Origin: an uncultured bacterium
GTDB lineage: Bacteria; Patescibacteriota; Minisyncoccia; Phycocordibacterales; Phycocordibacteraceae
DNA length: 64,000 nt
Assembly: GCA_903825105.1 (NCBI GenBank)
Contig: CAIJZI010000006.1
Coordinates: 87,368 to 151,367 of the forward strand
Direction: 5' to 3'
The notes under the pieces are model-generated. The model made no database searches. It had not been told where the DNA came from and saw only the letters and a program-made list of their open reading frames with translations. The translations under genes and the position numbers were made by a program. Of this stretch, positions 1 through 64,000 are shown one piece after another. How positions within the stretch are numbered: position 1 is the stretch's first letter; the number at the start of each line of letters is the position of its first letter.

Positions 1-2
1 TC

Positions 3-803
3 TTGATGGCATCTGGCTTCGAGCGCTACTTCCAGATCGCGCGCTGTATCCGCGATGAAGATCTCCGCGCCGATCGCGGTTTTGAGCACACACAAATCGA
101 TATGGAGATGTCATTCGTTAAAATGGAAGAGGTGATGGATATGGTCGAAGGGATGATTACCTCGACCGTCGAAGCGATGGGCTATACGATTAAAGAGAAA
201 CCCTTCCCGCGCATTTCATATAAAGATGCGATGGCGAAGTACGGCGCTGATAAGTTCGACCTGCGCACGCCTGAAGAAAAAGAGAAGGGAATTCTCGCCT
301 ACGCTTGGGTCGTCAACTTCCCATTCTTCGAAAAGACGGATGAAGGTGGGTGGACATTCACACACAATCCATTCTCGATGCCGATCCCTGAACACATCGA
401 TTGGCTTATGAAGGGCGAGAATATTGGAGATATTTTGACCACACAGTATGACCTCGTTTGTAACGGTTATGAATCGGGCGGCGGGTCAATCAGAGCGCAC
501 AAGCCAGAAATTCTCGAAGCGACTTATAAAGTAATGGGCTTCTCAAAAGAAGATCTCGAGGAGCGCATTGGGCATATGCTGAAAGCATTTCGCTTTGGTA
601 CGCCACCACACGGAGGCATCGGGCTCGGCGTCGAGCGTAATATTATGAACTTAACTGGCGAATCAATGTTGCGCGAGGTTCAGGCATTCCCGATGACGCG
701 CGGCGGGCAGACCTCAGTGATGAAAGCGCCAAAGCCGCTCTCTGAAAAACAGCTCCGCGAACTCCATCTCTCTATTAAAAATGCTGACAACGCCAAAAAA
801 TAA
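3..803 (+). CDS. aspS: aspartyl-tRNA synthetase, C-terminal class II catalytic part (5' partial)
   Basis: Class II aaRS motifs (FQIARCIRDED..RADR, GTPPHGGIGLGVERN); ORF runs off window start. Confidence 0.85.
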   Translation: MMASGFERYFQIARCIRDEDLRADRGFEHTQIDMEMSFVKMEEVMDMVEGMITSTVEAMGYTIKEKPFPRISYKDAMAKYGADKFDLRTPEEKEKGILAYAWVVNFPFFEKTDEGGWTFTHNPFSMPIPEHIDWLMKGENIGDILTTQYDLVCNGYESGGGSIRAHKPEILEATYKVMGFSKEDLEERIGHMLKAFRFGTPPHGGIGLGVERNIMNLTGESMLREVQAFPMTRGGQTSVMKAPKPLSEKQLRELHLSIKNADNAKK

Positions 804-1518
804 TTTCAGTATTCAAACGGAGGCCTATCAAGGGCCGTTTGATCTTCTGCTCGATCTTATCGAAGCGAGAAAATTACTCGTCAACGATCTCGCCCTTTCT
901 TCTATTACAGAGGATTTTATTCAGCATGTGAAGAATCAGACGGAATTCCCGGTCGAAGAAACAGCGAATTTTATCCAGATTGCTGCGACTTTAATTCTTA
1001 TAAAATCGAAGTCGCTTATACCAGATCTCACGCTCACCGAAGACGAGAACGCTGATGTTGAAGACTTGAAAAAACGACTCGCAGCGTATGAAAAGATTCG
1101 CGAAGCCTCGCGAGAATTGGCACGGATATTTGGGAAGACCGTGATGCTGCCAGTAGGCGAGAGAGAGGTAGAACCCATCTTCGCGCCTTCGCGCGATCTG
1201 TCGAAAGAAGCTCTGGCTGCTGCGCTCGAGCGCGTTCTCCTGGCGAGAAAAGAAGTCGAGGCTCTGCCCGAAGCGCGCGTGAAGCCGCTCGTGACGATTG
1301 AAGAAATGATGGACCGCCTCGCGAAGCGGGTACAAAGCGCGATGACTTTGTCGTTTAAAGAATTTTCAAAAGGGACGAAAGAGCATGTCGAAGTCATTGT
1401 CTCATTCCTCGCTCTTCTCGAACTCGTTAAACAAGGGGCTGTTTCTGCTGAACAGTACGCCCCCCACGGCGATATCCGCATCAGCCACCAGGCTTCTGCC
1501 GAAGTCCCGAGGTATTAA
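781..1518 (+). CDS. scpA: segregation and condensation protein A
   Basis: ScpA-like N-terminus (GPFDLLLDLIEARKL), followed by scpB. Confidence 0.8.
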   Translation: MLTTPKNNFSIQTEAYQGPFDLLLDLIEARKLLVNDLALSSITEDFIQHVKNQTEFPVEETANFIQIAATLILIKSKSLIPDLTLTEDENADVEDLKKRLAAYEKIREASRELARIFGKTVMLPVGEREVEPIFAPSRDLSKEALAAALERVLLARKEVEALPEARVKPLVTIEEMMDRLAKRVQSAMTLSFKEFSKGTKEHVEVIVSFLALLELVKQGAVSAEQYAPHGDIRISHQASAEVPRY

Positions 1519-1628
1519 GCAAATTCTGACTTTTCCTTTTATATATTTATATCTAGACATATTTAAATTCACAAAGCGTCATTGCCGAGGAGGGGGACAA
1601 CACTCGACAGTGTGATGATGCATCAGTT

Positions 1629-2174
1629 ATGATAGAAGCAATGCTTACGCCTCCTGCAGCCCTTCACGCACTCCTCTTCGCCTCCGGCGAACCGATGGGA
1701 AAGAAGCATCTCGCCGAGCTTCTTGAGATGAAAGAAGAGGAGTTAAAAGGCGTGATAGAGACACTTACAAAATTATTAAAAGGAAGTGGCGTGACGATTA
1801 TTGAAACAGAAAGTGAAGTCGAGCTGCGTACCGCCCCAGAGGCTGCAGCGTTTGTTAAAAAATTGCACGAAGATGAATTAAGTCGCGATTTAGGGAAAGC
1901 GAGCTTGGAGACACTCGCGGTTATTTCATATAAAAACGGAAGTACGCGTGGCGAGATCGATTGGGTGCGCGGCGTGAATTCTTCAGCCTCGCTTCACACC
2001 CTTCTCTTGCGCGGGCTCATAGAAGGGAAGGAAGATGAAAAAGATAAAAGACGCATTCGCTATTCACTCACGACTGAAGCGCTCGCGCATCTCGGACTCT
2101 CTCGCGCCGAAGACTTGCCGCGATATACTGAATTTTCTGCTGCCACACTCGCAGCCGAGGAGATAATGGAATAA
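1629..2174 (+). CDS. scpB: segregation and condensation protein B
   Basis: ScpB winged-helix signature (GSTRGEIDWVRGVNSSASLHTLLLRGLIE). Confidence 0.8.
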   Translation: MIEAMLTPPAALHALLFASGEPMGKKHLAELLEMKEEELKGVIETLTKLLKGSGVTIIETESEVELRTAPEAAAFVKKLHEDELSRDLGKASLETLAVISYKNGSTRGEIDWVRGVNSSASLHTLLLRGLIEGKEDEKDKRRIRYSLTTEALAHLGLSRAEDLPRYTEFSAATLAAEEIME

Positions 2175-2183
2175 ATTAATTAT

Positions 2184-3140
2184 ATGGATATTGCTGATTT
2201 AAAAAAGATTGCAGAGCGTTCGAGAAGCGGCCGAGAGCTGGGTATCGCCCTCCTTTTTTCCTCGTGTCTTCTCGGGCTTCTTGTTTTTGTCACACCATTT
2301 TTTATTAAACAAGCTCCCGATACAAAAGATGTCGCTGCCGAGCCAGTCGCTCCTTCGCCAGACGCCTATGCGAATGTTCCAATAACAGCCAAAGCCGCCA
2401 TTGTTTATGACATCGCGACAAAAGAAGTTTTATATGCGAAAAATGCCGACGCTCAGCTCCCGCTCGCTTCGCTCACGAAGCTTTTAACCGTATATTCAGC
2501 GCTTAGCGAACTTTCTCCAAACACGCCGATCACCATTCCTGCGAATGTGACGAACATCGACGCTCCGCGCGCCCTTTCTGCTGGGCAAACATTCTCTCTT
2601 GCTGATCTCGCTCGCTTAACCTTAACTGCCTCGCTTAACGACGGCGCTTCGGCTATTGCGATGGCGACAGCCGCGCAGGAGAATCGTTCACAGACAGATA
2701 TGCTCGCCGCCGCAGCAGAATCGCTTAATCTCTCACAGACCTACGCGGTAAATGGAAGTGGTCTGGATATCAATTCTGTCGTTTCTGGGGGGTATGGTTC
2801 GGCGCGTGATATGTCAGTATTGGCCGGCGCTCTTGTCGATAAGGCAGCGGGGATTGCTTATGCGACAACACAGAGTTCTGTTCAAGCCACGGCGACAAAC
2901 GGCACGGTCATTAGTGTTAAAAATACTGACCCGATGATCTCGTCGATCCCGCGCCTCCTTCTTTCTAAAACTGGCTTCACCGATCTCGCCGGCGGGAATC
3001 TCGCTCTCGTCTTTGATAGCGGAATGGGGCATCCGATCGCCGTCATTATTCTTGGTTCGTCTAGCAAAGAGCGGTTTACCGATGGAATGGCACTCGTCGA
3101 CGCCACTCTCGCGCACTTCGCGGGCGTTGCTTCACTATGA
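2184..3140 (+). CDS. D-alanyl-D-alanine carboxypeptidase (serine-type, S11/PBP5-like) with N-terminal membrane anchor
   Basis: SxxK motif LASLTKLLT, further serine-peptidase blocks, N-terminal TM. Confidence 0.7.
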   Translation: MDIADLKKIAERSRSGRELGIALLFSSCLLGLLVFVTPFFIKQAPDTKDVAAEPVAPSPDAYANVPITAKAAIVYDIATKEVLYAKNADAQLPLASLTKLLTVYSALSELSPNTPITIPANVTNIDAPRALSAGQTFSLADLARLTLTASLNDGASAIAMATAAQENRSQTDMLAAAAESLNLSQTYAVNGSGLDINSVVSGGYGSARDMSVLAGALVDKAAGIAYATTQSSVQATATNGTVISVKNTDPMISSIPRLLLSKTGFTDLAGGNLALVFDSGMGHPIAVIILGSSSKERFTDGMALVDATLAHFAGVASL

Positions 3141-4204
3141 TTAGCACTGCCGTTAGAGTATTTATACCAGCCGCTGTCTCATTCTCGATGGGGATCGTTA
3201 TCGCCCCATTTCTCGCTGGAGCGCTCTATCGTGCAAAAGCGTGGAAGAAAAAAGCGGGAAAAGGGAATGCGATCGGCGGCGGAGGGACGCCACTCTTCGA
3301 TGCACTTCATAAAGAGCGCGAGGTCTCGACGCCTCGGATGGGCGGCATTCTTATTTGGAGTTCGACGCTCGTCACCGCATTTCTTTTTTGGATTTTTGCG
3401 CAGTCATTTCATTCATTTTGGCAGTGGTTAGACTTCGTCAATCGCCGAGAGACGTGGTTGCCGATTTTTGCACTCGCCGCAGGCGCCTCCGCAGGACTCG
3501 TTGATGATTTTCTAGAAATAAAAGAGGGCAGAGGCGGCCTTTCTCTCGCTCGCCGACTCACTATTGTTGGAACAATTGGTTTAATAGCGGGATGGTGGTT
3601 TTATGCGAAGCTTGGCGTGGTATCAATCGGTATTCCTTTTTCTACGCCACTCTTTCTTGGTTGGTTTATTATTCCATTTTTTGCCGCAGTCACACTTTTG
3701 GTATATGCGGGAGGAACGATCGACGGGCTCGACGGGCTCGCAGGTGGCGTCTTCGCAATCATTTTTATGACCTATTCGGGTATTGCCTTTGGCGAGGGAC
3801 AAGTATCGCTCGCGGCATTTCCTGCCGTTGTCGCGAGCGCGACTCTCGCATTTCTTTGGTTTAACATTCCTCCCGCACGATTTTATATGTCCGAAACAGG
3901 GAGTATGGCGCTTACCTTATCTCTCACGATGATTGCCTTCGCTTCAGACACGCTATCAAAAGGTGTTGGGGTGTTCGTTCTCCCGCTTATTGCGCTTCCA
4001 CTTACCGCGACAGTACTAACAACTCTTCTTCAGGTCTTTTGGAAAAAAGTTTTTCATAAAAAATTATTCCTTATTGCACCCATTCATCATCACTTCGAAG
4101 CCCTTGGCTGGTCTGCGGCAAAAGTAACGATGCGGTACTGGGTTATCACTATTATGTCTGGAGTCGTCGGACTCACGATCGCGCTCCTCTCGCGCCTTCC
4201 ATGA
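3137..4204 (+). CDS. mraY: phospho-N-acetylmuramoyl-pentapeptide transferase
   Basis: GTIDGLDGLAGG signature, polytopic membrane protein, followed by ftsW and murG. Confidence 0.9.
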   Translation: MISTAVRVFIPAAVSFSMGIVIAPFLAGALYRAKAWKKKAGKGNAIGGGGTPLFDALHKEREVSTPRMGGILIWSSTLVTAFLFWIFAQSFHSFWQWLDFVNRRETWLPIFALAAGASAGLVDDFLEIKEGRGGLSLARRLTIVGTIGLIAGWWFYAKLGVVSIGIPFSTPLFLGWFIIPFFAAVTLLVYAGGTIDGLDGLAGGVFAIIFMTYSGIAFGEGQVSLAAFPAVVASATLAFLWFNIPPARFYMSETGSMALTLSLTMIAFASDTLSKGVGVFVLPLIALPLTATVLTTLLQVFWKKVFHKKLFLIAPIHHHFEALGWSAAKVTMRYWVITIMSGVVGLTIALLSRLP

Positions 4205-5301
4205 AATTATTTTCTGGCGACCGCATATTCTTCGTGCTCGTGCTCGGGATGGTGTTCGCCGGGCTCGCCATATTTTCTTCTGCGGCGCTTGGGCTCCTCG
4301 CGCGACAAGGTGGTTCTGTATCACAAAACATTTTACTTCAAGCAGGTCTTGGACTGGGCCTTGGTTTTATATCGCTTTTTATAGCACGCGCGATACCACT
4401 TTCTTGGTTAAAAAAATACGCGCCGCATTTATTTATCGCAGCACTTATTTTTACTGCACTCGTTTTCGTCCCTGGAATTGGCTTCCACTCTGGAGGCGCG
4501 ACACGATGGATTAATCTTCATTTCACCACCGTTCAGCCATCAGAATTTCTGAAAATAGCTTTTGTGATTGTTCTCGCTTGGTGGATCGCGCCGCGTGCGC
4601 GCCAACTCGATAGCCCGAAAAAAGGATTATTACCTTTCGTCGCATTTCTTATCGCTCCAAGCGCGCTTCTCCTCGCACAGCCGAATACCTCAACAGCTTT
4701 CCTTATTATTGTCACTGGCGTGATGATGTACTTCGTCGCTGGCGCTCCGTGGCGCGACTTCGGGATTTTGATTCTCGTCGCTGCGCTTGCACTCTTTGTT
4801 ATTGTTTGGGCGCGGCCGTATGCCTTAGAGCGCGTAAAGACATTTTTTGATCCCTCTGCCAATGCTCTTAGCAGTGGCTATCAGATTCAACAGTCGCTCA
4901 TCGCTGTCGGCAGTGGAGGATTCCTTGGTAAAGGGCTCGGACAAAGCGTCGAGAAATTTAATTACCTTCCTGAACCCGACGGAGACTCGGTCTTCGCCGT
5001 ATTCGCTGAAGAGGCAGGATTTGTTGGCGCGCTCTTATTACTCGCGCTCTTTGTCGCGCTCTCGGCGCGCGGCATCGTTATCGCCGGCAACTCGCGCGAT
5101 CTCTTCGGCGGACTTATCGCATTTGGCTTTTCATTCATTATTATCCTTCAGGCATTTAGTAACATCGGCGCGATGCTCGGCATCATCCCGCTTACCGGTC
5201 TCCCACTCCCGTTTATCTCGCACGGTGGCACGGCGCTAATGGCGATGCTGATTATGTGCGGCTTTATCCTCAATGTCGCGGCGTATCGCAAAAGCGTTTA
5301 A
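4201..5301 (+). CDS. ftsW: SEDS-family peptidoglycan glycosyltransferase FtsW/RodA
   Basis: NYLPEPDGDSVFAVFAEEAGFVG block typical of FtsW/RodA; sits between mraY and murG. Confidence 0.85.
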   Translation: MKLFSGDRIFFVLVLGMVFAGLAIFSSAALGLLARQGGSVSQNILLQAGLGLGLGFISLFIARAIPLSWLKKYAPHLFIAALIFTALVFVPGIGFHSGGATRWINLHFTTVQPSEFLKIAFVIVLAWWIAPRARQLDSPKKGLLPFVAFLIAPSALLLAQPNTSTAFLIIVTGVMMYFVAGAPWRDFGILILVAALALFVIVWARPYALERVKTFFDPSANALSSGYQIQQSLIAVGSGGFLGKGLGQSVEKFNYLPEPDGDSVFAVFAEEAGFVGALLLLALFVALSARGIVIAGNSRDLFGGLIAFGFSFIIILQAFSNIGAMLGIIPLTGLPLPFISHGGTALMAMLIMCGFILNVAAYRKSV

Positions 5302-5343
5302 CAGGCGCTTTATATTTGCATCGTTAAATGTTTAAATATACCT

Positions 5344-6483
5344 ATGACCATCGCATTTACGGGGGGCGGGACGGGCGGGCACTTTTACCCAATTATCGCT
5401 ATGGCAGAAGCGCTTCGCGACCTGGTGCGCGAAGATCAGCTCATCGCGCCAAAATTGTATTATCTCGCGCCACAGCCCTTTGACGAAAAAGCGCTTTTTG
5501 AAAACGGCATTTCTTATATTCGTGTGCCAGCAGGGAAGATGCGTCGCTATGTCTCAATACAAAATATTACCGATTCATTCGTAACCCTTTTTGGGACGCT
5601 CTACGCAGTTGTTGTACTTTTTAAATTGTATCCCGATGTGGTCGTTTCAAAAGGCGGCTACGGGAGTGTCCCGACGATTCTCGCTGCGCGCCTCCTTCGC
5701 ATCCCGATTATTATTCACGAATCAGATGCGAAGCCCGGGCGTGCGAATCTCCTCGCGGCAAAGTTCGCAGATAAGATCGCCATTTCTTTTGCTGGTTCTG
5801 AAGAATTTTTCCCAAAAAAGACGCGTAAGAAAATAGCCCGTACTGGCATCCCAACAAGGAAAGCACTGATGCGCATTGAGCATGAAGGCGCAGAACAATA
5901 TCTGCATCTTGAAAAAAACATCCCGACCGTTTTTATTATCGGGGGTTCACAAGGCTCGGTCAGAATAAATGAAGCGGTTCTCTCGGCACTTCCTGATCTT
6001 GTTTCCTTTGCAAACATCATTCATCAAACGGGTCAGGCGAATTTCAAAGCTGTTGAAGCTGTCGCGAATGTCGAGCTCACGAAGAACTCTTACGCCTCTC
6101 GCTATCATCCGATAGATTATTTGTCTGAAGTCGCGATGCAAAGAGCTGCTGGTGTCGCGAGTGTCGTGGTCTCGCGCGGAGGTTCGACCGGCATAACAGA
6201 AATTTCTTTTTGGAAGAAGCCGGCGATTCTTATCCCTATTCCAGAATCAATCAGTCATGATCAGCGGAGCAACGCCTACGCCTACGCGCGCACCGGCGCC
6301 GCGATGGTAATCGAAGAAGAAAATCTTTCGCCACATCTGCTCGTTTCAGAAATAAAAAGAATCATTGATAACCCGAGTATAGCGAACAAGATGAGCGAGG
6401 CAGCGGGCGAATTTGCTGATCCAGACGCAGCAAACATTTTGGCGAAACAAATTTTATCAATCGCTCTCCGACACGAAGTATGA
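5344..6483 (+). CDS. murG: undecaprenyldiphospho-muramoylpentapeptide beta-N-acetylglucosaminyltransferase
   Basis: N-terminal GGGTGGHFYP glycine loop; GT28 family context. Confidence 0.9.
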   Translation: MTIAFTGGGTGGHFYPIIAMAEALRDLVREDQLIAPKLYYLAPQPFDEKALFENGISYIRVPAGKMRRYVSIQNITDSFVTLFGTLYAVVVLFKLYPDVVVSKGGYGSVPTILAARLLRIPIIIHESDAKPGRANLLAAKFADKIAISFAGSEEFFPKKTRKKIARTGIPTRKALMRIEHEGAEQYLHLEKNIPTVFIIGGSQGSVRINEAVLSALPDLVSFANIIHQTGQANFKAVEAVANVELTKNSYASRYHPIDYLSEVAMQRAAGVASVVVSRGGSTGITEISFWKKPAILIPIPESISHDQRSNAYAYARTGAAMVIEEENLSPHLLVSEIKRIIDNPSIANKMSEAAGEFADPDAANILAKQILSIALRHEV

Positions 6484-7823
6484 ATAAAGTTGTCACGCGC
6501 TTCGCCCCCTCACCAACCGGATTTCTCCATGCCGGTAATTATCGCACCGCCGTCTTTTCATATCTTTTTGCAAAGCACACGGGAGGTTCATTTATTCTTC
6601 GCATCGAAGATACGGACACTGCGCGATCAAAAAAAGAATATGAGGATAATATTTATGAGGCACTTGCATGGCTCGATCTTAGATCAGAAAAGACCTACCG
6701 CCAGAGCGAGCACAAGGCGCGTCATCGTGAACTCTTAGAAAAATTGGTGGCAGAAAATCTCGCCTATGTTTCAAAAGAAGAAGTAAAAAATGAAGGCGAT
6801 AGGGAAGAGGTAATTCGATTTAGGAATCCTGGTGGGCTCGTTTCTTTTACCGATTTAATCCGCGGAGAAATAACAACCGACGTTACTGACCTCGGCGATT
6901 TTGTTATCGCAAAATCTTTTGACGAACCAGTATTTCACTTCGCTGTCGTGGTCGATGATTCAGACGAGGGCGTGACGCATGTTGTTCGTGGCGAGGATCA
7001 TATCTCGAATACTCCGCGACAAATTATAATTCAACGGGCACTCCATTTAGAAACGCCGCAATACGCGCACCTCCCACTTATATTAAGTCCTGATAGAACG
7101 AAACTTTCTAAAAGAAATGGTGCGCGAGCCATCACTGACTACCGCGATTTAGGATTTTTGCCCGATGCACTCTTTAATTATCTCTCATTCCTCGGATGGA
7201 ATCCTGGTGACGACAGAGAATATTTAACGAGAGATGAATTAATCGAAGCGTTCGACATTTCTCGCGTACAAAAGGGAAGTGCCATTTTTGACGAAACAAA
7301 ATTGCTCTCGGTTAACCAGCACTGGATGCGCCAGCTTTCTGACGAAGACTTCCTCGCTAAAATGATGGATTTCGTAAACCCATCATTGTCCATAGATTCA
7401 GAAATGCTGGGGAAAGCCGTGTCACTTCTGAAAGAGCGCTCAAAAACATTTGGAGAAGCGCGAGAAATGCTCTCCGGCGAGCTCTCTTGCCTTTTTGAAC
7501 AGCCGTGTCTTGATAAGGAAAGGCTGACCGCGAAGGAGCTCCCAAGCCATCCCAGAATGACCGTTTTAGCCCTAGAAGGCCTCCTGGAGCCCCTAAAATC
7601 CCTTCCAGAAGGAGCTAGCCCCGAGGCAGTTAAGTTGACCATTATGCCCGTAGCCAATGCTGAAGAAGCAAAAGAAAAGGGAGGTAGGGGAGCCGTTCTT
7701 TGGCCACTTCGCTATGCCCTCTCGGGGCAAGAACATTCGCCTGACCCCTTCACCCTTATCTCTATCCTCGGAAAAGAAGAATCGGCTTCGCGTATACGAA
7801 AAGCAATTGCTATACTTGTCTGA
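6480..7823 (+). CDS. gltX: glutamyl-tRNA synthetase
   Basis: SPTGFLHAGN (HIGH-type) and KLSKRNG (KMSKS) class I motifs. Confidence 0.9.
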   Translation: MNKVVTRFAPSPTGFLHAGNYRTAVFSYLFAKHTGGSFILRIEDTDTARSKKEYEDNIYEALAWLDLRSEKTYRQSEHKARHRELLEKLVAENLAYVSKEEVKNEGDREEVIRFRNPGGLVSFTDLIRGEITTDVTDLGDFVIAKSFDEPVFHFAVVVDDSDEGVTHVVRGEDHISNTPRQIIIQRALHLETPQYAHLPLILSPDRTKLSKRNGARAITDYRDLGFLPDALFNYLSFLGWNPGDDREYLTRDELIEAFDISRVQKGSAIFDETKLLSVNQHWMRQLSDEDFLAKMMDFVNPSLSIDSEMLGKAVSLLKERSKTFGEAREMLSGELSCLFEQPCLDKERLTAKELPSHPRMTVLALEGLLEPLKSLPEGASPEAVKLTIMPVANAEEAKEKGGRGAVLWPLRYALSGQEHSPDPFTLISILGKEESASRIRKAIAILV

Positions 7824-9040
7824 TGAAGCGTGCACTCATTGGTGCAATTATTTTTATATGCCTTTCGACTGGCGCACCGTTATTGGTACACGCCGACTCT
7901 TTTCAATCTCAAATAGATGCGAACAATCAGAAGATCACTTCGCTCGAATCACAGATCGCTGAATATCAAAAACAACTTGGCGTTTTAAGTACTGAAAAGA
8001 GCACGCTCCAATCAACAATAAATGCACTCACTCTTTCACAAAAACAACTGGCGACGCAGATTCAAGTAACGAAAAATAAAATCGCTTCGGCAAATTTACA
8101 AATACAACAATTGACCCTTTCTATCGGCGACAAAGAAGCGGGGATTACTGCCGACCAAGACGCCATTTCTTCAGCGCTGAAAAGTATCGACCAGGGCGAA
8201 CAGGTATCACTTATTACTCGACTCCTTTCTTCACATTCGCTCGATGACGCCTGGCAGGCGACTGACGAAGCCGTACAGTTTAATCGCTCGCTAATACATA
8301 ATGTGAACGATCTTCAGAACGCGCGTAAGACGCTCGTGACAAACCGCGACGCGGTAAAAAAAGCAAAAGCAGATCTCGTAACACTCCAAACACAATTAAC
8401 CGATCAAAATAAATCGCTCGCACAAAGCAAGTCTCAAGAACAACAATTGCTCGCAGAAACGAAAAATAGCGAAGCAACCTATCAAAAACTTCTCGCGACG
8501 GCACAAGCCGAGCTGGCAAGCTTTTCAGCATTTACCAATGCAGCCGGAGGATCAAAACTTCTGGCGAATCAAACCGTCTGCGATTCGTGGGGCTGTTATT
8601 ACAATCAGCGCGATGTGCTCTGGGGAAATCTCGCTTTAAACGGAACGAGATATTCGCTCGCGAGCGATGGCTGTCTCGTGACCGCAATGGCGATGGTTTT
8701 GACTCATTATGGCTACCGGAATGTCACTCCGGTCACGATAAATTCTAATCCGAACAACTTCGCGTCATATTATCCGGCATATCTGATGTATACGATTTAT
8801 GTTGATGGGATCTCGGCTACGCGTGTTACCACAGCGATAGATTCGACTATAGCGAGCGGCAATCCGGTCATTGTGGGAGTTCATGCGTATGGTGGGACGC
8901 ACTTTGTTGTACTTGTGAGTGGCAGCGGGGGAATTTATGCGATGCGCGATCCGTATATCGCTGGAGGAAAAGATGTGAGTTTTTCTGCACATTATTCAGT
9001 CAGAAATATTTATGCAGTTAGTAGGGTAGTTATTAAATAG
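7823..9040 (+). CDS. secreted coiled-coil protein with C-terminal papain-like (peptidase C39-like/CHAP-like) domain; PcsB-like cell-wall hydrolase
   Basis: Signal peptide, about 200 aa of Q/L-rich coiled coil, C-terminal Cys (SDGCLVTAMAMVL) and His (GGTHFVVLVSG) blocks. Confidence 0.55.
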   Translation: MKRALIGAIIFICLSTGAPLLVHADSFQSQIDANNQKITSLESQIAEYQKQLGVLSTEKSTLQSTINALTLSQKQLATQIQVTKNKIASANLQIQQLTLSIGDKEAGITADQDAISSALKSIDQGEQVSLITRLLSSHSLDDAWQATDEAVQFNRSLIHNVNDLQNARKTLVTNRDAVKKAKADLVTLQTQLTDQNKSLAQSKSQEQQLLAETKNSEATYQKLLATAQAELASFSAFTNAAGGSKLLANQTVCDSWGCYYNQRDVLWGNLALNGTRYSLASDGCLVTAMAMVLTHYGYRNVTPVTINSNPNNFASYYPAYLMYTIYVDGISATRVTTAIDSTIASGNPVIVGVHAYGGTHFVVLVSGSGGIYAMRDPYIAGGKDVSFSAHYSVRNIYAVSRVVIK

Positions 9041-9135
9041 CCTGGGCGCCTGTCGTAAAAGATATATTGTGCGACATACTTCTTCCTCCTGATCTCGGTC
9101 ACCCGAGCGCATCCCTTTTTATAGAACGATTAAAA

Positions 9136-9858
9136 TTATGCGCAATTTGTATTCGCGATTATGTAGTTGTATGCATCATCAACAGAATCAACGAGCGTGT
9201 AAAGCGAAATGTCAGATTCTGAAATCGTAGAATATTTTTCGCACAATGTTTTTTCTATAAAAGAGAGAAGAGGCCTCCAATACCCTTCCCCGAAAAGGAT
9301 AATCGGCATTTTACGAATCTTTTTTGTTTGAACGAGTGTGATGATTTCAAAAAATTCATCGAGCGTTCCGAAGCCGCCGGGAAAATAAACATATGCCTCA
9401 GAGGCATAGGTGAGCATCACCTTTCGCACAAAGAAGTGGTCGAAGGTTAACTTGTCGGTCAGGTAGGGATTGTACGACTGCTCGTTTGGCAAATTAATAT
9501 TCAGCCCGATCGAAACACCTCCGGCGTCATACGCACCTTTATTCGCCGCTTGCATAATACCTGAGCTACCTCCGGTAATAATCGCGAAACCATTTTTAGC
9601 CAATTTACCCGCAAGCTCTTCTGCGGCTTTACACATTTCATTATCACTATCAGCGCGAGAGCTACCGAAGAATGACGCGGCGAGACTCTGGCGACCAATA
9701 AGGTCAAAGCCGTCGACAAATTCAGACATAATTTTAAAGATGCGCCACGGCTCCATCTTCTTTGGTTTGCAGACCATAAGCGGTCGCTCGCTCGGCATAC
9801 TTCTCTGCCCTTCGTGGACAGCTTTCGCCAATTCTTCATTTCTCAAATTCTCATCCAT
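9136..9858 (-). CDS. LOG-family (TIGR00730) nucleotide 5'-monophosphate nucleosidase-like protein
   Basis: ITGGSSGIMQAANKGA and PGGFGTLDEFFE motifs of the LOG / lysine-decarboxylase-like family. Confidence 0.8.
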   Translation of the reverse strand: MDENLRNEELAKAVHEGQRSMPSERPLMVCKPKKMEPWRIFKIMSEFVDGFDLIGRQSLAASFFGSSRADSDNEMCKAAEELAGKLAKNGFAIITGGSSGIMQAANKGAYDAGGVSIGLNINLPNEQSYNPYLTDKLTFDHFFVRKVMLTYASEAYVYFPGGFGTLDEFFEIITLVQTKKIRKMPIILFGEGYWRPLLSFIEKTLCEKYSTISESDISLYTLVDSVDDAYNYIIANTNCA

Positions 9859-9877
9859 TATTTTTTATAATAGCATC

Positions 9878-10276
9878 TCAAAGTCCCTTGCATGTAGATG
9901 CTTTAGAATAACCGGCTGCTTCTGCGGCTGATGCAGAAACGAAATAGACTTTATTCGCGTCTGAAATTTGATTCGCTCCAGTACACGAAGTGAGATAATA
10001 TTTCGTGCCGTTTTTCGAGGCAACATAATTTCCACTTCCCTCGCCCGTTTTACCCGCCGAAGCCTCCGGCGAAGTCGGGCCGAGCCCTTGCAATGAGCTA
10101 CCATGCCCCGCATCAACCCCCGCCTGCGGTGAGCTTGAACCCGCCAAAAAGCCAAATCCGAAGCTCGCAGAAGAAGCGAGAATAAGAACCGCTACAATAA
10201 GCACATCTCTCGGTATAGAAGCGATACGCGCTTTGCATTTTTCTCGTACTTCTGCTATAGTAAGCGAGCTATTCAT
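9878..10276 (-). CDS. membrane-anchored small protein with C-terminal Ada-like zinc-binding motif
   Basis: N-terminal TM; C-terminal KYYLTSC...VYFVSASAAEAAGYSKASTC resembles the Ada metal-binding domain pattern. Confidence 0.45.
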   Translation of the reverse strand: MNSSLTIAEVREKCKARIASIPRDVLIVAVLILASSASFGFGFLAGSSSPQAGVDAGHGSSLQGLGPTSPEASAGKTGEGSGNYVASKNGTKYYLTSCTGANQISDANKVYFVSASAAEAAGYSKASTCKGL

Positions 10277-10295
10277 TGCATAATATTATAACAGT

Positions 10296-10568
10296 ATGGC
10301 ACATACAAAAGCCGGTGGTTCCGCAAAAAACCTCAACGATTCAAACCCGAAGTATCTCGGGGTTAAGCTCGCGGACGGCGCTTCTGCCCGCCCGGGGATG
10401 ATTATCGTTCGCCAGCGCGGTACGAAGATCGAAGCGGGTAAGAATGTCCGCGTTGGACACGACCACACGCTCTTCTCGATGGTTACCGGCACAGTCGCCT
10501 TCCGCACTCGCCGCAAGACCAACTTCGCCGGCCGCATTATGGCGAAAAAAGTCGTAGATGTTGTTTAA
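10296..10568 (+). CDS. rpmA: 50S ribosomal protein L27
   Basis: [12 protein letters not shown]...[15 protein letters not shown] conserved L27 sequence. Confidence 0.95.
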
Positions 10569-10574
10569 GTAAAT

Positions 10575-10612
10575 AAAAAAACCGCGCCCACTAGGGGCGC
10601 GGTTTTTTTATT
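10575..10612. terminator. bidirectional rho-independent terminator between rpmA and rplI
   Basis: ccgcgccc-acta-gggcgcgg stem flanked by A-run and T-run. Confidence 0.8.
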
Positions 10613-10614
10613 TC

Positions 10615-11058
10615 TTATTCCGCTTCGATGGTGATAGAGAACTTACCAAATGCGCCGGTGGCAGCGACCGGGATGTCAAAAGTCCCGAGCTCTTTAATAT
10701 GCTTCTCGAGCTTAATCGCGTCTTCAGTGATATCAATGTGCGCTTGCTCCTTCGCCGCTTTTATAATCTCCCTCTCCCCTACCGCGTCATAGAGATGACC
10801 TTTTTCATTTGCCTTCGCGCGGATCACGATGCGCGCTTCAGCCAAGGCGGCGATATTTTGTTCAAGCAGTTTAGCGTCAAGGTGCGTTCGATCGACACGC
10901 TGTTTAACGCGCAGTTCAGCATCCTTCATCGCTGTTGGTGTCGCCGGAATGGCGAGCTTTTTAGGAATTAAGAAGTTAAATGCGTAGCCGTCTGCTGACT
11001 CAATCGTGTCGTGCGCGCGCCCTATCCCCTTCACATCTTTCAATAAAATTACTTTCAT
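10615..11058 (-). CDS. rplI: 50S ribosomal protein L9
   Basis: MKVILLKDVKGIGRAHD...FLIPKKLA conserved L9 N-domain. Confidence 0.9.
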   Translation of the reverse strand: MKVILLKDVKGIGRAHDTIESADGYAFNFLIPKKLAIPATPTAMKDAELRVKQRVDRTHLDAKLLEQNIAALAEARIVIRAKANEKGHLYDAVGEREIIKAAKEQAHIDITEDAIKLEKHIKELGTFDIPVAATGAFGKFSITIEAE

Positions 11059-11169
11059 ATGCTCGTAGCATATCTTATTGCCTACTTATAGTCAAAATTC
11101 CAAGGTTGAACCTTGGGAAAAAAGCCCAGCATCGCTCTGAAGCAATGCTTTATTTATAAAATACAAGTC

Positions 11170-12465
11170 CTACTTCCCCGTTGTTAAGAATTGCACTGCG
11201 CGGGAATATTGAGGGTCGCCAGAAGTGTCGGGAACAAATTTAGGCGTCGAAGTCGCGATGGTTGAAGTAATGTCGGGCGTAACGCCATTGCCCATAATCC
11301 AATGCCCTGCTGGAGTTATCCAACGCGCGACGGTCACCTTAAGCGATCCGCCATCGAGATCCATAAGTGTTTGAACCGAGCCCTTACCAAATGATTTAGT
11401 GCCGACAAGCGTCGCGACTTTATTATCTTGAAGTGCTCCAGCGAGAATCTCTGATGCTGAAGCAGAGCCAGCATCAACAAGCACAACGACTTTTGCCCCA
11501 GATGGAACATCGTTATAGCCCGCGCTGATGTGCGTATTATTTGTATCCTTACCGCCAAAGTCTTCGGTGACTACCGTTGTCCCCTCCCTTAAGAAGTGGC
11601 TCGCGATGTCGACCGCTGATTCAAGATAGCCACCCGGGTTACCGCGTAGGTCGATCACCAATTTTTTAGAACCCGACGCTTTGAATCGATCAAATGCTTT
11701 ATCAAAAAGGCCAGCCGAGTTTGAAGTGAATTCGTAGAGGGCGATGTGATATACACCACTTTTCGCATCGAGACCATCTTCAGTTTCTGGGACTTGAATC
11801 GTTTGACGCACGATCTTTATATCAAGCGATTTTCCTCCGCGGATAATCGTTAAATCGACGGTCGTACCAACTGGCCCGCGTATTTTACTCACTGCTTCAT
11901 CAACCGCGAGGCCTTCAGTCATCTTCCCGTCTATAGCGACAACTTGGTCACCCGCTTTTATTCCCGCCTTTTCTGCTGGCGTTCCCTTCAGTGGGGCTAC
12001 AACAGTGAGCACATTATTTTTTATATCAATTTCCATCCCAACACCGGCGAAGCTACCTGAAATAGTGTCAGAAAATTGTTTTGCCTCTTTTGGAGGGAAG
12101 AATACGGTATACGGGTCGCCATACGAATTCGCGAGACCAGAAATCGCTCCATAAATGCGCTCTTTGATCGAGGGCATTGTTGATGATGCGTGGGTGATCA
12201 CATAATTCGCCTCGAGCGCATTCCACGCTTTCCAAAAATCAGCGAGATCAACGCTCTGGTCTGGCGTTGAATCAAGCCCGTCGCCAATAAGGGGGATGTG
12301 CGAGATAACAGACGATGAACCGTTATGCCCAAAAGAAAATCCGATGCCGAAGGCGATCGCCGCGACGAGAGCGAACTCAACACCGCGCATTACCACGCTG
12401 TTTGGATTTATTTTTATTGTTGGCAACTTCCACGGCAATTTCATTTCAAAAAGTATACCACGCAC
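11170..12465 (-). CDS. carboxy-terminal processing protease (S41) with PDZ domain
   Basis: GSASASEILAGALQDNKVATLVGTKSFGKGSVQ S41 catalytic block; PDZ region; N-terminal TM. Confidence 0.85.
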   Translation of the reverse strand: MRGILFEMKLPWKLPTIKINPNSVVMRGVEFALVAAIAFGIGFSFGHNGSSSVISHIPLIGDGLDSTPDQSVDLADFWKAWNALEANYVITHASSTMPSIKERIYGAISGLANSYGDPYTVFFPPKEAKQFSDTISGSFAGVGMEIDIKNNVLTVVAPLKGTPAEKAGIKAGDQVVAIDGKMTEGLAVDEAVSKIRGPVGTTVDLTIIRGGKSLDIKIVRQTIQVPETEDGLDAKSGVYHIALYEFTSNSAGLFDKAFDRFKASGSKKLVIDLRGNPGGYLESAVDIASHFLREGTTVVTEDFGGKDTNNTHISAGYNDVPSGAKVVVLVDAGSASASEILAGALQDNKVATLVGTKSFGKGSVQTLMDLDGGSLKVTVARWITPAGHWIMGNGVTPDITSTIATSTPKFVPDTSGDPQYSRAVQFLTTGK

Positions 12466-12502
12466 ATTTATTTACACCCTGTGTATATGATATTCTATAC
12501 AT

Positions 12503-13309
12503 ATGTTATTCCGCTACGAGTATCAAAACGGCGTGTGGATTGATCTCGAGAATCCAACAGAAGACGAGCTCCGCGAAGTTGCCAGTGAATTCCCCGTCAG
12601 CAAAAGGATTGAGAATGAACTCCTCTCCCCTACTCAAACACCGCTTGTTATCGCCGACACCGATGCAGCCCTTCTCGTCCTTCATACACCGACACAAGGG
12701 ATAAAAGATGGCGAAACAAAAAGTCAGGAACTCGATTTCGTGGTGAACAATCGCTATATAATTACGACGCATTATGAAGTAGTAGAACCGCTCCACCGGT
12801 TAAAGAAGCTCCTCGAGACGCGCGGGGCTGTCGTCACGGAAGAATTCATCACGACGGATATTTTGCTCGAGATTATTTTTATGCATCTATACGCGTCAGT
12901 ACGCGATCATGTGAACCACATAGTGAGTCGCTTAACGATTGTTGAACAAGAAATGTTTGATGGGAATGGGAAGAAAACCATTCGATCAATCTCAAATATT
13001 AATCGCGAATTTCTCCATTTGAAGTCTGCGCTCGCGAACCAAGAAGACCCGCTTCGCCATTTCTCTGAAATGCTTATGCGACCCGCTGTACTCGGAACAG
13101 AATTTAATGAGCGTTCTGAACATTTGTTTACCGAAAGAAGGCAGTTGATGCGCTTTATCGAGACGCACCACGCGATCGCGCTCGAGCTCCGCGAAGCGAA
13201 TGTTGCGCTCCTCGAGTCACGCCAAAATCAGATTATGACGCTTCTGACAATTGTCACCTTCGGTGTAGAACTTATCGCGCTGGCGCTCGGTATATCTCGA
13301 TTCTTTTAA
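12503..13309 (+). CDS. CorA-like divalent cation transporter family protein, C-terminally short (single TM, no GMN motif)
   Basis: CorA-like cytoplasmic domain architecture; ends after one TM helix (ISRFF*). Confidence 0.45.
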   Translation: MLFRYEYQNGVWIDLENPTEDELREVASEFPVSKRIENELLSPTQTPLVIADTDAALLVLHTPTQGIKDGETKSQELDFVVNNRYIITTHYEVVEPLHRLKKLLETRGAVVTEEFITTDILLEIIFMHLYASVRDHVNHIVSRLTIVEQEMFDGNGKKTIRSISNINREFLHLKSALANQEDPLRHFSEMLMRPAVLGTEFNERSEHLFTERRQLMRFIETHHAIALELREANVALLESRQNQIMTLLTIVTFGVELIALALGISRFF

Positions 13310-13312
13310 TAT

Positions 13313-14773
13313 ATGTCCTGGATCACGCATTTATTTTCTAAACGGGGAAAGGCGGGGCAACCGTCTATTCCTCAATTATTTTTCACCAATACTCTCTCTG
13401 GAGAAAGAGAGCTTTTTATATCTCAAAAGCCGCGTGAGGTGCTGATGTATACCTGCGGGCCAACGATGTACGGAACAGCGCACATCGGCAATCTGCGTGC
13501 TTATATAGTATCGAATACCGTCGCGCGCGCACTTATTTCAGCTGGGTACAGAGTGCGCCAAGTTGTTAATATTACCGATTTCGGACATTTACTATCTGAA
13601 GGTGACACAGGCGAAGATAAGATGACCAAAGGACTCAAGCGAGAAGGACTCGCGCTCTCCCTCGAGAATATGCGCGCACTCGCAGAAAAATATACCGCTA
13701 TCTTTTTACAAGATTTAGAAGAAGTGGGTATCGACATCGATAAAATCACTTTTCCGCGCGCGAGTGACTATGTGCCAGAACAGATTGCCTTTATTAAAAC
13801 ACTTGAACAAAAAGGCTATGCTTATAGAACTAAAAGTGGGGTCTACTTCGACACCTCACGCCCGATACATTATGGCAAGCTCGGAGGAATAAACAAAAAC
13901 GATCAACAAGAGAGTCCTCGCTTAAAATCGCGTGAAGAAAAAAGAAATCCCTCTGATTTCGTATTGTGGAAGCCCGACAACCATCTCGGTTGGCAAAGCC
14001 CTTGGGGGCTCGGCTTCCCCGGCTGGCATATAGAGTGTTCAGCGATGTCGCGCGCACTTCTCGGGCAAGAAATCGATATTCATATGGGCGGACAGGACTT
14101 GATACCAATACACCACAACAATGAAATCGCGCAGTCCGAAGCCGCGAGCGGCAGAACCTTTGTACATTATTGGATGCACAATGCTTTCCTTACGATGGGC
14201 GGGGAGAAAGCGTCTAAGTCGCTCGGTAATGTCGTCTATATGTCAGATGTTATAGAAAAAGGTTTTCATCCACTCGCGCTCCGCTACTTCTTTCTGCAAG
14301 CGCATTATCGCACTCCCCTTTCCTTCTCTTTTGATGCACTCGCGAGCGCAGCGAGCGCACTCGACCGCCTCTGGAAAACTTCTAAAGAGATAAAAGAAGA
14401 ATCAGGCGGTAAAGGTGAGATGTCAGAAGCGACGACGCGATTTCTCGCGACGATCCGCGACGATCTCGCGACGCCACAAGCGATCGGCATTCTTTGGGAT
14501 TCTTTAAAGAGCGAAGAATACACACCGGAACAGAAATGGCGCCTTATCGAAGAAGCAGATGCCCACCTCGGGCTCTCCCTTATTTCTCCTCCTACAAATG
14601 AACTTACCGAGACTGACATACCTGAAGAAGTCAAAAAGATGCTCGACGCGCGTGAAATAGCCCGCAAATCAAAGGATTTTAAGGAGGCAGACCGTATTCG
14701 AGATGAAATCGCGAGCTGTGGATATCGTGTGGAAGACGGCCTCGACGGGCCTATGTTGACCAGACGCTTATAG
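13313..14773 (+). CDS. cysS: cysteinyl-tRNA synthetase
   Basis: [13 protein letters not shown] (HIGH) and KASKSLGN (KMSKS) motifs; Zn-binding Cys. Confidence 0.9.
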
Positions 14774-16146
14774 TGGTAAAATTGCCAGCAATGGCTACCG
14801 ATCGCGTTCCTCCACAATCACTCGAATCAGAACGCGCCCTGCTCGGTGCACTTCTCTTAAAGCCTGATTCAATTCACGATGTGCTCGATGTGATTCGTCC
14901 GAATTCTTTTTATGCAGAGAAGCATCGCCTCATCTTCGGCGAGATGAGCGAGCTCGCGAGTCGGGGAGAACCAATCGACCTCCTTTCTCTTTCAGAACGA
15001 ATGCAGGATCAAGGGCTTATCGAGAGAAGTGGCGGGAGGAGTTATCTCGCTGAACTGATCAACTCGGCGCCTGCACCAGGAAACTTCTCTCACTATGCCG
15101 ATCTCGTCGCACGAAAGTTTATTATGCGATCGCTTATCGACACCGCATATGAAATCAGCGAATCAGCCTACGACGAATCACGCGACCCGATGGAGGTGCT
15201 CGATCAAGCAGAAAAGAATATTTATTCTATCGGCGACTCTTCGGTCTCACATAAGTTTATCGACATCGCCGACAAGGTGCACGAAGCGTGGGATCGTATC
15301 GAAGCATTGTCAAAAAAAGAAGGTGGGATCCGAGGCGTTCCTTCGGGCTTCCCTTCTCTCGACAACCTGCTCTCCGGCTTTCATCCTTCAGATTTAATTA
15401 TTCTCGCGGCGCGCCCTTCGATGGGTAAAACATCGCTCGCGCTCGATATCGCGCGCAATGCCGCAATAAGACACAACACGCCAGTCGGTATCTTCTCTCT
15501 CGAAATGAGCTCTGAACAACTTATTGATCGTATGCTCGCAGCTGAATCATTCGTCAATTCTTGGAAACTGCGCACGGGTCAGGTAAAAGAAAAAGAAGAT
15601 TTCGAACGCATCCGCGATGCGCTCGAGACGCTCTCGAAAGCGCCGATTTATATTGACGACAAGCCGGGCAACAACATCCTCGCGATGCGCGCCGTCGCGC
15701 GCCGTCTCAAACGAGAAAAGAATATCGGCCTTATCGTCGTCGACTACCTCCAGCTTATGTCACCGACAGCGACAAAGGCATCCGACTCGATGGTTCAACA
15801 AGTGACAGAGTTGTCTCGTTCACTCAAAGGACTCGCTCGAGAACTTAAGGTACCGGTCATCGCACTCTCGCAGCTCAATCGTTCAGTTGAACAGCGTGGC
15901 GGCAAACCGCGACTCTCCGACCTGCGCGACTCGGGCTCGATCGAACAGGACGCTGACGTCGTGATGTTTATTCACCGCGAAGATAAACAAAACAAAGAAA
16001 GCGATCGTCCGAATATCGCTGAAATTTTGATTGAAAAACACCGCAATGGTCCGGTTGGTATGGCAGAATTGTACTTCGACGAGAAGCGCACCACCTTCCG
16101 CCCCGTTGATAATGCCGGCTACGGCGAATTAGCCGAAGAATTTTAA
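14773..16146 (+). CDS. dnaB: replicative DNA helicase
   Basis: DnaB N-domain (ERALLGALLLKPD), Walker A ARPSMGKTSLAL, RecA-like C-domain. Confidence 0.9.
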   Translation: MVKLPAMATDRVPPQSLESERALLGALLLKPDSIHDVLDVIRPNSFYAEKHRLIFGEMSELASRGEPIDLLSLSERMQDQGLIERSGGRSYLAELINSAPAPGNFSHYADLVARKFIMRSLIDTAYEISESAYDESRDPMEVLDQAEKNIYSIGDSSVSHKFIDIADKVHEAWDRIEALSKKEGGIRGVPSGFPSLDNLLSGFHPSDLIILAARPSMGKTSLALDIARNAAIRHNTPVGIFSLEMSSEQLIDRMLAAESFVNSWKLRTGQVKEKEDFERIRDALETLSKAPIYIDDKPGNNILAMRAVARRLKREKNIGLIVVDYLQLMSPTATKASDSMVQQVTELSRSLKGLARELKVPVIALSQLNRSVEQRGGKPRLSDLRDSGSIEQDADVVMFIHREDKQNKESDRPNIAEILIEKHRNGPVGMAELYFDEKRTTFRPVDNAGYGELAEEF

Positions 16147-16147
16147 T

Positions 16148-16771
16148 ATGGATCACATCGACGAGCTCGCAAGCGCCTTTTCACGCTTCCCCGGCATAGG
16201 GCCGCGACAAGGGAAACGATTTGTTTATTATCTTCTTTCTGTGTTGCCTTCTGAGAGAACAAAACTTTCTGAACTTATCCTCTCGCTCGGGAAAAATGTG
16301 AAGCAGTGTCCAGAATGTATGCGCTTCCATAATGGCAATTCGCACGCGATTTGTAATTATTGTTCAGACACAAAGATGCGCGATGATTCGCAACTTTTGA
16401 TTGTTGAAAAAGATCAGGACTTGGCGGCGATCGAACGCGCCGGCTCTTATAAAGGTCGCTACTTCGTTCTTGGTGGAGTGCTCACCCTTTCGGGTAAAGG
16501 CGTGATTCGAGAAAAAGAATTGTTACGCACTATCGAAAAACGCCTTTCTGATCAACACGAAGTGTCGATCAAATTACAGGAAGTTGTCCTCGCCCTTTCG
16601 GCGACGAGCGAGGGCGAACACACCGTCGATCACATCCGCGGACTACTCGCTCCGTGGCGCGATAAAATAAAAATTTCTGAGCTCGGTCGCGGCCTCGCCA
16701 CCGGTAGCGAGCTCGAATACTCTGATGCTGAAACCCTCCGCGCAGCGTTAAGCAATCGTAAGGAAATGTAA
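16148..16771 (+). CDS. recR: recombination protein RecR
   Basis: FSRFPGIGPRQGKR HhH, C4 zinc finger (CPECMRF...CNYC), Toprim. Confidence 0.9.
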   Translation: MDHIDELASAFSRFPGIGPRQGKRFVYYLLSVLPSERTKLSELILSLGKNVKQCPECMRFHNGNSHAICNYCSDTKMRDDSQLLIVEKDQDLAAIERAGSYKGRYFVLGGVLTLSGKGVIREKELLRTIEKRLSDQHEVSIKLQEVVLALSATSEGEHTVDHIRGLLAPWRDKIKISELGRGLATGSELEYSDAETLRAALSNRKEM

Positions 16772-16773
16772 TA

Positions 16774-16794
16774 TTAGGACATCCGATGTCCTAA
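16774..16794. repeat. palindrome TTAGGACATC-C-GATGTCCTAA between convergent recR and sigma-factor stops (copy 1 of 2)
   Basis: Perfect 10-bp inverted arms; identical core recurs at 18828..18846. Confidence 0.8.
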
Positions 16795-16797
16795 CTT

Positions 16798-17310
16798 TTA
16801 CGGATGCTGGTACAAGATGCGGAGTTTTTCGAGACCACGATAGGCTTGAACGGCGATTGCATTTTTTGACTGCCCCGTGACCATCGACATTTCTCGAAGC
16901 GATAACCCTTCGACATATTTCATTCGCATCACATTTCGATATTTTTCTGGCAGGCGATGAATAAGTATCAACGATCTCTTCCCATCCAAAAGGTTCACAA
17001 AATTTTTCGCAGAACTGTCGCTCGGCTCGTACCCTTTTTCTAAAAGAATATCGAGCGATGATGTCTTGCGTTTTCGATATTGATCAACGATAAGATTATT
17101 CAAAATTCTATATAAAAAAGCTCTCATCAATTCTATCTTCCCTTTTTTTACTAAATACACCCAGGTCTTCATAAAGGTGTCCTGCACCATATCTTCGCCG
17201 ATTTCATGATCGTTCAATTTGAAGAATGCGTAGGAATTAAGCCCTTTGTTGTAGTCTCGGTAGGCGTCGGTCAAGACTGTTTCTTTGTTTGGAGTTTTTA
17301 GAGGCATCAT
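16798..17310 (-). CDS. ECF-type RNA polymerase sigma factor (sigma-70 region 2 and region 4)
   Basis: Region 2 (DMVQDTFMKTW) and region 4 HTH (LSLREMSMVTGQSKNAIAVQAYRGLEKLR). Confidence 0.8.
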   Translation of the reverse strand: MMPLKTPNKETVLTDAYRDYNKGLNSYAFFKLNDHEIGEDMVQDTFMKTWVYLVKKGKIELMRAFLYRILNNLIVDQYRKRKTSSLDILLEKGYEPSDSSAKNFVNLLDGKRSLILIHRLPEKYRNVMRMKYVEGLSLREMSMVTGQSKNAIAVQAYRGLEKLRILYQHP

Positions 17311-17441
17311 ACATTAAGACGCGCCAGATCGAACATTATTACAAGCCAATTACAGAGCCGCAGGCCAAGAGAAATGAAACGGTTTACTCATTATACCTTG
17401 TATTGCCGTAATAATACAGTCGCAGAGCCGTCTCAAGAGGT

Positions 17442-17978
17442 ATGAAAACAACACTTACAGGCGACGCGCTTTTAGAACATGTGTGGGAAGAAAGTTGGAC
17501 CTATATCAAGACGGTGGTCGATATCGTGCGTGAACCAATCCTCATCCTCGATAAAAATCTGTGTGTGATGGCGGCGAACGATTCTTTTTATCGTACCTTC
17601 CAAGTTGAGAAGAAAGATACGGAGAAAAAAATTATTTATGAGCTCGGGAATGGCCAGTGGAATATCCCTGCATTAAGAAAACTGCTCGAAGATATCTTGC
17701 CAAAAAACACTTTCTTTAAGGGCTTCGAGGTGTCGCACGAATTCCCTTCGGTCGGACACAAAGTGATGATCTTGAATGCGAGACAAATTCATTTTAAAGA
17801 AGATATTTTCCCGCAGACCATATTTCTCGCAATGGAGGATGTGACCGATATGATGGCAGTCGCTGAAACGCTCGCGAGCCACGCTAAACAATTTGAAGCT
17901 CGACTCACGGATCAGACACAAAGACTCGAAACGCAGATTCTCGCCTTACAAAAAGAAATGTCTGTCCTAAAAAAGTAA
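17442..17978 (+). CDS. PAS-domain protein with C-terminal coiled coil (no output domain)
   Basis: PAS-like fold signature in residues about 20-130, heptad C-terminus; divergent from the sigma factor gene. Confidence 0.5.
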   Translation: MKTTLTGDALLEHVWEESWTYIKTVVDIVREPILILDKNLCVMAANDSFYRTFQVEKKDTEKKIIYELGNGQWNIPALRKLLEDILPKNTFFKGFEVSHEFPSVGHKVMILNARQIHFKEDIFPQTIFLAMEDVTDMMAVAETLASHAKQFEARLTDQTQRLETQILALQKEMSVLKK

Positions 17979-18076
17979 TTTTGTAATGCCTGTAATATCT
18001 TCTCCGTCACTACGGCATCAGCTATAGAGGTCGAATATCCTACAAAGAAATCACATTACAAACAAATTTATAAACT

Positions 18077-18772
18077 ATGACTACAAAAACAATTCTCAGT
18101 AAGAATCTCGCCCTTCTTGGCGTCGGATTCGCCGTTATTATCTTCGTATCTTTTGGCTTTGGATCGCTCTCGGCACACGCCGCGACGATAAGCCAGCAGC
18201 TCGAATTGGGTTCTCAAGGACAAGATGTCTCAACGCTCCAGGGTTATCTCTCAACAAATAGCGAATGGTATCCATCCGCTCTTGTTACAGGATACTTCGG
18301 TAGCTTAACGCAGGGCGGTGTGCAGAAATTCCAAACCGCACAAGGTATCGTCTCGAGTGGCTCTCCAGCGACAACAGGCTACGGCCGCGTTGGCCCCTCA
18401 ACACTCGCAAAATTGAATTCGCTCATGAATTATGGTGGCCAGTCTAATCTCTACACCGCTCCCATATTGAGCCCGCTTGTGATCCAAACAACACAGACAA
18501 CAGTGACACTCTCATGGTCAACCAATGAACCAACCACTGGTCAAGTATATTGGAGCACGAACCCTATCCAGTCAGACGAGGCGACAGGGCCAAACCAGAT
18601 GCCGTATGTGAGCGGAACGCTCGCGCTCGACGCTGGCGGTCTCCAGACAAATCATATGATCACTGTCTCAAATCTACAGTCAGGTACCGTCTATCATGTC
18701 TTCACCCGTAGCACCGATGCTTCAGGTGATATGACACTCACTCTCGACGACACATTCCGAACCAACTACTAA
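18077..18772 (+). CDS. secreted protein with peptidoglycan-binding domain and fibronectin type III-like domain
   Basis: Signal/TM; PG_binding_1-like block (LGSQGQDVSTLQGYL...GYFGSLTQGGVQKFQ); FN3-like (TVTLSWSTNEPTTGQVYW). Confidence 0.6.
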   Translation: MTTKTILSKNLALLGVGFAVIIFVSFGFGSLSAHAATISQQLELGSQGQDVSTLQGYLSTNSEWYPSALVTGYFGSLTQGGVQKFQTAQGIVSSGSPATTGYGRVGPSTLAKLNSLMNYGGQSNLYTAPILSPLVIQTTQTTVTLSWSTNEPTTGQVYWSTNPIQSDEATGPNQMPYVSGTLALDAGGLQTNHMITVSNLQSGTVYHVFTRSTDASGDMTLTLDDTFRTNY

Positions 18773-18794
18773 AGTAGTATTCCCGCAAAAAGAA

Positions 18795-18825
18795 AAGCCC
18801 TCACTAGGAGGGCTTTTCTTTTTAT
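18795..18825 (+). terminator. rho-independent terminator
   Basis: gccctc-actag-gagggc followed by a T-run. Confidence 0.8.
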
Positions 18826-18848
18826 ATTAGGACATCCGATGTCCTAGT
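18826..18848. repeat. palindrome TATTAGGACATCCGATGTCCTAG (copy 2 of 2)
   Basis: Same core as 16774..16794, again at a convergent gene junction. Confidence 0.8.
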
Positions 18849-18854
18849 TTATTT

Positions 18855-20231
18855 TTAACGGTCTTGGATGAAGGTGAGTGCGATACCCTTCTGCGAAGCA
18901 CGGCCAGTACGACCAACGCGATGGATGTAATCCTCGTAGGTTGACGGAAGGTCGTAGTTAATTACATGCGACACAGCGGGGATATCGAGGCCACGCGCCG
19001 CGACATCGGTCGCGACGAGCGCGACTACCTGTCCTGTTTTAAACGCCTCGAGCGCTCGAATACGGGCATTGTAGGTCTTGTTACCGTGGATAGACTCGGC
19101 GTGGATGTGCCTGCGCGAGAGATCTTTGGCGAGTCGCTCGACACCGTGCTTCGTGCGGCCGAAGACGAGCACTTTATTGAATTCGCGATTCTGCATCAAT
19201 TCAACAAGCACCTCGAATTTCTCTTTGCCGCGCGGAATGCGCACGATATCTTGTTCAATATTTTTTGAAGTATCGCGCGTTCGTACCGAGATGACCATCG
19301 GATTATGAAGGAAGTCGCCGATGAGTTTCTCTACACCTTTTTCCATCGTTGCACAGAAGAAAAGGGTTTGACGATTTTCTTTACGCATCTTGCCGAGGAT
19401 AAATCGCATATCGTCGATGAAGCCCATGTCCATCATTCGATCGGCTTCGTCGAGAACGACATTGCTAAAGGTCGAGAGATCGAGAGCCTTGCGCTCCATC
19501 AAGTCCTTCATTCGCCCTGGTGTACCGATAACGAATGCTGGGTTGTGCTTAAGTGCTGATATTTGTGGCCCGATATTGGTACCACCAACAGCGACCATAC
19601 CGCGGAAGCCGAGACCCTTCGCGAATCCGGCGAGCTCCTTTTCGATCTGCACCGCGAGCTCACGCGTTGGTGCCATAATCAAGACTTTTTCATCCTTCTG
19701 CTTCACGACTTTGTCGATAAGCGGAATAAGAAATGCTGCCGTCTTCCCTGTCCCTGTCTCTGCGAGACCGACGATGTCGTGCCCCAAAAGAGCGTGCGGG
19801 ATCGTTTTATCCTGAATCGGAGTCGGCGTTGTGTAGCCGTGCGCGAGGATATTCTTTTTCAAATGTTCATTGATGTTGAAATCTGAAAAAGCGTTTTCTG
19901 GAACGAAGACTTCTTCCTTCGTTGTGACGACCGCATTGTTTTTAAACTTCGCGATCTCCGATTCTATCGTACCGAATGAGCCGAAGCCCTTGCCGCGCGG
20001 CGGGTATTTGCTTCGCATTGGTGCGCGGCCATACGGACCACTGCTTCTCCCGAAGCGCGAAGGCTGTGGTCCTTGTGAAGAATAGCGTCTTCCTGCAGGA
20101 CCAGCTGCTGCTGGACGAGCCGAATAAGAAGACCCTGAATTTCTCGAGGTACCAGAAGATCTCGACGCTCTCGTCGAAGTTCCTGAATTTGAATTATTTG
20201 ATGTTTGATGATTCCAACGCCCTACTTGCAT
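18855..20231 (-). CDS. DEAD-box ATP-dependent RNA helicase with N-terminal Ser/Arg/Gly-rich low-complexity tail
   Basis: Q motif, Walker A (AETGTGKT), DEAD, HRVGRTGR; start taken at ATG 20231 (the longer ORF begins with TTG). Confidence 0.85.
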   Translation of the reverse strand: MQVGRWNHQTSNNSNSGTSTRASRSSGTSRNSGSSYSARPAAAGPAGRRYSSQGPQPSRFGRSSGPYGRAPMRSKYPPRGKGFGSFGTIESEIAKFKNNAVVTTKEEVFVPENAFSDFNINEHLKKNILAHGYTTPTPIQDKTIPHALLGHDIVGLAETGTGKTAAFLIPLIDKVVKQKDEKVLIMAPTRELAVQIEKELAGFAKGLGFRGMVAVGGTNIGPQISALKHNPAFVIGTPGRMKDLMERKALDLSTFSNVVLDEADRMMDMGFIDDMRFILGKMRKENRQTLFFCATMEKGVEKLIGDFLHNPMVISVRTRDTSKNIEQDIVRIPRGKEKFEVLVELMQNREFNKVLVFGRTKHGVERLAKDLSRRHIHAESIHGNKTYNARIRALEAFKTGQVVALVATDVAARGLDIPAVSHVINYDLPSTYEDYIHRVGRTGRASQKGIALTFIQDR

Positions 20232-20307
20232 AATGTGTGTAGCTAAATAAATAAAAGAAAACAAAGCGCGATTACGCGTTGTTTATGGTCCTGTTCACTT
20301 TCCGAAA

Positions 20308-20625
20308 TTAAGAAATGGAGTCGATTTGAACCTTGAGAACTGGTTGACGATGGCCATTGCGCTTAAAGTAGCGGCTTTTTGGCTTATACTTCACCACTTC
20401 AATTTTCTTTGCTTTTCCGGCGAGAACAACGGTGCCCTTGACCTCCGCGCCCTTAATAGTTGGCGCGCCGATGGTCGTGTCCGAGCCGTTGTCGACGAGG
20501 AGCACCTCGTTAAAGACAACTGTGTCACCCTTCTTCAAATCCCCGGGCAATTTCTCAATCGCAATGGTGTCGCCCTTAGAGACGACATACTGCTTCCCGC
20601 CGGTTTTGATTACAGCCACTTCCAT
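20308..20625 (-). CDS. rplU: 50S ribosomal protein L21
   Basis: MEVAVIKTGGKQYVVSKGD conserved L21 N-terminus. Confidence 0.9.
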   Translation of the reverse strand: MEVAVIKTGGKQYVVSKGDTIAIEKLPGDLKKGDTVVFNEVLLVDNGSDTTIGAPTIKGAEVKGTVVLAGKAKKIEVVKYKPKSRYFKRNGHRQPVLKVQIDSIS

Positions 20626-20712
20626 GTGGCTTTAATCTAGCACGGTTGATTATAAAGCGCAAGGGTGGTAGATTTACCGCGGATTTGTTACTTCAACCAA
20701 GGAGGTTGAGTC

Positions 20713-21282
20713 ATGGGTTTTGTAATTAACGAGCTTAACAAAATGGATAAGCGCGAACTTCTGCATTCGCTGCCAGGATTATTCCTTGCATATTTTGCCG
20801 AATTCGCAATAGCGGTTCACCAAGGAACCGGCCTGCCAATGATCGGGATCTTCAAAGATGGTGTGCTACAGCATGTGGCAATCGAGTGCCCAGACGGAAG
20901 AATGTTTGACGCTCGCGGATTTGTAGAGACATCATCGAAAAGATTCTTGGAAAAATGGCTAACCGACGGTGTCGAGCTGACTCTTACGCCGGTAACTGAA
21001 GCCAAACTCCGCGCCATTCGAGTCGTTGACAAAGACGGTTACAGAGTCGAGCAAGCAAGAGTCAGCGCTGAGATTCTGTTTCCAGAATTACCATGGAAAA
21101 ATGGCGGCGACCTCAAGCGAGTACACGGCTTCCTGGGCAATCTGCAGCATCTCTTCCTTAAATACGGTGTGAAAGTTGAAGTCCCTTTCGAGATCTCAAT
21201 TCAAACAGATGAGGAGATGGGGCGACCGAACATGTACGCAATTCATCCCTCGGTTACGCGCTACAAAATTCTGAGCGAGTAA
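20713..21282 (+). CDS. hypothetical protein
   Basis: 189-aa ORF with upstream AAGGAGG RBS; no recognisable motif. Confidence 0.5.
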   Translation: MGFVINELNKMDKRELLHSLPGLFLAYFAEFAIAVHQGTGLPMIGIFKDGVLQHVAIECPDGRMFDARGFVETSSKRFLEKWLTDGVELTLTPVTEAKLRAIRVVDKDGYRVEQARVSAEILFPELPWKNGGDLKRVHGFLGNLQHLFLKYGVKVEVPFEISIQTDEEMGRPNMYAIHPSVTRYKILSE

Positions 21283-21293
21283 CCCAAATTCGA

Positions 21294-21323
21294 AGGCCGG
21301 CGCTTACGCGTCGGCCTTTTTGT
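21294..21323 (+). terminator. rho-independent terminator (copy A of a duplicated terminator sequence)
   Basis: aggccggcg-ctta-cgcgtcggcct then TTTTTGT; close copy at 22406..22437. Confidence 0.75.
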
Positions 21324-21343
21324 ATAAATTACCTTCTTCTCGT

Positions 21344-21372
21344 GCCGGGACGAATCCTGATGTTCGTCCGGC
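21344..21372. repeat. 11-bp-stem hairpin gccgggacgaa-tcctgatg-ttcgtccggc
   Basis: Perfect inverted repeat in a 450-bp non-coding stretch. Confidence 0.6.
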
Positions 21373-21651
21373 GGCGAAGGAATGATCTTCGTAGGATGTA
21401 GTAATTAGTCGGCAGCCAGCGAATGGCCGCCGATAGGAGCTTCTTTTTGTTGTCGCAGCCCGCGACTTCAAGAACCGGCGAGATCTTCGCCAAATCGAAG
21501 CCTATGTCGGCTTTTGGTTCAGTCACATCGATGCTTTTACCTAACGGTAAAGCGCCCAACACTGCTGCCAACCGAACGATTACTCGCATCTCCCCTTCCT
21601 TTCTATTCCGCTATTACTTTACCAAAAATCAGCATCCTGTCCATAACATTT

Positions 21652-21672
21652 TGCCGACACTAGGTGTCGGCA
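21652..21672. repeat. palindrome TGCCGACAC-TAG-GTGTCGGCA
   Basis: Perfect 9-bp arms. Confidence 0.6.
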
Positions 21673-21708
21673 TCGACAACTTAGGTGTCTCGCCGCTAAA
21701 TAAATTCT

Positions 21709-21731
21709 AGTGAGAGCCTAAAGCTCTCACT
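21709..21731. repeat. hairpin AGTGAGAGC-CTAAA-GCTCTCACT (copy 1), abutting the relE stop
   Basis: 9-bp stem; second copy at 22362..22392. Confidence 0.8.
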
Positions 21732-21740
21732 ACCCGCGTT

Positions 21741-21998
21741 TCATTTATAAGCATCTTTACGATGTCTGATTCTATAAACGATAATCATCTCCCCTTCAAA
21801 TTCAAAAAGCACACGATAGCTACCTAACCGCAGTCGGTATCCAGTAAATGGTGTTTGGACTTTTCTGACATGAAACTTGGGATCAAACGGATCGATGCAG
21901 AAATTCCCATTAAGTAATCCTCGAACTTTTTGTTGCACATCTCTCGGCAGATGTTTGTACTCTCGTTCAGCAGCAGAAGTGAGAGTTACGCGAGCCAT
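21741..21998 (-). CDS. type II toxin, RelE/ParE family
   Basis: 85 aa; YRLRLGSYRVLFEFEGEMIIVYRIRHRKDAY is a canonical RelE/ParE C-terminus; directly downstream of the antitoxin. Confidence 0.85.
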   Translation of the reverse strand: MARVTLTSAAEREYKHLPRDVQQKVRGLLNGNFCIDPFDPKFHVRKVQTPFTGYRLRLGSYRVLFEFEGEMIIVYRIRHRKDAYK

Positions 21999-22000
21999 TT

Positions 22001-22276
22001 TTAATGAACGCTATCTCGTACTTTTTCCCAAGGGATAAACTTCTTGCCTTTATTTTCTTTAATGAGCCGAGCGAGCGTACGCCCAGCTTGTTCGTCTTCC
22101 CAAAGTTCCATAAGCTCGTTATACGCATCGGCGCCAAGCACCACATAGCTCTCGCCGCCCTTTCGGTCAGAGATAATGAGCGGATGCTTCTTGGCTTTCG
22201 CGAGATTGCTCGCGAGCTCGGCTCTAAAACCGCTTATGCCGATTGTTTTAGGCACTTTTGTGAATATTGTATTCAT
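22001..22276 (-). CDS. type II antitoxin, Phd/YefM family
   Basis: 91 aa; Phd/YefM-like N-terminus; 2-nt gap to the toxin. Confidence 0.8.
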   Translation of the reverse strand: MNTIFTKVPKTIGISGFRAELASNLAKAKKHPLIISDRKGGESYVVLGADAYNELMELWEDEQAGRTLARLIKENKGKKFIPWEKVRDSVH

Positions 22277-22282
22277 ATTTCT

Positions 22283-22311
22283 ATTGTACGCGTATGTGTA
22301 CAGATATGCAA
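22283..22311 (-). promoter_or_regulatory. sigma-70-like promoter of the phd-relE operon (TTGCAT-17-TACAAT), leaderless
   Basis: On the minus strand: TTGCAT, 17-nt spacer, TACAAT, then 6 nt to the ATG. Confidence 0.6.
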
Positions 22312-22337
22312 CTACCCTTGTGGATAATTTTACATTT

Positions 22338-22358
22338 TACCGAAGTCAGACTTCGGTA
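22338..22358. repeat. palindrome TACCGAAGTC-T-GACTTCGGTA upstream of the TA promoter (member of the TACCGAA..TTCGGTA family)
   Basis: 10-bp perfect arms; related copies at 40868..40883 and 41126..41141. Confidence 0.8.
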
Positions 22359-22361
22359 TTT

Positions 22362-22392
22362 AGTGAGAGCTTGAGAGCCTAAAGCTCTCACT
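22362..22392. repeat. hairpin AGTGAGAGC(TTGAGAGC)CTAAAGCTCTCACT (copy 2, with internal 8-nt duplication)
   Basis: Copy of 21709..21731. Confidence 0.8.
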
Positions 22393-22405
22393 ACCAAAAA
22401 GTAAA

Positions 22406-22437
22406 AAGCCGACGCTCGCGCGTCGGCCTTTTTGTTT
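22406..22437. terminator. rho-independent terminator (copy B of the duplicated terminator), bidirectional
   Basis: aagccgacgc-tcgc-gcgtcggcc then TTTTTGTTTT; A-run on the other side. Confidence 0.75.
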
Positions 22438-22445
22438 TGGGAAGG

Positions 22446-22688
22446 TCAGACCTTCCCATTTCCCGGCTTCTCTTCGGTGTTGACTACATATCGTGAAGGC
22501 TCCGGGAAACCCCCTCTAAATTCAACCGACAAAATGGCCATTCCCGTTACACTAAGATTGCCGTTGGTTGCTTTGAAGGCGGCCAATGCTTCAGGAAACA
22601 ACTGCGACACAAACTGTCCTTCGAATTGTTTCCGAAAAACAAAAACGCCGTGCCCCAAACCTTCAACTACAAGATGGCCATACTCCAT
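22446..22688 (-). CDS. hypothetical small protein
   Basis: 80-aa ORF; no motif recognised; weak. Confidence 0.3.
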   Translation of the reverse strand: MEYGHLVVEGLGHGVFVFRKQFEGQFVSQLFPEALAAFKATNGNLSVTGMAILSVEFRGGFPEPSRYVVNTEEKPGNGKV

Positions 22689-22696
22689 AAGATACC

Positions 22697-22802
22697 TCCT
22701 GTACCTCTGGCAATACTATATACTATCCTGCGACGGTTTGTCAAGCAGTTCCGGCTCGATGCCGATTTTAGAGTCGGCGATGCGGTACACATCTTTATCT
22801 AT
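22697..22802 (-). pseudogene. displaced, diverged duplicate of the rmuC 3' terminus (about 32 codons)
   Basis: Minus-strand translation QKELGKIDKDVYRIADSKIGIEPELLDKPSQDSI*, against the rmuC C-terminus HKELAKIDKDVYRITEEKVGVEPLLLEKPIIHEE*. Confidence 0.7.
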
Positions 22803-23158
22803 TTTCCCGAGTTCTTTTTGAGATATTCCTTAACTGGATCTGCAACAGTATTTTCGTTTATACCATTCTCTTTACAATATGATGATTTTTGAAGCCAATC
22901 CCACAATTTCTTTTTTCCTCTACTCGAGTTACAACTCCCGCAACATATTGCCAAATCTTCTTTTTCTAAACCAGTTCTTAAACCTTTTTCTGTCCAATAA
23001 AATGGCTTAACTTCCCTCAAGTGTTCAATTGTAGCTGAATGTTTTCTATTACTACTTTGCCAAGGATAAATCATTGGGTTGTTGCAATACACGCACTTCG
23101 TATCCCTATTTCTGATTTCTGCTTCAACATCTTCAGGAATACGAAATTTATTGGACAT
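22799..23158 (-). CDS. HNH endonuclease
   Basis: CVYCNNPM ... HSATIEHL ... CCGSCNSSRG (C-x2-C / H / C-x2-C-N HNH core); start taken at the internal ATG 23158 to avoid overlap. Confidence 0.7.
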   Translation of the reverse strand: MSNKFRIPEDVEAEIRNRDTKCVYCNNPMIYPWQSSNRKHSATIEHLREVKPFYWTEKGLRTGLEKEDLAICCGSCNSSRGKKKLWDWLQKSSYCKENGINENTVADPVKEYLKKNSGK

Positions 23159-23162
23159 AAAA

Positions 23163-23474
23163 TTATTTTTTATCTTCTGGTAATCTGCCTTCCTTCTCCA
23201 TTCGCTCATAAGTGTCTGCCTCGAGACAGCGATTTATTATATTGCTTATATGCCAGTATGAGTGTCCTTCGTAGTCATAATACATCTGCTTAGTTGTATA
23301 GAAATATGATTCGTAACCAAAAGTATCGATGTGATGCGCTAAAGCCAAAAATAATTCATTATCTACATTTTCCTGCACGATATATTCGTGTGGCCATGTC
23401 GTCTCATATGTTTTTGCAAAAATCCAGTTGCAATCTTTTATGAATTTCTTTAATTGTTCAGAGAGTTCGTTCAT
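23163..23474 (-). CDS. hypothetical protein in the HNH cassette, translationally coupled to rmuC
   Basis: 103 aa; the ATG lies 4 nt after the rmuC stop; family not recognised. Confidence 0.5.
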   Translation of the reverse strand: MNELSEQLKKFIKDCNWIFAKTYETTWPHEYIVQENVDNELFLALAHHIDTFGYESYFYTTKQMYYDYEGHSYWHISNIINRCLEADTYERMEKEGRLPEDKK

Positions 23475-23477
23475 TTA

Positions 23478-24521
23478 CTATTCTTCGTGAATAATCGGCT
23501 TTTCAAGCAAGAGAGGCTCAACCCCCACTTTTTCTTCTGTTATTCGATATACATCCTTATCTATTTTGGCGAGTTCTTTATGCCCGGCGTTAAAATGAGA
23601 CACAACCGTTCCAAGTGCGTTCCCTAATTTCAGATAAAAAGTATTGGTTGTTTCAATATGTTTAACAAGCTCTCCCACGCGCTTCTGAATTTCTTCGGCA
23701 CGCTCTTCGATCTTCATTGCGTTCAACCCAAGCAGAACGGTCTGAAGGTAGGCGAGGAATGAAGTTGGCGAAACGATGATCACTTTATATTTAGACGCAG
23801 CGCGTTGGAGCAGATTATCTTCTTCGGACGCGCCAACCTGATTCGTCAGCAGATCATAATAAATCCCTTCAGACGGGATAAACATAAAAGCGAAGTCCAT
23901 CGTCCCCTCTTCAGGGCGAATGTATTTCGCCGTTTCGGTGATGCGCATCTTAAGGTCATTCACAAAGGCTTTTTCAAATGCGGGCTTCTCGCTCTCGTCG
24001 GCGTGCACTAAGCGATTATAATTTTCAAGCGAAAACTTAGAATCAATCGGTACTATCTTATTATTTACAAAAACGACCGCGTCTACTATCTCGCCGTTCT
24101 TGAATGGGTATTGGATCTGATAACCGTCTGGAGGCAGAACATTCTTGAGTGTTGTTTCCAAATAATATTCACCGAGAATACCTCGTTGTTTTGGATTCTT
24201 CAGAATGTCTTGTAGACCCTTCAGTTGTTCAGCGAAGCCTTGTGTCTGCCGACCAATCTCTTTGACCGAAGTGACCTCTTGAGTAATCTCTTTAATCAGG
24301 CGATTCGATTCTGAAAATTGGCGATGCGTTGTCTCTTGCATCGTTCGCGACGACTCGGCGACGCGTGCGTCGAGCGTCCGAGTGAGCTCCTGCATCTGCT
24401 GTTGAAGCAAAAGAATTCCAGCATTATCTTCTTTTCCCTCTTTCGACAAATCGCGTTTTTGTAACAAAAAATACATAAGAACGACAACGGCGATAGCGAG
24501 AAGTATGACGGCAATATTCAT
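23478..24521 (-). CDS. rmuC: DNA recombination protein RmuC
   Basis: N-terminal TM, long coiled coil, C-terminal RmuC block (FAFMFIPSEGIYYDLL). Confidence 0.8.
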   Translation of the reverse strand: MNIAVILLAIAVVVLMYFLLQKRDLSKEGKEDNAGILLLQQQMQELTRTLDARVAESSRTMQETTHRQFSESNRLIKEITQEVTSVKEIGRQTQGFAEQLKGLQDILKNPKQRGILGEYYLETTLKNVLPPDGYQIQYPFKNGEIVDAVVFVNNKIVPIDSKFSLENYNRLVHADESEKPAFEKAFVNDLKMRITETAKYIRPEEGTMDFAFMFIPSEGIYYDLLTNQVGASEEDNLLQRAASKYKVIIVSPTSFLAYLQTVLLGLNAMKIEERAEEIQKRVGELVKHIETTNTFYLKLGNALGTVVSHFNAGHKELAKIDKDVYRITEEKVGVEPLLLEKPIIHEE

Positions 24522-24559
24522 ATATTCATTAGTATAGCGCGTTTATTTATTGTGATAAA

Positions 24560-25024
24560 ATGACAAGCATGACTATCCACGAAACATTAAAACAATCAAT
24601 CCCTGAGGCGCTTCGCGCACACGACGAGGTGAAGCTCCGCACGCTTCGCTCGCTCGTAACGATGATGGTGAACGAGGTCGTCGCCAAGAAGCGTAAGCCA
24701 GACGAATTCCTCACCGACGAAGAAGCCTTGGCAGTGATTAAACGAGCGGCAAGCCAAAGAAAGGATTCTATCGAACAATTCGAGAAGGCCTCGCGCTCTG
24801 ACCTCGCCGCGCCCGAGAAGGCAGAGCTCGCGATTATTGAAGCGTATCTCCCGACAATGATGGCTCGCGAAGAGATCGAGAAGATAGCAAAGGCTAAAAT
24901 GGCAGAACTCGGCGTCTCTTCAAAAGCCGAAGCGGGTAAATTTACCGGTATGTTGATGAAAGAGCTGAAAGGTCAAGCCGACGGGGCTGATGTAAAGGCG
25001 GTTGTGGATAACTTGCTTTTTTAA
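24560..25024 (+). CDS. GatB/YqeY domain protein
   Basis: YLPTMMAREEIEKI...GKFTGMLMKELKGQADG typical YqeY sequence. Confidence 0.8.
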   Translation: MTSMTIHETLKQSIPEALRAHDEVKLRTLRSLVTMMVNEVVAKKRKPDEFLTDEEALAVIKRAASQRKDSIEQFEKASRSDLAAPEKAELAIIEAYLPTMMAREEIEKIAKAKMAELGVSSKAEAGKFTGMLMKELKGQADGADVKAVVDNLLF

Positions 25025-25075
25025 ACAGACTATGGTATAGTCCTAGATAGGACATTTGGTCCTTCGAGGTGAAGT

Positions 25076-25309
25076 GTGCGGGAATTTGCTCAAATTCAAG
25101 AAGCCATTTTCGGTCACGATACTGCCACTCTAATAGCAGCAGGTCGTAAGAGCGCTCAAATACGGCGCGAGAAAAAGGCGCGAGAACTGCGCATAAAAAA
25201 TGCGCAGATCGCCAGAGAAATGCTCGAAAGAGCAATTGAGTGTAACGAGCACATTCTCACCCCCGACGGCGAAGACGGTGTCTTCCCAGACGGAGTGATT
25301 CGGTATTAA
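25076..25309 (+). CDS. hypothetical small protein
   Basis: 77-aa ORF followed by a strong terminator. Confidence 0.35.
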   Translation: MREFAQIQEAIFGHDTATLIAAGRKSAQIRREKKARELRIKNAQIAREMLERAIECNEHILTPDGEDGVFPDGVIRY

Positions 25310-25319
25310 CGCGGGTAGC

Positions 25320-25360
25320 TACGACTGTTGTAGCTCCCGCGTTTTTGTTTCCCCGCTTCC
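25320..25360 (+). terminator. rho-independent terminator
   Basis: gcgggtagctac...gtagctcccgc then TTTTTGTTT. Confidence 0.75.
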
Positions 25361-25395
25361 CTCCTCTCTCTTTTTTTGTTATAAAACATATACAC

Positions 25396-25470
25396 GGCCT
25401 CATCGTCTAGCGGCTAGGACACATCCTTCTCAAGGATGGAACCGGGGTCCGATTCCCCGTGAGGTCACCA
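25396..25470 (+). tRNA. tRNA-Glu (anticodon CTC), CCA encoded
   Basis: Manual cloverleaf: acceptor ggcctca/tgaggtc, anticodon stem catcc/ggatg, loop ttCTCaa, T-arm cgggg-tccgatt-ccccg, 3' acca. Confidence 0.85.
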
Positions 25471-25496
25471 GATTTGTTCTATGTTAGGATTTAATT

Positions 25497-26066
25497 ATGA
25501 TGGATAAAGTCGATTGGTCTGAATGGTATGACCTGACACGAGCGAAGTCTCCAAGCAGGTTGCTCGTAGAAGCTCTCTCATATGTTAAAGATACGGGAAA
25601 AGTAATCGATATTGGTGGCGGTGCATTAAAAGATACTAGGTATCTTTTGCAAAAAGGATTTGATGTAACTGTCATTGATAACAGTCCTCTTTTGGAGAAA
25701 GAGGCTAGCGCAATTAATAATGAACGATTACATCCATTCGTTATTTCATTTGAGGATTTTCACTTCCCCATCAATGACTATGTTTTAGCATCGGCAATGC
25801 AGTGTTTATCTTATTGTGAGCCCGCACATTTTAGTCGCGTGATTATTGATATTAAATCCTCACTAAAAGAAGGCGGAATATTCTGTGGGCAGATATATGA
25901 TGAATATGACCAAAATTCAAAAAGTCTCCACAAAACATACAAAACTGCTGACGAGATAAGAGAATATTTAAAGGATATGGAGCTGATTTTGTTTAAAGAA
26001 GAAGAAACGGAGGAGGGCCGAACAAAACACTGGCGTATTTATAACTTTATCGCTCGAAAAAAATAG
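25497..26066 (+). CDS. class I SAM-dependent methyltransferase
   Basis: Motif I VIDIGGGALKDTRYLLQKGFDVTVIDNS. Confidence 0.65.
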   Translation: MMDKVDWSEWYDLTRAKSPSRLLVEALSYVKDTGKVIDIGGGALKDTRYLLQKGFDVTVIDNSPLLEKEASAINNERLHPFVISFEDFHFPINDYVLASAMQCLSYCEPAHFSRVIIDIKSSLKEGGIFCGQIYDEYDQNSKSLHKTYKTADEIREYLKDMELILFKEEETEEGRTKHWRIYNFIARKK

Positions 26067-26087
26067 TCCCGCTTGGATCATAAAATC

Positions 26088-26132
26088 GTTTGCATTTCTA
26101 TACAAAAGTTATATTCTTCAAGCGGAAGTTCT
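26088..26132 (+). promoter_or_regulatory. conserved upstream element (copy 1): GTTTGCATTTCTATACAAAAGTTATAT...CGGAAG
   Basis: 27-nt identical block shared with 26519..26562; includes a TTGCAT -35-like hexamer. Confidence 0.55.
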
Positions 26133-26153
26133 ATTTAATTTTTTGGAGGGACT

Positions 26154-26447
26154 ATGCCTGGACAAAGTGAGTTTACGATCGAGGAAGCTGCAGAACAACT
26201 TGGAATTAGTGCATCTGAGTTGAAGAAGCTGCAGGCCCTGGAAAAGGCTGGGAAACTGCCCAAGGAATATGCCGCCGTACATCAGACGGACTTGTATAAC
26301 GCTCTCCTGCGCAAAGTGCGAGTAAAACAGGACTTGAGTTTCAGAATCTGTGTACAAGCTCTCGAGAGGAAGCGGGGAGAGAAAGAAACGGCGAGAGATA
26401 TGGCCGTGTTTCTCTTAAGACTCCAGGAGGTTGTGCGCAATGTGTGA
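26154..26447 (+). CDS. hypothetical small protein (possible HTH)
   Basis: 97-aa ORF, GGAGGG RBS, own terminator. Confidence 0.5.
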   Translation: MPGQSEFTIEEAAEQLGISASELKKLQALEKAGKLPKEYAAVHQTDLYNALLRKVRVKQDLSFRICVQALERKRGEKETARDMAVFLLRLQEVVRNV

Positions 26448-26451
26448 TGCG

Positions 26452-26488
26452 CTGAAGAGGCGGCCTAACGGTCGCCTCTTTTATTTTA
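26452..26488 (+). terminator. rho-independent terminator
   Basis: gaagaggcggcc-taac-ggtcgcctctt then TTTATTTT. Confidence 0.75.
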
Positions 26489-26518
26489 TGTAGGGTTTCA
26501 GAAACCCCACATGAGAAT

Positions 26519-26562
26519 GTTTGCATTTCTATACAAAAGTTATATATTTCTCTCGGAAGCTC
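26519..26562 (+). promoter_or_regulatory. conserved upstream element (copy 2)
   Basis: Same 27-mer as 26088..26114. Confidence 0.55.
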
Positions 26563-26576
26563 TTAAGGAGAATGTG

Positions 26577-27146
26577 ATGAAAAAGAAGATTTTGATTCTC
26601 GTTTTTCTGCTGATAGCCTTCGTAGCCGTCTGCGTATACTTCATGCCGCCAGCGGCTGGGCAAATGGGTAACGAGAGGCGCATCATCGATCTCGGCGCGA
26701 AGCCCTCGATCCCGAATGGCTGGACGATTGCGAAGCACCAGAAGAGCGAACTGCTTTGGTGGGACGCTTCTCTGGTCAATCTATATCTTTCCGGTTCACA
26801 ACAAATGACCGGGGATGTTGATGCCCAAAAGCTTCGCAAGGAGCTTAAGAAGCAGAAGGTCCTGAACGCAACAATCCTGGATTTTTTGCTTCAGAATAAA
26901 AAGCTCATCCCAAAATCATGGGAGAAAATTACCAGCAAAGGACGGTCTCCCGAGGAACAGATAAAACGAATCTGCTTTTGGGGAACACTGTATTGGGACG
27001 GCACTGGGAACCTGTCTGTGCGCTGTATGTATTTTGACACCCGTGTTGAGCCTAGCGTAGCTGAATGGCGTTCGGAGGCTGTGCAGATCTCTCGTGCAAG
27101 ATTCGGAGTGAACGATCTCGTAGCAGTTATGCGAGTCGAAAAATGA
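26577..27146 (+). CDS. secreted/membrane-anchored hypothetical protein
   Basis: AAGGAG RBS 7 nt upstream of ATG 26577; N-terminal signal/TM (KKKILILVFLLIAFVAVCVYF). Confidence 0.55.
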   Translation: MKKKILILVFLLIAFVAVCVYFMPPAAGQMGNERRIIDLGAKPSIPNGWTIAKHQKSELLWWDASLVNLYLSGSQQMTGDVDAQKLRKELKKQKVLNATILDFLLQNKKLIPKSWEKITSKGRSPEEQIKRICFWGTLYWDGTGNLSVRCMYFDTRVEPSVAEWRSEAVQISRARFGVNDLVAVMRVEK

Positions 27147-27156
27147 TTCGCCCTTT

Positions 27157-27190
27157 AAGGCTCCGCCACGCGCGGAGCCTTTTTATTTCT
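27157..27190. terminator. bidirectional rho-independent terminator
   Basis: ggctccgc-cacg-cgcggagcc then T-run; A-run on the other side; overlaps the murF stop. Confidence 0.75.
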
Positions 27191-28454
27191 GCTTCCACTT
27201 CTTTTCTTGGCGAACGAGTCTTGATGCATCATTGTGATTTGCGAGCAGCTTTTCTACAATCCTTTCTGTACGAATTGACTGCGAACCTTTTACAAGAATA
27301 ATATCACCATCAGAAATAAGAGAGGGTAATGCTTCTGCAGCAGATCGCGAATTATCATACATCAAAACATTCACATTTTTTGGCGCGGTCGCGAAGACGC
27401 GTGCGCGAATCCCCACCGTGACGATTACCTCTACCGCGTCGCCGATTATTTTAGCGATGCGCTCGTGTTCGATAATTGAATAACGCCCCAGCTCGAGCAT
27501 ATCGCCCAAAACAGCGATCCTGCGGCCAGTACAGGGCAGAGATTTCAGTGTGGCGAGCGCTTTTTCTACCGCTACCGGCGAAGCATTATATGAGTCGTCG
27601 ATAATGACAGAATTATTTTTACCCGCTAGAATACGCCCGCGCCCTGCGGGTGGCTCGTATTCCTTAAGCGCCTCAACCGCTTCGGCAAAAGAAATGCCAA
27701 ATGAAGTGGCTGCCGCTACTGCAGCCGAGACAGGCAGGAGCTGCACAGAACCGACCGATCCATTTACATAAACTCTAGAATGTTCACCGTTCACATTTAT
27801 CTCGCCGCTCATCCCCGCGATTTTTTCTTCTCGCGAATAAAAACTCACCTCATCGAGACGCGCATTAGCGTTAGGCGTCATGCCATACGAGATGATGCGT
27901 GCGGGCGTGCGCAGAGCATTTTCTTGTGCATACTCATCGTCACTCGGGATAATAAGCGGGGCGTCAGCGGGAAGCGCAAATGCGGGAGAAAACTCTTCTT
28001 CTCGTACTGCTTCTGGTGAGGCATACGCTTCGACATGAACCGATATTTCGGGGAGTCGCGTGACGATGACCATATCTGGCGTCGCGATTTTAAGAATTCT
28101 CGCGAGATCGCCCGGCTTGTCAGCGCCCACTTCGAGTACGATTAAATTGGGATAATGATTTGGCAGGACGAGAAGTGCGAAAGCACTTTTCATTAAAGAT
28201 AACCATGCGAGTGGATTACGCCACGGGCTCCCCACACCGAGAATGGTAAAAGGGACACCGAATTCACTATTAAAACTTTTTTCACTTTTCCTGACCAAGA
28301 AGCGCGCCGAGAGCGCTGCTGCGACCGCGTCCTTCGTCGAAGTCTTCCCTACCGAGCCCGTCACCATCACGATGCGCGGGTGATAGCGCTTAACAACAGC
28401 GCGCGCGATAAGACCGAGATTGAAGGCGACTATTGTTTTAAAAAAGTTTTTCAT
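27183..28454 (-). CDS. murF: UDP-N-acetylmuramoyl-tripeptide--D-alanyl-D-alanine ligase
   Basis: Mur ligase P-loop (VTGSVGKTSTKD); DDSYNASP MurF motif; start taken at MKNFFK (28454) to remove overlap with ftsI. Confidence 0.75.
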   Translation of the reverse strand: MKNFFKTIVAFNLGLIARAVVKRYHPRIVMVTGSVGKTSTKDAVAAALSARFLVRKSEKSFNSEFGVPFTILGVGSPWRNPLAWLSLMKSAFALLVLPNHYPNLIVLEVGADKPGDLARILKIATPDMVIVTRLPEISVHVEAYASPEAVREEEFSPAFALPADAPLIIPSDDEYAQENALRTPARIISYGMTPNANARLDEVSFYSREEKIAGMSGEINVNGEHSRVYVNGSVGSVQLLPVSAAVAAATSFGISFAEAVEALKEYEPPAGRGRILAGKNNSVIIDDSYNASPVAVEKALATLKSLPCTGRRIAVLGDMLELGRYSIIEHERIAKIIGDAVEVIVTVGIRARVFATAPKNVNVLMYDNSRSAAEALPSLISDGDIILVKGSQSIRTERIVEKLLANHNDASRLVRQEKKWKQK

Positions 28455-28464
28455 AATGATTTTG

Positions 28465-30234
28465 TTATCTCGAATTTGTCGAGGTAGCTTGTGGTGAAGG
28501 ATCCAAGCGCGCGACGCCTCTGTCTGGCGGTACTGCATAATAATTGATTAAAAAGTGCACAAGGTCAAGAAATGTCGCGTCGAGCGTTTCTGAAGCGTAC
28601 TTCACCCCTTTTGGATCCTGGGTGTAGAGAAGAATGATGAAGCGCGGATTATATGATGGGAAAAATCCTATAAATGAATGGAAAAATTTATCATCATAGT
28701 ATCCACCTTGCCCATTGGTGAGCTGTGCCGTTCCGGTCTTCGCGGCTACCGACATCGTCTCGATCTTCGCCTTTCCGTCATAGAGCGGTCCGTCATCGAG
28801 CGCGTCCATCATCGTTATCGTTTCGCGTGTCGATGTCGCAGAAAAAACCTGCACTTTCTGACTCCACTCTAATTGCTTCGTAATGCCAGAATCGAGTCGT
28901 ATCGCACTCACCAAATGGGGCTGTACCATAAATCCACCATTCGCTATAGCCCCGAGTGCACGGATCATCTGCATCGGCGTTACCGCGATACCCTGCCCGA
29001 AAGACATATTGTCATAATAAACTTGCTCTGACTTCGAAAGGTTCCCGGTCATTCCACCACTCTCGCTCGGCAGATCAACGCCAGTCTTTTGGCCAAATAA
29101 TTTTGTAAAATAATCGTGGAATTTTTCTTGTCCCAACTGTGTGGCGACATAAGAAGCGCCAACATTGAGCGACTGCACAATGATCTGCTGCATGGGAATA
29201 ACACCACGAGCTTTATGATCCCAGTTACAGATTTTTGCCTTATTTACCACGAAACAGCCCGTGTCATTATAGGTCGTCTCTGGAGTAATCACGCCAGAAT
29301 CAAGCCCGGAGGTCATCGTGAGCGGCTTCATAATCGAACCGAATTCGTGAATCTGTTCTACCAGCGGGTTGCCAAGGAGCGACGGATCGGCATTCTTTAA
29401 ATCATTACCGTCATATGCCGGGTAGTTCGTGAGAGCGATAATCTCTCCAGTGTAGGGGTCCATTATGATACCGCCGGATTCTCTACTCGAATATTTTTGA
29501 TTTACCTTTGCGATATCATTTTCGAGTCTCGTCTGTACTTCAGGCTCAATAGTCGTCACAACATCGCCTTCTCGCGCATCACGCGCAGAGACGAGAAGAT
29601 TGCCTACATTAGAAAATAATTCTGCGAAGAAATTTTTATATAGAGAATCGCCCGAGCGCGAGAGCGCTTCATTATAGACATCTTCAATACCCGTTTGGCC
29701 GGTAAGGGTGTCGCCTGATCCGTACGAGACTATCCCTATCGATTGAGACGCGAGTGTCCCCCCAGGGTAATAGCGCCACCTTTCTTTCAATACTTGAATC
29801 CCTTTGATTTGTAACGCCGACAGAGATTTGCCTTCATCACTTGTTAAGTGGTGCGCGACTTCGATATATACCTGACTCTTTTTCCCTGCCGCTGTAATAA
29901 AAGCATCGTGACTAAGCGAGAGCGAAGATGACGCAATAGAATTTATCACCGAGAAAGCATCTTCTGGATTACCAAGTGTTTGTGGATTTATTGCGACAAG
30001 GAATCCGTCGGCGAGCGCTGCGGCTGAAATAAGCGTTCCGTCTTTTCGCGTAAAATAAATTGACCCTCGATCAAAAAGTCCGCTACTGCCCGAGGCAAAT
30101 TGTTGATCCGCTTTTTGTGAGTAGTCATCTCCATGCACAATCTGCACAAAATAAAGTCGCGCGACAATAAGTAACGACGCGAGAACGATACCAGCGAGAA
30201 TAATACGAATACGAATACGAAATTGTGCACGCAT
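28465..30234 (-). CDS. ftsI: penicillin-binding protein (transpeptidase), FtsI-like
   Basis: N-terminal TM, SxxK (GSIMKP), SxN, KTGTAQ; located downstream of ftsL. Confidence 0.85.
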   Translation of the reverse strand: MRAQFRIRIRIILAGIVLASLLIVARLYFVQIVHGDDYSQKADQQFASGSSGLFDRGSIYFTRKDGTLISAAALADGFLVAINPQTLGNPEDAFSVINSIASSSLSLSHDAFITAAGKKSQVYIEVAHHLTSDEGKSLSALQIKGIQVLKERWRYYPGGTLASQSIGIVSYGSGDTLTGQTGIEDVYNEALSRSGDSLYKNFFAELFSNVGNLLVSARDAREGDVVTTIEPEVQTRLENDIAKVNQKYSSRESGGIIMDPYTGEIIALTNYPAYDGNDLKNADPSLLGNPLVEQIHEFGSIMKPLTMTSGLDSGVITPETTYNDTGCFVVNKAKICNWDHKARGVIPMQQIIVQSLNVGASYVATQLGQEKFHDYFTKLFGQKTGVDLPSESGGMTGNLSKSEQVYYDNMSFGQGIAVTPMQMIRALGAIANGGFMVQPHLVSAIRLDSGITKQLEWSQKVQVFSATSTRETITMMDALDDGPLYDGKAKIETMSVAAKTGTAQLTNGQGGYYDDKFFHSFIGFFPSYNPRFIILLYTQDPKGVKYASETLDATFLDLVHFLINYYAVPPDRGVARLDPSPQATSTNSR

Positions 30235-30238
30235 TGGA

Positions 30239-30532
30239 TTAGCGAAGTGCTGTCACACTCTTGGCGGGGACAAATACCTGCGCGACGGGTTGCTCATACC
30301 CTGCTAAAGCAGGGTTGGTGTTGGTGATTTGATTTACTGATGCGAGATACTGTGATTCAAGCTTCGCGACAACTGCCTCATCATTTTTTACCGATTGTGA
30401 AAAGGAAACGGTGAGCGCCGCATAATTCATCACCACAGCGATGAGGCAGATATACGAGAGACCGAGAACGGCGACGAGTCCAAAACAAATGGTTGGCAAT
30501 GAAGACCATGTGCGAGAAATAAAATTATGCAT
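30239..30532 (-). CDS. ftsL: cell division protein FtsL-like (single-pass membrane protein)
   Basis: 97 aa, one TM, position between rsmH and ftsI. Confidence 0.55.
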   Translation of the reverse strand: MHNFISRTWSSLPTICFGLVAVLGLSYICLIAVVMNYAALTVSFSQSVKNDEAVVAKLESQYLASVNQITNTNPALAGYEQPVAQVFVPAKSVTALR

Positions 30533-31451
30533 AAAATATTCTTAATTTAGCGCTTCGCGCGCGGCGGTTTCTAATAATCTCACTTCGAGTCGGCACGACT
30601 ATTTTCTTTACTTCTGCCGTCTCTGACTCACGCGCGGCATCGCGTAACATATTTTTAACGATTCTGTCTTCGATGCTGTGGAATGAAATGACTGCGAGAC
30701 GCCCGTTTGGAGACAACGCACCGATCGCTGAAGTTAATCCTTCGCGGAGAGCGCCAATCTCATCGTTTACCGCGATGCGCAGAGCCTGAAAGGTCTTCGT
30801 CGCGGGGTTAATCTTTCTATTGTGATACCAGCTTGGTGTACCCGCGAGAATCGCGGCAACAAGCGCGCTTGTGGTGAGAATACGCTCCTTCCCGCGCGCT
30901 TCTACAATCGCGCGCGCGATACCACGCGAAAATCGCTCTTCGCCGTAGGTAAAAATCACATCGGCGAGCTCTTCTTCTGAATATGAATTCACGATATCTG
31001 CAGCTGTCTCTCCTTCTCCACTCCCCGCTTCTGAATAATTCATCAGGAGCGGCTCGTCATTCTGGAAAGAAAAGCCTCGAGGACTCGCTATTTGATAACC
31101 ACTCCAGCCGAGATCAAAAAGAATTTTGTCCACACGACCGATGTCGAGCCGTTCGAGAATACGCGACAAGTTTCTGAAATTGTCGTTTACCAAGTGCGCG
31201 ACTGGTCGGTCAGACCTGCGATCGCTCGCATACACTTCGCGCCCGCGCTCGACAGCCGCCGGATCAGCATCGATTCCGATCAACACCCCTCCACCGCCAA
31301 GTTTCTCGAGCATCGTTTTGAAATGTCCGGCGCCACCGAGGGTAGCATCAACAACCGTGTCGCTCGGTTGTATATCAAGTGCCTCGAGCACTTCATTCAC
31401 CAAGACACTCTCGTGTAGCGATTTTTCTTCGATGATTTTTTCGTCAGACAT
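30525..31451 (-). CDS. rsmH: 16S rRNA (cytosine1402-N4)-methyltransferase RsmH/MraW
   Basis: VDATLGGAGH SAM-binding motif; start taken at MSDEK (31451), 1 nt after the mraZ stop. Confidence 0.85.
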   Translation of the reverse strand: MSDEKIIEEKSLHESVLVNEVLEALDIQPSDTVVDATLGGAGHFKTMLEKLGGGGVLIGIDADPAAVERGREVYASDRRSDRPVAHLVNDNFRNLSRILERLDIGRVDKILFDLGWSGYQIASPRGFSFQNDEPLLMNYSEAGSGEGETAADIVNSYSEEELADVIFTYGEERFSRGIARAIVEARGKERILTTSALVAAILAGTPSWYHNRKINPATKTFQALRIAVNDEIGALREGLTSAIGALSPNGRLAVISFHSIEDRIVKNMLRDAARESETAEVKKIVVPTRSEIIRNRRARSAKLRIFYA

Positions 31452-31452
31452 A

Positions 31453-31875
31453 TTATTCGCCAATCTTTTCTGCGAACGCTTCAGCGTCGCGCTCAATTGC
31501 TTCGGTATATTTCTTCCACGCAGCCTCTTCCCAGACTTCAACACGATCAGCAACACCAGCAATCACCGCTTTTTCTCCAATTGAAGCAAAGGATTTTAGA
31601 TTTTCTGGAATCAGCACGCGACCAGACTGATCCACCTCTGCTTCAAATGAGCCAGCAAGAAAAAGGCGCGCCAACCCGCGGCGCGCAGCACTCCCATTTA
31701 CTTCTGTTGCATAAACCTTTGCCTGTTTCTCCCACTCCTTTCGCGAATAGATGTACAAACAGTGATCGAGCCCGCGCGTCACCACGACGACACGACCGAG
31801 TTCCTTTCGAAATTTCGATGGAATCGAGACTCTGTTTTTTGGATCAAATGTGTGTAGGTATTCGCCGAGGAACAT
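31453..31875 (-). CDS. mraZ: transcriptional regulator MraZ
   Basis: MFLGEYLHTFDPKNRVSIPSKFR conserved MraZ N-terminus, duplicated SpoVT/AbrB-like halves. Confidence 0.9.
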   Translation of the reverse strand: MFLGEYLHTFDPKNRVSIPSKFRKELGRVVVVTRGLDHCLYIYSRKEWEKQAKVYATEVNGSAARRGLARLFLAGSFEAEVDQSGRVLIPENLKSFASIGEKAVIAGVADRVEVWEEAAWKKYTEAIERDAEAFAEKIGE

Positions 31876-32100
31876 GAGTGTTTGGTGAGAAAAATGAGGA
31901 AATAGGCCACCATTCCGACTTCCTGCTTTATCCCACCTGAATTGAATTATATGCCACTCTGCCCCACTTCCCTAGTTTAGTTATCCACACCACTTCGCGT
32001 TGTCGAGTACGCCAACGCTTCGCGGTGCACGCACAACGATTTGATTTTTATATAGATAAGTACTATTGTTCCTCTCGGAAGTGTTACGGAAGGAGCTTCT

Positions 32101-32325
32101 ATGTCATTCGCAAGAAAAATTAACGCTCTTAACGCAAGGCGCAAACGTCGTGCCGCCAACAAAACAAAGACGCACATCGACAATTCTTCCCTCCCGGCAG
32201 GTTCACCAATGTACTTTTATTGCACTGATTGCGATGGGCAGATCGTAGTCCCCGAAGATTACGCCACTCGCCCGAAGCTCTGTAGAGAGTGCCAGGAAAT
32301 GAAAGATCTTGGGTGGATAAAATGA
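32101..32325 (+). CDS. small zinc-ribbon protein
   Basis: 74 aa; CTDCDG...CREC; GGAAGGAG RBS. Confidence 0.5.
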   Translation: MSFARKINALNARRKRRAANKTKTHIDNSSLPAGSPMYFYCTDCDGQIVVPEDYATRPKLCRECQEMKDLGWIK

Positions 32326-32433
32326 CAAGTGCCCGTCTGAACAAAAAACAGGCGGGCATTTCCTTATCTTGATAAATACTCAATAACTTGGAAGTCCAAT
32401 TTTTAAATTGGTTTACAAGCTATCCACACCTCA

Positions 32434-32461
32434 TTGCAAATTCATTTGACGCGGGTATAAT
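32434..32461 (+). promoter_or_regulatory. sigma-70-like promoter TTGCAA-16-TATAAT
   Basis: Near-consensus hexamers with a 16-nt spacer. Confidence 0.55.
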
Positions 32462-32467
32462 AGTGGT

Positions 32468-32560
32468 GTGTCCGTGGGCGCAAGCCTATTTCGGATAAGG
32501 AATTCCAAAGCCGAGACGGGCACATCAAAACACCTCACTCTTCTAGGAGTGGGGTTTTTT
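32468..32560 (+). ncRNA. candidate small RNA (about 93 nt), class unknown
   Basis: Promoter just upstream; terminator cctcactc-ttctag-gagtgggg then TTTTTT; internal GCAA tetraloop hairpin; 5'/3' helix gtgtccgt/acgggcac. Confidence 0.4.
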
Positions 32561-32981
32561 GATTTTCGCCCAATTTCATAACGCTCCAAAAATGAATGTG
32601 TTCTCCGCCAACAACTCTTCTTAAAACAACACGAACTCTGGTATTCTTTTTACCAACAATAGATTCTACTGTCCAATATTCCATTTCTTTTAAAACTATC
32701 TTTCTGGAGCCGCCGAGTGGCGCAATTCTCCGTTCATATTTTTTAACAACAGTCGCTTCGTGTATAGCTGGGCGCACGAGCGGGAGGAGCCCGAGTTTGT
32801 ACATTGCTTCTTTTGGATTCCTCGGCGTGTTGTCTATCTTAAAACGCAAATGGTTGAATCCTTGCATATTGAAATAAATGTATTCACGCACCGCAATACA
32901 ATAGATTGGGAGCCATTTTTTATAATCATCGCGGCGTTCGTTTAACAAACTGAGAAATCTTTTCGCCATAGCGATAATCAC
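32535..32981 (-). CDS. hypothetical protein (weak KEAxxK similarity to AcpS-type phosphopantetheinyl transferases)
   Basis: 148-aa ORF whose start overlaps the lysS stop; RNPKEAMYKLG motif only. Confidence 0.35.
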   Translation of the reverse strand: MIIAMAKRFLSLLNERRDDYKKWLPIYCIAVREYIYFNMQGFNHLRFKIDNTPRNPKEAMYKLGLLPLVRPAIHEATVVKKYERRIAPLGGSRKIVLKEMEYWTVESIVGKKNTRVRVVLRRVVGGEHIHFWSVMKLGENQKTPLLEE

Positions 32982-34453
32982 TATCTCGGACGCATCAGCG
33001 GAAAGATTTGTGCTTCGCGCACGGAGACACCTTCGAGGAAGCTAAAGAGTCGTTCGGAGACGCCAAAGCCGAACGCTGGCGGCATGCCGTATTCAAGCGC
33101 TTCGACGAATTCGCCGTCTGCCATCTGCGCCTCGTCGTCACCCGCCTCGCGAAGCTCCTGTTGATGCATAAAGCGCTCTTGTTGATCGACAGGATCATTT
33201 AATTCACTAAAGCCTTTACCCACTTCAGAACCAGCGATCATCACCTGGAATCGCTCGACGACACGAGGGTCTTTTATACTCTTCTTCGCGAGTGGCTCCA
33301 TATAGACCGGCACATTGATCAAGAATCCTGGGCCTTGAAGCGTCTTTCTGATCTGCTTCCATGCGGTATCAACCAAGCGTTCTTTATTGCTGTCTTTTTC
33401 GAATGGAATTTCTTTTTCAGCAAGCACTTTTGACCAATCGGCATTTTCATCAAGCGGATCACTCCCATATTCTTTTTGCATCAATTCGCAGAAGTCATAG
33501 CGTTCCCATTCTTTATCAAAATCAATTTCAAAATCTTTAATTTTAAATACGCGCGTGCCGTACACCTTATCAGCGATGGTGCGATAGAGATCTCTAATCA
33601 TCTCCATTCCCGCTTCATAATCTTTAAAAGATTCATAGAACTCAACCTGCGTGTAGTCCTGGAGATGTTCTGCCGACATTCCTTCATTTCTAAATATTCT
33701 GCCAATTTCAAAAACCTTCGGGAGGCCCGCGACCATTAAGCGCTTCTGCCAGAGCTCTCCCGCCGAGATGCGCAGGTAGACATCGATATCGAGTGCGTTG
33801 TGATGCGTCTCAAATGGACGCGCGTCGGCGCCACCGGTCGTCGTCTCGAGAACCGGCGTTTCTACTTCAATAAAATCTCGTTCGAGAAGATAGGAGCGAA
33901 TCGCATTCCAAAACGCTGATCGACGGCGAATGCGATCAGGAAAATCTTTTGAAAGCAGGATGTCGAGATAGCGCTTTCTAAATCTCTCGTCTTCATCTTT
34001 AATCCCGTACCACTCGTCGGGTAGCGGGCGAAGCGACTTGGCGAGCATCCGCCAACTACTCACGCTTAAAGAAGGCATCCCGCGCTGCGTTTTAAAAGCG
34101 AGTCCAGACAATTCGATAATATCGCCGATATCAACCGTCGCGACAAAAAGATCGTAGACAGAATCTCCAAGCTTGTCGCGTTGTAGGAAGCACTGGCCCT
34201 TGGTCCCGTCAAAAAGATCAAGAAAGAGTGACCCGCCGTGTTCGCGTATCGACATCACACGCCCTGCGAGCGCGACTTCTTCGCTATTCTTCTCAAGCGT
34301 TTCGTGATTTTCTAAAAATTCTTTTACTGAATGCGTCCGCCCTGTTCGTGCAGGATACGCTTCCATTCCCTCCTCTTTCATGCGAGCTATCTTCGCGAGT
34401 CGCTCCGCGCGCACGGTATCAAGTAAAGCCATATGCTCACTAGTATACAACAA
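32981..34453 (-). CDS. lysS: lysyl-tRNA synthetase, class II
   Basis: OB-fold N-domain; class II motifs (FRNEGMSAEHLQDYTQVEFY; GGADARPF). Confidence 0.9.
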   Translation of the reverse strand: MLYTSEHMALLDTVRAERLAKIARMKEEGMEAYPARTGRTHSVKEFLENHETLEKNSEEVALAGRVMSIREHGGSLFLDLFDGTKGQCFLQRDKLGDSVYDLFVATVDIGDIIELSGLAFKTQRGMPSLSVSSWRMLAKSLRPLPDEWYGIKDEDERFRKRYLDILLSKDFPDRIRRRSAFWNAIRSYLLERDFIEVETPVLETTTGGADARPFETHHNALDIDVYLRISAGELWQKRLMVAGLPKVFEIGRIFRNEGMSAEHLQDYTQVEFYESFKDYEAGMEMIRDLYRTIADKVYGTRVFKIKDFEIDFDKEWERYDFCELMQKEYGSDPLDENADWSKVLAEKEIPFEKDSNKERLVDTAWKQIRKTLQGPGFLINVPVYMEPLAKKSIKDPRVVERFQVMIAGSEVGKGFSELNDPVDQQERFMHQQELREAGDDEAQMADGEFVEALEYGMPPAFGFGVSERLFSFLEGVSVREAQIFPLMRPR

Positions 34454-34455
34454 TT

Positions 34456-34932
34456 TTAATCCACCTTTTCTATTGAATAGGTCTGCTTCCCTGCTGGAGT
34501 TTCGAAGGAGAAGACATCACCCTTTTTCTTCCCCATAAGAGCGGCGCCGAGGGGCGACATATGTGACAATTTCTTTATACGCATATCAGCTTCTTCGCTC
34601 CCAACAATCGTGTATTCGTGCACCTCTGCCCCGCCATCTTTTTTAATAGAAACTTTCGAACCGAAGCCGACTTCATCCTTCTTCTTGCCGTCCGTGAGGA
34701 TCTTCGTATTTTTTATTAAATCTTCGAGCTTCTTGACGCGCTCTTCGGTCGCTGCTTGTAGATCGCGCGCTTCTTGATATTCTGCATTTTCAGAAAGGTC
34801 GCCGAGCGAGCGAGCGTATTCGAGATTCTTCGCGATTTCTGTGCGTCGCACGGTTTTTAAATGTTCCAACTCTTTTACCATATCATCGAACTTTTCTTGT
34901 GATACGAAAATATCTTGTGCATCAGTCATAGT
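34456..34932 (-). CDS. greA: transcription elongation factor GreA
   Basis: N-terminal coiled coil with DLSENAEY and a C-terminal FKBP-like domain; start taken at MTDAQD. Confidence 0.85.
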   Translation of the reverse strand, partial: TMTDAQDIFVSQEKFDDMVKELEHLKTVRRTEIAKNLEYARSLGDLSENAEYQEARDLQAATEERVKKLEDLIKNTKILTDGKKKDEVGFGSKVSIKKDGGAEVHEYTIVGSEEADMRIKKLSHMSPLGAALMGKKKGDVFSFETPAGKQTYSIEKVD

Positions 34933-35057
34933 GATTGCATTGTACGCGAGCACAAGTATTGCGCAAGCATAAAATTGAGAAATTGCCTTTTTTATAAAAA
35001 AGAGTAGAATAAATTTCGGAAAAATGCTCTGGAATAACAACAGAAAGGAAGGTCAAA

Positions 35058-35990
35058 ATGTCAGAAGAAAACGGGGTGTTGGTTCCAATCAAAATTGAGG
35101 AGACTTCAGAGGCACAAAAATATTTGATGCTCCTGCTGAACGAGCAAGTGTTTGAGCTTTTTCGGCAAGATGATGTCTTACTACGTCCATCAGCGGAGAT
35201 GAACCGGCATGATCTCTGGGAAAACCTGAAAATCGTTCGAACAAACCCAACAGCTCATGTCGGATATTGGCTTGGAGCCTCAGTTAAAGCTCAGGCATCA
35301 AATACTGGCCACTTTTGGCTCAACGTCCATATGACGGTCTGGCCCTCTGATGGCAACAAGATGGTCTTTCTCACGCCAAACCAAACACACTGGATTTGCG
35401 ATCGTTTGAAGACGAATCCTCTATTGAAGGAAATTCTCACCACTTACGTCTCCAGTGTTGTCGTCAGTCTCCGAAATGGGCTTGACCGTCTTCAAAAGGA
35501 TATCGATGACGGCAATTTCTGGGAGGACAGGAGCAAGCACAACGGAGTCTTCGATGTGGCGTCACGCGAGAATCCCTATCGGGGTTGGTATACCAGCTGG
35601 GACGCTTTCCTTGAAAATGTCTGCCCTCCGCCGCCGTGGCTAACACCAGGTCCTAATCTGCAGTATCAGTGGGATCGGATTAAGATGATCGGCGGAAAAA
35701 GGTTAGATGAAAAATTTCGCAAACAGTGGGTCTGGCGTAAGCTGAGGCCCACTTTCATTACTGTCCAACATACGACGAACTTTCTGCATGGAGAGAATCA
35801 AAAAGTTGTTGCATCACGTTCACTGATTGTTCGCCAGCACCTTGCGGCCCACGCTCGAGCACCACAGCGAAGGCGTATTGAGGCTTGTCATATGGGAAAA
35901 ATCCTTCAACCCACGAGTTGTCATACTGATTATGCGTGCCGGTCTGCGCGGTGCCCGTTTTCGCCGCGACAGAAACATATGGCAAATTAA
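35058..35990 (+). CDS. hypothetical Trp-rich protein, atypical codon usage; 3' end uncertain
   Basis: Long ORF with lower GC and different codon preference; the last about 230 nt are antisense to mrdA. Confidence 0.4.
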   Translation: MSEENGVLVPIKIEETSEAQKYLMLLLNEQVFELFRQDDVLLRPSAEMNRHDLWENLKIVRTNPTAHVGYWLGASVKAQASNTGHFWLNVHMTVWPSDGNKMVFLTPNQTHWICDRLKTNPLLKEILTTYVSSVVVSLRNGLDRLQKDIDDGNFWEDRSKHNGVFDVASRENPYRGWYTSWDAFLENVCPPPPWLTPGPNLQYQWDRIKMIGGKRLDEKFRKQWVWRKLRPTFITVQHTTNFLHGENQKVVASRSLIVRQHLAAHARAPQRRRIEACHMGKILQPTSCHTDYACRSARCPFSPRQKHMAN

Positions 35991-37428
35991 TCGCGCTCGC
36001 GAGCGCTTCAGTCACGCCTCTTCGCATACCTTCGCGCACCACTTGAAGCATTGTGGGATTCACCGGCACAGTAGTATAAGAAGGCACTTGATCAGCGAGC
36101 ATTGTTGGCGTAAACAATTTTCCACCATTCGCGATTGCTGCTGTCGCGCGCGCCATCTGCACAGGTGTCACCTGCATCGAATATTGCCCGATAGCAGTAA
36201 AATAGGTATCGCCGAGATACCACTGTTCATTAAATGTTTTTCCTTTCCAATCGGGCGACGGCACGAGCCCTTTCATCTCTCCGGGTAAATCAATGCCAGT
36301 CGTGCTCCCCATCCCAAATTGTTGATACCAATAATCGAGCCGATCGATGCCGAGCCCTTTCTGATTTCCAAATCCGCCACCAACGGTATAAAAGAAAACA
36401 TCCGAGGACCAGGCTATAGCCCTTCGCACATCAACCGGCCCGAGCGCTCTCCATCCGTTATAAATAAATTTTTTCCCTGTGTGATACGGGTCTGGTATAG
36501 CGATCGATCCTGTATCGTTAATAACGGTATTTGGCGTGATAACACCGTCAGTGAGCGCTCCGGCTGAAACAAAGGGCTTCACGATTGATCCAGGAGTATA
36601 GATACCTTGAACCGCATGATCGAGAAAGGCGTTCCCCGGATTTTTATTATACGAAGCGATAACACTCGAGGGCGTACCATTACTCATCACATTTGGATCA
36701 AAAGAAGGATACGAGACAATCGCGCGCACTGCGCCGGTATTCACATCGATAATAACTCCAGCGCCAGCGATAAAATGTTTATTATTTACCGTACTCGAAA
36801 TCGCATCGGCAAATAATTCTTCTAGGCGCGAATCGATTGAGAGACGCACTGTCTTTCCGCTCTCTGCGGGGATAATCGTACCTTCTGAACGAACATTCCC
36901 GACCGCGTCAGTCTCCGTCAATAACTGTCCATTTTTACCCGACAGGAGCGCATCGTACTTCGCTTCGATACCGGCGACCCCTTTTTCTTCAGTTTCATAA
37001 TAAATTCCTTTTGAATCTTTTTTTGGATACGAGACATAGCCGATAATCTGCCCGAACGAAGGAATTGGATATTCGCGGCGCATCACGCCATCTTTATCCT
37101 CAACATTTTGTGCGAGAACTACACCGTTTATGTCAGTAATCACGCTCCGTGGTGCAAAAAGTGTCGCAACATCGAGACTATTGTGTGTGCTCTCTTCTGC
37201 AAAATAGTCACCATTTATAACCTGCAGATTCCACGAACGAACTATCAGAACGATAAAAAGCAGAGATAAAATGATGCTGATAGAAATAAATATGCTGCGC
37301 GGAAGGGGCTTCTCGATTCTTCCTTCAAACATCGCTCGATCGAAGTCTGGTGCGTTTGATGAGTCGAGAAATATCTCATCAGGAGCTATTTCAAAATCCT
37401 GCCGTGCCTTTCGCCTCTTCATCATCAA
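35758..37428 (-). CDS. mrdA: penicillin-binding protein 2 (elongasome transpeptidase)
   Basis: N-terminal TM, SxxK (GSIVKPF), KTGTAQ; immediately downstream of mreBCD. Confidence 0.85.
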   Translation of the reverse strand: MMMKRRKARQDFEIAPDEIFLDSSNAPDFDRAMFEGRIEKPLPRSIFISISIILSLLFIVLIVRSWNLQVINGDYFAEESTHNSLDVATLFAPRSVITDINGVVLAQNVEDKDGVMRREYPIPSFGQIIGYVSYPKKDSKGIYYETEEKGVAGIEAKYDALLSGKNGQLLTETDAVGNVRSEGTIIPAESGKTVRLSIDSRLEELFADAISSTVNNKHFIAGAGVIIDVNTGAVRAIVSYPSFDPNVMSNGTPSSVIASYNKNPGNAFLDHAVQGIYTPGSIVKPFVSAGALTDGVITPNTVINDTGSIAIPDPYHTGKKFIYNGWRALGPVDVRRAIAWSSDVFFYTVGGGFGNQKGLGIDRLDYWYQQFGMGSTTGIDLPGEMKGLVPSPDWKGKTFNEQWYLGDTYFTAIGQYSMQVTPVQMARATAAIANGGKLFTPTMLADQVPSYTTVPVNPTMLQVVREGMRRGVTEALASAINLPYVSVAAKTGTAQTGTHNQYDNSWVEGFFPYDKPQYAFAVVLERGPQGAGEQSVNVMQQLFDSLHAESSSYVGQ

Positions 37429-37676
37429 TGTATAGTACTCGTTTGAAGTCGAGTCCGCACGAATATCGCTATGCCAGTTACGAGCAAGCCTAAAATCGTA
37501 TAAAGTGGCACGAGAGTTATTTTCATTGAGTAATAAAGGGTGTCAGCAAATATCCCTATAGCGAGTGGGAGAAGTGGAACAAAAAACGAAGAAACGAGAA
37601 CGAGAAACGCTGTAAACTGCCACGGGAAAAGAATAACTGAAACAAATGCGATGAGTGTGATAAGTATGCGCATCAT
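37425..37676 (-). CDS. mreD: rod shape-determining protein MreD-like
   Basis: Small polytopic membrane protein after mreC; ATGA start/stop overlap with mreC. Confidence 0.55.
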   Translation of the reverse strand: MMRILITLIAFVSVILFPWQFTAFLVLVSSFFVPLLPLAIGIFADTLYYSMKITLVPLYTILGLLVTGIAIFVRTRLQTSTIH

Positions 37677-38500
37677 AAAGGAGTTGTTGTAGCGGAGATA
37701 GAGACTGGCACTCCAGCATCTCTTAAAAGTACCCATGTCGTAGAAAAAAGATTTACTGCGGGCACGATGTGTAGTTCTACAGCTGGCGATGAAGGATCAC
37801 TGTCGACACTACCGATGACGCCTATTGGCAAAGCCCCAGGACCTGAAACAAAAACAATGTCACCCACCGCGCTATTCGCAGAACGCGGCATTGTTGCTTT
37901 TATCGCACCAGCGCCAGCGCCGTATAAAGTGATGGGCAATTTTTTATTGCCAAACCACCCATTGGTAGCTGTCCGTGGCGAAGAAAAGAGCACCACACGC
38001 GAGAAGTTTTCTAAGACAGCAGAAACGACTCCGATAGGAGTGCCTTCTCCTCCAAAAGCTTCCATACCAACCTTCACCCCATCGTTACTACCGGCGGCGA
38101 GTACGAGAATATCGTACGGACTCTCTGGAGGACGCGCGACGACGCCAGCATATATCGCCGATGAACAAAAATCAGACTTGCAAGAAAGTCCAGAAATGTC
38201 AGCGACTTTCTGTATGAGTATCTGATTTTCATTCGCGAGTTCAGTGTTCTTTTGTATCAGAACTTCATTTTTTATCGTGAGCCGTTGTGCATTCCCAAAT
38301 CCTGATATAACAGAATGATATTCTTGTGCAATTGCATCGGAGGTATAAAAGACGGGAGAAAAAATATGCCAGAAAAAATTCGGGAAGAGTATGCGAATGA
38401 GACACAAAAAAATTGCCGCTATAAGCGCATACGCTCCGCACGAAAAGTGCTCTGCGGAAAAAAATATTTTATGCTTCGGTAAGTATGTCTTCTTCATCAA
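37673..38500 (-). CDS. mreC: rod shape-determining protein MreC
   Basis: N-terminal TM, coiled coil, beta-rich C-domain; sits between mreB and mreD. Confidence 0.75.
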   Translation of the reverse strand: MMKKTYLPKHKIFFSAEHFSCGAYALIAAIFLCLIRILFPNFFWHIFSPVFYTSDAIAQEYHSVISGFGNAQRLTIKNEVLIQKNTELANENQILIQKVADISGLSCKSDFCSSAIYAGVVARPPESPYDILVLAAGSNDGVKVGMEAFGGEGTPIGVVSAVLENFSRVVLFSSPRTATNGWFGNKKLPITLYGAGAGAIKATMPRSANSAVGDIVFVSGPGALPIGVIGSVDSDPSSPAVELHIVPAVNLFSTTWVLLRDAGVPVSISATTTPL

Positions 38501-39521
38501 TAAAGAAATCTTCGTACGGCGCCGGATCTTCGGTCACAATACCGGCTCCGCGTACAACAGCCGTGAGAGGGTCTGGCGTCACCTTCACCGGCACGCCGAG
38601 CATCTTCGCGAGCACTTGAGGAAGCCCGCGTAGAAGCGCCCCACCACCGAAAACGGTGACGCCGCGTTCGAGCACATCTGAAAGAAGTTCCGGCGGAGTC
38701 GCTTCAATCACCTCTTTCATCGCATCCATAAGCGTGTCGAGAGAGGGCGATATCGCTTCGCGTATATGTGCATCAGTGAGAAGCACTTCTCGCGGGAGTC
38801 CGGTCGCGAAGTCGCGCCCGCGCACCGTTCGAGAAAGTGTTTCTGAAAGTGGCGTCACCGCACCAATAGAAATTTTCACCTCTTCTGCCGTTCTCTCGCC
38901 TATCCCCAGTTTAAATTCGCTCCGAACAAAATCGATAATGTTTTCATTAAATCTGTCGCCCGCGACGGGCGAACTCTTTGAAGAAACGACTCCTTTAAGA
39001 GCGATAACGGCTATGTCAGTCGTGCCGCCACCAATGTCGAGCACCATTGTCCCCACGGCTTCTGACACCGGGAGCTTCGCACCGATCGCCCCAGCCACTG
39101 CCTCTTCGAGGATAATCGCTTCGCGCGCGCCCGCATTCCGCGCGGCGTCGCGCACTGCGCGGCTCTGTACATTCGTCACACCCGTCGGCACACCGATCAC
39201 CACACGCGAACCAAAGAATCGCATTCTCCCACTCTGTGCTTTATTTATAAAATAGGCGAGCAATTCTTCAGTCACTTCGAAGTCCGAGATAACACCGTGG
39301 GAGAGTGGGCGCACCACGCGAATGTGCGCTGGCGTTTTCCCCAACATCGCCTTAGCTTCTTTCCCGATCGCGACAATCTGATTGGTCTTGTCGTTTACTG
39401 CAACAACGGATGGCTCGGTGAGTACGACGCCGCGACCTTTTACATACACAAGCGTGTTCGTTGTCCCGAGGTCAATCGCGATGTCATTCCCGAAAAATAA
39501 ACTTTTTGAAAACTTCGCCAT
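38469..39521 (-). CDS. mreB: rod shape-determining protein MreB
   Basis: Actin-fold motifs (IDLGTTNTLVYV, DIGGGTTD). Confidence 0.95.
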   Translation of the reverse strand: MAKFSKSLFFGNDIAIDLGTTNTLVYVKGRGVVLTEPSVVAVNDKTNQIVAIGKEAKAMLGKTPAHIRVVRPLSHGVISDFEVTEELLAYFINKAQSGRMRFFGSRVVIGVPTGVTNVQSRAVRDAARNAGAREAIILEEAVAGAIGAKLPVSEAVGTMVLDIGGGTTDIAVIALKGVVSSKSSPVAGDRFNENIIDFVRSEFKLGIGERTAEEVKISIGAVTPLSETLSRTVRGRDFATGLPREVLLTDAHIREAISPSLDTLMDAMKEVIEATPPELLSDVLERGVTVFGGGALLRGLPQVLAKMLGVPVKVTPDPLTAVVRGAGIVTEDPAPYEDFFIDEEDILTEA

Positions 39522-39522
39522 A

Positions 39523-40767
39523 TTATGAAATGAGTTCTGCGCGTTCGGCTTTATTTACTTCTCCACTTGCGCGATCCACAATTTCAAATTTCCCCGTATT
39601 CACCGCATCTTTCCCAACCACAATTCTTTTTGGAATACCAAGCAAATCAGAATCAGCGAATTTTTGTCCCGCGCTCATATCGCGATCGTCGTAGAGAACT
39701 TCAACGCCAGCATTTTTTAAATCATTGTAGAGCGCATCGGCGAGTTGCGAAATTTCATCGCCTTCTTTCCCGAGAGAAACAATATGATACTTAAGCGGCG
39801 CGACTGATTCTGGCCAGACGAGCCCTTTATCGTCAGCAAATACCTCAACAATCGTGCCCATCAAGCGCCCGAGGCCGATACCATAACTGCCCATAAAAAC
39901 AGGCGTTGTCTTCCCTTCTGCATCCTTATAAGACAGTCCGAGTGCTTCAGAAAACTTCGTCCCGAGCGTGAAGATGTTGCCTACTTCAATCGCTTTTTCT
40001 TCTTTTAAGTTTTCTTTTTTAATGCCCATTTCTTCATACACTTTTTCATCACCATAGACTTCTTTATTCACTGCTAGTTTTTTTGCATCATCGACATAAA
40101 TAGCGTCTTCTCCCGTGCTACAGACGGTCTGGAATTCGTGTGAATACGGGCTAAATGATCCGCCAGAAGCGTAAGTAAGATAAGTTTTATCGCCGATGCC
40201 AACGCGCGCAAAAATATTTTCATATGCCCGCTTCGCTTTTTCATAAAATGCATCGTGCTCGGCCTTATCTTTTGAAAATGAATACAGATCTTTCATCGTG
40301 AACTCGCGGGTGCGCATAATGCCCGACTTCGCGCGCGTCTCATTTCTAAACTTGTCTTGGAATTGGTAGACATAGCGCGGCAGGTCGCGATACGAAGAGA
40401 TGTGATCGGTCATCAGTCGCGTGAGCGGCTCTTCGTGAGTGAGGCCGAGGCCAACTTCCCCGCCATTTTTAAACGCCGTTTTAAACCACACATCAACCTT
40501 TTCATCACTCCAACGATCAGTCGCCTTCCAGATCTCCGGATCCTGCAGCGCCGAGAGCGACACTTCTTCTCCACCAATCGCGTTCATCTCTTCACGGATA
40601 ATCGCGCGGATCTTCTCAATCACACGCAGACCCAAAGGCAGATAATCATACACACCCGCCATCTCTTTATGAATGTAGCCCGCGCGCACGAGGAGCTGTG
40701 CGTTCTTCGCGACTTCGTCAGCCGGTGCTTCGCGGCGCGTTTTGGTAAAAAGTTCGGATTGCTTCAT
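39523..40767 (-). CDS. proS: prolyl-tRNA synthetase, bacterial-type N-terminus but no INS editing domain
   Basis: FTKTRREAPADEV..AGYI N-terminus; class II motifs; the anticodon-binding domain follows the catalytic core directly. Confidence 0.85.
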   Translation of the reverse strand: MKQSELFTKTRREAPADEVAKNAQLLVRAGYIHKEMAGVYDYLPLGLRVIEKIRAIIREEMNAIGGEEVSLSALQDPEIWKATDRWSDEKVDVWFKTAFKNGGEVGLGLTHEEPLTRLMTDHISSYRDLPRYVYQFQDKFRNETRAKSGIMRTREFTMKDLYSFSKDKAEHDAFYEKAKRAYENIFARVGIGDKTYLTYASGGSFSPYSHEFQTVCSTGEDAIYVDDAKKLAVNKEVYGDEKVYEEMGIKKENLKEEKAIEVGNIFTLGTKFSEALGLSYKDAEGKTTPVFMGSYGIGLGRLMGTIVEVFADDKGLVWPESVAPLKYHIVSLGKEGDEISQLADALYNDLKNAGVEVLYDDRDMSAGQKFADSDLLGIPKRIVVGKDAVNTGKFEIVDRASGEVNKAERAELIS

Positions 40768-40867
40768 ATCGATATAGTATATGCCCCGTAGGCACTCTGC
40801 GCAAAAGGAAAAGCCCCGCAATGAAGCGGGGCGAAATGTGGGACATCGGAAGTCCCACATTTTGTTC

Positions 40868-40883
40868 TACCGAAGTTTCGGTA
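40868..40883. repeat. palindrome TACCGAA-GT-TTCGGTA
   Basis: 7-bp arms; sits immediately upstream of the -35 of the ncRNA promoter. Confidence 0.8.
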
Positions 40884-40887
40884 AATG

Positions 40888-40916
40888 TTGACTTATTTTT
40901 AACAATGGACTATTTT
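40888..40916 (+). promoter_or_regulatory. sigma-70-like promoter TTGACT-17-TATTTT
   Basis: Hexamers with a 17-nt spacer, 6-8 nt before the predicted 5' end. Confidence 0.55.
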
Positions 40917-40922
40917 GTCAGC

Positions 40923-41117
40923 GGAGGTTCAGGCAACGCGAAGGTTCAAATCCACGCGAACCAATGACTCACTTGGCACTCGGCCGCAAATAGGCCTTTA
41001 AGATCCGGCAAGCTGCCGCTACTGGATTGGCCCAGCCCAGTTGCCAAGAAGAGACTTTTCAAAGGTCGCCTGAACTTCCCCAAATCATAGCCGCACTTCG
41101 GTGCGGCTTTTGTTTTT
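40923..41117 (+). ncRNA. candidate structured ncRNA (about 195 nt), class unknown (6S-like length)
   Basis: Promoter upstream; terminator agccgcac-UUCG-gtgcggct then T-run; a 15-bp closing helix pairs the 5' end (gaggttcaggcaac) with the 3' end (gtcgcctgaacttc); internal hairpins. Confidence 0.45.
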
Positions 41118-41125
41118 CATAATTC

Positions 41126-41141
41126 TACCGAAACTTCGGTA
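41126..41141. repeat. palindrome TACCGAA-AC-TTCGGTA
   Basis: Reverse complement of the copy at 40868. Confidence 0.8.
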
Positions 41142-41145
41142 AGTT

Positions 41146-42264
41146 TTACCCAACGATTTTGAAAATATCGTGCGCGGTGACGACGAGCATGAGGATAATA
41201 AGAAAGGCGAAGCCGAGAGCGTTTACCACTTTAAAAACTTTTTGATTTATCGGTCGGCGAATAATGCTTTCAATAATGACGAACAGAAGCCGCCCGCCGT
41301 CGAGCGCGGGGATTGGAATGAGATTTATTAAAGCGAGATTAATAGAAATGACGGCAAAAAAAGAGAGGATGTTCCCGAAACCTTGTGAAGAGTATTCGCC
41401 AACGGCATTCACTATCCCTACCGGCCCCGCGACCTGTGACAAGTCAGCACGAAGCATAAAAGCACTCGCGAAAAAATGTACAAGCCCTTCTGTGGTTAAA
41501 ACGATCGTGCCCCAGGTGAGCGATGCTCCCTCATTTATCGCTTTTAGAAATGATACGGGGACAACGCCGACAGTCGCGACTTCGACGCCGAGCGTGTAGG
41601 TGTTTAATTTTGTCGGAACAACGCCGAGCGCGGGCGTCGCGGTAATTATTTTTTCAATTCCATTGTGTTTAATGGTGAGAGCAATAACTTCGCCATTACT
41701 CGCCGCGACGAATGATGAGAAGCTTGTTGTATCAATAAAATGCCCCTCGACTCCGCTCTGGGCAAACCATTCACCATTCGAATATTTCGCGCTTAAAATA
41801 GAATCACCCGCAGTGAGCCCGGCGCGCGCAGCAGGAGTGTTTGGCAAGACATTTGCGATAGCGAGCTCAACATTTTTAGCACCAGCGATTTCATTTTGAG
41901 AAAGTGCTCGCGGCGTCCCAGCGACAAGCGCACTCGTGATAAGAATGTAGGCGAAGACGAGATTCATCGTGATGCCGGCTATGAGAACTACGGCCTGCGC
42001 GAAACGGTTTTTTGAAGTGAATGCTCGCGGATCCTTTTTCTCCGGTTCAGAGTCTTCACCAAATATTTTCACGAATCCACCAAAAGGCAGCCAGTTAAGC
42101 GAAATAATTGTCTCGCCGATCTTCCCTATCTTCGCGATGCGCGGCGGATAGCCGAGACCAAATTCATCGACACGCATCTTCGCTACCTTCGCCGCAACAA
42201 AATGCCCCACCTCGTGCACAAGGATAAGCACGACGATGCCAACAATAAAAATTAAAATATTCAT
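41146..42264 (-). CDS. rseP: site-2 protease RseP-like zinc metalloprotease (M50) with PDZ domain
   Basis: HEVGHFVAAK (HExxH), PDZ region, multiple TMs, LDGG motif. Confidence 0.85.
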   Translation of the reverse strand: MNILIFIVGIVVLILVHEVGHFVAAKVAKMRVDEFGLGYPPRIAKIGKIGETIISLNWLPFGGFVKIFGEDSEPEKKDPRAFTSKNRFAQAVVLIAGITMNLVFAYILITSALVAGTPRALSQNEIAGAKNVELAIANVLPNTPAARAGLTAGDSILSAKYSNGEWFAQSGVEGHFIDTTSFSSFVAASNGEVIALTIKHNGIEKIITATPALGVVPTKLNTYTLGVEVATVGVVPVSFLKAINEGASLTWGTIVLTTEGLVHFFASAFMLRADLSQVAGPVGIVNAVGEYSSQGFGNILSFFAVISINLALINLIPIPALDGGRLLFVIIESIIRRPINQKVFKVVNALGFAFLIILMLVVTAHDIFKIVG

Positions 42265-42812
42265 TCAGCGATTTCTGTATGTTTGCGTTCAAGAATCTTC
42301 AAGAGAGACTCATTACCCGCATCGATTAATTTCTGCACCTCTGTTTTAAGTCGAGAAATTTCATCCTTCCCTACGCCACCTTCTTTTTCTGATGCGTCGA
42401 GCGCCTTGAGTGCGTCGGTTCGATATGAGCGCAGTGTCACCTTCGCTTGCTCCGTTTTATCGCCTGCGATTTTTGAAAGTTGTGTACGGCGTTCGCTTGT
42501 GAGCTCGGGGAATGAAACGCGTAAGCCCTGATCGTCGGTGGCGATGCCGACACCGAGATTCGCATCGGTAATGCCCTTTTCTATTTTCTTCACGAGCGAC
42601 ATATCCCAAGGGATGATGCGAAGCGTTCGAGCGTCTTCAACAGAAATCGAGGCGAGCTCGCGCAGCGGCGTGTGCGTATCATAGGCTTCAGCCTTCACTC
42701 CGTCGAGTAGTGTTGGCGCGGCGCGGCCAGTGCGGATACCAGAAAGCTCTTTTTTAAGCCATTCTTCTGTTTCGGTAATATTTGTTTTTAATTTTGAAAA
42801 GTCGTAGGTCAT
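42261..42812 (-). CDS. frr: ribosome recycling factor
   Basis: Conserved RRF sequence throughout. Confidence 0.95.
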   Translation of the reverse strand: MTYDFSKLKTNITETEEWLKKELSGIRTGRAAPTLLDGVKAEAYDTHTPLRELASISVEDARTLRIIPWDMSLVKKIEKGITDANLGVGIATDDQGLRVSFPELTSERRTQLSKIAGDKTEQAKVTLRSYRTDALKALDASEKEGGVGKDEISRLKTEVQKLIDAGNESLLKILERKHTEIAE

Positions 42813-42853
42813 AAAATAGTTTGTAGGTTATAGGGAGTAGGTCGTAGTTAATT

Positions 42854-43552
42854 CTATAGCAAATGCGACGGAATGACGAGTGAGAGATGTTCGAGAATCA
42901 TCTTTACCGGCGCGCTACGGTCGTAGAGATATGTGCGTAAAACAGCAATGTCAGAAAGAAGCGCTGCGGCTTCGCCGCCGCGCTTCTTGAATTTTTCATA
43001 CGCTACCATCTCAACACCATTTAAAATCGCGATCGCGTCATCGCGATGCTCGCGCCGTTCTTCTTCGTCATCACCACTCGCGAGCTTTTTAATCAGTGCA
43101 CTTCTTTTTTCTTTATTGGCTTTCAAAAATTCTTTGGAGCTTTCTGAAATGATGGATTTCGTAAACCCATCATTTGACTCTTTTACATTATTCAACACTT
43201 GCACGCGCGAACGCAAAGTTGGGAGAAGGCTACCAAGCGACGGCAATACCAGAAAAATATAAGTGTTTGGAGGTGGCTCTTCAAAAAGTTTTAAAAGCGC
43301 GTTTTGTGCTTCGTGATAAGCGCGACTCGCCGTGATGATGAGAGCTTTAGACTCTCCACTGAAGGGCGCGCTCGCCGCGATCTCGCAGACCTTCCGCGCA
43401 TCATCAACAGAAAAGAGTCCGTAGCGTAAAACAACAAGATCAGGATTGCTCATTTCTGCTTTCATCTTCAATTCCTTCTCCACCCACGCTCCCGCCACCT
43501 TAATTCCCTCCTCTGCCTCTGCTTCAATAACAAATGCGTGATGTAGTGTCAT
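42854..43552 (-). CDS. holB: DNA polymerase III delta' (clamp-loader) subunit-like
   Basis: KLFEEPP and LPTLRSR motifs of clamp-loader AAA+ subunits; no intact Walker A. Confidence 0.6.
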   Translation of the reverse strand: MTLHHAFVIEAEAEEGIKVAGAWVEKELKMKAEMSNPDLVVLRYGLFSVDDARKVCEIAASAPFSGESKALIITASRAYHEAQNALLKLFEEPPPNTYIFLVLPSLGSLLPTLRSRVQVLNNVKESNDGFTKSIISESSKEFLKANKEKRSALIKKLASGDDEEERREHRDDAIAILNGVEMVAYEKFKKRGGEAAALLSDIAVLRTYLYDRSAPVKMILEHLSLVIPSHLL

Positions 43553-44574
43553 TGCTTCGTTAAAATGCTTTTTTTGTAAGTATCCAAATGTTTGAGCGCG
43601 ATGCCGGTGCCGCGCGCGACACAGAAGTAGGGGTCGGTCGCTAGCTTCGCGATAACGCCTGTTCGGCGATAGACGAGCTCCGGCATTTGACGGAGCTGTG
43701 ACGAGCCGCCGGTTAGAATAATGCCATTGTCGATAATGTCGGCGGCGAGCTCGGGCGGGGTGTCCTGTAGCACCTTTCGTATCGCCTGCGTCATCTCGCG
43801 CAGTTCGCGGCTCATCGCCTGCACGATGTCGTTGGTCGAGAGGTCAACCGTGCGCGGCAGCCCGCTCATTAAGTCACGACCTTTTATCGGATACGAGATT
43901 TCTTCATTGAGCGGAACCGCGGCACCGATTTTTATTTTTATTTCTTCAGCTGTCTTGTCGCCGATCGCGAGATTGTGCTGCTTCTTCAAATGATCAACAA
44001 TCGCGTGGTCGAGCCTATCGCCCGCACACTTCACCGAGGTCGAGGCGACGATGCCGCCAAGAGAAATCACCGCGACATCGATCGTGCCGCCGCCGATGTC
44101 GACGACCATTCGCCCCATCGGTTCGTGAATCGGGATGCCCGCGCCAATCGCAGCGAGAATTGGCTCTTTAACCACATAGGCATTCTTCGCGCCGGCTTTG
44201 AGCGCCGCTTCGATCACTGCTCTCTTTTCTGTCGAAGTGACGCCAGCGGGTACAGAAATAAGAACGGTCGGCTTAAAAGGATTTCTGCCGAGCGCCTTAC
44301 GCATAAAATATTTCAACATCGCTTCAGTCACGCGATAATCAGCGATGACGCCGTCCTTCATTGGGCGATACGCGGCGATGTCATCGGGCGTTCTACCGAC
44401 CATCTGCTTCGCTTCAGCACCAATAGCGAGAATCTTATTACTCACACGCGAGTTCGCGGCTCGATTCACTGCGACAACTGACGGCTCATTTATCACCACA
44501 CCCTTCCCGGGCAAGAAAACAAGAATATTCGTCGTCCCTAAGTCAATCCCGAGTTTTGGAGAAAAGAAAGACAT
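43549..44574 (-). CDS. MreB/Mbl-family actin-like protein (second paralog)
   Basis: KLGIDLGTTNILVF, DIGGGTIDVAV; start taken at MSFFSPK. Confidence 0.85.
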   Translation of the reverse strand: MSFFSPKLGIDLGTTNILVFLPGKGVVINEPSVVAVNRAANSRVSNKILAIGAEAKQMVGRTPDDIAAYRPMKDGVIADYRVTEAMLKYFMRKALGRNPFKPTVLISVPAGVTSTEKRAVIEAALKAGAKNAYVVKEPILAAIGAGIPIHEPMGRMVVDIGGGTIDVAVISLGGIVASTSVKCAGDRLDHAIVDHLKKQHNLAIGDKTAEEIKIKIGAAVPLNEEISYPIKGRDLMSGLPRTVDLSTNDIVQAMSRELREMTQAIRKVLQDTPPELAADIIDNGIILTGGSSQLRQMPELVYRRTGVIAKLATDPYFCVARGTGIALKHLDTYKKSILTKQ

Positions 44575-44616
44575 CGTTCCTATAGTAATGGTACGATACC
44601 TCCTATGCAAGGAGGA

Positions 44617-44901
44617 ATGAAATCAATCGGAGAAATTCTTCCAGAATTTGAGAAAAAAATGGCGGACGCGCCAAAAGGAAGAAAAAGGAAAACGGAGCGC
44701 GGCGAGATGATGCGCTTCTTCCTGCGCCACTTGAATTATTCGCGAAAGAACGACGGGCTCGCGCCGATCACGATGGCACACCTCGGCACGATTCTTGAAA
44801 AAATCCCGACGGGCGATCTTTATTATTTAAAAAGTGTGTGCAGCCAGGCGAAAAATTTTAGTAAAAAGTTTTGGTGGGAACTCGACCCGACGAAGCATTA
44901 A
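44617..44901 (+). CDS. hypothetical small basic protein
   Basis: AAGGAGG RBS 6 nt upstream of ATG 44617. Confidence 0.45.
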   Translation: MKSIGEILPEFEKKMADAPKGRKRKTERGEMMRFFLRHLNYSRKNDGLAPITMAHLGTILEKIPTGDLYYLKSVCSQAKNFSKKFWWELDPTKH

Positions 44902-44960
44902 AAAGGAATTGGGAAAGGAAAAACCGCCGCGCTTCGGAAAGCGCGGCGGCTGATTTGGAA

Positions 44961-45329
44961 CTAGAGCTCGTTGAAGCTAAGCCCACGAGCCTCCGAAATG
45001 AAATCTCGCTGGCTCTGGCCGCTGACCTCCTGCTTCGCCTTCTCCGCGGCCTTTGCTGCCGCTGTCTCCAACTGCAGAGCGAGGCTGTCAGCGACTTCGA
45101 AGTCATCGTCTTTAATAACCCATCCTCCGCCTTTTGCTTTGAGCTCACTCAAGCGAGTCTGCCAGGCGACCATGATGTCAGAGATCGTCGCCGGCGGATA
45201 CTTCGTGTTCCTGATGTTGAAAGCAACGATTCTGAGATCGCTGCCCGTTGCCTCACGGATCGTCTTGATGATTGACTCGTGTGCCGGCAGAAAGACATTA
45301 CCAACCATCGACACTGAATTTTTCTCCAT
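44961..45329 (-). CDS. hypothetical protein
   Basis: GGGGAG RBS; start at MEKNSV; acidic C-terminus. Confidence 0.45.
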   Translation of the reverse strand: MEKNSVSMVGNVFLPAHESIIKTIREATGSDLRIVAFNIRNTKYPPATISDIMVAWQTRLSELKAKGGGWVIKDDDFEVADSLALQLETAAAKAAEKAKQEVSGQSQRDFISEARGLSFNEL

Positions 45330-45434
45330 ATTTTCTCCCCATTTTAGAATGTACAACCGCAGTCAAAATAACACCACTACGCGAATGCGTCAACACTTCT
45401 TTGACAGAAAGAGTAATGCTATGCTGTATTTATT

Positions 45435-45959
45435 ATGAAAGAAATCGTTCAAGACGGCGCGATCGTTCTGCGCAACAAGGCAAAGGATCTACCGAGTGAG
45501 CTCTTCGGCTCTCCCGAGCTCGCGCAGATTATCGCCGATATGACCCGAGCGCTCGGCAAAGAGCCAGACGGAGTCGCGCTCGCCGCGCCTCAAATCGCTG
45601 TCCCCTATCGAATATTTATTGTGCGGAAGGATCGAACCCTACAGCCACCCGTTTCAGAAGATACTGAAGTGCCGAAACCGAAACCCGAGATCGTCGTCTA
45701 CATAAATCCTGAAATTATAAAAACATCGCACAAAAAAATAGAAGCCGACGAGGGCTGTCTCTCTGTCCGCGGCGTCTACGGGACGACCATGCGCCACGAG
45801 CGCGTGACGGTCGCCGCGCGCGACATGAACGGGAAGAAGTTTACCCGTGGCGCGGGCGGCCTGATGGCACAAATCTTTGAACACGAAATCGATCACTTAA
45901 ACGGTATTTTATTTATCGATCACGCGATTCATCTCTATCACCCCGACAAAAATGAATAA
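45435..45959 (+). CDS. def: peptide deformylase
   Basis: GCLSVRG and HEIDHLNG motifs. Confidence 0.95.
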   Translation: MKEIVQDGAIVLRNKAKDLPSELFGSPELAQIIADMTRALGKEPDGVALAAPQIAVPYRIFIVRKDRTLQPPVSEDTEVPKPKPEIVVYINPEIIKTSHKKIEADEGCLSVRGVYGTTMRHERVTVAARDMNGKKFTRGAGGLMAQIFEHEIDHLNGILFIDHAIHLYHPDKNE

Positions 45960-46776
45960 TCTCTCTTTCGCCTACTTTGGCACGCCACGAGTCTCGAGCG
46001 AGACCCTCGCCACTCTTCTCCAAAATAATTTCATTCCAAAAATCGTTATCTCTTCTCCTGACGCGCCGAGGGGTCGCGGGCTCGTGCTCGAATCATCAGA
46101 AGTAAAGAAGCTCGCGCTAGAAAAAAATCTCGAAGTAATCACACCAGAAAAGTTAGATCCAGAAACAATCGCCCTTATCCGCGAGAAGAACTGTGATTAT
46201 GCGATCGTTGTCGCATATGGGAAAATTTTTCCAAAAGAGCTTATCGAACTATTCCCGAAAGGCGTTTTGAATATTCACTATTCCCTTCTGCCGAAATATC
46301 GCGGCGCGACGCCGCTCGAATCAGCGCTCCTCGCAGGAGAAAAAGAAAGTGGCGTGACGCTCCAGAAGATGGCGGTATCAGTCGATGCTGGCGACATCAT
46401 CACGCAGAAGCCGACGCCCATAGCTGAGACAGAAACCGCGAAGGAACTACGCCCGCGCCTTATCGCTCTCGGCGCAGAACTGCTCGTCGAGACCCTCCCT
46501 GCTTATTTGAATGGAGAAATAAAGCCGATTATTCAAGACGCTTCGCTCGCCACACGCGCGTATAAAATAAAAAAGGAGGATGGGCTCCTCGACCTAAATG
46601 ATTCGGCGGAGAAAAATTGGTTGAAGTATCGCGCCTATGCTGACTCGATCGGCACCTACTTTTTTGAGAATAATAAGAGAATGAAGATTACCAGCGCGGA
46701 ATTCGCCAAGGGCGAATTCCGCGTCCTGCGCGTGATCCCTGAAGGAAAAAAGGAGGTGGATTATCGCAGTCGATAA
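45952..46776 (+). CDS. fmt: methionyl-tRNA formyltransferase
   Basis: Formyl-transferase N-domain (NIHYSLLPKYRGATP) and C-domain; classic def-fmt pairing. Confidence 0.9.
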   Translation: MNNLSFAYFGTPRVSSETLATLLQNNFIPKIVISSPDAPRGRGLVLESSEVKKLALEKNLEVITPEKLDPETIALIREKNCDYAIVVAYGKIFPKELIELFPKGVLNIHYSLLPKYRGATPLESALLAGEKESGVTLQKMAVSVDAGDIITQKPTPIAETETAKELRPRLIALGAELLVETLPAYLNGEIKPIIQDASLATRAYKIKKEDGLLDLNDSAEKNWLKYRAYADSIGTYFFENNKRMKITSAEFAKGEFRVLRVIPEGKKEVDYRSR

Positions 46777-46819
46777 CACATTGCAGTAAAACGCTTTTAA
46801 GATAGAATAGTAATTGTAT

Positions 46820-46891
46820 TCCGGGATAGCTCAATGGTAGAGCAGCGCCCTGTTAAGGCGTTGGTTGTAGGTTCGAGTCCTACTCCCGGAG
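46820..46891 (+). tRNA. tRNA-Asn (anticodon GTT), CCA not encoded
   Basis: Manual cloverleaf: acceptor tccggga/tcccgga, D stem gctc/gagc, anticodon loop ctGTTaa, T-arm gtagg-ttcgagt-cctac. Confidence 0.85.
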
Positions 46892-47034
46892 CCGAGGTAA
46901 AATGAAATGCGCCAGTAGTGGCGTATTTTCATTTTCACCGAGGCGAACGGGAGAAAGCTCTGCTTACTCCCGGAGCATCCGGATAAAAAGTAAGAGCCCC
47001 TATTAGGAGCTTTTTCTTTTGTTATAATTCTTAT

Positions 47035-47481
47035 ATGAAAGACATTGCCCTACGCGCGAAGTGGATTATCAAGGCTCCCCTACCAGAAGTTTTTAATATC
47101 ATGACTGACTTTGAAAGATTCCCTGAGAACTTCCCTAAAGTCGCGGAGTCGATACAAATCGTGAAGCGAGAAGGAAATCATTTAGAAATAAAAGCGATAG
47201 TAAAATCTTTTGGTGAGAACTTCCCTGTAAAGATGAGGACAGAGATCCTACCGATGAAGGGATACATTTCAGATAATGAGAGCCCGAAGTTTGGAACTTC
47301 TGGCCACGAAGAATTCTTACTCTCCGAGAGCCCTGAAGGTACAGTGATCGACTACACCTACCAAGTCGCGATTCATAACCGCTGGCTCCGCGTCGTCGCC
47401 AAACCGCTCATCGGCTGGTTCTCTATGAAGTATTGGGAGAAGGCCGTCATCAACGAACTCCGAAAAAAGCTTGAGGGATAA
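47035..47481 (+). CDS. SRPBCC (Bet v1/polyketide cyclase-like) domain protein
   Basis: Size and hydrophobic pattern typical of Polyketide_cyc2-like proteins. Confidence 0.5.
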   Translation: MKDIALRAKWIIKAPLPEVFNIMTDFERFPENFPKVAESIQIVKREGNHLEIKAIVKSFGENFPVKMRTEILPMKGYISDNESPKFGTSGHEEFLLSESPEGTVIDYTYQVAIHNRWLRVVAKPLIGWFSMKYWEKAVINELRKKLEG

Positions 47482-47709
47482 TTGTTATATACTACATCTA
47501 TGCAAAAAATAGCAACACGCGTTTTTATTTATTCATCAATCGCTTTTGGTATTATCGGCATTCTCCTCATCTTGGTCGGCGGCCCAGATGGAAATAATCA
47601 TACGGTGTTGAATCAGACACTACACCAGCTACTTATGATAACCGTCTGCATCATCTTACCCTCATTCGCGCTTAGCATCGCAGGGAAATATTTGAATGGT
47701 GGTTTCTAA
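47482..47709 (+). CDS. small membrane protein (2 TM)
   Basis: 75 aa with two hydrophobic helices. Confidence 0.4.
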   Translation: MLYTTSMQKIATRVFIYSSIAFGIIGILLILVGGPDGNNHTVLNQTLHQLLMITVCIILPSFALSIAGKYLNGGF

Positions 47710-47714
47710 ATCGG

Positions 47715-48179
47715 TCAATATTCGTTACCTAACGAATGGAAATATGCCGTTCCTGACATATTATTTCGTTTGTGCGCCTCGACGTCCTCATCTTCTTCAT
47801 TTTCGTGTGCAAGCACCCATTCTTTGATAATGTCTCCCGCGACTTCGCGATCTGCCATTTCGTACAAAACTTTTTCAGAGAGTGGACTCAATTTTTGAAG
47901 TGACAGGCGTTTTAAAGTGTCCATAATCTGATTGTGCAAGATTGCTCTCTGCGGGGGCGAATAGGTACGCCTACTTCCCGCATGATAATGTTCTGCATCC
48001 GCAGGAAGAGCCACTCGTAGCGCAACATATTTTCTACACACTTCCAGAAAAGAATCTTGTGCATTCCCCGTCCCAAAAAGTTTTAACACTATTTCAAATT
48101 TTTCCTTTCCTGAAAGAGTTTCTTGTGCTTGTTCTGTTTCTGTATTTCTTCCAAGTCCCCCTGTTTCGTGTGTTTTCAT
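47715..48179 (-). CDS. hypothetical protein
   Basis: Start taken at MKTHETGG, downstream of the terminator at 48222..48256; TACAAT lies 7 nt before the ATG. Confidence 0.4.
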   Translation of the reverse strand: MKTHETGGLGRNTETEQAQETLSGKEKFEIVLKLFGTGNAQDSFLEVCRKYVALRVALPADAEHYHAGSRRTYSPPQRAILHNQIMDTLKRLSLQKLSPLSEKVLYEMADREVAGDIIKEWVLAHENEEDEDVEAHKRNNMSGTAYFHSLGNEY

Positions 48180-48221
48180 TATGTGAATTGTATCACTATT
48201 TAAATTCAAACATATCCAATT

Positions 48222-48256
48222 AGAAAAGCGCCCGACAGGTCGGGCGCTTTTGGTTT
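48222..48256. terminator. bidirectional rho-independent terminator
   Basis: gcgcccgac-ag-gtcgggcgc with T-runs on both sides. Confidence 0.75.
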
Positions 48257-48265
48257 TGAGCTTTT

Positions 48266-48523
48266 TCAAAAATGGGAATAACCGGATTGGTGAAGCCGAA
48301 ACTGCTGATCGGGTATCATCTTTCTGATCGCTTCTTTTCTCCGCTCAGCGAGAATGATATCGAGGTCTGGTTGTGGATTTAACGGTTCGCCGCAAACGAC
48401 ACAAGAACAGCCTGCGTTCATATACTGTGCGCGATGCGGGAGGCAAAACTGGCAGCAAACGACCGTTCTTCCGTTTGCGATTCTTTCCCACTTCTCTATC
48501 AAATCTTTTTCAGACTGATACAT
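48266..48523 (-). CDS. Cys-rich zinc-ribbon protein
   Basis: CCQFC...CSCVVC. Confidence 0.5.
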   Translation of the reverse strand: MYQSEKDLIEKWERIANGRTVVCCQFCLPHRAQYMNAGCSCVVCGEPLNPQPDLDIILAERRKEAIRKMIPDQQFRLHQSGYSHF

Positions 48524-48636
48524 TGTTTCTCCCCTTTTCTACATCCAACAAAATAATAAACCAAAACAACATTTAAATCAAATTAAACAAGAGTTCAACT
48601 CTCTGGCGCTATGTAGCAGCGCCTTGTTTTTATATT

Positions 48637-49050
48637 TCAAATCATCAGCACAGCGCCGAGTACGATAAAGACAGCGCCTAGGAGCGCCTTCCAAGAAAAT
48701 TCCATACTTAAGAACAGGAGAGAAAAGATGAGCACGAAGACAACACTCGTTCGGTCGATCGCCGAGACACCCGTCGCGGGCCCAAGCTTCAGCGCCCAAA
48801 ACATCGCGAGCCAAGAGAGCGCTCCGGCGATACCCGAGAGCGCGATGAAGAGAAGCGGCTTCCCTTGTGGGAGCGAAGCGAAGCTCAACTTCCCCAGCCC
48901 GAGCGATACTGCGACGAGGAATGTTGCCATAATAACTGCGCGCACAGTCGTCGCGACAGTAGTGTCGACACCTTGAAGACCGATCTTACCAAAAATGGCG
49001 ACGAGAGCTGCGAAGACCGCGCCAATGAGTGCGAGAAAAATCCAAGACAT
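48637..49050 (-). CDS. EamA-like (DMT superfamily) small membrane transporter
   Basis: 137 aa, four TM helices, EamA-like pattern. Confidence 0.55.
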   Translation of the reverse strand: MSWIFLALIGAVFAALVAIFGKIGLQGVDTTVATTVRAVIMATFLVAVSLGLGKLSFASLPQGKPLLFIALSGIAGALSWLAMFWALKLGPATGVSAIDRTSVVFVLIFSLLFLSMEFSWKALLGAVFIVLGAVLMI

Positions 49051-49107
49051 GAGTAAAGTATACCACCAGAGATTGTCTTATAATTTATTTACTGGTATAG
49101 ATAGTGG

Positions 49108-49521
49108 ATGAAAAAAGTCAGAAGAATTTTTAAACCATTACCTTTTAAGCTTCGCGTCGGGAAGGCGCGCACCGGTCGTGGCCTCTTTACTGAAGAAAAT
49201 ATCCCGCGCGGCGCCTGCATTATTGAATACATCGGTCGCCCGGTTTCAAAAGAGGAACAAGAAAAGAATGGTGGAAAATATTTTTTCTGGACAGGTAAGT
49301 ACACGATGATTGACGGTAATATTAAAGAGAACACCGCGCGCTATATTAATCATTCCTGCGCGCCGAACTGCGAGGCAGATTTGTACAAAAAGAGAATTTA
49401 TATATTCGCGAAGAAAAATATAAAAGCCGGCGAAGAATTACACTACGACTACGATACCGAATATTTCGATATGCACATTAAGCCCAAAGGCTGCCTCTGC
49501 CACAAATGCTCTCCGGCGTAG
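49108..49521 (+). CDS. SET-domain protein (putative protein-lysine methyltransferase)
   Basis: RYINHSCAPNC and ELHYDYD SET motifs; C-terminal Cys cluster (post-SET-like). Confidence 0.85.
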   Translation: MKKVRRIFKPLPFKLRVGKARTGRGLFTEENIPRGACIIEYIGRPVSKEEQEKNGGKYFFWTGKYTMIDGNIKENTARYINHSCAPNCEADLYKKRIYIFAKKNIKAGEELHYDYDTEYFDMHIKPKGCLCHKCSPA

Positions 49522-49553
49522 ATAAGAAATCTGGACAAGTTTGTCCAAAATGC

Positions 49554-50294
49554 TTATTTTAAATACAGAGAGAACCCACTCGTCATGGTGGCGATACCAT
49601 TTTTATCTATCGAGTAGCCTTCGAAGCCGGCGAGCTGTTCGAGAAAAATAATGCCTTCCTTCCCCATCGCGAAGACGGCGGTCGCGAAGCGGTCTGCCTC
49701 GAGCACATCGGGGCCAATGACCGTGACGCTCACGATTTCGCGGAGTTCGTCACTCGACTGGAGTGGATTATAAATATGACTACCGCGCAGGTATGAGCCC
49801 GAGGTCGCGACCCCTTTTCCGCGCGGGTACACCACTTTTATAATTTCATCTGTCTGAAATGGATTTTTAATACCGAAGCTCCATTCTTCTCCCTTCTCAT
49901 TTTTCCCACTTGAGGCGATATCGCCGCCAGCATTAACAAAAAAGTTTTTGTATCCTGCTTTTTTTATCAGCTCTGCCGTATTTTTTATAGCCCAGCCTTT
50001 TACCACGCCTGATGGATCAACCGTCCCATCAGAGCAGCGCATATTAAAATAACCATTTGTTTCTTCTCTTGTTTTTTCAGCCAAAACGAAAACTCTGCGC
50101 ATCGCGCTACTTATATCCTCATCTTTTATTTCTCCGCGATTGATACGCGAGATCTCGCTGTCTTCTTTATAAACGCTAAACTGTTTATCAACTTCTGTGA
50201 GATACTTAAACGCCATCTCGCTAGTACGCGCAGGGTCATTGCCTAGGATTTCAATTTCGATAGTCATTCCCATTATGCTTCGTGCGTCGCGCAT
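49554..50294 (-). CDS. apbE: FAD:protein FMN transferase (ApbE family)
   Basis: ApbE family blocks (GGDIASSG, GVVKGWAI). Confidence 0.75.
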   Translation of the reverse strand: MRDARSIMGMTIEIEILGNDPARTSEMAFKYLTEVDKQFSVYKEDSEISRINRGEIKDEDISSAMRRVFVLAEKTREETNGYFNMRCSDGTVDPSGVVKGWAIKNTAELIKKAGYKNFFVNAGGDIASSGKNEKGEEWSFGIKNPFQTDEIIKVVYPRGKGVATSGSYLRGSHIYNPLQSSDELREIVSVTVIGPDVLEADRFATAVFAMGKEGIIFLEQLAGFEGYSIDKNGIATMTSGFSLYLK

Positions 50295-50327
50295 ATATAC
50301 TTATACGCTTAAAAACGAGAAATATTA

Positions 50328-50816
50328 TTGCCCCTCTTTCGTATTACAAATATGCCGAGTCAATCGCCCAAATTAAAAAGTAGAAAGTTGCCCGTCGCGA
50401 TAACGCTCGTTATCGTCTCGATGATTTATGTCCTGTGGCAGTATGCCGGCGCGCAGCAGCCGGTAGAAGTCAGTGGTTCCCTTGCGCCAGTATCGACCAC
50501 CACAGTTATAACTCCTGTGAAAAAATCTGGCATCTACACCGACGGCACCTACACCGGCACCTCCGTAAATGCGTATTATGGCAATGTCCAAGTGGAGGCG
50601 ATAATCCAGAACAGTGCTTTAACTGATGTGAAATTTTTACAATCACCGAGCGACAGAAGCACTTCGATAAGAATCAGCGGTGGCGCGATGCCGATTCTCG
50701 TTCAAGAAGCGATACAGAAGCAGAGCGCGCCAGTTGACAGTGTCTCTGGCGCGACGGATATCAGCAACGCTTTTAATCAATCACTCGCGAATGCTCTGAC
50801 CCAAGCGAGAAATTAA
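50328..50816 (+). CDS. FMN-binding domain protein (membrane-anchored, extracytoplasmic)
   Basis: N-terminal TM; C-terminal FMN_bind signature VDSVSGATDISNAF (SGAT flavinylation motif). Confidence 0.75.
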   Translation: MPLFRITNMPSQSPKLKSRKLPVAITLVIVSMIYVLWQYAGAQQPVEVSGSLAPVSTTTVITPVKKSGIYTDGTYTGTSVNAYYGNVQVEAIIQNSALTDVKFLQSPSDRSTSIRISGGAMPILVQEAIQKQSAPVDSVSGATDISNAFNQSLANALTQARN

Positions 50817-50817
50817 T

Positions 50818-52293
50818 ATGCCTTTTGTTGATAATTTCTTAAATAAGATAACGATGTACCGCCTCGTGCTGTACTATCTTCTCGGGCTTTTTATTATCGC
50901 GCTCCTCTTCGGATCTTTTGGTTTTATCTCTATAAACCCGATTCATCTCATCTTCTCGACGATTATTATTCTCGCCGCCTGCGCGATAAGTAATCTGATA
51001 TTCGCGAAGAGTTTTAATGCACAGACCAATGTCGAGTCGGTCTATATCACCGCATTTATTCTCGCTCTGCTTATTTCGCCCGTCGCATACACAAACTTTG
51101 CAGGCATCGGCTTTCTCATCTTCGCCTCTGCGTGGGCGATGGCGTCAAAATTTATTTTCGCCATCAATCAAAAACATATTTTTAATCCCGCGGCTTTCGG
51201 CATCGCGCTCTCGGCGCTCGTTTTGAATCAGAGTGCGACCTGGTGGGCGGGCGGCAGCGTCGCCCTCTTACCTTTCGTCTTTTTTGGCGGGCTTCTTATT
51301 GTGCGAAAGATTCATCGATTCGACCTGGTTATTTCTTTTTCTGTTGTCGCCCTTCTCACCATCCTCGCGACGAGTGGCGGCGATTATGTGACCGTACTTT
51401 CACAAGTGCTTCTGTATTCCCCATTTTTCTTCCTCGCTTTCGTAATGCTCACCGAACCACTCACGATGCCGCCAACGCGCCTTGGAAGAATCTTTTATGG
51501 CGCGCTCGTCGGCCTTCTCTTCGCTCCCGCCATTCACTTAGGCTCGCTCTACTTCACGCCAGAGCTCGCTCTTCTCGCAGGCAATCTGCTTGCCTACTTC
51601 ATCAGCCCCGAAGGGCGCTTCACGCTCACGCTTATTGGAATAAAAGAATTAGCGACTGGCACCTACGAATTTATCTTTAAACCCGATTTTTCATTCGACT
51701 TTAAACCTGGCCAGTATCTCGAATGGACGCTCTCGCACGCTTCTCCCGACAGTCGCGGTAATCGCCGCTACTTCACGATCGCTTCATCGCCAACAGAAAA
51801 TGAGCTGCGCCTTGGGGTGAAGTTTTATGAACCAAAAAGCAGTTTCAAAAATGCTCTTGCAAAATTAAAAATCGGCGACACGATCTCTGTCTCGCATCTC
51901 GCAGGCGACTTCACCCTACCAAAAAATAATAAAAAGAAGCTAGCCTTTATCGCAGGTGGGATCGGCGTCACGCCCTTTCGCAGCCAGGTGAAATATTTAA
52001 TCGATACGGGAGACATACGCTCGGTAACACTGCTTTATGCAAATAAGTCCGCCTCCGATGTTGCTTATAAAGAATTATTTGATGGGGCAGAAGAAAAAAT
52101 CGGTATGAAATCGTTTTATCATTCGGGAAAAGTGGAGGCACACACCATTGTCGAAGAAATACCTGATTATAAAGAGCGCACTTTTTATATTTCTGGCCCG
52201 CGCGGAATGGTCGAGTCGTATAAAAAAACCCTCCTCGACCTCGGCGTCTCACGATTCAATATTAAAACGGACTACTTCCCCGGATTTGTATAA
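50818..52293 (+). CDS. fusion of a polytopic membrane domain (RnfD/NqrB-like) with an FNR-like FAD/NAD(P)-binding oxidoreductase domain
   Basis: About 250 aa of TM helices; then RYFTIAS (RxYS FAD motif) and AFIAGGIGVTPF (NAD(P)-binding glycine loop). Confidence 0.65.
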   Translation: MPFVDNFLNKITMYRLVLYYLLGLFIIALLFGSFGFISINPIHLIFSTIIILAACAISNLIFAKSFNAQTNVESVYITAFILALLISPVAYTNFAGIGFLIFASAWAMASKFIFAINQKHIFNPAAFGIALSALVLNQSATWWAGGSVALLPFVFFGGLLIVRKIHRFDLVISFSVVALLTILATSGGDYVTVLSQVLLYSPFFFLAFVMLTEPLTMPPTRLGRIFYGALVGLLFAPAIHLGSLYFTPELALLAGNLLAYFISPEGRFTLTLIGIKELATGTYEFIFKPDFSFDFKPGQYLEWTLSHASPDSRGNRRYFTIASSPTENELRLGVKFYEPKSSFKNALAKLKIGDTISVSHLAGDFTLPKNNKKKLAFIAGGIGVTPFRSQVKYLIDTGDIRSVTLLYANKSASDVAYKELFDGAEEKIGMKSFYHSGKVEAHTIVEEIPDYKERTFYISGPRGMVESYKKTLLDLGVSRFNIKTDYFPGFV

Positions 52294-52361
52294 TAGGCTT
52301 AAAATAAATGGCTTATTTGCTGTGTTTTTAAACACTTTTGTATATTTTGTCTATAAAAAGC

Positions 52362-52390
52362 TTGACAAATACAGCCACTTGTGCTAGCAT
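52362..52390 (+). promoter_or_regulatory. consensus sigma-70 promoter TTGACA-17-TAGCAT
   Basis: Perfect -35, 17-nt spacer, good -10; 54 nt upstream of an AAGGAG RBS. Confidence 0.65.
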
Positions 52391-52444
52391 AGAAACAGGT
52401 CAGTAGCACGGCAGAAATGTCGATTTCGAATTAAGGAGCAGCTC

Positions 52445-53017
52445 ATGAAAAGGCATACGGCATGGAGTAATGGCACCGTCGCAGTGACAGTGCCGCAAAA
52501 TCTGGCCCCGGCGAAGTTCTTCCCGGAGCCGAGGATGGTGAACCAGGTGCTCGTGAGCGAGTACGCGAAGTTCCAGGCGACTGTCGCCAACGGCGGCACA
52601 GCAACCTTCCACATCTTCGGCGACAGCCTCGCCGAAATGCGCGGGAAGAACATCATCGCGGATCTCGTTCTCCTGAAGGAGAAGTGCGAAGACAGGTCCG
52701 AGCGCGTCCTCCTCAACCTCATGGAGCCGAAAGAAGCATTCCGCTTCCGCAAGGCCAGCCATCAGCTGAAGGTAATGCTGAAGAAAGACGCGAGCTTCTG
52801 CGGAGGATACCGCTACTTCGATTCCGGCAATGTGTGGGTCGCTGTCGGCCCAGCGCCGGCCTACAAAGCGCAGATCAACAAGCTGCTGACTGCGACAGAG
52901 AAACGCCATGCCGTCGCGGCTACAACTGCGGGTGACAGTCAGGTCTCGAGAGGAGACTGGCGCGTCATCGATGCTCGCGGACGAGTGATTATGTCCGCGG
53001 AGTTGGCTCACGCGTAA
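52445..53017 (+). CDS. hypothetical protein encoded by a compositionally foreign (about 60% GC) gene
   Basis: RBS, promoter, terminator; strong GC3 bias unlike the neighbours; long antisense ORFs are GC artefacts. Confidence 0.6.
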   Translation: MKRHTAWSNGTVAVTVPQNLAPAKFFPEPRMVNQVLVSEYAKFQATVANGGTATFHIFGDSLAEMRGKNIIADLVLLKEKCEDRSERVLLNLMEPKEAFRFRKASHQLKVMLKKDASFCGGYRYFDSGNVWVAVGPAPAYKAQINKLLTATEKRHAVAATTAGDSQVSRGDWRVIDARGRVIMSAELAHA

Positions 53018-53030
53018 CCGCAGCACAAAC

Positions 53031-53072
53031 AAAGCCCGCAAGTTCAGGAGGAACTTGCGGGCTTTTCATTTT
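53031..53072. terminator. bidirectional rho-independent terminator
   Basis: aagcccgcaagtt-caggagg-aacttgcgggc then T-run. Confidence 0.8.
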
Positions 53073-53078
53073 ATAAAA

Positions 53079-53300
53079 TCAGATATCAACCGAGAGGAGC
53101 TTCGACGGCGAGTGGTGACCGTTTATTATACGCACCTTCCCTATCGCTACGGTAAAGTGTTTGGCGATTATCGCGATGACACGGCGATTCGCCAAGTTTT
53201 GTAGTGGCTTTTCTTTTACTACGATTTCAAAATGATCTTTTGAGATTTCTTTAAACGATTCCTTTTTTGCTCCTGCCTGCACAGCGACTTTTATATACAT
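53079..53300 (-). CDS. DUF167 (YggU) family protein
   Basis: KVAVQAGAKKESF...KPLQNLANRRVIAIIAKHF...VRIINGHHSPSK matches the YggU/UPF0235 pattern. Confidence 0.7.
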   Translation of the reverse strand: MYIKVAVQAGAKKESFKEISKDHFEIVVKEKPLQNLANRRVIAIIAKHFTVAIGKVRIINGHHSPSKLLSVDI

Positions 53301-53362
53301 ATTTATTACGGTAGCATTTAAAAATGAAAACGGGAGCGGCTTTCTGCCACTCCCGCTTGATC

Positions 53363-53629
53363 TTAATCAGTTTTCCTGAATTCCCCGAGTGAAAAGCTGA
53401 TCGTTCTTCCAGGGTCTTCTTCATCGGCTTTGTCCCAATCGGGGTCAATCTTAGGCTCGCCGATAATGTTTACGACCTCTGCGTGACCGTGCTTATTGCT
53501 GCCAAGATCATCGTAGTCAACGACATCACCGGGAACTAGTTTCCATTCGGTAACAAATGGTATCAAGATCGCCCGCCCCCACATAAAAGATCTTGACTCA
53601 TCTTTTGGGATCAAGACTGTGCAAGCCAT
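53363..53629 (-). CDS. hypothetical protein
   Basis: 88-aa ORF with a terminator downstream (53325..53362). Confidence 0.4.
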   Translation of the reverse strand: MACTVLIPKDESRSFMWGRAILIPFVTEWKLVPGDVVDYDDLGSNKHGHAEVVNIIGEPKIDPDWDKADEEDPGRTISFSLGEFRKTD

Positions 53630-53709
53630 AAATCCTCCTCAGACGTCAATCTACCCGCCACAGACTATACCAACACATATTTATATTGTCAAAAGGCAAT
53701 TGGGGAGAA

Positions 53710-54072
53710 CTAAAAGGCACTCATATCAGCATTAATACCGTTTACCGTTTCTTGAATATAATTCGTTGTCCAGATATAGGCATACCAGCACATACCAATC
53801 GTCGAAAGAAGCATCAGAATGCAGGCGAAGACGCCGATTTTTTTAACTTCGGGATCTTTTGACTTCGCGTACTTCACTGCCGGCCATTTCGATATCGCTA
53901 AAAAGCCGATAAAAGGCAGAATGATGCTTAACAAATAAATCCAGAGTTGTGTGAGTGCGGTCGTCGAGAGGGGCGCCGAATTTAATTTATTTCCACAATT
54001 CGGGCAATAATAAAACTGCGGGGAGATGGGCTGGTGACAATATGAACAAACGAGCTGATCTGCTATTTCCAT
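53710..54072 (-). CDS. zinc-ribbon membrane protein
   Basis: CSYC...CPNC N-terminal ribbon, then two TM helices. Confidence 0.5.
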   Translation of the reverse strand: MEIADQLVCSYCHQPISPQFYYCPNCGNKLNSAPLSTTALTQLWIYLLSIILPFIGFLAISKWPAVKYAKSKDPEVKKIGVFACILMLLSTIGMCWYAYIWTTNYIQETVNGINADMSAF

Positions 54073-54112
54073 TATTTTATTTTACCATCAATCATGATGC
54101 TATACTGCGAAT

Positions 54113-55147
54113 ATGCATCGAGTTATAACAATACTCGCTATCACCGTTCTTGTTTTCGGCGCTTTTTTTTCATTCCCATCGCTCTTCGCTTTTACTCTTC
54201 ATAAAAATGTTACGACAATTTCTATAACTCCCGACCAGTTCCCTGTTACAGTGGATCCGAAGAATAAAGTTATTGTCGAGACCACACAGGTGAATGACTT
54301 TTTTAATAAAGATAATAAATCACTTTTCCAAGCGGCGGCAAATAATACCAGCAATGCCCTTTGGAGCGTCTTCGCGTGGGTCGCGGAGTCAATCGACGCC
54401 AGCGACTTCTACCAGTCGCTCGCGGGCGTCGCGGGCATTAACACCCACATCGTGACGATTACTCCGGGGATGCGTAAGGAGCAAGTCGCGGGCGCTTTTG
54501 GAGATGCATTGAAATGGACAAAGGCACAGAAAAAAGAATTTCTTACCGCGCCAACTTCTTCTACTATTTCTTCGCCAACAAACACAACACTTCCCCTCCC
54601 CGAAGGCTCTTTCGAGCCAGGAGTGTATTCAGTCGACAAAAGTATGTCACCACTCGCTGTTCAAGATATGGTAAACAAGCATTTTGTTGAAGATATCCTC
54701 TCCCACTACGGCACGACCACAGCCGAGCTTGTGCCTCTGAACGACGCTCTCACCGTCGCGTCACTCATCCAGCGCGAAGCAGCCGGCTCAGACGATATGC
54801 GCATTATCTCTGGCATTATCTGGAATCGCCTTTTCTTGAATATGAATCTGCAGATAGACGCGACGGTTCAATACGCAGAGGCGAATGCGCGCTCCGCCGG
54901 TAGCTGGTGGCCGCCAGTCGCGACGAGAAATCTATTCTTAAAATCGCCGTACAATACTTATGTGAATAAGGGCCTGCCGCCGACACCAATCGCGAACCCG
55001 TCAGTCGCAGCGGTACTCGCGGCGCTTAACCCAGTCAATACTGACTGTATGTTCTACTTCCACGATCGAATGGGACAATTCCATTGCTCCGCCACCTATG
55101 CCGAGCATGTCGCGCTTTTGAAAAAGTATTACGGACGAGGGAAATAA
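54113..55147 (+). CDS. mltG: endolytic murein transglycosylase MltG/YceG-like
   Basis: N-terminal TM; YceG blocks (LIQREAAGSDDMRIISGIIWNRL; YFHDRMGQFHCSATYAEH). Confidence 0.75.
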   Translation: MHRVITILAITVLVFGAFFSFPSLFAFTLHKNVTTISITPDQFPVTVDPKNKVIVETTQVNDFFNKDNKSLFQAAANNTSNALWSVFAWVAESIDASDFYQSLAGVAGINTHIVTITPGMRKEQVAGAFGDALKWTKAQKKEFLTAPTSSTISSPTNTTLPLPEGSFEPGVYSVDKSMSPLAVQDMVNKHFVEDILSHYGTTTAELVPLNDALTVASLIQREAAGSDDMRIISGIIWNRLFLNMNLQIDATVQYAEANARSAGSWWPPVATRNLFLKSPYNTYVNKGLPPTPIANPSVAAVLAALNPVNTDCMFYFHDRMGQFHCSATYAEHVALLKKYYGRGK

Positions 55148-55170
55148 ATGTGATGGATTTCGTAAACCCA

Positions 55171-55875
55171 TCATCGGGCTAAGAAAATTCTGCGATCTTC
55201 GGGAGAGAAATGTTCAATCGCGTAGCGAAGCGTCGTGCGCGGCATTTGTGCTTTATGTTTGTTTATAAAATTTGAGAGCTTACTTATCGAGCAACGCTTT
55301 CCCACCTCGCGCAGCATCCAGCCAACGGCTTTATGGATTAAGTCGTGATCGTCGGCGAGGAGTATCTCAGCGAGAGCGAGCGTGTCCTCGGCTTCGCCAT
55401 TTTTAATAAAAGCAAAGGTCGCGACGATAGCGATACGCCGTTCCCAAAGATTTTTTGACTTCGCGAGTTTGTATAAAATCTTTCTATCTCTCTTCAATAA
55501 ATAATCGCCGAGAATATACGGTGCGGATTGATCTACCAAATCCCAGTTGTTGATATATTTCGTATGCGCGAGATAAAACTTAGTTAGTCTCTCTTTTGTT
55601 TTTTCGTCCGCGTTTTTATACTGCTCAACAAGAATCAGAAGCGCCGTAAAACGACACTCGTGAATCTTGTTTTTGAGTAGTTTTTCGATTTCTTTAAGCT
55701 GTAAAACTTTGTACTCCTTCGCGACTTTTCTCTGTTCAGGCACCGTCACACCAACAAAGACATCGCCATAGCCATACTGCCCTTTACCGGTTTTAAAGTA
55801 CCAAGCACAGGCCTTCGCCTTCTTCGCGCTCCCTAATTTCTTCAATTTTTTCTCAATGTCTGTAGCCGTTTGCAT
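55171..55875 (-). CDS. DNA alkylation repair protein (AlkD/AlkC HEAT-like repeat family)
   Basis: HEAT-like repeats; C-terminal block ALAEILLADDHDLIHKAVGWMLREVGKR; start taken at MQTATD. Confidence 0.7.
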   Translation of the reverse strand: MQTATDIEKKLKKLGSAKKAKACAWYFKTGKGQYGYGDVFVGVTVPEQRKVAKEYKVLQLKEIEKLLKNKIHECRFTALLILVEQYKNADEKTKERLTKFYLAHTKYINNWDLVDQSAPYILGDYLLKRDRKILYKLAKSKNLWERRIAIVATFAFIKNGEAEDTLALAEILLADDHDLIHKAVGWMLREVGKRCSISKLSNFINKHKAQMPRTTLRYAIEHFSPEDRRIFLAR

Positions 55876-56251
55876 ATCAAATAAAATACCACGTATAAAA
55901 TAATAAACCGCCTTGTGGGCGGTCTTGGGGGTCATAGGGGCCGGACGACAGGAACTCCACACGGGACGTTCTTGTCAGTTGTCCGACCCCTACCTATAGG
56001 AAATTTTCTTTTCATGAGGGCGACCTCGGAATGGCTGTTTGGACGAGTGTCTTACGACGGTTATATATCTTCCACTATATAAAACCGACGAACAGAGAGT
56101 GCGGTACATCCTCGAATTGTTCCCCTTTCCCCTCTTTGCTTTTGTGCTGTAGCGTTTTAGGCGCCGGAGCCGGTCAAACAACCGGCCAAGTTGCTATCCT
56201 ACTCTTCATCGAAATTTAATGCAAGTGGGGTTATCCACAGCCTGTAACGGG

Positions 56252-56767
56252 CTACAACTTCCTGCTATCGTACGCCCAGTGCAGGACTGCCTGTCTTTGT
56301 TTAGTGTGACAAGCGAAGTCGCCGATACGGCAATGCTTTTTTATTTGCGCTATATGCCGGCGAATAGCTACCCAGCGTTTAATCTGTCGGTCGTCGTCTG
56401 GCCCGCGTCGGCCCATATAATATCGGCAATACCATTGAAACCATCCTCGTGGATCATCTTTATAAATCCACCCCTTCTCGCGCCAGACCGAGAGTGGCTG
56501 ACTGGCATTCACTCCAAAGAAGTTGAACTCCGAATCATGCTTGTATGAACCTTTCTTTTGAAATCTTGCTTTGGCGAACCAGTCTCGAGAGAACTCTTTT
56601 GTACAATCGCGCATATATACCCCACCGAAGACCCCGAGCGCGAGCATCTTCTTCGGACTAAGCTCGGGCTTAAAACGCGGGTCAAAATGCTCGCCCACAG
56701 GCTCGGTCAATTCGTAGCGATAGCCCTTCTGCATCTTGTCAGACACTCGAATCGTTTTGGTTCTCAT
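56252..56767 (-). CDS. hypothetical protein (conserved-looking, family not recognised)
   Basis: 171 aa; Trp/Tyr/Arg-rich block GWFQWYCRYYMGRRGPDDDRQIKRW. Confidence 0.45.
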   Translation of the reverse strand: MRTKTIRVSDKMQKGYRYELTEPVGEHFDPRFKPELSPKKMLALGVFGGVYMRDCTKEFSRDWFAKARFQKKGSYKHDSEFNFFGVNASQPLSVWREKGWIYKDDPRGWFQWYCRYYMGRRGPDDDRQIKRWVAIRRHIAQIKKHCRIGDFACHTKQRQAVLHWAYDSRKL

Positions 56768-57042
56768 ACTAGAAGTGTACAGGATAAATGATGCGTCTTG
56801 TAGAAACCTTGGAAATCTTCGTCGAAATTTTCTGGATTTGTCGGAAATTTTTGGATAAAAAATTTCCGCCCGAATTCAATTCCATCGGAATCGTCCGGAT
56901 GAGACGATTCCGATGCGAATTCAAAAACAATAAAAGCTGTCCGTGCGGACAGCTTTTATCGTTTTTGAATTCGGCTGGCCTCCTCGGTCTCGTACTTTCT
57001 ACCGTCAAGCCCCCGTTGGGTTTCCTGGCGGCATCTCCAAGT

Positions 57043-57747
57043 TCACTTCGACGCTCTTCGGAATGACATCATCTTATCGATAAATTCTTGTTTGAACGTG
57101 ACATATCTTGAACCGTTTTCCTCCCTTTCCTCGATATAGCTCGGGTATGGTTGCCTCTGATGTATGTTCGGATCGTCCATATTCGCGTCTATCCGCAATC
57201 CGGGTAATGGCATTATTCTCTGTGCAACCGCAGATCCTACTTCTTTGCCACCCTTCTTGAATCTAAGATGAATGGTCCAAATGCTTATAAACGGACGCTC
57301 GGTCGTCAGCCGCTGTCGGAGAATATTTATCCACTCTTCGCTCTTTTCATGATTAACAAAGACAAGGAGACTAAATTTCACTGGCTCCGTGCCATATTGC
57401 TTTTGCTTCTTCTCAACAACTTTTAGGAATTCCTCGAATGATTTAAAGTGCGGATAGACACCGGTTAATTCTACAGGCTCAATCCTAAACTCCTCGGGCG
57501 TCTCGCCAAAAGAAATGAAGTCGAAATCTGGATACGACCTTTCTGCCTGATTGAACTGAGCAAGCCACCAGTCCTTACCTGTATATTTCTTCATTGCGAG
57601 CGTAAAGAAATACGCAGCGAAACCCTCGCGAGCTTTCTTAACTGCCTCCTCAGAACTACCAAAAAACTTCTCGGCATCAACCCTTTTTAAAACATCTTCC
57701 ACCTGCCGAAATAGGGTGTGCGGATGTGCGAAATGTATTCCGTTCAC
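57043..57747 (-). CDS. hypothetical protein
   Basis: 234-aa ORF, lower-GC region. Confidence 0.45.
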   Translation of the reverse strand: MNGIHFAHPHTLFRQVEDVLKRVDAEKFFGSSEEAVKKAREGFAAYFFTLAMKKYTGKDWWLAQFNQAERSYPDFDFISFGETPEEFRIEPVELTGVYPHFKSFEEFLKVVEKKQKQYGTEPVKFSLLVFVNHEKSEEWINILRQRLTTERPFISIWTIHLRFKKGGKEVGSAVAQRIMPLPGLRIDANMDDPNIHQRQPYPSYIEEREENGSRYVTFKQEFIDKMMSFRRASK

Positions 57748-57795
57748 AATGGATCAATTTTACCGTTCCTGACTCAATGCGACAAAGTGAAGATA

Positions 57796-58191
57796 TTATC
57801 TATGACGTATCCCAATTTGAGTCAATATTATCCCGATCCAAGCAAACGACACTGCGTATATAGCGAACAGCAGTAAATCAATCCAATAGTTTGCAAAGAC
57901 CTCCGGTCCAAAAATAAGACCAACTAGAAAAAGAAGTCCGTAGTAACAGTAGTTGTATAGAACGCTGCCGAGCATGGCCCATCGGCCAGTGAAGAGAAAC
58001 TCAGTAGTCGCTATAACGAGAAAGAATGTCAGGAGGCCAAGCACCAAAAGCCAGTCATGGATGAGAAAGTATAGAAGCATGTCCCACATCATGTGATAGG
58101 CCGTTTTCGTACCGTCATCCATAGCCTTAAACATCATGCTGACCAGATCTTTGTAGAAGTCGGGCCCAAATGGCGAGCTTGTTGCGTTCAT
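57796..58191 (-). CDS. hypothetical membrane protein (3-4 TM)
   Basis: 131 aa, mostly hydrophobic helices. Confidence 0.45.
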   Translation of the reverse strand: MNATSSPFGPDFYKDLVSMMFKAMDDGTKTAYHMMWDMLLYFLIHDWLLVLGLLTFFLVIATTEFLFTGRWAMLGSVLYNYCYYGLLFLVGLIFGPEVFANYWIDLLLFAIYAVSFAWIGIILTQIGIRHR

Positions 58192-58564
58192 ACTTGTTGA
58201 ACCAGCTTAACTGAACCTCCTTCATTTTTACAGGCCCTGTATAGAAATGAGACAAATGAGACACAGAGACGGGTGTCTCAAAACCGTTGTAAACAGGCAG
58301 GGCAAGATGGCATTGCAGCGACGATTGGACGACCTATACTGATTAGGTCGCATGGCAGATCCCAGCCGCGTGAGTCCGCAGGGACAGGGATAATTGGTTA
58401 AAAAATTTGCGCATGATGTAGAGCCCATCGCGCGGGCTGGAGAAATCCAGAAGGCTCACCTTCGAAGATCGCGGAACCCCAACCGCGCGACAAATAGGGA
58501 CGAAGGAACACACCTTTAACGAGGCGTGTGTTTTGTGCGTTATACACACTAATTCTTCGACTAT

Positions 58565-59833
58565 ATGTCCAAGCTAAACATCACCTATGTGCCCGTCACT
58601 GCCCTAAAGGCAGCGGCCTATAACCCTCGTGCATGGAGCAAGGAAGCCATCGACCAGTTGACTGCAAGCATCAAGCAATACGGCTTTGTTGACCCACTGC
58701 TCGTTAACTCTGCACCGAAGCGTAAGGGGGTGGTTATCGGCGGGCACTTCCGCCTGTCGATCGCCAAGAGTCTTGGCATTAAGGAAGTGCCGGTCGTATA
58801 CCTCAATATCCCCGACCTTAGGCGCGAGAAGGAGTTGAACCTTCGTCTCAACAAGAACGTCGGCGATTGGGACTGGAAGAGGCTCGCGGAGGATTTTGAT
58901 GTCGGCGATCTGATGTCCGTCGGTTTCAGCAACGACGATCTTGGTCGCATCTTCGATGACAATGCCGATGTGAAAGACGACGGGTTCGACGAAGAACAAG
59001 AGATCGAACGTGCCAAGATCACGAAGATTAAGCCGGGCGATATGTTTGCCTTGGGTCGCCACCGTCTGCTCTGCGCAGACGCGACCGATCCTGAAAGTGC
59101 AAGAAAGCTGATGGCCGGAGTACGTGCTGACATGATCAACGACGACCCGCCATACAACATCGGTCTCTCATACGACAAGGGTGTAGGCGGCAAGGCGAAG
59201 TACGGGGGAAAGCACAACGATAGCCAATCCGAAGCAGAGTACCGCGCGTTCGTGAAGTCGGTGATGGAAAATGCGCTTGCGGTCTCAAAGCCCGATGCTC
59301 ATGTATTCTTCTGGTGCGATGAGCGTTGGGTATACCTTTTCCAGCAGTTGTACGCAGAACTCGGCATTCATTCCCTGCGCCTGTGCATCTGGATCAAGGA
59401 CAACCAGTCTCCGACACCAAATGCCGCCTTCAACAAGGTGACGGAATTTGTCGCATACGGAACCGTTGGTCGTCCGTACCTCAATGACAAGGTCGCCAAC
59501 CTCAACGAGATCATCAATAAGGAGACGACGACCGGCAACCAGCTTACTGAGGACATTCTCGATCTTCTCAATATCTGGCTGGTGAAGCGCATTGCTGGAA
59601 CCGACTATCAGCATCCCACCCAGAAGCCACCGACTCTCCACGAGAAGGCACTGCGCCGTTGTACTCGCCCAGGTGATGCGGTACTAGATCTCACCGCTGG
59701 ATCAGGGAGCATCCTCTCGGCGTGCGAGCAATTGGGTCGCACGGCGTACTGCTGCGAGATGGAGCCGATCTTCTGCCAGGTCATCATTAATCGGTACGAG
59801 AAGTTGACCGGCCTTAAGGCACGCAAGGTATGA
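58565..59833 (+). CDS. ParB-like nuclease domain fused to an N6-adenine/N4-cytosine DNA methyltransferase
   Basis: N-terminal ParB/Srx fold (KRKGVVIGGHFRLSIAKSLG); MTase motif IV DPPY and motif I (VLDLTAGSGS). Confidence 0.8.
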   Translation: MSKLNITYVPVTALKAAAYNPRAWSKEAIDQLTASIKQYGFVDPLLVNSAPKRKGVVIGGHFRLSIAKSLGIKEVPVVYLNIPDLRREKELNLRLNKNVGDWDWKRLAEDFDVGDLMSVGFSNDDLGRIFDDNADVKDDGFDEEQEIERAKITKIKPGDMFALGRHRLLCADATDPESARKLMAGVRADMINDDPPYNIGLSYDKGVGGKAKYGGKHNDSQSEAEYRAFVKSVMENALAVSKPDAHVFFWCDERWVYLFQQLYAELGIHSLRLCIWIKDNQSPTPNAAFNKVTEFVAYGTVGRPYLNDKVANLNEIINKETTTGNQLTEDILDLLNIWLVKRIAGTDYQHPTQKPPTLHEKALRRCTRPGDAVLDLTAGSGSILSACEQLGRTAYCCEMEPIFCQVIINRYEKLTGLKARKV

Positions 59834-60267
59834 GCAAGCCGCAAACCATCGAGGAGCGACAGTCGCGGGAGAAGGGGCTCTTGCTCGAACAGCTCAAGAA
59901 GGTGCCGATTGTGCACATCGCCTGCGAGAAGTCTGGGGTGGGTCGTGCCACCTATTACCGCTGGCGCGATGAAGATGAAGTATTCAAGAAGGCCGCCGAT
60001 GCGGCGCTCGTCGAGGGCGAGGCATTGATTACCGACATGTCGGAATCACAGCTGATCTCGCTCATCAAGGACCGCAAGTTCCCCGCCGTGCATCTGTGGC
60101 TGCGCCAGCACCACCCAAAGTACAAGGACAAGATCGAGGTTGTCACTCGCTCCGCAGAAGATGACACGCTCACGCCTGAACAGGAAGCAATTGTGAAAAA
60201 GGCGCTCAAACTGGGAGGGATTATTAATTCAAAGAAACACCATGGCAACTGCAAGAAAGGAGTATAA
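59830..60267 (+). CDS. putative phage terminase small subunit / HTH DNA-binding protein
   Basis: HTH KSGVGRATYYRWR; position immediately upstream of the terminase large subunit ATPase. Confidence 0.5.
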   Translation: MSKPQTIEERQSREKGLLLEQLKKVPIVHIACEKSGVGRATYYRWRDEDEVFKKAADAALVEGEALITDMSESQLISLIKDRKFPAVHLWLRQHHPKYKDKIEVVTRSAEDDTLTPEQEAIVKKALKLGGIINSKKHHGNCKKGV

Positions 60268-61243
60268 CGAGATCATCCATGCCATGCTTGCCGACAAGGC
60301 TGTTCGTCGGTCAATCGTACGCAAGAGTCATTACCTGTTCTTTTGCTTCTATCTCAGCCACTACATGGAGTACGAGATGGCCCCATTCCATAGGGAGATG
60401 TTCAACCTGTCGCAAAGCAAGCGCAACAAGTTCTTGGTCATCATGGCTGCTCGCGGGTTCGCCAAGTCTACGATCTTGAACCTGTCATACGCACTCTGGT
60501 CGATACTGGGAGAGCAAAAGAAGAAGTTTGTCCTCATCATCAGCGGTACGCATAGCCAAGCAAGATATCACTTCATGAATATTCGTGAGGAATTGAAGAA
60601 TAATCCTAGGTTAGCAGCAGATCTAGGGCCATTCGAGACAGACGACGCTGGCTGGGGAGTGAACTCCCTCTCGCTTCCGAAGATGGGAGCGCGCATCTCG
60701 CTCGCCTCGCGCGAGCAAGCCCTGCGCGGTATTCGCTCCGGCCAGTATCGCCCTGATCTCATTATCTGCGACGACCTTGAGGATTCGAGGGATGTAGAGT
60801 CTATTGCGGAGCGGACCGCCTCCTACCAATGGTTCGTTAATGAGGTCATGTCTGCGGGAAGCAAGAACACCAACGTGGTTGTCTTGGGGAATTTGCTGCA
60901 CGAAGACTCACTGCTCATGCGACTGAAGAAGGACATTGAGCAAAAGAAGATAGCCGGAGTCTTCCGCGCGTATCCTCTACTGGATGATGATGGTCGCATT
61001 ATGTGGCCGGGAAAGTATGGCTCGCAAAAGCAGATCGAGGCCTTACAAATGAGCGTACTGGATACGGAAACATGGGAGCGCGAATATCTGTTGAAGTATC
61101 GAGGACATTTCAGCCTTATACAGCTTGGGAAGGAGCGGGATGAGTTGACGCGGCTTGGAGCTGAAGAGTATCGGAGGATTCACCCAAAGCCAGAACCGTA
61201 TCGCCTAGGTGAGTATCGCATTAGCGCACCAACTAAGTTGTAG
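60242..61243 (+). CDS. phage terminase large subunit, ATPase domain only (apparently truncated)
   Basis: Walker A MAARGFAKST, Walker B LIICDDLED; 333 aa with no nuclease domain. Confidence 0.65.
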   Translation: MATARKEYNEIIHAMLADKAVRRSIVRKSHYLFFCFYLSHYMEYEMAPFHREMFNLSQSKRNKFLVIMAARGFAKSTILNLSYALWSILGEQKKKFVLIISGTHSQARYHFMNIREELKNNPRLAADLGPFETDDAGWGVNSLSLPKMGARISLASREQALRGIRSGQYRPDLIICDDLEDSRDVESIAERTASYQWFVNEVMSAGSKNTNVVVLGNLLHEDSLLMRLKKDIEQKKIAGVFRAYPLLDDDGRIMWPGKYGSQKQIEALQMSVLDTETWEREYLLKYRGHFSLIQLGKERDELTRLGAEEYRRIHPKPEPYRLGEYRISAPTKL

Positions 61244-61395
61244 ATCGCTTTTCCTTCTGTATTTTCTCCCAACACATTCTCAATTCATCCTCGGTCGCGT
61301 GACCGGGTATTTGACCTGTGCTCTCAAAATGCCGTATCAGGTCTACTGCAAATTCGTACCGAGTCTGATCGTTATCGTTTGAGAACTGCGACCTA

Positions 61396-61626
61396 CTAGA
61401 GTCCATACTTGTGTAAGCAGGTGCTGTACTGGAAATTATACTCAGTAGTCGTAGCGTCCGGATGAGCGACTCCAAAGTCGTGGATGTATGCTTCGCAATT
61501 CATCCTTATATTTGCAGGACGCACTTCGAACCAATAGAAGGCACCCACCAAGATCAGCAGTATAAGTATGACCTGATAATGAAGACGAGCGAAGTCGAAT
61601 ACGGCTTTTACGTATGGATTTTTCAT
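61396..61626 (-). CDS. small membrane protein (holin-like?)
   Basis: 76 aa, one TM. Confidence 0.35.
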   Translation of the reverse strand: MKNPYVKAVFDFARLHYQVILILLILVGAFYWFEVRPANIRMNCEAYIHDFGVAHPDATTTEYNFQYSTCLHKYGL

Positions 61627-61850
61627 ACGCCGCCGACTTTAGCTTTCTGGACTCTTGCGCTGATGGATTTATAGATCCACACCAGTCCGCAAACGAGTCC
61701 GAGTATAACGAGAAATCCGCCGACTACATGAGTAATGGCGGAGTTAACACTTGAGATTATTGCGCCTCCGAGAATACCAGTGATGGCGTTCCTGCCGTAG
61801 TCCTTTTGAGTCCAATCTCTGACGGAGAGATATCGATGTTTGCTTTCCAC
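61623..61850 (-). CDS. small membrane protein (holin-like?)
   Basis: 75 aa, two TM, Gly-rich. Confidence 0.35.
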   Translation of the reverse strand: MESKHRYLSVRDWTQKDYGRNAITGILGGAIISSVNSAITHVVGGFLVILGLVCGLVWIYKSISARVQKAKVGGV

Positions 61851-62099
61851 GTTGAATTATCGTTATGGATAAATCCGGGTCGGCGGGTAGCACAAAACCC
61901 GCCACCAGGAGCCCTTGCGGGCCTATAGGAGTTTCCCCCTATAACGCATCGAACGCCCTGATGACGGGTTTTCTAGGTTCGATGCGATTTGCGACCATGC
62001 CATTGACCGAAGTCACTGGTTTAGGTCGGTACTAGCCAAAGCTAGTACCTTAAAGATATCTCACTTTAGGGGTTCTGCGAAGACCTTGCTTGAAGACAA

Positions 62100-64000
62100 T
62101 TATTTAGGGGCGATATTTCCCTTTTCTACCTCCGCCCATTTCCAATATTCTTCGTTCTCCTTATTAGTCTTGAAGGGCATTAACCCCGCGATACCTTCTA
62201 CTAGCGCCTTTTTAAGGGCAACGTTCCCCTCGCTTTCTATTCTTAATTTAATATCGTCAAAATTGGACTTTCTATCCTCATATTTAGGCTTCAGAGCTTG
62301 TAGTACAAGCGATGTTTCAGCGATATGAGCAGCCTGATCCGACTTACGTAGGATTTCATCGAATAGAAAGTGTACGAATTCGTTCTTTTCCTCCTGATTT
62401 AGTTCCTCAAATCCGATTGCTACTGCATGAATTAACGAAGGTTGGCATTTGGGAGAAATTTCAGGTTTCTTAAGCCAATCAAAAGTCTCTTTCACTATCT
62501 TCCTCGTAAGTTCTTTGGAAAGAGTTGCCTCCTCGAAAGCCCCAAGTCCAACCTTTTGGAGGGCTTGATCCATCGTCATAAGACAGGCACCAATCTTTGT
62601 GGCTAAGGTTTCTCTAATCACCGCCTCACCATTGGCCTTATGTTTGTTGATGAATGAGAAAATTTTACGTTTCTGATCTGAATTCGCACCGTCATATTTA
62701 GACCAAATCTTTTCAGCGATAGCAAAGACGTGATTTACGTCTTTCGTGTTCAACGTATCAAAGAACGCAATTGCCTTGTCGAGATCGTAATTAAGAATTC
62801 GTTCGAGAAATTGTTGTTTTCTGGAGTTGTTGAGGAGACCAAAAAAATTATCTCTGAAAACCTGGTCTGCAAGTCCTCGGTTTGCCGCAGTGTCAAAAAT
62901 CGACTGGACATCGAAGAAGAGGGCTTGTGTATCGGGTGAAAGATCCCTGTAAGCTACCTCCAGTGCGTCGGAGGATACATTTCCTAACCAGCTACTCACA
63001 AAACGTTCAGTCTCATCTTTTTTGGGTGGGCTTAGTAAGTCCCGCATCTCAAAAAGAACTGGCACAAATACCGATCTAATTTGATGGTCTGCAGGTGCAT
63101 TGAACCCTGCGTTTAGGACATCCGCAAACGCATCTTTCGTGGCAGCAGAAACGGAAGAAAGTATCGGACCATGGGCCCTGAGGAATTCTCTATATTGATC
63201 TAGGAGTTTTTTCTTTTCCGGATATGTCTCTGGTTTAGAGTTTTGGTTCTCTCCAACCTGCAAATCAATAAACTTTCTTATTAGGACTTCTCCGTCTACT
63301 TGTGTTAGCAAAGCAGTAGTAAATTTATTGAGGACTTCCACTCTACTACTCACGTCATCAATAGCTCCCCCAGCAGGAATATTGCTTGCAAAGTTGCGGA
63401 GATATTCTGCTGTCACAAGGGCATCCTGGGCTTCGGGAGATTTAACGAGTATCTTCGCGGTCTCTATATCATTTGCCAGATGGTTAACCAGCAGATTTCT
63501 AACCTTTGTTTTTTGATCAGCTCCCAAGTAATCGGGTTGTGTAGCAAATATTGTAATGATCTTTCTTACATAATCTTTGTCAGACTTGTGTGTGTTCGGT
63601 CCAGATAGAACGTCGTCAATTACGGTAATCCATTGAGGGACGACAGTTTTACGATACTTTGTATTTCTAGTAAGAAAAGCATCATTCAGAATGTCGGGCG
63701 AGATTGTATGCAACTCCTCTTTACAACGCCCGGCAAGGATATTATTTATCTCTTCGTAAAGAGTGGATGCTAGTACTGTCTTCTTTTCCGAAAGGATCAC
63801 TAAAAGCGTATGGATGAGGTTTATCGAGGAGACCGGATTCGTCTTACTTTCCAACTCCTCCTTTATTGCCTGACTAAAGTCAGTCATTAAATCTACTTTT
63901 GCCAAATCCCCAATTTGATCAAAGTATTTAGCTGCATCTTCCGTATTCCTGTCCTCTAGGTGCGCAATGAGGGTTTCAAAGCCGGGGAACTTCTTTTCTT
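62100..64000 (-). CDS. large alpha-helical hypothetical protein, low GC; N-terminus probably beyond the window
   Basis: The reading frame stays open to the window edge; the listed ORF start is a TTG; codon usage unlike the core genes. Confidence 0.5.
   Translation of the reverse strand, partial: EKKFPGFETLIAHLEDRNTEDAAKYFDQIGDLAKVDLMTDFSQAIKEELESKTNPVSSINLIHTLLVILSEKKTVLASTLYEEINNILAGRCKEELHTISPDILNDAFLTRNTKYRKTVVPQWITVIDDVLSGPNTHKSDKDYVRKIITIFATQPDYLGADQKTKVRNLLVNHLANDIETAKILVKSPEAQDALVTAEYLRNFASNIPAGGAIDDVSSRVEVLNKFTTALLTQVDGEVLIRKFIDLQVGENQNSKPETYPEKKKLLDQYREFLRAHGPILSSVSAATKDAFADVLNAGFNAPADHQIRSVFVPVLFEMRDLLSPPKKDETERFVSSWLGNVSSDALEVAYRDLSPDTQALFFDVQSIFDTAANRGLADQVFRDNFFGLLNNSRKQQFLERILNYDLDKAIAFFDTLNTKDVNHVFAIAEKIWSKYDGANSDQKRKIFSFINKHKANGEAVIRETLATKIGACLMTMDQALQKVGLGAFEEATLSKELTRKIVKETFDWLKKPEISPKCQPSLIHAVAIGFEELNQEEKNEFVHFLFDEILRKSDQAAHIAETSLVLQALKPKYEDRKSNFDDIKLRIESEGNVALKKALVEGIAGLMPFKTNKENEEYWKWAEVEKGNIAPK

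Follow-up and report, generated by a model that had tools for sequence, protein, structure and literature searches.

In the 64,000-nt stretch of an uncultured Patescibacteriota genome that was analysed here (hereafter the window), a phd-relE toxin-antitoxin (TA) pair lies between two copies of a hairpin (H1 and H2), which in turn lie between two similar terminators (T1 and T2). This arrangement raises the question of whether the nested repeats mark the arrival of the toxin genes or gathered around genes that were already in place. An earlier sequence-only reading had proposed either insertion or duplication of the cassette by way of the repeated terminator or a build-up of REP-like elements at this site, and had added that the gene-poor stretch beside the pair could encode an RNA. 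The explanation that we favour, with somewhat better than even confidence, is that REP-like hairpins and duplicated terminators colonised a variable spacer around an old phd-relE pair, and that the bracket did not result from the arrival of the toxin gene. The features of the locus are collected in Table 1.

Table 1. Genes, hairpins and regulatory elements of the phd-relE locus, in window coordinates.
Feature	Position	Strand	Evidence
gene189, lineage-specific orphan, convergent with the minus-strand units, ends at T1	20713..21282	+	homology, codon score
T1, GC-rich stem-loop (21293-21320) plus TTTTTGT, predicted gene189 terminator, direct-repeat partner of T2	21286..21323	+	repeat alignment, folding
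ORF86, doubtful 86-aa ORF holding a bulged 10-bp hairpin (21344-21371)	21329..21589	-	homology, codon score
Palindrome TGCCGACAC-TAG-GTGTCGGCA, third T-family hairpin, no U-tail, 35 nt from H1	21652..21672	.	hairpin search
H1, REP-like hairpin TAGTGAGAGC-CTAAA-GCTCTCACTA plus CC	21708..21734	.	repeat search, folding
AACGCGGGT, putative 9-nt remnant of a displaced rmuC 3′ end (codons N-A-G), between relE stop and H1	21732..21740	-	relatives' sequence
relE/parE-superfamily toxin gene, 85 aa	21741..21998	-	PF05016 and 3bpq matches; same-locus orthologues in relatives
phd/yefM-type antitoxin gene, 91 aa	22001..22276	-	weak PF02604 and YefM 2a6q matches; homologues
Predicted TA promoter and operator	22277..22326	-	alignment A2
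Q hairpin ACCGAAGT-CAG-ACTTCGGT, flank AAAATGTAAAATT on the minus strand	22339..22357	.	hairpin search, folding
H2, second H copy, 8-nt left-arm duplication, 12-bp outer stem	22361..22395	.	repeat search, folding
T2, predicted bidirectional intrinsic terminator, stem-loop 22403-22432, ends gene80 on the minus strand	22398..22435	.	terminator scan, folding
G hairpin GGGAAGGTC-A-GACCTTCCC, overlaps the gene80 stop codon	22439..22457	.	hairpin search, folding
gene80, lineage-specific orphan, strong predicted promoter TTGACA-18-TATAGT (22744-22715), Shine-Dalgarno	22446..22688	-	ORF, promoter scan
Displaced rmuC 3′ end, residues ~312-345 plus stop	22708..22823	-	tblastn; nhmmer E 4e-32
g103 + g136 (HNH-like) module, 35% GC, inserted in the rmuC 3′ end with a replacement end	22799..23474	-	L002 comparison

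All the features that had been described were recovered in place and far above chance, with two lengths corrected (one hairpin stem and the gene-poor stretch). The hairpin copies on both sides of the pair (H1 at 21708-21732 and H2 at 22361-22393) have an exact 24-mer in common (TGAGAGCCTAAAGCTCTCACTACC), and H2 carries the 8-nt arm duplication that had been reported, of a kind also seen in two other loci (L009 and L036). H1 and H2 repeat each other in direct orientation, together with a flank private to them (T...ACC). Their 23-mer had no match in 100 shuffles, and no further genuine copy was detected elsewhere in the 64-kb window; a four-mismatch match at 43338, within a conserved motif of holB, is probably fortuitous. 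H1 begins 7 nt past the relE stop codon, folds at -16.6 kcal/mol (z = -4.5) and is terminator-like, at a borderline level, on the minus strand (11 pairs, tail GAATTTATTT); it likely forms the 3′ stem-loop of the TA mRNA. H2 folds at -18.2 kcal/mol. Given about 60 intergenic regions, the chance that both window copies flank one and the same operon is about 3%, and something local ties them to the pair, be it copying, selection or co-mobilisation. Because H1 and H2 have their private flanks in common, one of them was probably copied locally from the other.

The two terminator copies followed by TTTTTGT were likewise confirmed, with 82% identity over 38 nt, 16 identical nucleotides (GCGTCGGCCTTTTTGT; shuffle expectation 0.01) and strong folds. 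T1 reaches -22.4 kcal/mol on the plus strand, its minus-strand fold being weaker and lacking a U-tail, and T2 (-22.1 kcal/mol) has T-tracts on both strands and, on the minus strand, a stem of 13 pairs. A GC-rich stem-loop followed by a U-tract is thus present in T1 on the plus strand and in T2 on both, and, judged by sequence and folding, T1 and T2 are intrinsic terminators and true duplicates of each other. Across all of IMG/VR the T motif had a single independent occurrence. The palindrome noticed at 21652 is also present and represents a third T-like copy: its arms differ from the T2 stem by one compensatory pair change (GCCGACAC/GTGTCGGC versus GCCGACGC/GCGTCGGC), and GCCGAC..GTCGGC hairpins occur in the window only at 21653 and 22408 (expected 0.06). 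Other hairpin families are repeated as well, with further copies of Q, G, M, X and Y in the window or in relatives. A homologous copy of Q follows the g136 homologue in L012, a copy of G is found in L025 on a contig that also carries H, and Y lies in frame in gltX and holB.

The toxin-antitoxin pair matched the earlier description in its gene coordinates (21741..22276, minus strand) and in its toxin family. The toxin scored 26.9 bits against Pfam ParE_toxin (PF05016), over the 23-bit cut-off, which places it in the RelE/ParE fold, and its top solved structure was RelE3 (3bpq, E 4.7e-7), with Rv2866 at 0.017. The antitoxin is a weak Phd/YefM match, with 22.5 bits against PF02604, under the 29.8-bit cut-off, and a weak hit to the solved structure of YefM (2a6q, E 0.06); about half of its 75 homologues (63-92% identity) carry a precomputed PF02604 match, and some were named Phd/YefM by their source. 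The antitoxin (22276-22001) comes first and the toxin (21998-21741) follows after a 2-nt gap, the bicistronic layout of type II systems of the RelE/ParE - Phd/YefM kind, with which the pair also shares its 85-aa RelE-fold toxin and an operator palindrome across the promoter. The TTGCAT-17-TACAAT promoter that had been called leaderless is present, with the -35 hexamer at 22311-22306 and the -10 at 22288-22283, and the ATG lies at 22276, 6 nt past the -10 hexamer, predicting a leaderless mRNA. The palindrome TGTACAC-ATAC-GCGTACA overlaps the -10 and is the predicted autoregulatory operator. In an alignment (A2) of the window with L023, L051, L055, L056 and L057, the hexamers, their spacing, the palindrome (TGTACAC-n4-GYGTACA) and the distance to the ATG were kept in six lineages, namely the window and the five others. 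Compared with typical type II modules, the mRNA would be unusual in being leaderless and, in the window lineage, in having its 3′ end provided by a REP-like hairpin.

Comparison with about eight Patescibacteria loci (Kaiserbacteria/Paceibacteria-like) indicated which parts of the locus are old. The pair lies between rmuC and rplU in L023, L051/52, L055, L056, L057 and L060, and L058 and L059 show the same gene order as far as the contig ends. Homology with these relatives upstream of the pair begins at ATCCACA (22326), and the conserved block runs from 22326 to 21741. Type II modules are usually scattered, whereas this clade keeps one chromosomal address, rmuC to rplU; as in selfish modules, the toxin at this locus is far more variable (46-75% identity) than the antitoxin (82-92%). 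In none of L051-L061 was a match found to hairpin H (up to five mismatches) or to the 16-nt T core. Lineage-specific surroundings comprise gene80, gene189, the gene-poor stretch and the hairpin families H, T, Q and G, and both orphan genes were absent from all relatives examined. Because relatives carry the pair at the same site while L051-L061 lack H and T, the pair appears to be the old resident part of the locus and the flanks the new part. In L057 and L058, relE is joined straight to the displaced rmuC end through a TACAAA-type overlap, which argues that H arrived later than the pair. Relatives fill the same spacer with other palindromes: three copies of element M in L056, M together with H in L023, and another hairpin type in L051 and L056.

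The flanking genes and the rmuC ends also point to a spacer in flux. Among 5.8 billion proteins gene189 matched only itself, and it had no Pfam, NCBIfam or PADLOC match; its codon score is gene-like (0.19 bits per codon), and that of gene80 is 0.21. In strain L002, the sequence of the displaced rmuC 3′ end of the window is the end of the working rmuC gene, and the g103-g136 module is missing; a related module follows rmuC in L012. Displaced rmuC ends accumulate in the spacer, with one in the window, L023, L057 and L058 and two in L051 and L056. Since the relE stop codon is followed by (C)AACGC(G/C)GG(C/T)TACAAAGAGCTCGG in L051, L059 and L023, AACGCGGGT may be a further remnant, too short for statistics. 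Modules observed in the rmuC-rplU spacer are the TA pair, an HNH-nuclease pair and orphan genes. When the window was compared with L002, no substitution was found over a 2.39-kb block (20417-22805) that contains the whole feature, with flanks diverged by about 20%: the adjoining half of rplU shows 25 substitutions in 119 nt, and divergence resumes past 22806. The spacer thus appears to be a recombination hot spot whose block was exchanged between strains.

The suggestion that REP-like elements accumulate here was borne out by the distribution of H, whose palindromes are dispersed and associated with RAYT-like Y1 genes. The exact 20-mer of H was found in about 45 external loci (5 genome and 40 metagenome stretches), mostly of candidate-phyla (CPR) bacteria. 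Non-redundant loci totalling 206 kb hold 53 copies, mostly intergenic and about 30 nt or less from a gene end; several copies lie in frame inside genes (reverse transcriptase, transposase), so the family is not strictly extragenic. As behind relE in the window, H follows toxin genes elsewhere, 8 nt past the yafQ stop in L047 and 50 nt past parE in L023. In at least seven loci (L008, L011, L022, L030, L034, L046 and L050), inverted H copies stand on either side of a Y1 HUH transposase gene, which has one conserved copy inside its coding sequence as well. These proteins carry an invariant HUH motif (H-F-H) and two Tyr residues (alignment A3) and score 35 bits against PF01797, over the 23-bit cut-off. 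All ten Y1 proteins match NCBIfam NF047646, the REP-associated tyrosine transposase (best E 8.6e-16), the single reported bit score of 31 being under the 80-bit equivalog cut-off. Their top solved structure is TnpA-REP (4er8, E 0.045), and homologues form 3598 protein clusters in Patescibacteria, several of them named RayT by JGI. No Y1/RAYT-like gene was detected by tblastn in the 64-kb window.

By these features we classify H as a REP-like element, comparable to the REPtrons formed by REPs or REPINs and RAYTs, such as the REP/BIME elements of E. coli with TnpA-REP and the REPINs of Pseudomonas fluorescens (PMC3337134, PMC3116915, PMC6006769). H resembles them as a palindrome of about 25 nt found mostly at gene 3′ ends, in occurring as singles and as head-to-head doublets (L031, L037 and L038), in the Y1 HUH gene bounded by inverted copies in other genomes, and in functions that are plausible for it, termination and the protection of mRNA 3′ ends; like BIMEs, the spacer of the window clusters different hairpin types. 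It departs from them in several respects. Classical REPs are species-specific, whereas H is nearly identical over several candidate-phyla lineages, its 20-mer recurring in contigs whose labels include Saccharibacteria, Nomurabacteria and an unclassified bacterium. REP palindromes are imperfect with a GTAG-type 5′ head, whereas H is near-perfect and has no general head of this type. The density of H appears low (two in the 64-kb window and usually one per contig elsewhere), one copy is kept within the transposase CDS and others lie in frame in other genes, and the linked transposases are about 220 aa long, with a C-terminal extension and a score below the NCBIfam RAYT cut-off. In-frame insertion into protein genes (Y in gltX and holB, H in reverse transcriptase and transposase) recalls Rickettsia palindromic elements, which are 100-150 nt long whereas H is only 27 nt; with these and with IS200/IS605-derived PATEs, H may share a dependence on single-strand hairpin processing.

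Could the hairpins nevertheless delimit something that moved? H1-phd-relE-H2 might be a mobilisable cassette, with the hairpins as IS200/IS605-derivative-like ends or recombination sites, and with Y1 or H-H recombination moving the pair, preferably next to rmuC. Such a unit would fit two direct repeats with a private flank that are the sole H copies in 64 kb and lie tight against the conserved block, and also L023, where the orthologous pair too is closed by H, right where the displaced rmuC end is joined on. M direct repeats flank the pair in L056, H follows a yafQ toxin gene in L047, and the 732-bp contig L005 runs exactly from H2 to H1. However, L051, L055, L056 and L057 have the same pair boundaries at the same site without H, the direct joins in L057 and L058 date H after the pair, no pair-less variant was found among contigs with gene80 or gene189, and the ends of L005 are equally explained by assembly breaks at repeats, so that we regard this cassette as unlikely. 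An IS200/IS605-type element or a PATE with cargo was rejected: the repeats are direct, but the pair is found without hairpins in related loci, H1 and H2 do not delimit a segment that comes and goes as one, and the hairpins at transposase loci are inverted (REPtron-like). Arguments from direct versus inverted orientation rest on few bases, because the H loop flips between loci with the same flanks (L012 versus L023). An integron gene cassette was also rejected, since H (25-33 nt) shows, on reading its sequence, none of the GTTRRRY/RYYYAAC cores of attC (RYYYAAC...GTTRRRY, 57-141 nt), and no recombinase domain was found in nine Pfam-scanned ORFs (20713-23474). The model of the sequence-only reading, in which the T1-T2 segment (385 bp, H1, the pair and H2) entered one bidirectional terminator between convergent gene80 and gene189 by recombination or duplication, draws on the duplication of T1 and T2, which is real, and on their predicted termination of both convergent orphans. 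Parallels exist in L051, where a lineage-specific block of two genes immediately upstream of rplU lies between two copies of the terminator GGCGGACTCCGGTCCG(C/T)CTTGT, and in the window, where a 2-kb insert that separates recR from the DEAD-box helicase gene is enclosed by hairpin X. The pair nonetheless already stands in the rmuC-rplU gap in every relative examined, including those without H and T, so this model would need loss and then regain at the same locus. The third T-like hairpin inside the supposed insert fits local hairpin amplification better than a single target duplication, and the direct (82%) and inverted (79%) T1/T2 alignments are equally good, with different 5′ flanks and loops; entry through the terminator is therefore quite improbable. 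That reading had also named findings that would speak against it, hairpins after many unrelated genes and the same layout without the pair: the hairpin does adjoin many unrelated genes elsewhere, but in relatives it is the hairpins that are missing and the pair that is kept, the reverse of the second finding.

Another candidate is the gene-poor stretch between T1 and H1 (21324-21707), which is hairpin-rich and weakly coding as had been described, but 385 bp long instead of 450; the hairpin at 21344 is present with a stem of 10 pairs plus a bulge instead of 11 bp. It might be the functional core, as a small or cis-regulatory RNA or through a real ORF86 protein, with the hairpins as its structural or termination elements. 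Compatible with such a role are the strong folds of both its strands (z = -4.1 for the minus and -6.4 for the plus strand), a promoter-like TGGACA-16-TAAAGT with an extended -10 at 21643-21616, a purine-rich Shine-Dalgarno-like tract ahead of the ORF86 start codon and its end at T1. Relatives have in this spacer another segment that looks structured, with a match to large-subunit rRNA in L056. Against it, the folding signal comes mostly from discrete hairpins, Rfam returned no match up to E 1 save weak noise, and no homologous DNA was found in relatives, phages or plasmids, nor any rmuC remnant by nhmmer. ORF86, already doubted, matched only itself among 1.84 billion representatives, plus a spurious leucine-rich-repeat-like match to a eukaryotic NLR, and its marginal codon score (-0.05 versus 0.27 +/- 0.10 for real genes) is no better than that of the opposite-strand ORF95. 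The sole other copies are 100% identical, leaving no variation for a covariation or dN/dS comparison, and we consider a functional core unlikely. Ordinary unrelated terminators and chance palindromes are excluded almost entirely by the repeat statistics: T1 and T2 do resemble standard intrinsic terminators, but shuffle expectations are 0 to 0.06 per repeat, H recurs in 45 external loci, and 7 of the 41 window hairpins with at least 9 paired bases fall within 21293-22459, 1.8% of the window (binomial P = 9e-6). A doubtful proposal of wider reach is that the rmuC-rplU spacer is a gene-capture platform, integron-like without an integrase. Modules carrying replacement ends would enter within the last 110 nt of rmuC, in a zone about 25 nt wide, pushing older ends and modules downstream; RAYT-type palindromes (H, M and the ACATAGGAC-type hairpin) would be joints for an HUH enzyme or the recombination machinery, and H1/H2 cassette boundaries, not passive REPs. 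The rmuC modules do resemble Rhs/CdiA orphan tips and the att duplications of integrative islands, in that each brings a replacement 3′ end and older ends decay downstream as direct repeats. Unlike those systems they have no integrase or toxin tip and span just 0.5-1 kb, their junctions are spread over about 25 nt with no single core, and exchange appears to be plain homologous recombination.

Colonisation of the spacer around a resident pair, the reading that we prefer, could have proceeded as follows. An old, autoregulated and leaderless phd-relE operon would originally have entered the rmuC 3′ end, leaving a displaced rmuC end behind. In the window lineage the spacer would then have grown by two orphan genes, gene80 on the upstream and gene189 on the downstream side of the pair, and the joints would have been colonised by short palindromic repeats. 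H, a near-perfect palindrome of 25-27 nt, may owe its dispersal to a RAYT-type Y1 HUH transposase acting in trans, which would cut single-stranded hairpin DNA and join it again, and T1, T2 and the 21652 palindrome would form a second, locally amplified family, of which the two with U-tracts may act as intrinsic terminators. Along the minus strand, three transcription units would lie one after another, each closed by hairpins: G, T2, H2 and Q come after gene80, H1 and the T-like palindrome after phd-relE, and T1 after the doubtful ORF86. T2 and H2 could halt gene80 read-through ahead of the TA promoter, H1 could serve as a protective or terminating 3′ stem-loop of the TA mRNA, and T1 could be a terminator shared with convergent gene189. 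The nested bracket would then be largely a periodic pattern of such 3′-end elements, and homologous recombination with anchors in rplU and the rmuC 3′ end would carry the whole block from one genome to another. Several observations count against this reading. The order T..H / pair / H..T forms a mirror image, which would not be expected of a purely periodic arrangement; no RAYT-like gene was detected in the 64-kb window; the only two H copies there flank a single operon; and H, unlike classical REPs, is nearly identical over different lineages and in some copies lies in frame within genes.

Bacteria of the candidate phyla (Patescibacteria) have very small genomes, in which mobile DNA is usually said to be scarce. 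At the present locus, a conserved chromosomal TA address appears to have turned into a sink for several palindromic repeat families. H belongs with a large RAYT-like transposase family of Patescibacteria, and no description of it was found in the literature examined. The locus may therefore serve as a tractable case of REP-type elements that remodel intergenic architecture and give selfish operons their 3′ ends, while also breaking metagenome assemblies and travelling between lineages within recombination tracts. For annotation it counsels caution, as repeats around a gene pair do not prove that the pair is mobile. If the stacked rmuC ends did reflect targeted capture, the spacer would represent a new kind of cassette platform.

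Every element that the sequence-only reading had listed around the phd-relE toxin-antitoxin pair (minus strand, 22276-21741, between rmuC and rplU) was present when we read 20900-22800. The two H hairpins and the two T terminators are listed in the table. T1 and T2 were considered related rather than convergent, because the terminator motif has only one independent occurrence in all of IMG/VR. The palindrome at 21652 proved to be a third T-like hairpin with one compensatory pair different, and GCCGAC..GTCGGC hairpins were found nowhere else in the window (0.06 expected). Hairpins of two other families, Q and G, are adjacent to H2 and T2, the four lying within 120 nt and each folding independently. 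H1, which has an AU-rich tail and a folding energy of -16.6 kcal/mol, begins 7 nt past the relE stop codon. The window held no further genuine H copy; a candidate at 43338 falls within a conserved holB motif, 'G..K.LII', and probably matches by chance. Spacing, length and the absence of core motifs ruled out H as a CRISPR repeat, an attC or a Xer/dif site. The H 20-mer had no match in IMG/VR, and blastn of 20700-22700 against phage and plasmid sequences gave none either.

Hairpin elements on either side of the phd-relE pair (window coordinates)
Element	Position	Features
H1	21708-21732	exact 24-mer in common with H2
H2	22361-22393	exact 24-mer in common with H1; 8-nt arm duplication
T1	21286-21323	82% identity to T2 over 38 nt, 16 nt identical
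T2	22398-22435	82% identity to T1 over 38 nt, 16 nt identical

We favor as the probable explanation that the bracket is a pattern of elements at the 3′ ends of adjacent units, made sharper by local copying. The pattern of 3′-end elements is suggested by three minus-strand units that each close in hairpins, while local copying is indicated by a private flank (T...ACC) common to H1 and H2 and by the three T-type hairpins inside 1.15 kb. The first unit would be gene80, a lineage-specific orphan gene, with G, T2, H2 and Q behind it. The second would be phd-relE, closed by H1 and the T-like palindrome. In the third, T1 would stand behind the doubtful ORF86 and mainly serve gene189, the convergent orphan gene on the other side of the pair. 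T1 and T2 would be working terminators, T2 and H2 would insulate the autoregulated promoter against gene80 read-through, and H1 would supply the 3′ stem-loop of the pair's mRNA.

Relatives were found via contigs encoding Phd homologues (L051/52 (Kaiserbacteria), L055, L056, L057, L058, L059 and L060); L023 had entered the comparison earlier, through the hairpin search. The order rmuC, phd-relE, rplU was kept in every locus of sufficient reach. The promoter was also kept in six aligned lineages (alignment A2): TTGCA-17-TACAAT, a palindromic operator and a start codon (ATG) 6-7 nt past the -10 box. This conserved layout supports the earlier claim that the promoter is leaderless. Homology with the relatives begins at window position 22326 and ends with the relE stop codon (21741); H (allowing up to five mismatches), the T core, gene80 and gene189 were absent from the relatives found via Phd homologues. 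By gene order and sequence homology, the pair is a resident of the locus and not a newcomer. Among the contigs with gene189, relE or gene80, no allele devoid of the pair was found; all share the layout or break at the hairpins. In one sample (ERZ18625277; L065 and L005), the assembly of this locus is interrupted precisely where the hairpins cluster: one contig stops at the gene80 stop codon and another covers only H2 to H1. Such breakage fits with several copies of H, or a polymorphic locus, in the sampled community.

The toxin has the RelE/ParE fold (PF05016 above the cut-off, with RelE3 as the best solved structure). The antitoxin gave a weak Phd/YefM match by itself, and by sequence it clearly appears to belong to this family. 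No homologues of gene189 or gene80 were found, and Pfam, NCBIfam and PADLOC returned nothing for gene189, gene80 or ORF86. Single-sequence AlphaFold models of the orphan genes were unusable (pLDDT 38 and 48).

The exact H 20-mer was detected in five species-representative genomes and 40 metagenome contigs, many of the latter with groundwater-project names, and the loci were mostly from candidate-phyla bacteria. In seven of them (L008, L011, L022, L030, L046, L050 and L034), a gene of ~220 codons was located between inverted H copies. The encoded proteins are Y1 HUH transposases, with matches to PF01797 and with H-F-H and Tyr motifs that do not vary among them. E. coli TnpA-REP is their best solved structure. 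Their best family was the REP-associated tyrosine transposase (RAYT) NF047646, in 10 out of 10 proteins, although below the equivalog cut-off. This RAYT-like family comprises 3598 clusters from Patescibacteria lineages, several of which are called RayT by JGI. In six of the seven loci (L008 6860, L011 1029, L022 2410, L030 6697, L046 3859 and L050 3798), the transposase gene itself contained an extra H copy (peptide VRALGSH) ~170-225 nt beyond the upstream flanking copy. This inner copy may serve for autoregulation or as an internal end. Solitary H copies were mostly intergenic, ~30 nt or less from a gene end. Head-to-head doublets occurred in L031, L037 and L038, H2-like arm duplications recurred in L009 and L036, and the loop was flipped between two loci with the same flanks (L012 and L023). 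The earlier suggestion of REP-like elements was supported, since the H family shows the hallmarks of the REP/RAYT systems described in PMC3337134 and PMC6006769; compared to them, H is unusual in its cross-lineage identity, its perfect palindrome and its copies inside genes. In the favored explanation, a RAYT-like enzyme would have seeded H in trans on single-stranded DNA; the window itself contains no RAYT-like gene. The published literature yielded nothing pertinent on RAYT or REP in Patescibacteria.

The neighbours of solitary H copies included a YafQ toxin gene in L047, with H 8 nt past its stop codon, an HTH antitoxin-like gene, an MNT nucleotidyltransferase and GIY-YIG and HNH endonucleases, and H tends to inhabit such accessory, selfish-gene neighbourhoods. 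The H 25-mer was also found in frame (peptide SESLKLSL) in reverse transcriptase genes of the type known from diversity-generating retroelements (DGRs; L007 3386, L013 3706, L028 13904, L035 911 and L041 7390). These contain IGNLTSQ and YADD motifs, and they have an Avd-like gene beside them and a sequence resembling a template repeat close by. The conservation of H in these genes was discounted as evidence because the loci were retrieved by the exact 20-mer and constitute a biased sample. One exact H 20-mer (L044, 534-553) lies beside a Campylobacter-type major outer membrane porin gene, indicating that this contig is probably not from candidate phyla; the match may reflect chance or a wider spread of H.

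Fragments of the rmuC 3′ end (residues ~312-345) lie behind inserted modules in the window (22708-22823), L023, L057, L058, L051 and L056, the last two with two fragments each. In strain L002, which does not carry the low-GC g103 and HNH-like g136 module, the window's rmuC 'fragment' is the working rmuC end. Alignment of window 20417-22805 with L002 11-2520 showed 0 substitutions in 2389 bp, while the adjoining 3′ half of rplU differed by ~21% and the rmuC side diverged beyond 22806. This identity amid diverged flanks indicates a recent transfer of the whole feature between lineages in a single recombination tract, apparently anchored in rplU and the rmuC end. The two-gene module (22799-23474, 35% GC) encodes g103 and the HNH-like 136-aa protein; it is inserted in the 3′ end of rmuC (23478-24521), for which it supplies a new end, and out-of-frame rmuC codons make up the stop of g136. 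In L012, rmuC is followed by a related module, which is closed by Q and H hairpins. The window's module may be a free-standing homing-endonuclease cassette. Across the rmuC 3′ ends of all loci, the last ~110 nt were conserved at the nucleotide level, synonymous sites included, across lineages with only 42-81% identity between their RmuC proteins, which suggests that the terminal segment travels with downstream modules. The published literature gave nothing pertinent on rmuC as an integration site.

The same spacer has collected other palindromes elsewhere. M, a palindromic element of ~43 nt (CATATCAAATTAAACCCACGGTCGTGGTATTGTTTTGATATG), is present three times in L056 (3436, 3884 and 4550), where two copies flank the pair, and once in L023 (729), together with H; each copy flanking or following the pair (two in L056, one in L023) is succeeded by a different hairpin. 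Hairpins of the ACATAGGAC type were found in L051 and L056. In the relatives' spacers, Rfam detected only tRNAs and one weak large-subunit rRNA match, upstream of rplU in L056 (3702-3777; archaeal model, E 8e-4). It covers positions 2213-2282, the L1-stalk region, and may represent either a leader mimicking rRNA or a piece of rRNA; a similar sequence lies at ~1000-1085 in L023 and is absent from the window.

Two further palindromes recur in the window. X, a 23-26-nt hairpin (ATATTAGGACATCCGATGTCCTA), forms a direct repeat (16773-16795 and 18826-18848) enclosing a lineage-specific block of ~2 kb, with ECF sigma factor, PAS-like and peptidoglycan-binding protein genes and a terminator. This second insert framed by identical hairpins separates recR from a DEAD-box helicase gene; in L051 and L055 the two genes adjoin, with 0-170 nt between them. 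Y, a 27-nt palindrome (AATGATGGATTTCGTAAACCCATCATT), has one intergenic copy and two in frame within essential genes, in the gltX interdomain linker and in holB, there after an SRC-like motif (peptide SNDGFTKSII); the copies lie at 7361-7387, 43147-43175 and 55151-55173. Its in-frame placement recalls the Rickettsia palindromic elements, although Y is far shorter.

Other readings of the bracket were weighed against this background. A mobile cassette bounded by H and carrying the pair would agree with the only two H copies adjoining the pair and with the cases of L023, L056 and L047; we regard it as unlikely, given that the pair is present in eight hairpin-free loci and that the hairpins at transposase genes are inverted. 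Insertion of the pair through the repeated T terminator, as originally proposed, draws on a duplication that is real and has parallels in the duplicated terminators of L051 and in hairpin X around its 2-kb insert. However, the pair would have to be lost and then regained, and the proposed insert itself contains a third T-like copy, so that this proposal was set aside as quite improbable. Capture of cassettes at the rmuC 3′ end without an integrase, hairpins serving as the joints, is likewise doubtful, since the junctions scatter over ~25 nt, some without hairpins, and H is not generally beside duplicated gene ends. Self-blast of the H flanks of all loci showed this association at the rmuC locus only, the other repeats, in L027 and L036, being unrelated; it was rejected as a general rule, which lowered the probability of a capture site. 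Such a platform would be expected to place a hairpin at every joint and to break the rmuC end preferentially at AAAGAGCT.

That the 385-bp stretch (21324-21707) contains an RNA or small-protein gene is also rather improbable. Codon usage was coding-like for gene189 and gene80 and marginal for ORF86, and an exhaustive HMMER search with ORF86 returned itself and a leucine-rich-repeat-like match to a eukaryotic NLR, judged spurious. Rfam gave nothing relevant in the whole window at gathering thresholds or in 21200-22500 at E up to 1; an unrelated LOOT RNA match was found at 61910-62027 (minus strand, RF03000, 78.8 bits). An nhmmer profile of rmuC 3′ ends revealed no rmuC remnant after H1 (21250-21800). 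A chance origin of the layout is scarcely credible: the H 23-mer occurred 0 times in 100 shuffles, and seven of the window's 41 strong hairpins fall in 21293-22459 (P = 9e-6).

Altogether, the toxin-antitoxin pair, the terminators and the REP-like hairpins are of known kinds. New are the H hairpin family and the large family of RAYT-like partners that accompanies it in candidate-phyla bacteria, as well as the stacked rmuC ends and the fixed, rmuC-linked address of the pair.

Follow-up and report, generated by a model that had tools for sequence, protein, structure and literature searches.

A second, detached copy of the rmuC gene end behind an ORF103 and HNH nuclease gene pair in a Patescibacteria chromosome

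The window, i.e. the whole 64-kb stretch of DNA analysed here, carries an intact rmuC gene for a protein of 347 aa on its minus strand (23478..24521). The product passed the Pfam RmuC model PF02646 with 171.8 bits at a cut-off of 26 (E = 2.3e-50, residues 42-319). The attached terminus of the gene, termed tail1 (23478..23582, minus strand), is of the H type, has a GC content of 0.38 and reads HKELAKIDKDVYRITEEKVGVEPLLLEKPIIHEE up to the stop codon. The ATG of ORF103 (103 aa; 23163..23474, minus strand) lies 3 nt past the rmuC stop codon, and behind ORF103 follows the gene for a 119-aa protein with a predicted HNH nuclease fold (22799..23158, minus strand). The final 22 nt of the HNH ORF including its stop codon overlap in a different frame with a second copy of the rmuC end, the detached, Y-type tail2 (22716..22820, minus strand). 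Tail2 reads QKELGKIDKDVYRIADSKIGIEPELLDKPSQDSI up to a TAG stop codon at 22716-22718, or (Q)KELGKIDKDVYRIADSKIGIEPELLDKPSQDSI over the annotated feature; its reading frame is intact and it has no start codon. On the 3' side of tail2 the small gene ORF80 (22446..22688, minus strand) is closed by an intrinsic-terminator-like hairpin (22403..22432, minus strand).

Tail1 and tail2 were identical at 66 of 105 nt (63%) and 20 of 34 aa in an ungapped alignment. When every 105-nt segment of either strand of the 64 kb was compared, the runner-up reached 49 of 105 matches at a background mean of 26.6 (sd 4.8), and against 20,000 shuffles the similarity had a z of 8.5 for nucleotides and 9.3 for the BLOSUM62 score. 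Thus, the detached second copy of the rmuC end that a preliminary description of this DNA had noticed is real. Its position, given there as 22697..22800, was about 20 nt off; the register 22697..22801 yielded only 30% identity, and the window-wide scan gave 22716..22820. Identity at the first, second and third codon positions was 24/35, 28/35 and 14/35, indicating that the copies diverged as coding sequence. Twelve codons were identical, nine differed synonymously and 14 were replacements, with a BLOSUM62 score above zero for just four of the latter. The preliminary view that most differences are synonymous or conservative was therefore about half right: it held for 13 of the 23 differing codons and failed for the rest.

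The structure of the locus did not arise in assembly: three contigs, which come from two or more separate assemblies, matched the window at 100% over the rmuC–ORF103–HNH joins. Samples that contain this genome are ERZ18625277, ERZ18625568, ERZ27313080 and ERZ1426734. In two of them, L001 and L003, the 100% identity extended through the HNH/tail2 junction and the entire tail2, while L002 stops at 22816, a few nucleotides into that junction. Elsewhere in the 64-kb window there was no other ORF103, HNH gene or gene-end duplicate.

The two genes between the copies had been read in the preliminary description as a 103-aa ORF and an HNH-type protein of 119 aa, which agrees with our analysis. The CxxC..EH..CxxCN core of the latter was kept as CxxC..EH..CCxxCNSSR across 32 homologs with E45, H46, C72, C73, C76 and N77 invariant and C22 and C25 present in at least 90%. 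An AF2 model had a pLDDT of 90.8. Its top matches in a Foldseek search of the PDB were all Cas9 HNH domains (prob 1.0, E 4e-3, TM 0.5), followed by Gme HNH, McrA and Cap5. Taken together, the model and the conserved residues predict an HNH fold. The protein remained below the cut-off of the Pfam HNH family PF01844 (10.8 bits vs 21.4; E = 0.59) and weakly matched PHROG HNH families (E 2e-4). Among the PADLOC defence systems the HNH protein weakly matched PtuB (E 3e-4), RmuC matched the generic RmuC-domain model only and ORF103 had no match. ORF103 belongs to a conserved family of about 1,500 clusters spread over many phyla that carries the motif WIFAKTYAxTWPHEYIVQ and that we flag as unannotated. 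Relatives of ORF103 are fused to HD hydrolases or adjoin PD-(D/E)XK-like nucleases of about 350 aa; the protein is likely a nuclease partner. The GC content of the ORF103 and HNH pair is 0.35 compared with 0.45-0.48 around it. The low GC content of tail1 was considered as a decisive sign of import and discarded, because H-type tails are AT-richer than the gene bodies even in L155, a relative without the cassette.

A block common to other genomes was delimited by blastn at 22817..23475 (minus strand). It matched L008 (1937-2600) at 80%, L004 (4000-4618) at 76-77% and L172 at 71.5%. The block extends from one base ahead of the ORF103 ATG up to the 3' end of the HNH gene, and it began at that ATG in six other contexts (L004, L008, L010, L167, L171 and L172). 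As far as these alignments tell, ORF103 and the HNH gene are the part that travels. The attached terminus was never included, which argues against the earlier proposal of an element that brings its own gene end as a mini-cassette. The order rmuC-ORF103-HNH was found in several Patescibacteria. The pair stood behind rmuC in L008, L167, L171 and L172, behind an unclassified gene at the rmuC position in L010, and once, in L004, upstream of rmuC, where it occurs together with a Y-type rmuC. The neighbouring rmuC genes were of at least three very different types with 23-42% identity to that of the window and unrelated 3' ends. This variety and the upstream case argue for a linkage to rmuC, not for a sequence-specific targeting of its end as had been assumed at the outset. 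The 396-aa protein at the rmuC position of L010 was also tried as an RmuC and rejected with an hhalign probability of 2%.

The pair was absent from the rmuC loci of the closest relatives L155-L158 and from the best 80 of more than 590 matching metagenomic rmuC loci. This comparison of sites without the cassette supports the view that the pair is accessory. A second tail was likewise missing from L155-L158 and these best 80 loci except for L104 and L110.

Both allele types of the rmuC end have close counterparts elsewhere. Tail2 was 90.6% identical to the terminus of L157 at the nucleotide level, and 27-28 of 29 aa of its peptide were identical to many Y-type relatives. The best match of tail2, down to the variable last residues SQDS[VI], was P0245/L157, which also ranked second for rmuC aa 41-100 among the 30 relatives listed. 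Given this 90.6% and the 63% identity to tail1, a displaced resident terminus, as first suggested, remains the best reading of the fragment. The best relative of tail1 was L155 at 77%. H-type termini were present in 31 of 120 relatives including loci free of the cassette, so that the H-type attached terminus is an ordinary allele. The closest whole-gene relative of rmuC, P0241/L155, has an H-type end without ORF103 and HNH; the H-type end of the window could therefore be vertical. Loci of the H type without the pair (L075-L077 and L155) also led us to discard the H-type terminus as a footprint of the cassette.

Informative sites were then compared along the gene. In tail2 they favored L157 by 25 to 2, in tail1 L155 by 16 to 8. 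In rmuC nt 1-263 the count was 61 for L157 and 28 for L155, past about nt 263 it was 55 and 105, respectively. A maximum chi-square breakpoint was located near 24258; Fisher's p was 3e-7 for this breakpoint, which was chosen post hoc in a comparison with three reference genomes, each only about 75% identical to the window. Mean identity of aa 291-313 was 80% to H-type relatives compared to 59% to Y-type relatives. Judged by these sites, rmuC is a mosaic with about nt 1-263 of a Y (L157-like) lineage and the remainder of an H (L155-like) lineage. Such a mosaic fits a co-conversion of flanks, and the same pattern is expected from ordinary recombination of alleles.

The right border of the pair lies within the 7-nt sequence AAAGAAC (22811..22817, minus strand), a microhomology common to the natural end of the HNH gene (..EYLKKN) and rmuC codons 315-317. 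Homology to the L008 HNH gene stops at 22817 and homology to the rmuC tail of L157 begins at 22817, i.e. both meet inside AAAGAAC. Natural HNH proteins end with EYLKKNK in L171 and EYLKRNEK in L010, while the final three codons and the stop codon of the HNH ORF in the window come from tail2. The right junction appears to be illegitimate, with the 105-nt duplicate left behind. Tail2 contains a sigma-70-type promoter-like site, TTGACA-18-TATAGT (22715..22744, minus strand), which is a match to the consensus only (11/12), has its -35 box within the LLDKP codons and points at ORF80. Tail1 holds a weaker promoter-like site (9/12) ahead of ORF103. The position of ORF80 is equivalent to that of an 86-aa gene after rmuC in L157 (2037-2294) with 33% aa identity; searches for an ORF80 family produced no match. 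The hairpin that closes the ORF80 unit recurs at 21293-21321 and in L157, and the Phd-ParE cassette is bordered by hairpin repeats both in the window and in L087.

Similar detached tails were found in four other loci, mostly beginning a few nucleotides from the same codon. Six of seven junctions were within about 6 nt of one another at codons 313-315, and all seven detached tails were of the Y type. The sequences upstream of the junctions differed and comprised the HNH end, three hairpin types and a 60-nt repeat; hairpins directly abut the tail in L008, L104 and L167, and the junction of the window has none. Each detached tail had a promoter-like site within it and a gene on its 3' side. The pair was followed by a detached Y-type tail in three of the five loci with sufficient downstream DNA, compared with two of 84 loci without the pair (hypergeometric p ~8.5e-4). 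Extra tails without an HNH gene occurred in L104 (two) and in L110. The attached tail of L104 has its closest full-length match (90%) in the third tail of this locus and vice versa, indicating that local duplication occurs at some loci. Self-blastn and self-tblastx at E<=1e-2 did not detect flanking duplicates in L004, L008 and L009; the tail fragments of L008 were missed by these searches and found with peptide queries and by eye. A degenerate tail pattern, run against viral contigs for use of the tail as a phage attP, had 0 matches.

We consider it about an even chance that a single recombination event at a hypervariable position between rmuC and rplU gave rise to the locus. In the resident genome, ORF80 would have stood behind a Y-lineage rmuC similar to the one of L157, and the donor would have been a relative with an H-lineage rmuC followed by ORF103 and the HNH nuclease gene. 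On the left, a homologous crossover within rmuC at about nt 263 would have taken place. On the right, the end of the HNH gene would have been joined illegitimately to codon 315 of the resident rmuC via AAAGAAC. The event would thus have brought in two genes and the donor allele for about 780 nt of rmuC, while the last 34 codons of the resident gene would remain as a detached, non-translated scar. This scar may persist because the promoter-like site for ORF80 lies in it. That the HNH enzyme itself cut the resident allele near codon 314 and thereby triggered the repair, i.e. an intronless-homing-like drive of an rmuC-ORF103-HNH module, is a plausible but tentative extension and in our opinion somewhat doubtful. 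A wider version appears unlikely. Here, the module would be selfish, the HNH enzyme would cut Y-type rmuC at codons 313-315 and repair would install a resistant variant, with the codon serving as a stacking hotspot for small cassettes. If it were true, the Y-type tails would be scars, each stacked cassette would displace the previous gene end, and the process would be the driver behind the unusually diverse rmuC alleles of Patescibacteria. The clustering of junctions is poorly explained by chance microhomology and hints at a site-specific step that is absent from the single-event model.

Several other histories were weighed against a single recombination event. Tail2 may have come with its neighbour: a unit of Y-type tail, promoter, ORF80 and terminator would have been captured behind an existing rmuC(H)-ORF103-HNH, so that tail2 would be foreign and not the old end of the resident gene. 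L167 has a detached Y tail behind a further rmuC type, ORF103 and HNH, its sister L171 lacks a tail behind the same three genes, and in L010 the HNH gene directly meets Phd-ParE with its promoter region, which follows the ORF80 unit in the window. The tail-plus-gene unit could therefore be a later insert behind rmuC-ORF103-HNH. The arrays of tail and small-gene units without HNH in L104 and L110 and the promoter-like site ahead of a gene in all detached tails point in the same direction. Yet, capture of such a unit does not predict that tail2 and the first 263 nt of rmuC share L157/P0245 as best relative, and the identity to L157 of 33% for ORF80 versus 90.6% for the tail means that the two did not arrive as one recently transferred block. 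We regard this capture as unlikely, albeit worthy of serious consideration. Insertion of a discrete homing mini-cassette of about 760 bp, consisting of terminus, ORF103 and HNH gene, specifically at rmuC codon 314 in the manner of mitochondrial mORFs seems improbable. The architecture is indeed that of mORF carboxy-terminal duplications, with identities of 91.2% and 63.5% for Glomus atp6 (PMC3630166) and 90.6% and 63% here. Furthermore, several loci have their detached-tail junctions close together at codons 313-315, and the attached tail belongs to a low-GC stretch. But in each of the six other contexts the block begins with the ORF103 ATG and lacks an H-type terminus; such termini often occur at loci that do not have the pair, and the donor-type tract covers about 780 nt, not 105 nt. 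Moreover, a single DNA target cannot explain rmuC neighbours of 23-42% identity and the upstream placement in L004.

A site-specific cassette array is quite improbable. In this case rmuC codon 314 would serve a recombinase or transposase, whose gene lies elsewhere, as the attachment site for stacking different small cassettes, one of them with ORF103-HNH; some cassettes are bounded by hairpins, and each insertion would displace the previous terminus. The close spacing of six of seven junctions despite differing upstream sequences, the hairpins that abut the tail in L008, L104 and L167, and those that flank Phd-ParE in the window and L087 would be accounted for. However, the ORFs and Pfam matches over 20-27 kb revealed no recombinase or transposase gene in or beside the locus, the junction of the window lacks a hairpin, no phage or viral contig has the tail sequence as an attP, and the repeats are 80-105 nt of diverged coding sequence instead of a short identical core. 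An old tandem duplication of the rmuC end in situ with subsequent divergence, or a chimeric assembly, is hardly credible. The 90% likeness of the attached and third tails in L104 is a precedent for the former. Yet, tail2 shares 90.6% identity with the functional terminus of another genome and only 63% with tail1, the frame of tail2 is intact, and the DNA between the copies is foreign in composition and absent from relatives. A chimera is contradicted by separately assembled contigs with 100% identity over both junctions. Silent cassettes of the pilS kind for variation of the RmuC C-terminus were also considered and dismissed; nothing beyond the L104 arrays was found for them.

That a gene end is replaced beside a nuclease gene is a curiosity known to textbooks from fungal mitochondria and T4-like phages. 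Here, an ultra-small bacterium has the same anatomy on its chromosome, and several of its uncultured relatives show it again at the same codon. A literature search on RmuC and HNH in Patescibacteria returned nothing relevant. If the HNH enzyme drives the process, a conserved gene of recombination would be reshaped by selfish nucleases, and this in genomes that pass as streamlined with little mobile DNA. With Y and H, the locus offers a natural pair of alleles, candidates for a cut and an immune form, for which a cleavage site is predicted. If ordinary recombination drives it, the locus would still be a clean natural case of homology-anchored illegitimate recombination at an island border.

Carboxy-terminal duplications by mORFs are described for Allomyces macrogynus atp6 and for atp6, atp9, cox2 and nad3 of Glomus sp. 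in fungal mitochondria; in Glomus atp6 the native copy is 91.2% identical to that of a relative and the duplicates are 63.5% identical to each other (PMC3630166). In both systems the known or predicted endonuclease gene separates a functional C-terminus of foreign origin from the displaced native one, identity is about 91% between the native copy and a relative and about 63% between the two copies, and relatives carry the uninterrupted gene. In contrast, the host here is a Patescibacteria chromosome and not an organelle. The predicted nuclease is an HNH rather than a LAGLIDADG or GIY-YIG enzyme, encoded separately after the conserved ORF103 instead of in frame with the host gene. In addition, the imported gene tract appears to be about 780 nt long and the terminus does not move with the nuclease gene in other genomes. 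Intronless homing involves free-standing homing endonucleases of T4-like phages, the seg and mob genes, e.g. mobE (PMC2988022; PMC2790892). Similarly, a free-standing HNH gene here adjoins a gene that possibly holds its target, its presence varies at the same locus among relatives, and the mosaic of the flanking host gene would fit a co-conversion to a donor allele that could be cleavage-resistant. T4-type homing has homology on both sides and leaves no duplication, whereas the right junction here is apparently illegitimate and leaves a 105-nt duplicate, and the setting is a cellular genome, not a phage co-infection.

Homology-facilitated illegitimate recombination, reportedly derived from transformation experiments by de Vries and Wackernagel in 2002, combines one homologous anchor with a microhomology junction. 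The locus would conform to this with one homologous crossover in a conserved gene, a 7-nt microhomology at the other end and foreign genes added beside the anchor. Yet, the process here is deduced from sequence only, and junctions recur more often than random use of microhomology predicts. Integrase-mediated islands enter a gene at its 3' end and complete it again from attP. Unlike such islands, the locus has no integrase gene and no short identical core between unrelated arms, the sequence was not found on any phage or viral contig, and the insert measures 660 bp. The likeness to integrase islands lies in the duplicated gene end, of which the newer copy is attached and the older one displaced to the 3' side of the insert, and in tandem arrays of tails such as those of L104.

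The rmuC gene of the window (24521 to 23478, minus strand, 347 aa) matched the Pfam model RmuC with E=2.3e-50. Three bases past its stop codon begins an ORF of 103 aa (ORF103, 23474-23163), and four bases past the stop of ORF103 a 119-aa ORF with CxxC..EH..CCxxCN motifs (HNH gene, 23158-22799), both on the minus strand. The preliminary description had noticed a second, diverged copy of the rmuC end behind this pair. The copy is real, yet it had been placed about 20 nt off and lies at 22716-22820. This detached tail2 (minus strand) repeats the last 35 rmuC codons and reads QKELGKIDKDVYRIADSKIGIEPELLDKPSQDSI up to its stop; the attached end, tail1 (23478..23582, minus strand), reads HKELAKIDKDVYRITEEKVGVEPLLLEKPIIHEE up to the stop. 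The last 22 nt of the HNH ORF, stop included, overlap tail2 in another frame. Without gaps 66 of 105 nt were identical between the tails, compared with 49 for the best unrelated 105-mer of the whole window on either strand, and the z-scores from shuffling were 8.5 (DNA) and 9.3 (protein). Identities per codon position were 24, 28 and 14 of 35, which shows divergence as coding sequence. The window is matched at 100% by three contigs, which come from at least two separate assemblies; two of them, L001 and L003, run through the two tails and the two junctions, which excludes an assembly artefact. No further ORF103, HNH gene or gene-end duplicate was detected elsewhere in the window.

Close RmuC relatives carry one of two allele types, which differ over roughly the last 85 codons: the H type (HKELAK..GVEP.LLEKP, 31 of 120 relatives) and the Y type (YKELGK..IGIEPELLDKP, 89 of 120). 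Tail1 is of the H type. Tail2 is of the Y type and 90.6% identical to the terminus of locus L157 (protein P0245), the variable last residues SQDS[VI] included. Informative sites were those where L157 and the H-type L155 (P0241) differ. With a breakpoint placed post hoc and reference genomes that are all ~75% identical to the window, the first ~263 nt of rmuC favored L157 over L155 by 61:28 and the remainder L155 over L157 by 105:55; the L157:L155 ratios were 8:16 for tail1 and 25:2 for tail2. The 5' part of rmuC and tail2 thus have one ancestry and the stretch between them another, as expected if a Y-lineage resident received an H-lineage segment with the pair. The proposal that tail2 is the displaced original end gains support from these data, which have to be read with the closest whole-gene relative in mind, where an H-type end occurs without the pair. 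Hybrid H/Y tails were seen in some relatives among P0241-P0360, e.g. P0248, P0251 and P0289. Otherwise near-identical rmuC genes also show evident recombination breakpoints: over aa 101-260, P0241 and P0242 match the window RmuC at 98-100%, but after aa ~290 they differ from it.

Compared with the nearest relatives, the pair is an insertion. Three rmuC homologues, the closest ones at 81-88% identity over residues 1-313, share with the window the neighbourhood yqeY / rmuC / small variable genes / rplU / DEAD helicase, and ORF103, the HNH gene and the second tail are absent from all three loci. Such empty sites, which the preliminary description had suggested looking for, extended to metagenomic rmuC loci, as none of the best 80 of >590 matches contained the pair. 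The GC content of the pair is 0.35 versus 0.45-0.48 in its surroundings. In blastn comparisons with other pair-bearing loci the common block spanned 23475-22817, starting one base ahead of the ORF103 ATG and ending with the HNH gene, with identities to the window of 80% (L008), 76% (L004) and 71.5% (L172); the attached rmuC terminus was never inside it. In L008 and L172 the pair directly follows an rmuC gene ~24% identical to that of the window, in L167 and L171 one that is 42% identical. In L010 it lies directly behind a 396-aa gene in the rmuC position, whose identity with RmuC could not be demonstrated, and in L004 upstream of a standard rmuC. Because of these very different rmuC types and the upstream position in L004, one DNA target cannot account for the positions of the pair. 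It is linked to rmuC as a neighbour, is co-transferred with it and is probably its operon partner.

At the right junction, homology to the HNH gene of L008 stops at 22817, where homology to the rmuC tail of L157 starts. The window HNH gene ends with ..GAA TAT CTC AAA AAG AAC, continued by TCG GGA AAA TAG; its homologues naturally end with EYLKKNK or EYLKRNEK before the stop, and tail2 starts with (TAT) AAA GAA CTC GG. The switch in homology and the matching sequences place the join within the heptamer AAAGAAC (22817-22811), common to the HNH end and the tail. Of the HNH gene, tail2 supplies no more than a few final codons with the stop. The junction is illegitimate and of the microhomology type.

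Detached Y-type tails were present in four other loci. In L008 a first tail is fused in frame to the HNH gene end after an internal deletion (..KEYLKQ joined to RAEQLLDKPVTSDE and a stop), and a second one lies farther downstream at the contig end. L167 has a tail behind rmuC''-ORF103-HNH that is missing from its sister contig L171, L104 has two extra tails and L110 a single 5'-truncated one, the last two loci being without HNH. Six of seven detached-tail junctions fell within ~6 nt of rmuC codon 314, with differing upstream sequences (HNH end, three hairpin types, a 60-nt repeat). Of the 5 pair-bearing loci whose downstream DNA was long enough, 3 had a tail behind the pair, compared to 2 of 84 loci without the pair (hypergeometric p ~8.5e-4 for non-independent sampling). 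Every detached tail has a gene behind it. Tail2 holds a near-consensus promoter-like site, TTGACA-18-TATAGT (11/12 match), with the LLDKP codons as -35 box, which offers a possible reason for its retention. The tail sequence occurred in no viral contig searched. In L085 (about 4880-4912) an N run and a short local repeat (..GGCTACAAAGAGCNNGGCTAC AAAGAGC..) sit exactly at rmuC codon 314; an artefact of masking or scaffolding is one possible cause, population heterogeneity at the codon-314 hotspot another.

L104 (4847-5811) has three consecutive tails, one of them attached and the other two detached, with all reading frames intact; between them lie a 260-nt spacer and a unit whose 70-aa ORF is predicted to encode a membrane or secreted protein. 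A 60-nt repeat and a hairpin directly precede each detached tail there, and likewise the one in L167. In the window the hairpin AGTGAGAGCTTTAGGCTCTCA (22372-22392, 21711-21731) is a direct repeat flanking a Phd-ParE toxin-antitoxin pair (22001-22276, 21741-21998) and is also found at 43337-43357; it had 4 matches in the window versus 0.01 expected. A similar hairpin preceded by the 60-nt repeat occurs on both sides of Phd-ParE in L087 (2955-3040, 3673-3745). These repeats look like boundaries of small mobile cassettes. A terminator-like hairpin, AAAAGGCCGACGCGCGAGCGTCGGCTTTTT, ends several small genes of the rmuC-rplU variable region (window 22403-22432 and 21293-21321; L157 2296-2329 and 2656-2696; L171 about 1440-1470) and is 83-94% conserved in genomes with coding DNA only ~75% identical to the window.

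A single recombination event may explain the locus; this is the best-supported reading, to which we give about an even chance. A Y-lineage resident would have taken in ~780 nt of H-lineage rmuC together with ORF103-HNH. One end would have crossed over homologously within rmuC and the other joined by microhomology at codon 315 of the resident gene, and the resident terminus would have stayed behind as a scar. The main rival, which we consider rather improbable, reverses the direction: the tail would have entered with ORF80, the small gene downstream of it (22446..22688), behind a pre-existing rmuC-ORF103-HNH. The preliminary description, correct in its observation and borne out only in part in its interpretation, had envisaged a discrete cassette with its own terminus. 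Such a cassette is unlikely, being contradicted by where the shared block ends and by the variety of contexts around the pair. The clustered junctions and the hairpins suggest a site-specific cassette array at codon 314, yet no enzyme was identified and there is no recombinase among the ORFs and Pfam matches at 20-27 kb, leaving this quite unlikely. In-situ duplication or an assembly chimera is disfavored as very improbable.

For the single-event reading the HNH enzyme is a candidate trigger, a role that we consider less likely than not: the fixed position of the scars and their Y-type identity fit, but L004, where the pair accompanies a Y-type rmuC, speaks against a simple version. The HNH ORF stayed below the Pfam cut-off (HNH, E=0.59) and matched PHROG HNH families (E 2e-4). 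It has >180 homologues; in the 32 compared, the E-H, C-C-x2-C-N-S-S-R and W residues are invariant, and the first C-x2-C pair is kept in at least 90%. The structural model had a pLDDT of 90.8, and its top PDB matches were all Cas9 HNH domains. Taken together, the PHROG matches, the invariant residues and the model predict an HNH-fold nuclease. The closest HNH homologues outside the rmuC-ORF103-HNH trio are in defence-island-like or mobile contexts, adjoining a PDDEXK_1 nuclease and a Dnd-associated protein (L160, 879-1983) or DUF1653 and NYN genes (L161, 801-1133).

The ORF103 family is strongly conserved, with 60-83% identity among the 119 homologues listed and the motif WIFAKTYAxTWPHEYIVQ. 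ORF103 matched no Pfam, PHROG, NCBIfam or PADLOC model and had no convincing relative among solved structures. The wider family (1491 cluster representatives) extends over many phyla and a few viral contigs. Outside this Patescibacteria group it rarely adjoins the HNH gene (4 of 65 genome loci); elsewhere it adjoins or is fused to ~350-aa proteins with PD-(D/E)XK-like motifs. A conserved ~350-aa protein that carries a nuclease-like D..E.K motif but matches no Pfam model follows it in 14 loci and in a single viral contig (L162, 4352-5374), and L055 encodes a fusion of ORF103 with a PD-(D/E)XK-like region. Scans of L037 and L059 showed fusions to HD domains of the RelA/SpoT type (Pfam HD_4, E down to 6.5e-19); L065 and L069 are near-identical to these loci in that region. 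RmuC itself belongs to a PD-(D/E)XK-type nuclease family. Thus ORF103 looks like a partner of PD-(D/E)XK-like nucleases, and appears to represent an unannotated domain family partnering nucleases.

The anatomy of the locus is that of the carboxy-terminal duplications by mORFs of fungal mitochondria, with close percentages: in Glomus atp6 the native copy is 91.2% identical to a relative and the two copies 63.5% to each other (PMC3630166). For the possible drive, the intronless homing of free-standing endonucleases (PMC2988022) is a parallel. The present locus differs in lying on a bacterial chromosome, in having as nuclease a separate HNH gene, in the obligatory-looking partner gene, in the long converted tract and in the illegitimate right junction. 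RmuC-domain proteins are known in phage defence from Shield (PMC10952713). The trio matched no defence system described in PADLOC, and no paper on RmuC with HNH in Patescibacteria was found. Finally, the window contains two diverged paralog pairs, 38490-39497 with 43552-44568 (~42-58% aa identity in tblastx segments) and 28900-29470 with 36100-36760 (~42-54%), which by sequence look like MreB/actin-like and penicillin-binding/transpeptidase-like proteins and are unrelated to the rmuC finding.

Follow-up and report, generated by a model that had tools for sequence, protein, structure and literature searches.

Small structured RNA genes that adjoin the gene of the protein binding the RNA are familiar from the Y RNA and Ro60 (Rsr) pairing. 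The type III toxin-antitoxin systems (ToxIN, CptIN, TenpIN) pair a protein gene closely with a gene for a small structured non-coding RNA, an intrinsic terminator standing between them. Such loci are mobile, show a patchy distribution and are linked to defence islands. The RNAs of these systems are tandem repeat arrays located upstream of the toxin gene, on the same strand and under the same promoter, and they are processed by the ToxN/AbiQ, CptN or TenpN endoribonuclease (PMC5086642). The par locus of pAD1 (Fst / RNA I-RNA II) is built from convergent promoters, a shared bidirectional terminator and complementary 3' stem-loops. It encodes a hydrophobic toxin peptide of 33 aa, whose mRNA is bound in its 5' region by RNA II through the direct repeats DRa and DRb (PMC7472228). 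LPD3 domains (PF18798), known from phages and conjugative elements, are found inside giant multidomain proteins and are without an assigned function (PMC5512222).

The locus described here lies in a 64,000-nucleotide stretch of DNA (the window, meaning the whole stretch that was analysed). It consists of a predicted small RNA gene and, convergent with it, the gene of an LPD3-like protein. The coupling of a protein gene to a structured RNA gene, the terminator between them and the mobile, patchy, defence-island-associated occurrence all recall type III systems, and the proposal made below, that excess RNA would bind and neutralise the protein, adds to the likeness. However, in being single-copy, convergent and equipped with its own promoter, the RNA differs from those of all type III loci described so far (PMC5086642). 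Positions 31900-33200 are free of tandem repeats. The ToxN/AbiQ, CptN and TenpN families gave no match by Pfam, PADLOC, NCBIfam or PHROGs, and the only family signal is LPD3.

With par the locus has in common the convergent promoters, the shared bidirectional terminator and the complementary 3' stem-loops. However, its protein is basic, soluble and 120-160 aa long, whereas a type I toxin is hydrophobic and shorter than about 60 aa. It also lacks the 5' complementarity, and it has a conserved three-way junction without a pairing target. The best structural matches of the protein are phage LPD3 domains, but in the cassette the domain is a protein of its own, encoded in cellular genomes of Patescibacteria and accompanied by a dedicated RNA. 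As for Y RNA and Ro60, neither sequence nor fold points to a relation with Ro, Rfam gives no Y RNA match, and the RNA is much smaller and without a tRNA-like domain (ARAGORN). Since the cassette fails the genetic definitions of type III as well as the toxin type and 5' complementarity of par, it is filed under no existing family. In its working, the module would be most like a type III toxin-antitoxin pair.

The small RNA gene and its fold

The features of the locus, with their positions in the window, are these:

32101-32325, plus strand: Zn-ribbon gene, 74 aa, upstream neighbour of the RNA
32434-32461, plus strand: sigma-70-type promoter, with -35 TTGCAA at 32434-32439, a 16-nt spacer and -10 TATAAT at 32456-32461
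32468-32560, plus strand: predicted small RNA gene, 93 nt (three-way-junction core, A-rich linker, intrinsic terminator)
32468-32523, plus strand: three-way-junction core, supported by covariation, RNAalifold and G-U pairs
32468-32475 with 32516-32523, plus strand: P1, the closing helix
32476-32487, plus strand: P2, GGGC-[GCAA]-GCCU, with a GNAA tetraloop
32490-32494 with 32511-32515, plus strand: P3, UUCGG with CCGA-G
32495-32498 opposite 32507-32510, plus strand: 4x4 internal loop in P3, AUAA opposite AAAG
32499-32506, plus strand: apical GG-AAUU-CC of P3
32524-32531, plus strand: A-rich linker of the small RNA
32524-32563, both strands: bidirectional intrinsic terminator (A-tract, hairpin 32532-32555, T-tract)
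32535-32969, minus strand: partner protein gene, 144 aa from ATG 32969 or 148 aa from GTG 32981, supported by homologues, AlphaFold2 and Foldseek

The promoter matches the consensus at 10/12 positions, and the RNA is predicted to start at about G32468, 7 nt past the -10 box. A scan of 1.4 kb found 2 promoter-like sites against 1.4 in shuffles, which is not significant by itself, so the case for an RNA gene rests on conservation. Of the distinct homologues in which promoter, fold and terminator were looked at, 21/21 have all three. Their -35 box is TTGAC-like and their -10 box TATAAT- or TATACT-like, and the spacing between these boxes and the first base of P1 is constant. The TTGCAA-16-TATAAT promoter that an initial annotation of this DNA had proposed is therefore both present and conserved.

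Covariance model R1 finds one copy of the RNA in the window, with 97.6 bits over 32468-32560. The minimum free energy fold of the 93 nt reaches -39.9 kcal/mol (z = -5.5), and none of 200 dinucleotide shuffles folds equally well. Mechanical ORF calling gives two TTG/GTG ORFs of 36-37 aa that overlap the region. Homologues show indels of 1-3 nt within the junction, which excludes a coding role, and the earlier statement that no ORF is present was essentially right.

Three structural elements had also been picked out from the sequence, and all are there. A hairpin with a GCAA tetraloop (GGGC-GCAA-GCCU) occupies 32476-32487, a helix closing the ends is formed by GUGUCCGU (32468-32475) pairing with ACGGGCAC (32516-32523), and the terminator hairpin (32532-32555, 10 pairs) is followed by T6 to 32560. 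The initial annotation was less fortunate with the surroundings. It put the neighbouring genes on the minus strand, which is borne out for the 144-aa gene but not for the Zn-ribbon gene, the latter being on the plus strand like the RNA. It placed the RNA between the Zn-ribbon gene and lysS, but the downstream neighbour is the 144-aa gene (32535-32969, minus strand). The next plus-strand gene was said to be far away, and it begins at 35058. The central proposal, an independent small RNA and no 5' UTR, holds in view of the RNA's own conserved promoter and terminator, its covarying fold and its conservation in relatives.

The consensus of the RNA opens with GUGNNNGU (P1), GGGC-GNAA-GCCY (P2), a 2-nt junction and UUCRG (P3). 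It runs through an internal AYAA opposite NAAG and an apical GG-(4-5 nt)-CC, and closes with CYGAR, 0-2 nt, the 3' strand of P1, the A-rich linker and the terminator. The homologue set holds 26 distinct small RNA sequences. In a MAFFT alignment of 21 distinct sequences (A2), 4 pairs are compensatory, all in P1; 98.7% of cells are paired against 35-49% in slid controls, and the covariation score is reached by 0/500 shuffles. When divergent members were added through covariance model R1 (A3) there were 7 compensatory pairs, and with two more distant members (A4, 26 sequences) 8 of 19, now in P3 and the apical P3b too. In A4, 98.4% of cells are paired against 28-45% with the partners slid, and again 0/500 shuffles reach the score, although model-fitted alignments such as A3 and A4 lean towards structure. 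RNAalifold, run independently, predicts the same three-way junction. In addition, six diverse homologues each fold into the junction plus terminator (z = -4.2 to -6.9), and in 6/6 the two are independent folding domains.

How invariant is the core? The GGC/GCC pairs of P2 show no variation and its loop is GNAA with a free N in 25/26 sequences, but the pattern used on the metagenomes held the P2 and P3 core invariant and most sequences were retrieved that way, so the apparent invariance of P2 and P3 is partly ascertainment. The pattern was designed from 8 distinct RNAs found through their protein, and 8/8 fit it. Of the 5 RNAs found later via more distant proteins, 5/5 depart from it, and it is the later-found distant members that supply the compensatory changes outside P1. 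Two distant members, L120 and L125, have the apical part of P3 swapped for a simple loop, and L125 also has CUCG in place of GNAA. The RNA core is nearly invariant as the protein falls to 47% identity. The terminator sequences vary freely among homologues and the core does not.

The internal loop of P3 and the tetraloop of P2 lie at equal distance from the junction. We take the 3' strand of the internal loop (CC-N-AAG) to resemble the CCUAAG strand of the 11-nt GNRA tetraloop receptor. A dock of tetraloop and receptor that clamps P2 onto P3 is therefore a plausible element of the fold.

What if there is no RNA gene at all? In that case the locus would hold the terminator of the convergent gene and, around the GGAATTCC palindrome, a conserved DNA operator or recombination site. 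In most members the DNA of the apical hairpin forms a perfect palindrome (GGAATTCC, GGTATACC, AGAATTCT), and the terminator hairpin does terminate the convergent gene. However, several members are non-palindromic (GGATTTCC, TGAATTCT, GGAUUUCC, UGAAUUCU), compensatory changes keep the helices, and the conserved promoter keeps a constant spacing to the 5' end of P1. Moreover, G-U pairs are frequent at four positions; read from the opposite strand they would become A-C, which makes the plus strand of the window the functional one. Nor is the gene flanked in 12 other loci by the inverted repeat seen around it in the window. A DNA element without an RNA gene is thus extremely improbable. The narrower idea that the hairpin is a mere terminator of the convergent gene does not hold, for although both transcripts have the hairpin in common, the roughly 56 nt upstream of it are the most conserved and structured part. 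An obligate palindrome or dimerisation site was also considered and rejected, given the exceptions GGAUUUCC and UGAAUUCU and the absence of the element in L120 and L125.

On this comparative evidence, 32468-32560 of the plus strand is very probably a conserved, folded and independently transcribed small RNA gene of about 93 nt, and the same high confidence applies to its fold and to its linkage with the protein gene.

The RNA was also compared with known families. Rfam 15 (4227 models), applied to the whole window at gathering thresholds, gives only a LOOT RNA and two tRNAs, all elsewhere, so the Rfam check that the initial annotation had suggested leaves the small RNA without a family. A permissive scan of 32300-32700 (E <= 10) returns terminator look-alikes alone, far below threshold (RsaJ, for example, with 19.9 vs 100 bits), and no match to SRP, 6S, tmRNA or riboswitch models. 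An SRP RNA is rejected on this basis, in line with the earlier remark that the consensus of SRP-RNA domain IV is not evident. ARAGORN reports no tRNA or tmRNA at the small RNA, and on ten homologous loci Rfam finds nothing but tRNAs. No earlier description came up in full-text literature searches that covered the core sequence and RNA motifs of Patescibacteria. Judged by these searches, the small RNA is a new, uncatalogued RNA family and its coupling to the protein gene a new RNA-protein gene pairing.

The convergent gene and the shared terminator

The small RNA is convergent with the 144-aa gene and abuts it tail-to-tail. The constancy of this arrangement was followed in both directions. In the protein-first direction, the contigs of 12 homologues whose identity to the window protein ranges from 82% to 28% were inspected, and 12/12 carry an RNA homologue immediately 3' of the gene on the opposite strand. 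In the reverse direction, a metagenome collection was scanned with a pattern made of RNA core nucleotides only, which yielded 19 loci. The convergent protein gene is next door in 15/19 (frameshifted in one), and in 1/19 the locus is cut by the contig end with the protein C-terminus still visible. Two more (L101 and L114, two contigs sharing one RNA sequence) have an internal deletion of about 95 codons in the gene and an intact RNA. The last, L100, is without the gene, and its RNA faces an NYN-domain gene beside a HicAB pair. The RNA is therefore no free-standing orphan, being genetically locked to the convergent LPD3-like gene, and we infer that RNA and protein work together as an RNA-protein pair.

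What is the protein? The 144-aa sequence has 113 close homologues, or about 240 with a profile search. Among 1.84 billion representatives, a profile search picks out 1050 cluster representatives at E <= 1e-3, of which 433 also pass E <= 1e-10, and most of the 150 profile matches listed are stand-alone proteins of 120-165 aa. The AlphaFold2 model is a globular alpha/beta fold (pLDDT 89.7). Foldseek against BFVD places LPD3 or polyvalent proteins in the top four positions (probability 0.99-1.00, TM 0.48-0.56), the best matches being LPD3 domains of phage polyvalent proteins (probability 1.00, TM about 0.55). Pfam LPD3 (PF18798) matches 7/36 relatives, at best with 26.3 bits (E = 9e-6) against a gathering threshold of 27 bits, and the window protein itself has no Pfam match.

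The proteins of this family are highly basic (median pI 10.2, net charge about +15), and the window protein is no exception with a pI of about 10. Its invariant residues are Y16, F33, G37, F38, H40, L41, R50, K58, L61, R117, F127, W128, S129, M131 and K132, and R42 is nearly invariant. A sequence search of the PDB found no relative, Foldseek against the PDB nothing significant (best E = 0.56), and PADLOC, PHROGs and NCBIfam no match. There is no recognisable nuclease or toxin signature in the protein by PADLOC, PHROG, NCBIfam or PDB. A RelE/BECR nuclease fold is not claimed, as the match to HigB2 is faint (probability 0.21) and no PDB fold match is significant.

The terminator is common to the RNA and the convergent gene. 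Its extended arms (32524-32540 and 32547-32563) span 17 nt and are 88% complementary, and since an A-tract and a T-tract flank the hairpin, it can terminate both transcripts. In the window, the last 9 or so codons of the protein are encoded by the RNA's terminator hairpin. Long forms of the protein, that of the window included, thereby have a C-terminal tail, ENQKTPLLEE, which is predicted to be disordered, and short forms have their stop just ahead of the hairpin.

This layout raises the question of antisense control. The RNA could act in cis as in type I systems of the par kind, its 3' end being complementary to that of the mRNA, with kissing of the terminator loops and then degradation of the mRNA. 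Convergent promoters and a shared bidirectional terminator are the layout of par of pAD1 (PMC7472228), and across 22 loci the position of the stop codon, relative to the 3' end of the RNA, ranges from 18 nt beyond to 35 nt inside. However, in about half of the loci the coding region ends before the 3' end of the RNA, so the coding overlap is not conserved. The product is no small hydrophobic peptide. Complementary repeats at the 5' end are missing as well: there are none of the par type near the start codon, and the direct repeats of the window are short and away from it. Duplexes between the RNA core and the translation start have energies like those of shuffles at 13 loci (z = -1.5 to +1.9), and predictions with the whole mRNA give inconsistent landing sites. 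With these duplex results, antisense targeting of the protein's mRNA by the core was rejected. Nor does a par-like mechanism give a reason for the covarying three-way junction, which is the most constrained part. As the main function of the RNA, it is improbable.

Another possibility is that the RNA is autonomous or riboswitch-like, and that the adjacency of the protein gene reflects co-mobility or antisense control by read-through. A compact junction with invariant nucleotides directly before a terminator resembles an aptamer with its expression platform, read-through would yield antisense RNA to the protein gene, and L100 has the RNA without the gene. However, no antiterminator pairing is found, and junction and terminator fold separately in the six homologues noted above. 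The free variation of the terminator beside a constant core does not fit either, and on the same strand no gene follows until 35058. The apical part of P3 and the loop of P2 are replaced in L120 and L125, which would be unusual for a ligand pocket. As for co-mobility, linkage to one protein family down to 28% identity is far stronger than it predicts. A riboswitch-like or autonomous RNA is accordingly very improbable, and the RNA-protein pair remains the preferred reading.

Genomic setting of the cassette

The genome of the window belongs to the Parcubacteria/Paceibacterota, and LysS proteins from 80 such MAGs share 51-83% identity with that of the window. The gene order greA-lysS-[gap]-mraZ-rsmH is conserved in related MAGs, and an intergenic RNA conserved by synteny with lysS might be expected. 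This is not what was found. At the 80 related lysS loci there is no RNA (BLASTN, nhmmer and the covariance model), no 144-aa gene and no Zn-ribbon gene. In relatives, the gap between lysS and mraZ measures 210 nt to 2 kb and holds unrelated cargo. By eye, this cargo includes an IS200/RAYT transposase-like protein and a GIY-YIG nuclease-like protein. The RNA, the 144-aa gene and the Zn-ribbon gene are thus an insertion in the variable lysS-mraZ gap, and the absence of the cassette from 80 loci together with the variable cargo places the RNA in an insertion hotspot, on an accessory island. As for the conservation in relatives that the initial annotation had asked about, it is borne out by the 26 distinct homologues.

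Elsewhere, the surroundings of the cassette in the contigs found through the protein differ each time. They comprise a PEP-utilising enzyme with an LMW phosphatase, an ABC transporter with DnaJ, SLT and DUF4411 with Peptidase_M78, type IV pilus genes, IS1595 with phage-like genes, RF-1 with ribosomal protein S2, Fic with GmrSD/HNH, and NYN. Toxin-antitoxin, defence or mobile-element genes are represented among the neighbours by HicAB, Fic, GmrSD/HNH, DUF4411 and IS1595. There is no conserved third gene, the flanking proteins from seven loci being mutually unrelated. An NYN RNase gene is syntenic in some lineages (L118/119 and L122-124, the two NYN proteins being 45% identical). As a general partner NYN was rejected, because it flanks the cassette in only three contexts and the NYN protein of L100 is distantly related to the other two.

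Two further ideas about the origin of the cassette were set aside. A phage origin finds no support in 2.9 million IMG/VR viral contigs, where neither the RNA pattern nor the protein profile has a match. Terminal inverted repeats of the transposon kind were suspected from a 14/16 repeat flanking the gene in the window, the one that fails to recur elsewhere. In this comparison of contexts, the RNA and the protein gene behave as a mobile two-gene cassette of about 0.6 kb in Patescibacteria (Paceibacteria/Parcubacteria).

A possible role for the RNA-protein pair

How might the two components work together? A basic protein, near-invariant unpaired nucleotides in the RNA and an RNA without a pairing target fit a complex that is specific in sequence and shape. 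Direct binding of the RNA by the protein is fairly probable. The near-invariant nucleotides of P2, the junction and the internal loop would form the recognition surface for the protein. The preferred reading as a whole, to which we give slightly less than even weight, is that the RNA specifically binds the LPD3-like protein as its partner and most probably neutralises it in the way of a type III antitoxin RNA. The strong constitutive promoter would keep the RNA in excess, and the protein would be released when RNA synthesis stops.

The antitoxin-like, inhibitory part of this reading is put forward tentatively. It is favoured because the cassette is patchy and mobile, because its neighbours are toxin-antitoxin, defence and mobile-element genes, because the RNA has a strong promoter of its own, and because the RNA outlives the protein gene in L101/L114. 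Some observations run against the preferred reading, namely the missing nuclease or toxin signature in the protein, the convergent single-copy layout and the occurrence of the RNA without the gene in L100.

Perhaps the RNA helps the protein and does not restrain it. It would then be a positive subunit, structural or functional, of a small ribonucleoprotein with the LPD3-like protein as its other component, by a logic like that of Y RNA and Ro. A cofactor would account equally well for the strict two-way linkage, the basicity of the protein and the invariance of the RNA core, and the syntenic NYN RNase gene of some lineages could point to a larger RNA-processing assembly. However, an RNA that survives the deletion of the gene (L101/L114) or its absence (L100) better fits an antidote or an independently useful RNA. 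Furthermore, a patchy spread and neighbours from mobile elements and defence islands are more typical of selfish or defence cassettes. A ribonucleoprotein cofactor is thus rather unlikely.

Neutralisation by binding need not be the only effect of the RNA. A par-like antisense effect via the shared terminator may contribute, but since the conserved junction is left unexplained by such an effect, it cannot be the whole account. A broader version of the preferred reading is that the cassette represents a new RNA-protein class of toxin-antitoxin or defence system that is widespread in Patescibacteria, in which a single convergent three-way-junction RNA specifically binds and restrains a stand-alone effector with the LPD3 fold, and that the LPD3 domains of phage and plasmid polyvalent proteins are RNA-binding or RNA-targeting domains with specificity for sequence and structure. 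This is speculative and, as it stands, unlikely to hold in full.

A structured non-coding RNA with strong covariation and an obligate protein partner is a rare find. The partner family is large, consists of small proteins and is related to the LPD3 domains carried by the polyvalent proteins that phages and plasmids inject. Through a dedicated RNA ligand, the role of LPD3-like proteins could be approached directly by experiment. If the toxin-antitoxin-like reading is true, the cassette would represent a new architecture for RNA antitoxins, in which one structured RNA is encoded convergently and shares a bidirectional terminator with the protein gene, and would place it in Patescibacteria, whose accessory and defence biology is almost unexplored. 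If the RNA does restrain an LPD3 effector, it would be the first functional handle on the orphan LPD3 domain.

The gap between lysS and mraZ as an insertion site

In this clade, lysS and mraZ are separated by a gap that is a hotspot for insertions. Its length varies between 210 nt and 2 kb, and its cargo is unrelated from genome to genome. The gap and the cargo features upstream of the small RNA are as follows.

31876-32981 in the window, with its counterparts in the related lysS loci L001-L018: lysS-mraZ gap, the cargo site
32101-32325, plus strand: Zn-ribbon gene (74 aa, CxxC...CxxC), upstream of the RNA
32331-32353: hairpin belonging to the Zn-ribbon gene, directly after it

The 74-aa protein has a weak, sub-threshold match (E = 0.023) to the TraR family, a zinc finger of phages and conjugal plasmids. 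The Zn-ribbon gene is absent beside the RNA-protein cassette in every other locus compared. Inspection by eye of related gaps found a 221-aa protein resembling IS200/RAYT transposases (L004), a GIY-YIG-like protein (L013) and a 199-aa regulator-like protein (L001).

Several cassettes at other loci lie close to a tRNA gene.

L095, 2099-2242: tRNA gene
L089, 6125-6332: tRNA gene
L112, 1-45: tRNA gene
L122, about 2290-2360: putative tRNA gene, read by eye

Such closeness is consistent with insertion sites of genomic islands.

Two further features of the window lie outside this gap.

61910-62027, minus strand: full-length LOOT RNA (Rfam RF03000; 78.8 bits, gathering score 46.4)
35058-35990, plus strand: ORF of 310 aa, for which a comparison with Pfam gave no match

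LOOT is another structured RNA in the window besides that of the cassette.

Start, tail and damaged copies of the LPD3-like gene

The 144-aa LPD3-like gene, which converges on the RNA, starts at window position 32969, 12 nt past the lysS stop codon. If the GTG at 32981 is taken as the start instead, the gene overlaps that stop. No obvious promoter of its own was found for the gene in the window, and it may therefore be co-transcribed with greA-lysS. A TATAAT-like sequence was seen by eye closely upstream of the LPD3-like gene in several other loci.

At its other end the gene meets the terminator hairpin of the RNA. Short forms of the family end ahead of this hairpin. In long forms the hairpin encodes a C-terminal tail, G-E-N-Q-K-x-P... 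(region 32535-32565 in the window), that is predicted to be disordered. The amino acids of the tail probably arise as a side effect of the terminator sequence.

Damaged copies occur at two loci that have the same RNA sequence, L101 (112-237) and L114. An internal deletion has fused about 30 N-terminal codons to the HFWSIMK...C-terminus, and there is also a frameshift. The RNA, its promoter and its terminator are all intact at both loci.

Repeats and palindromes at the RNA

Two sequence symmetries were noted at the RNA.

32465-32480 and 33016-33031: 16-nt inverted repeat bracketing the 144-aa gene, 14 of 16 positions complementary
32499-32506: apical hairpin GGAAUUCC, a perfect palindrome and, as DNA, an EcoRI site

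One arm of the inverted repeat is the 5' end of the RNA and the other lies within the 3' end of lysS. The repeat did not recur in the 12 other loci searched, so it is probably due to chance. As for the apical hairpin, double changes in the variants GGUAUACC (L093) and AGAAUUCU (L117) retain the palindrome, while GGAUUUCC (three loci) and UGAAUUCU (L118) are non-palindromic. The palindrome could be a site of RNA dimerisation.

NYN-domain genes beside the cassette

Genes encoding an NYN domain, a PIN-like RNase, neighbour the RNA or the cassette at some loci.

L118/L119, 1612-2217, minus strand: NYN-domain gene, divergent, upstream of the LPD3-like gene
L122, 997-1509, minus strand: NYN-domain gene, divergent, upstream of the LPD3-like gene
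L100, 2206-2877, minus strand: more distant NYN gene, facing an orphan RNA (one with no LPD3-like gene)

The divergent arrangement occurs in two distant branches of the LPD3-like family, represented by L118/L119 and by L122, and the NYN proteins of the two are 45% identical. In some lineages the cassette may include NYN as an optional third part.
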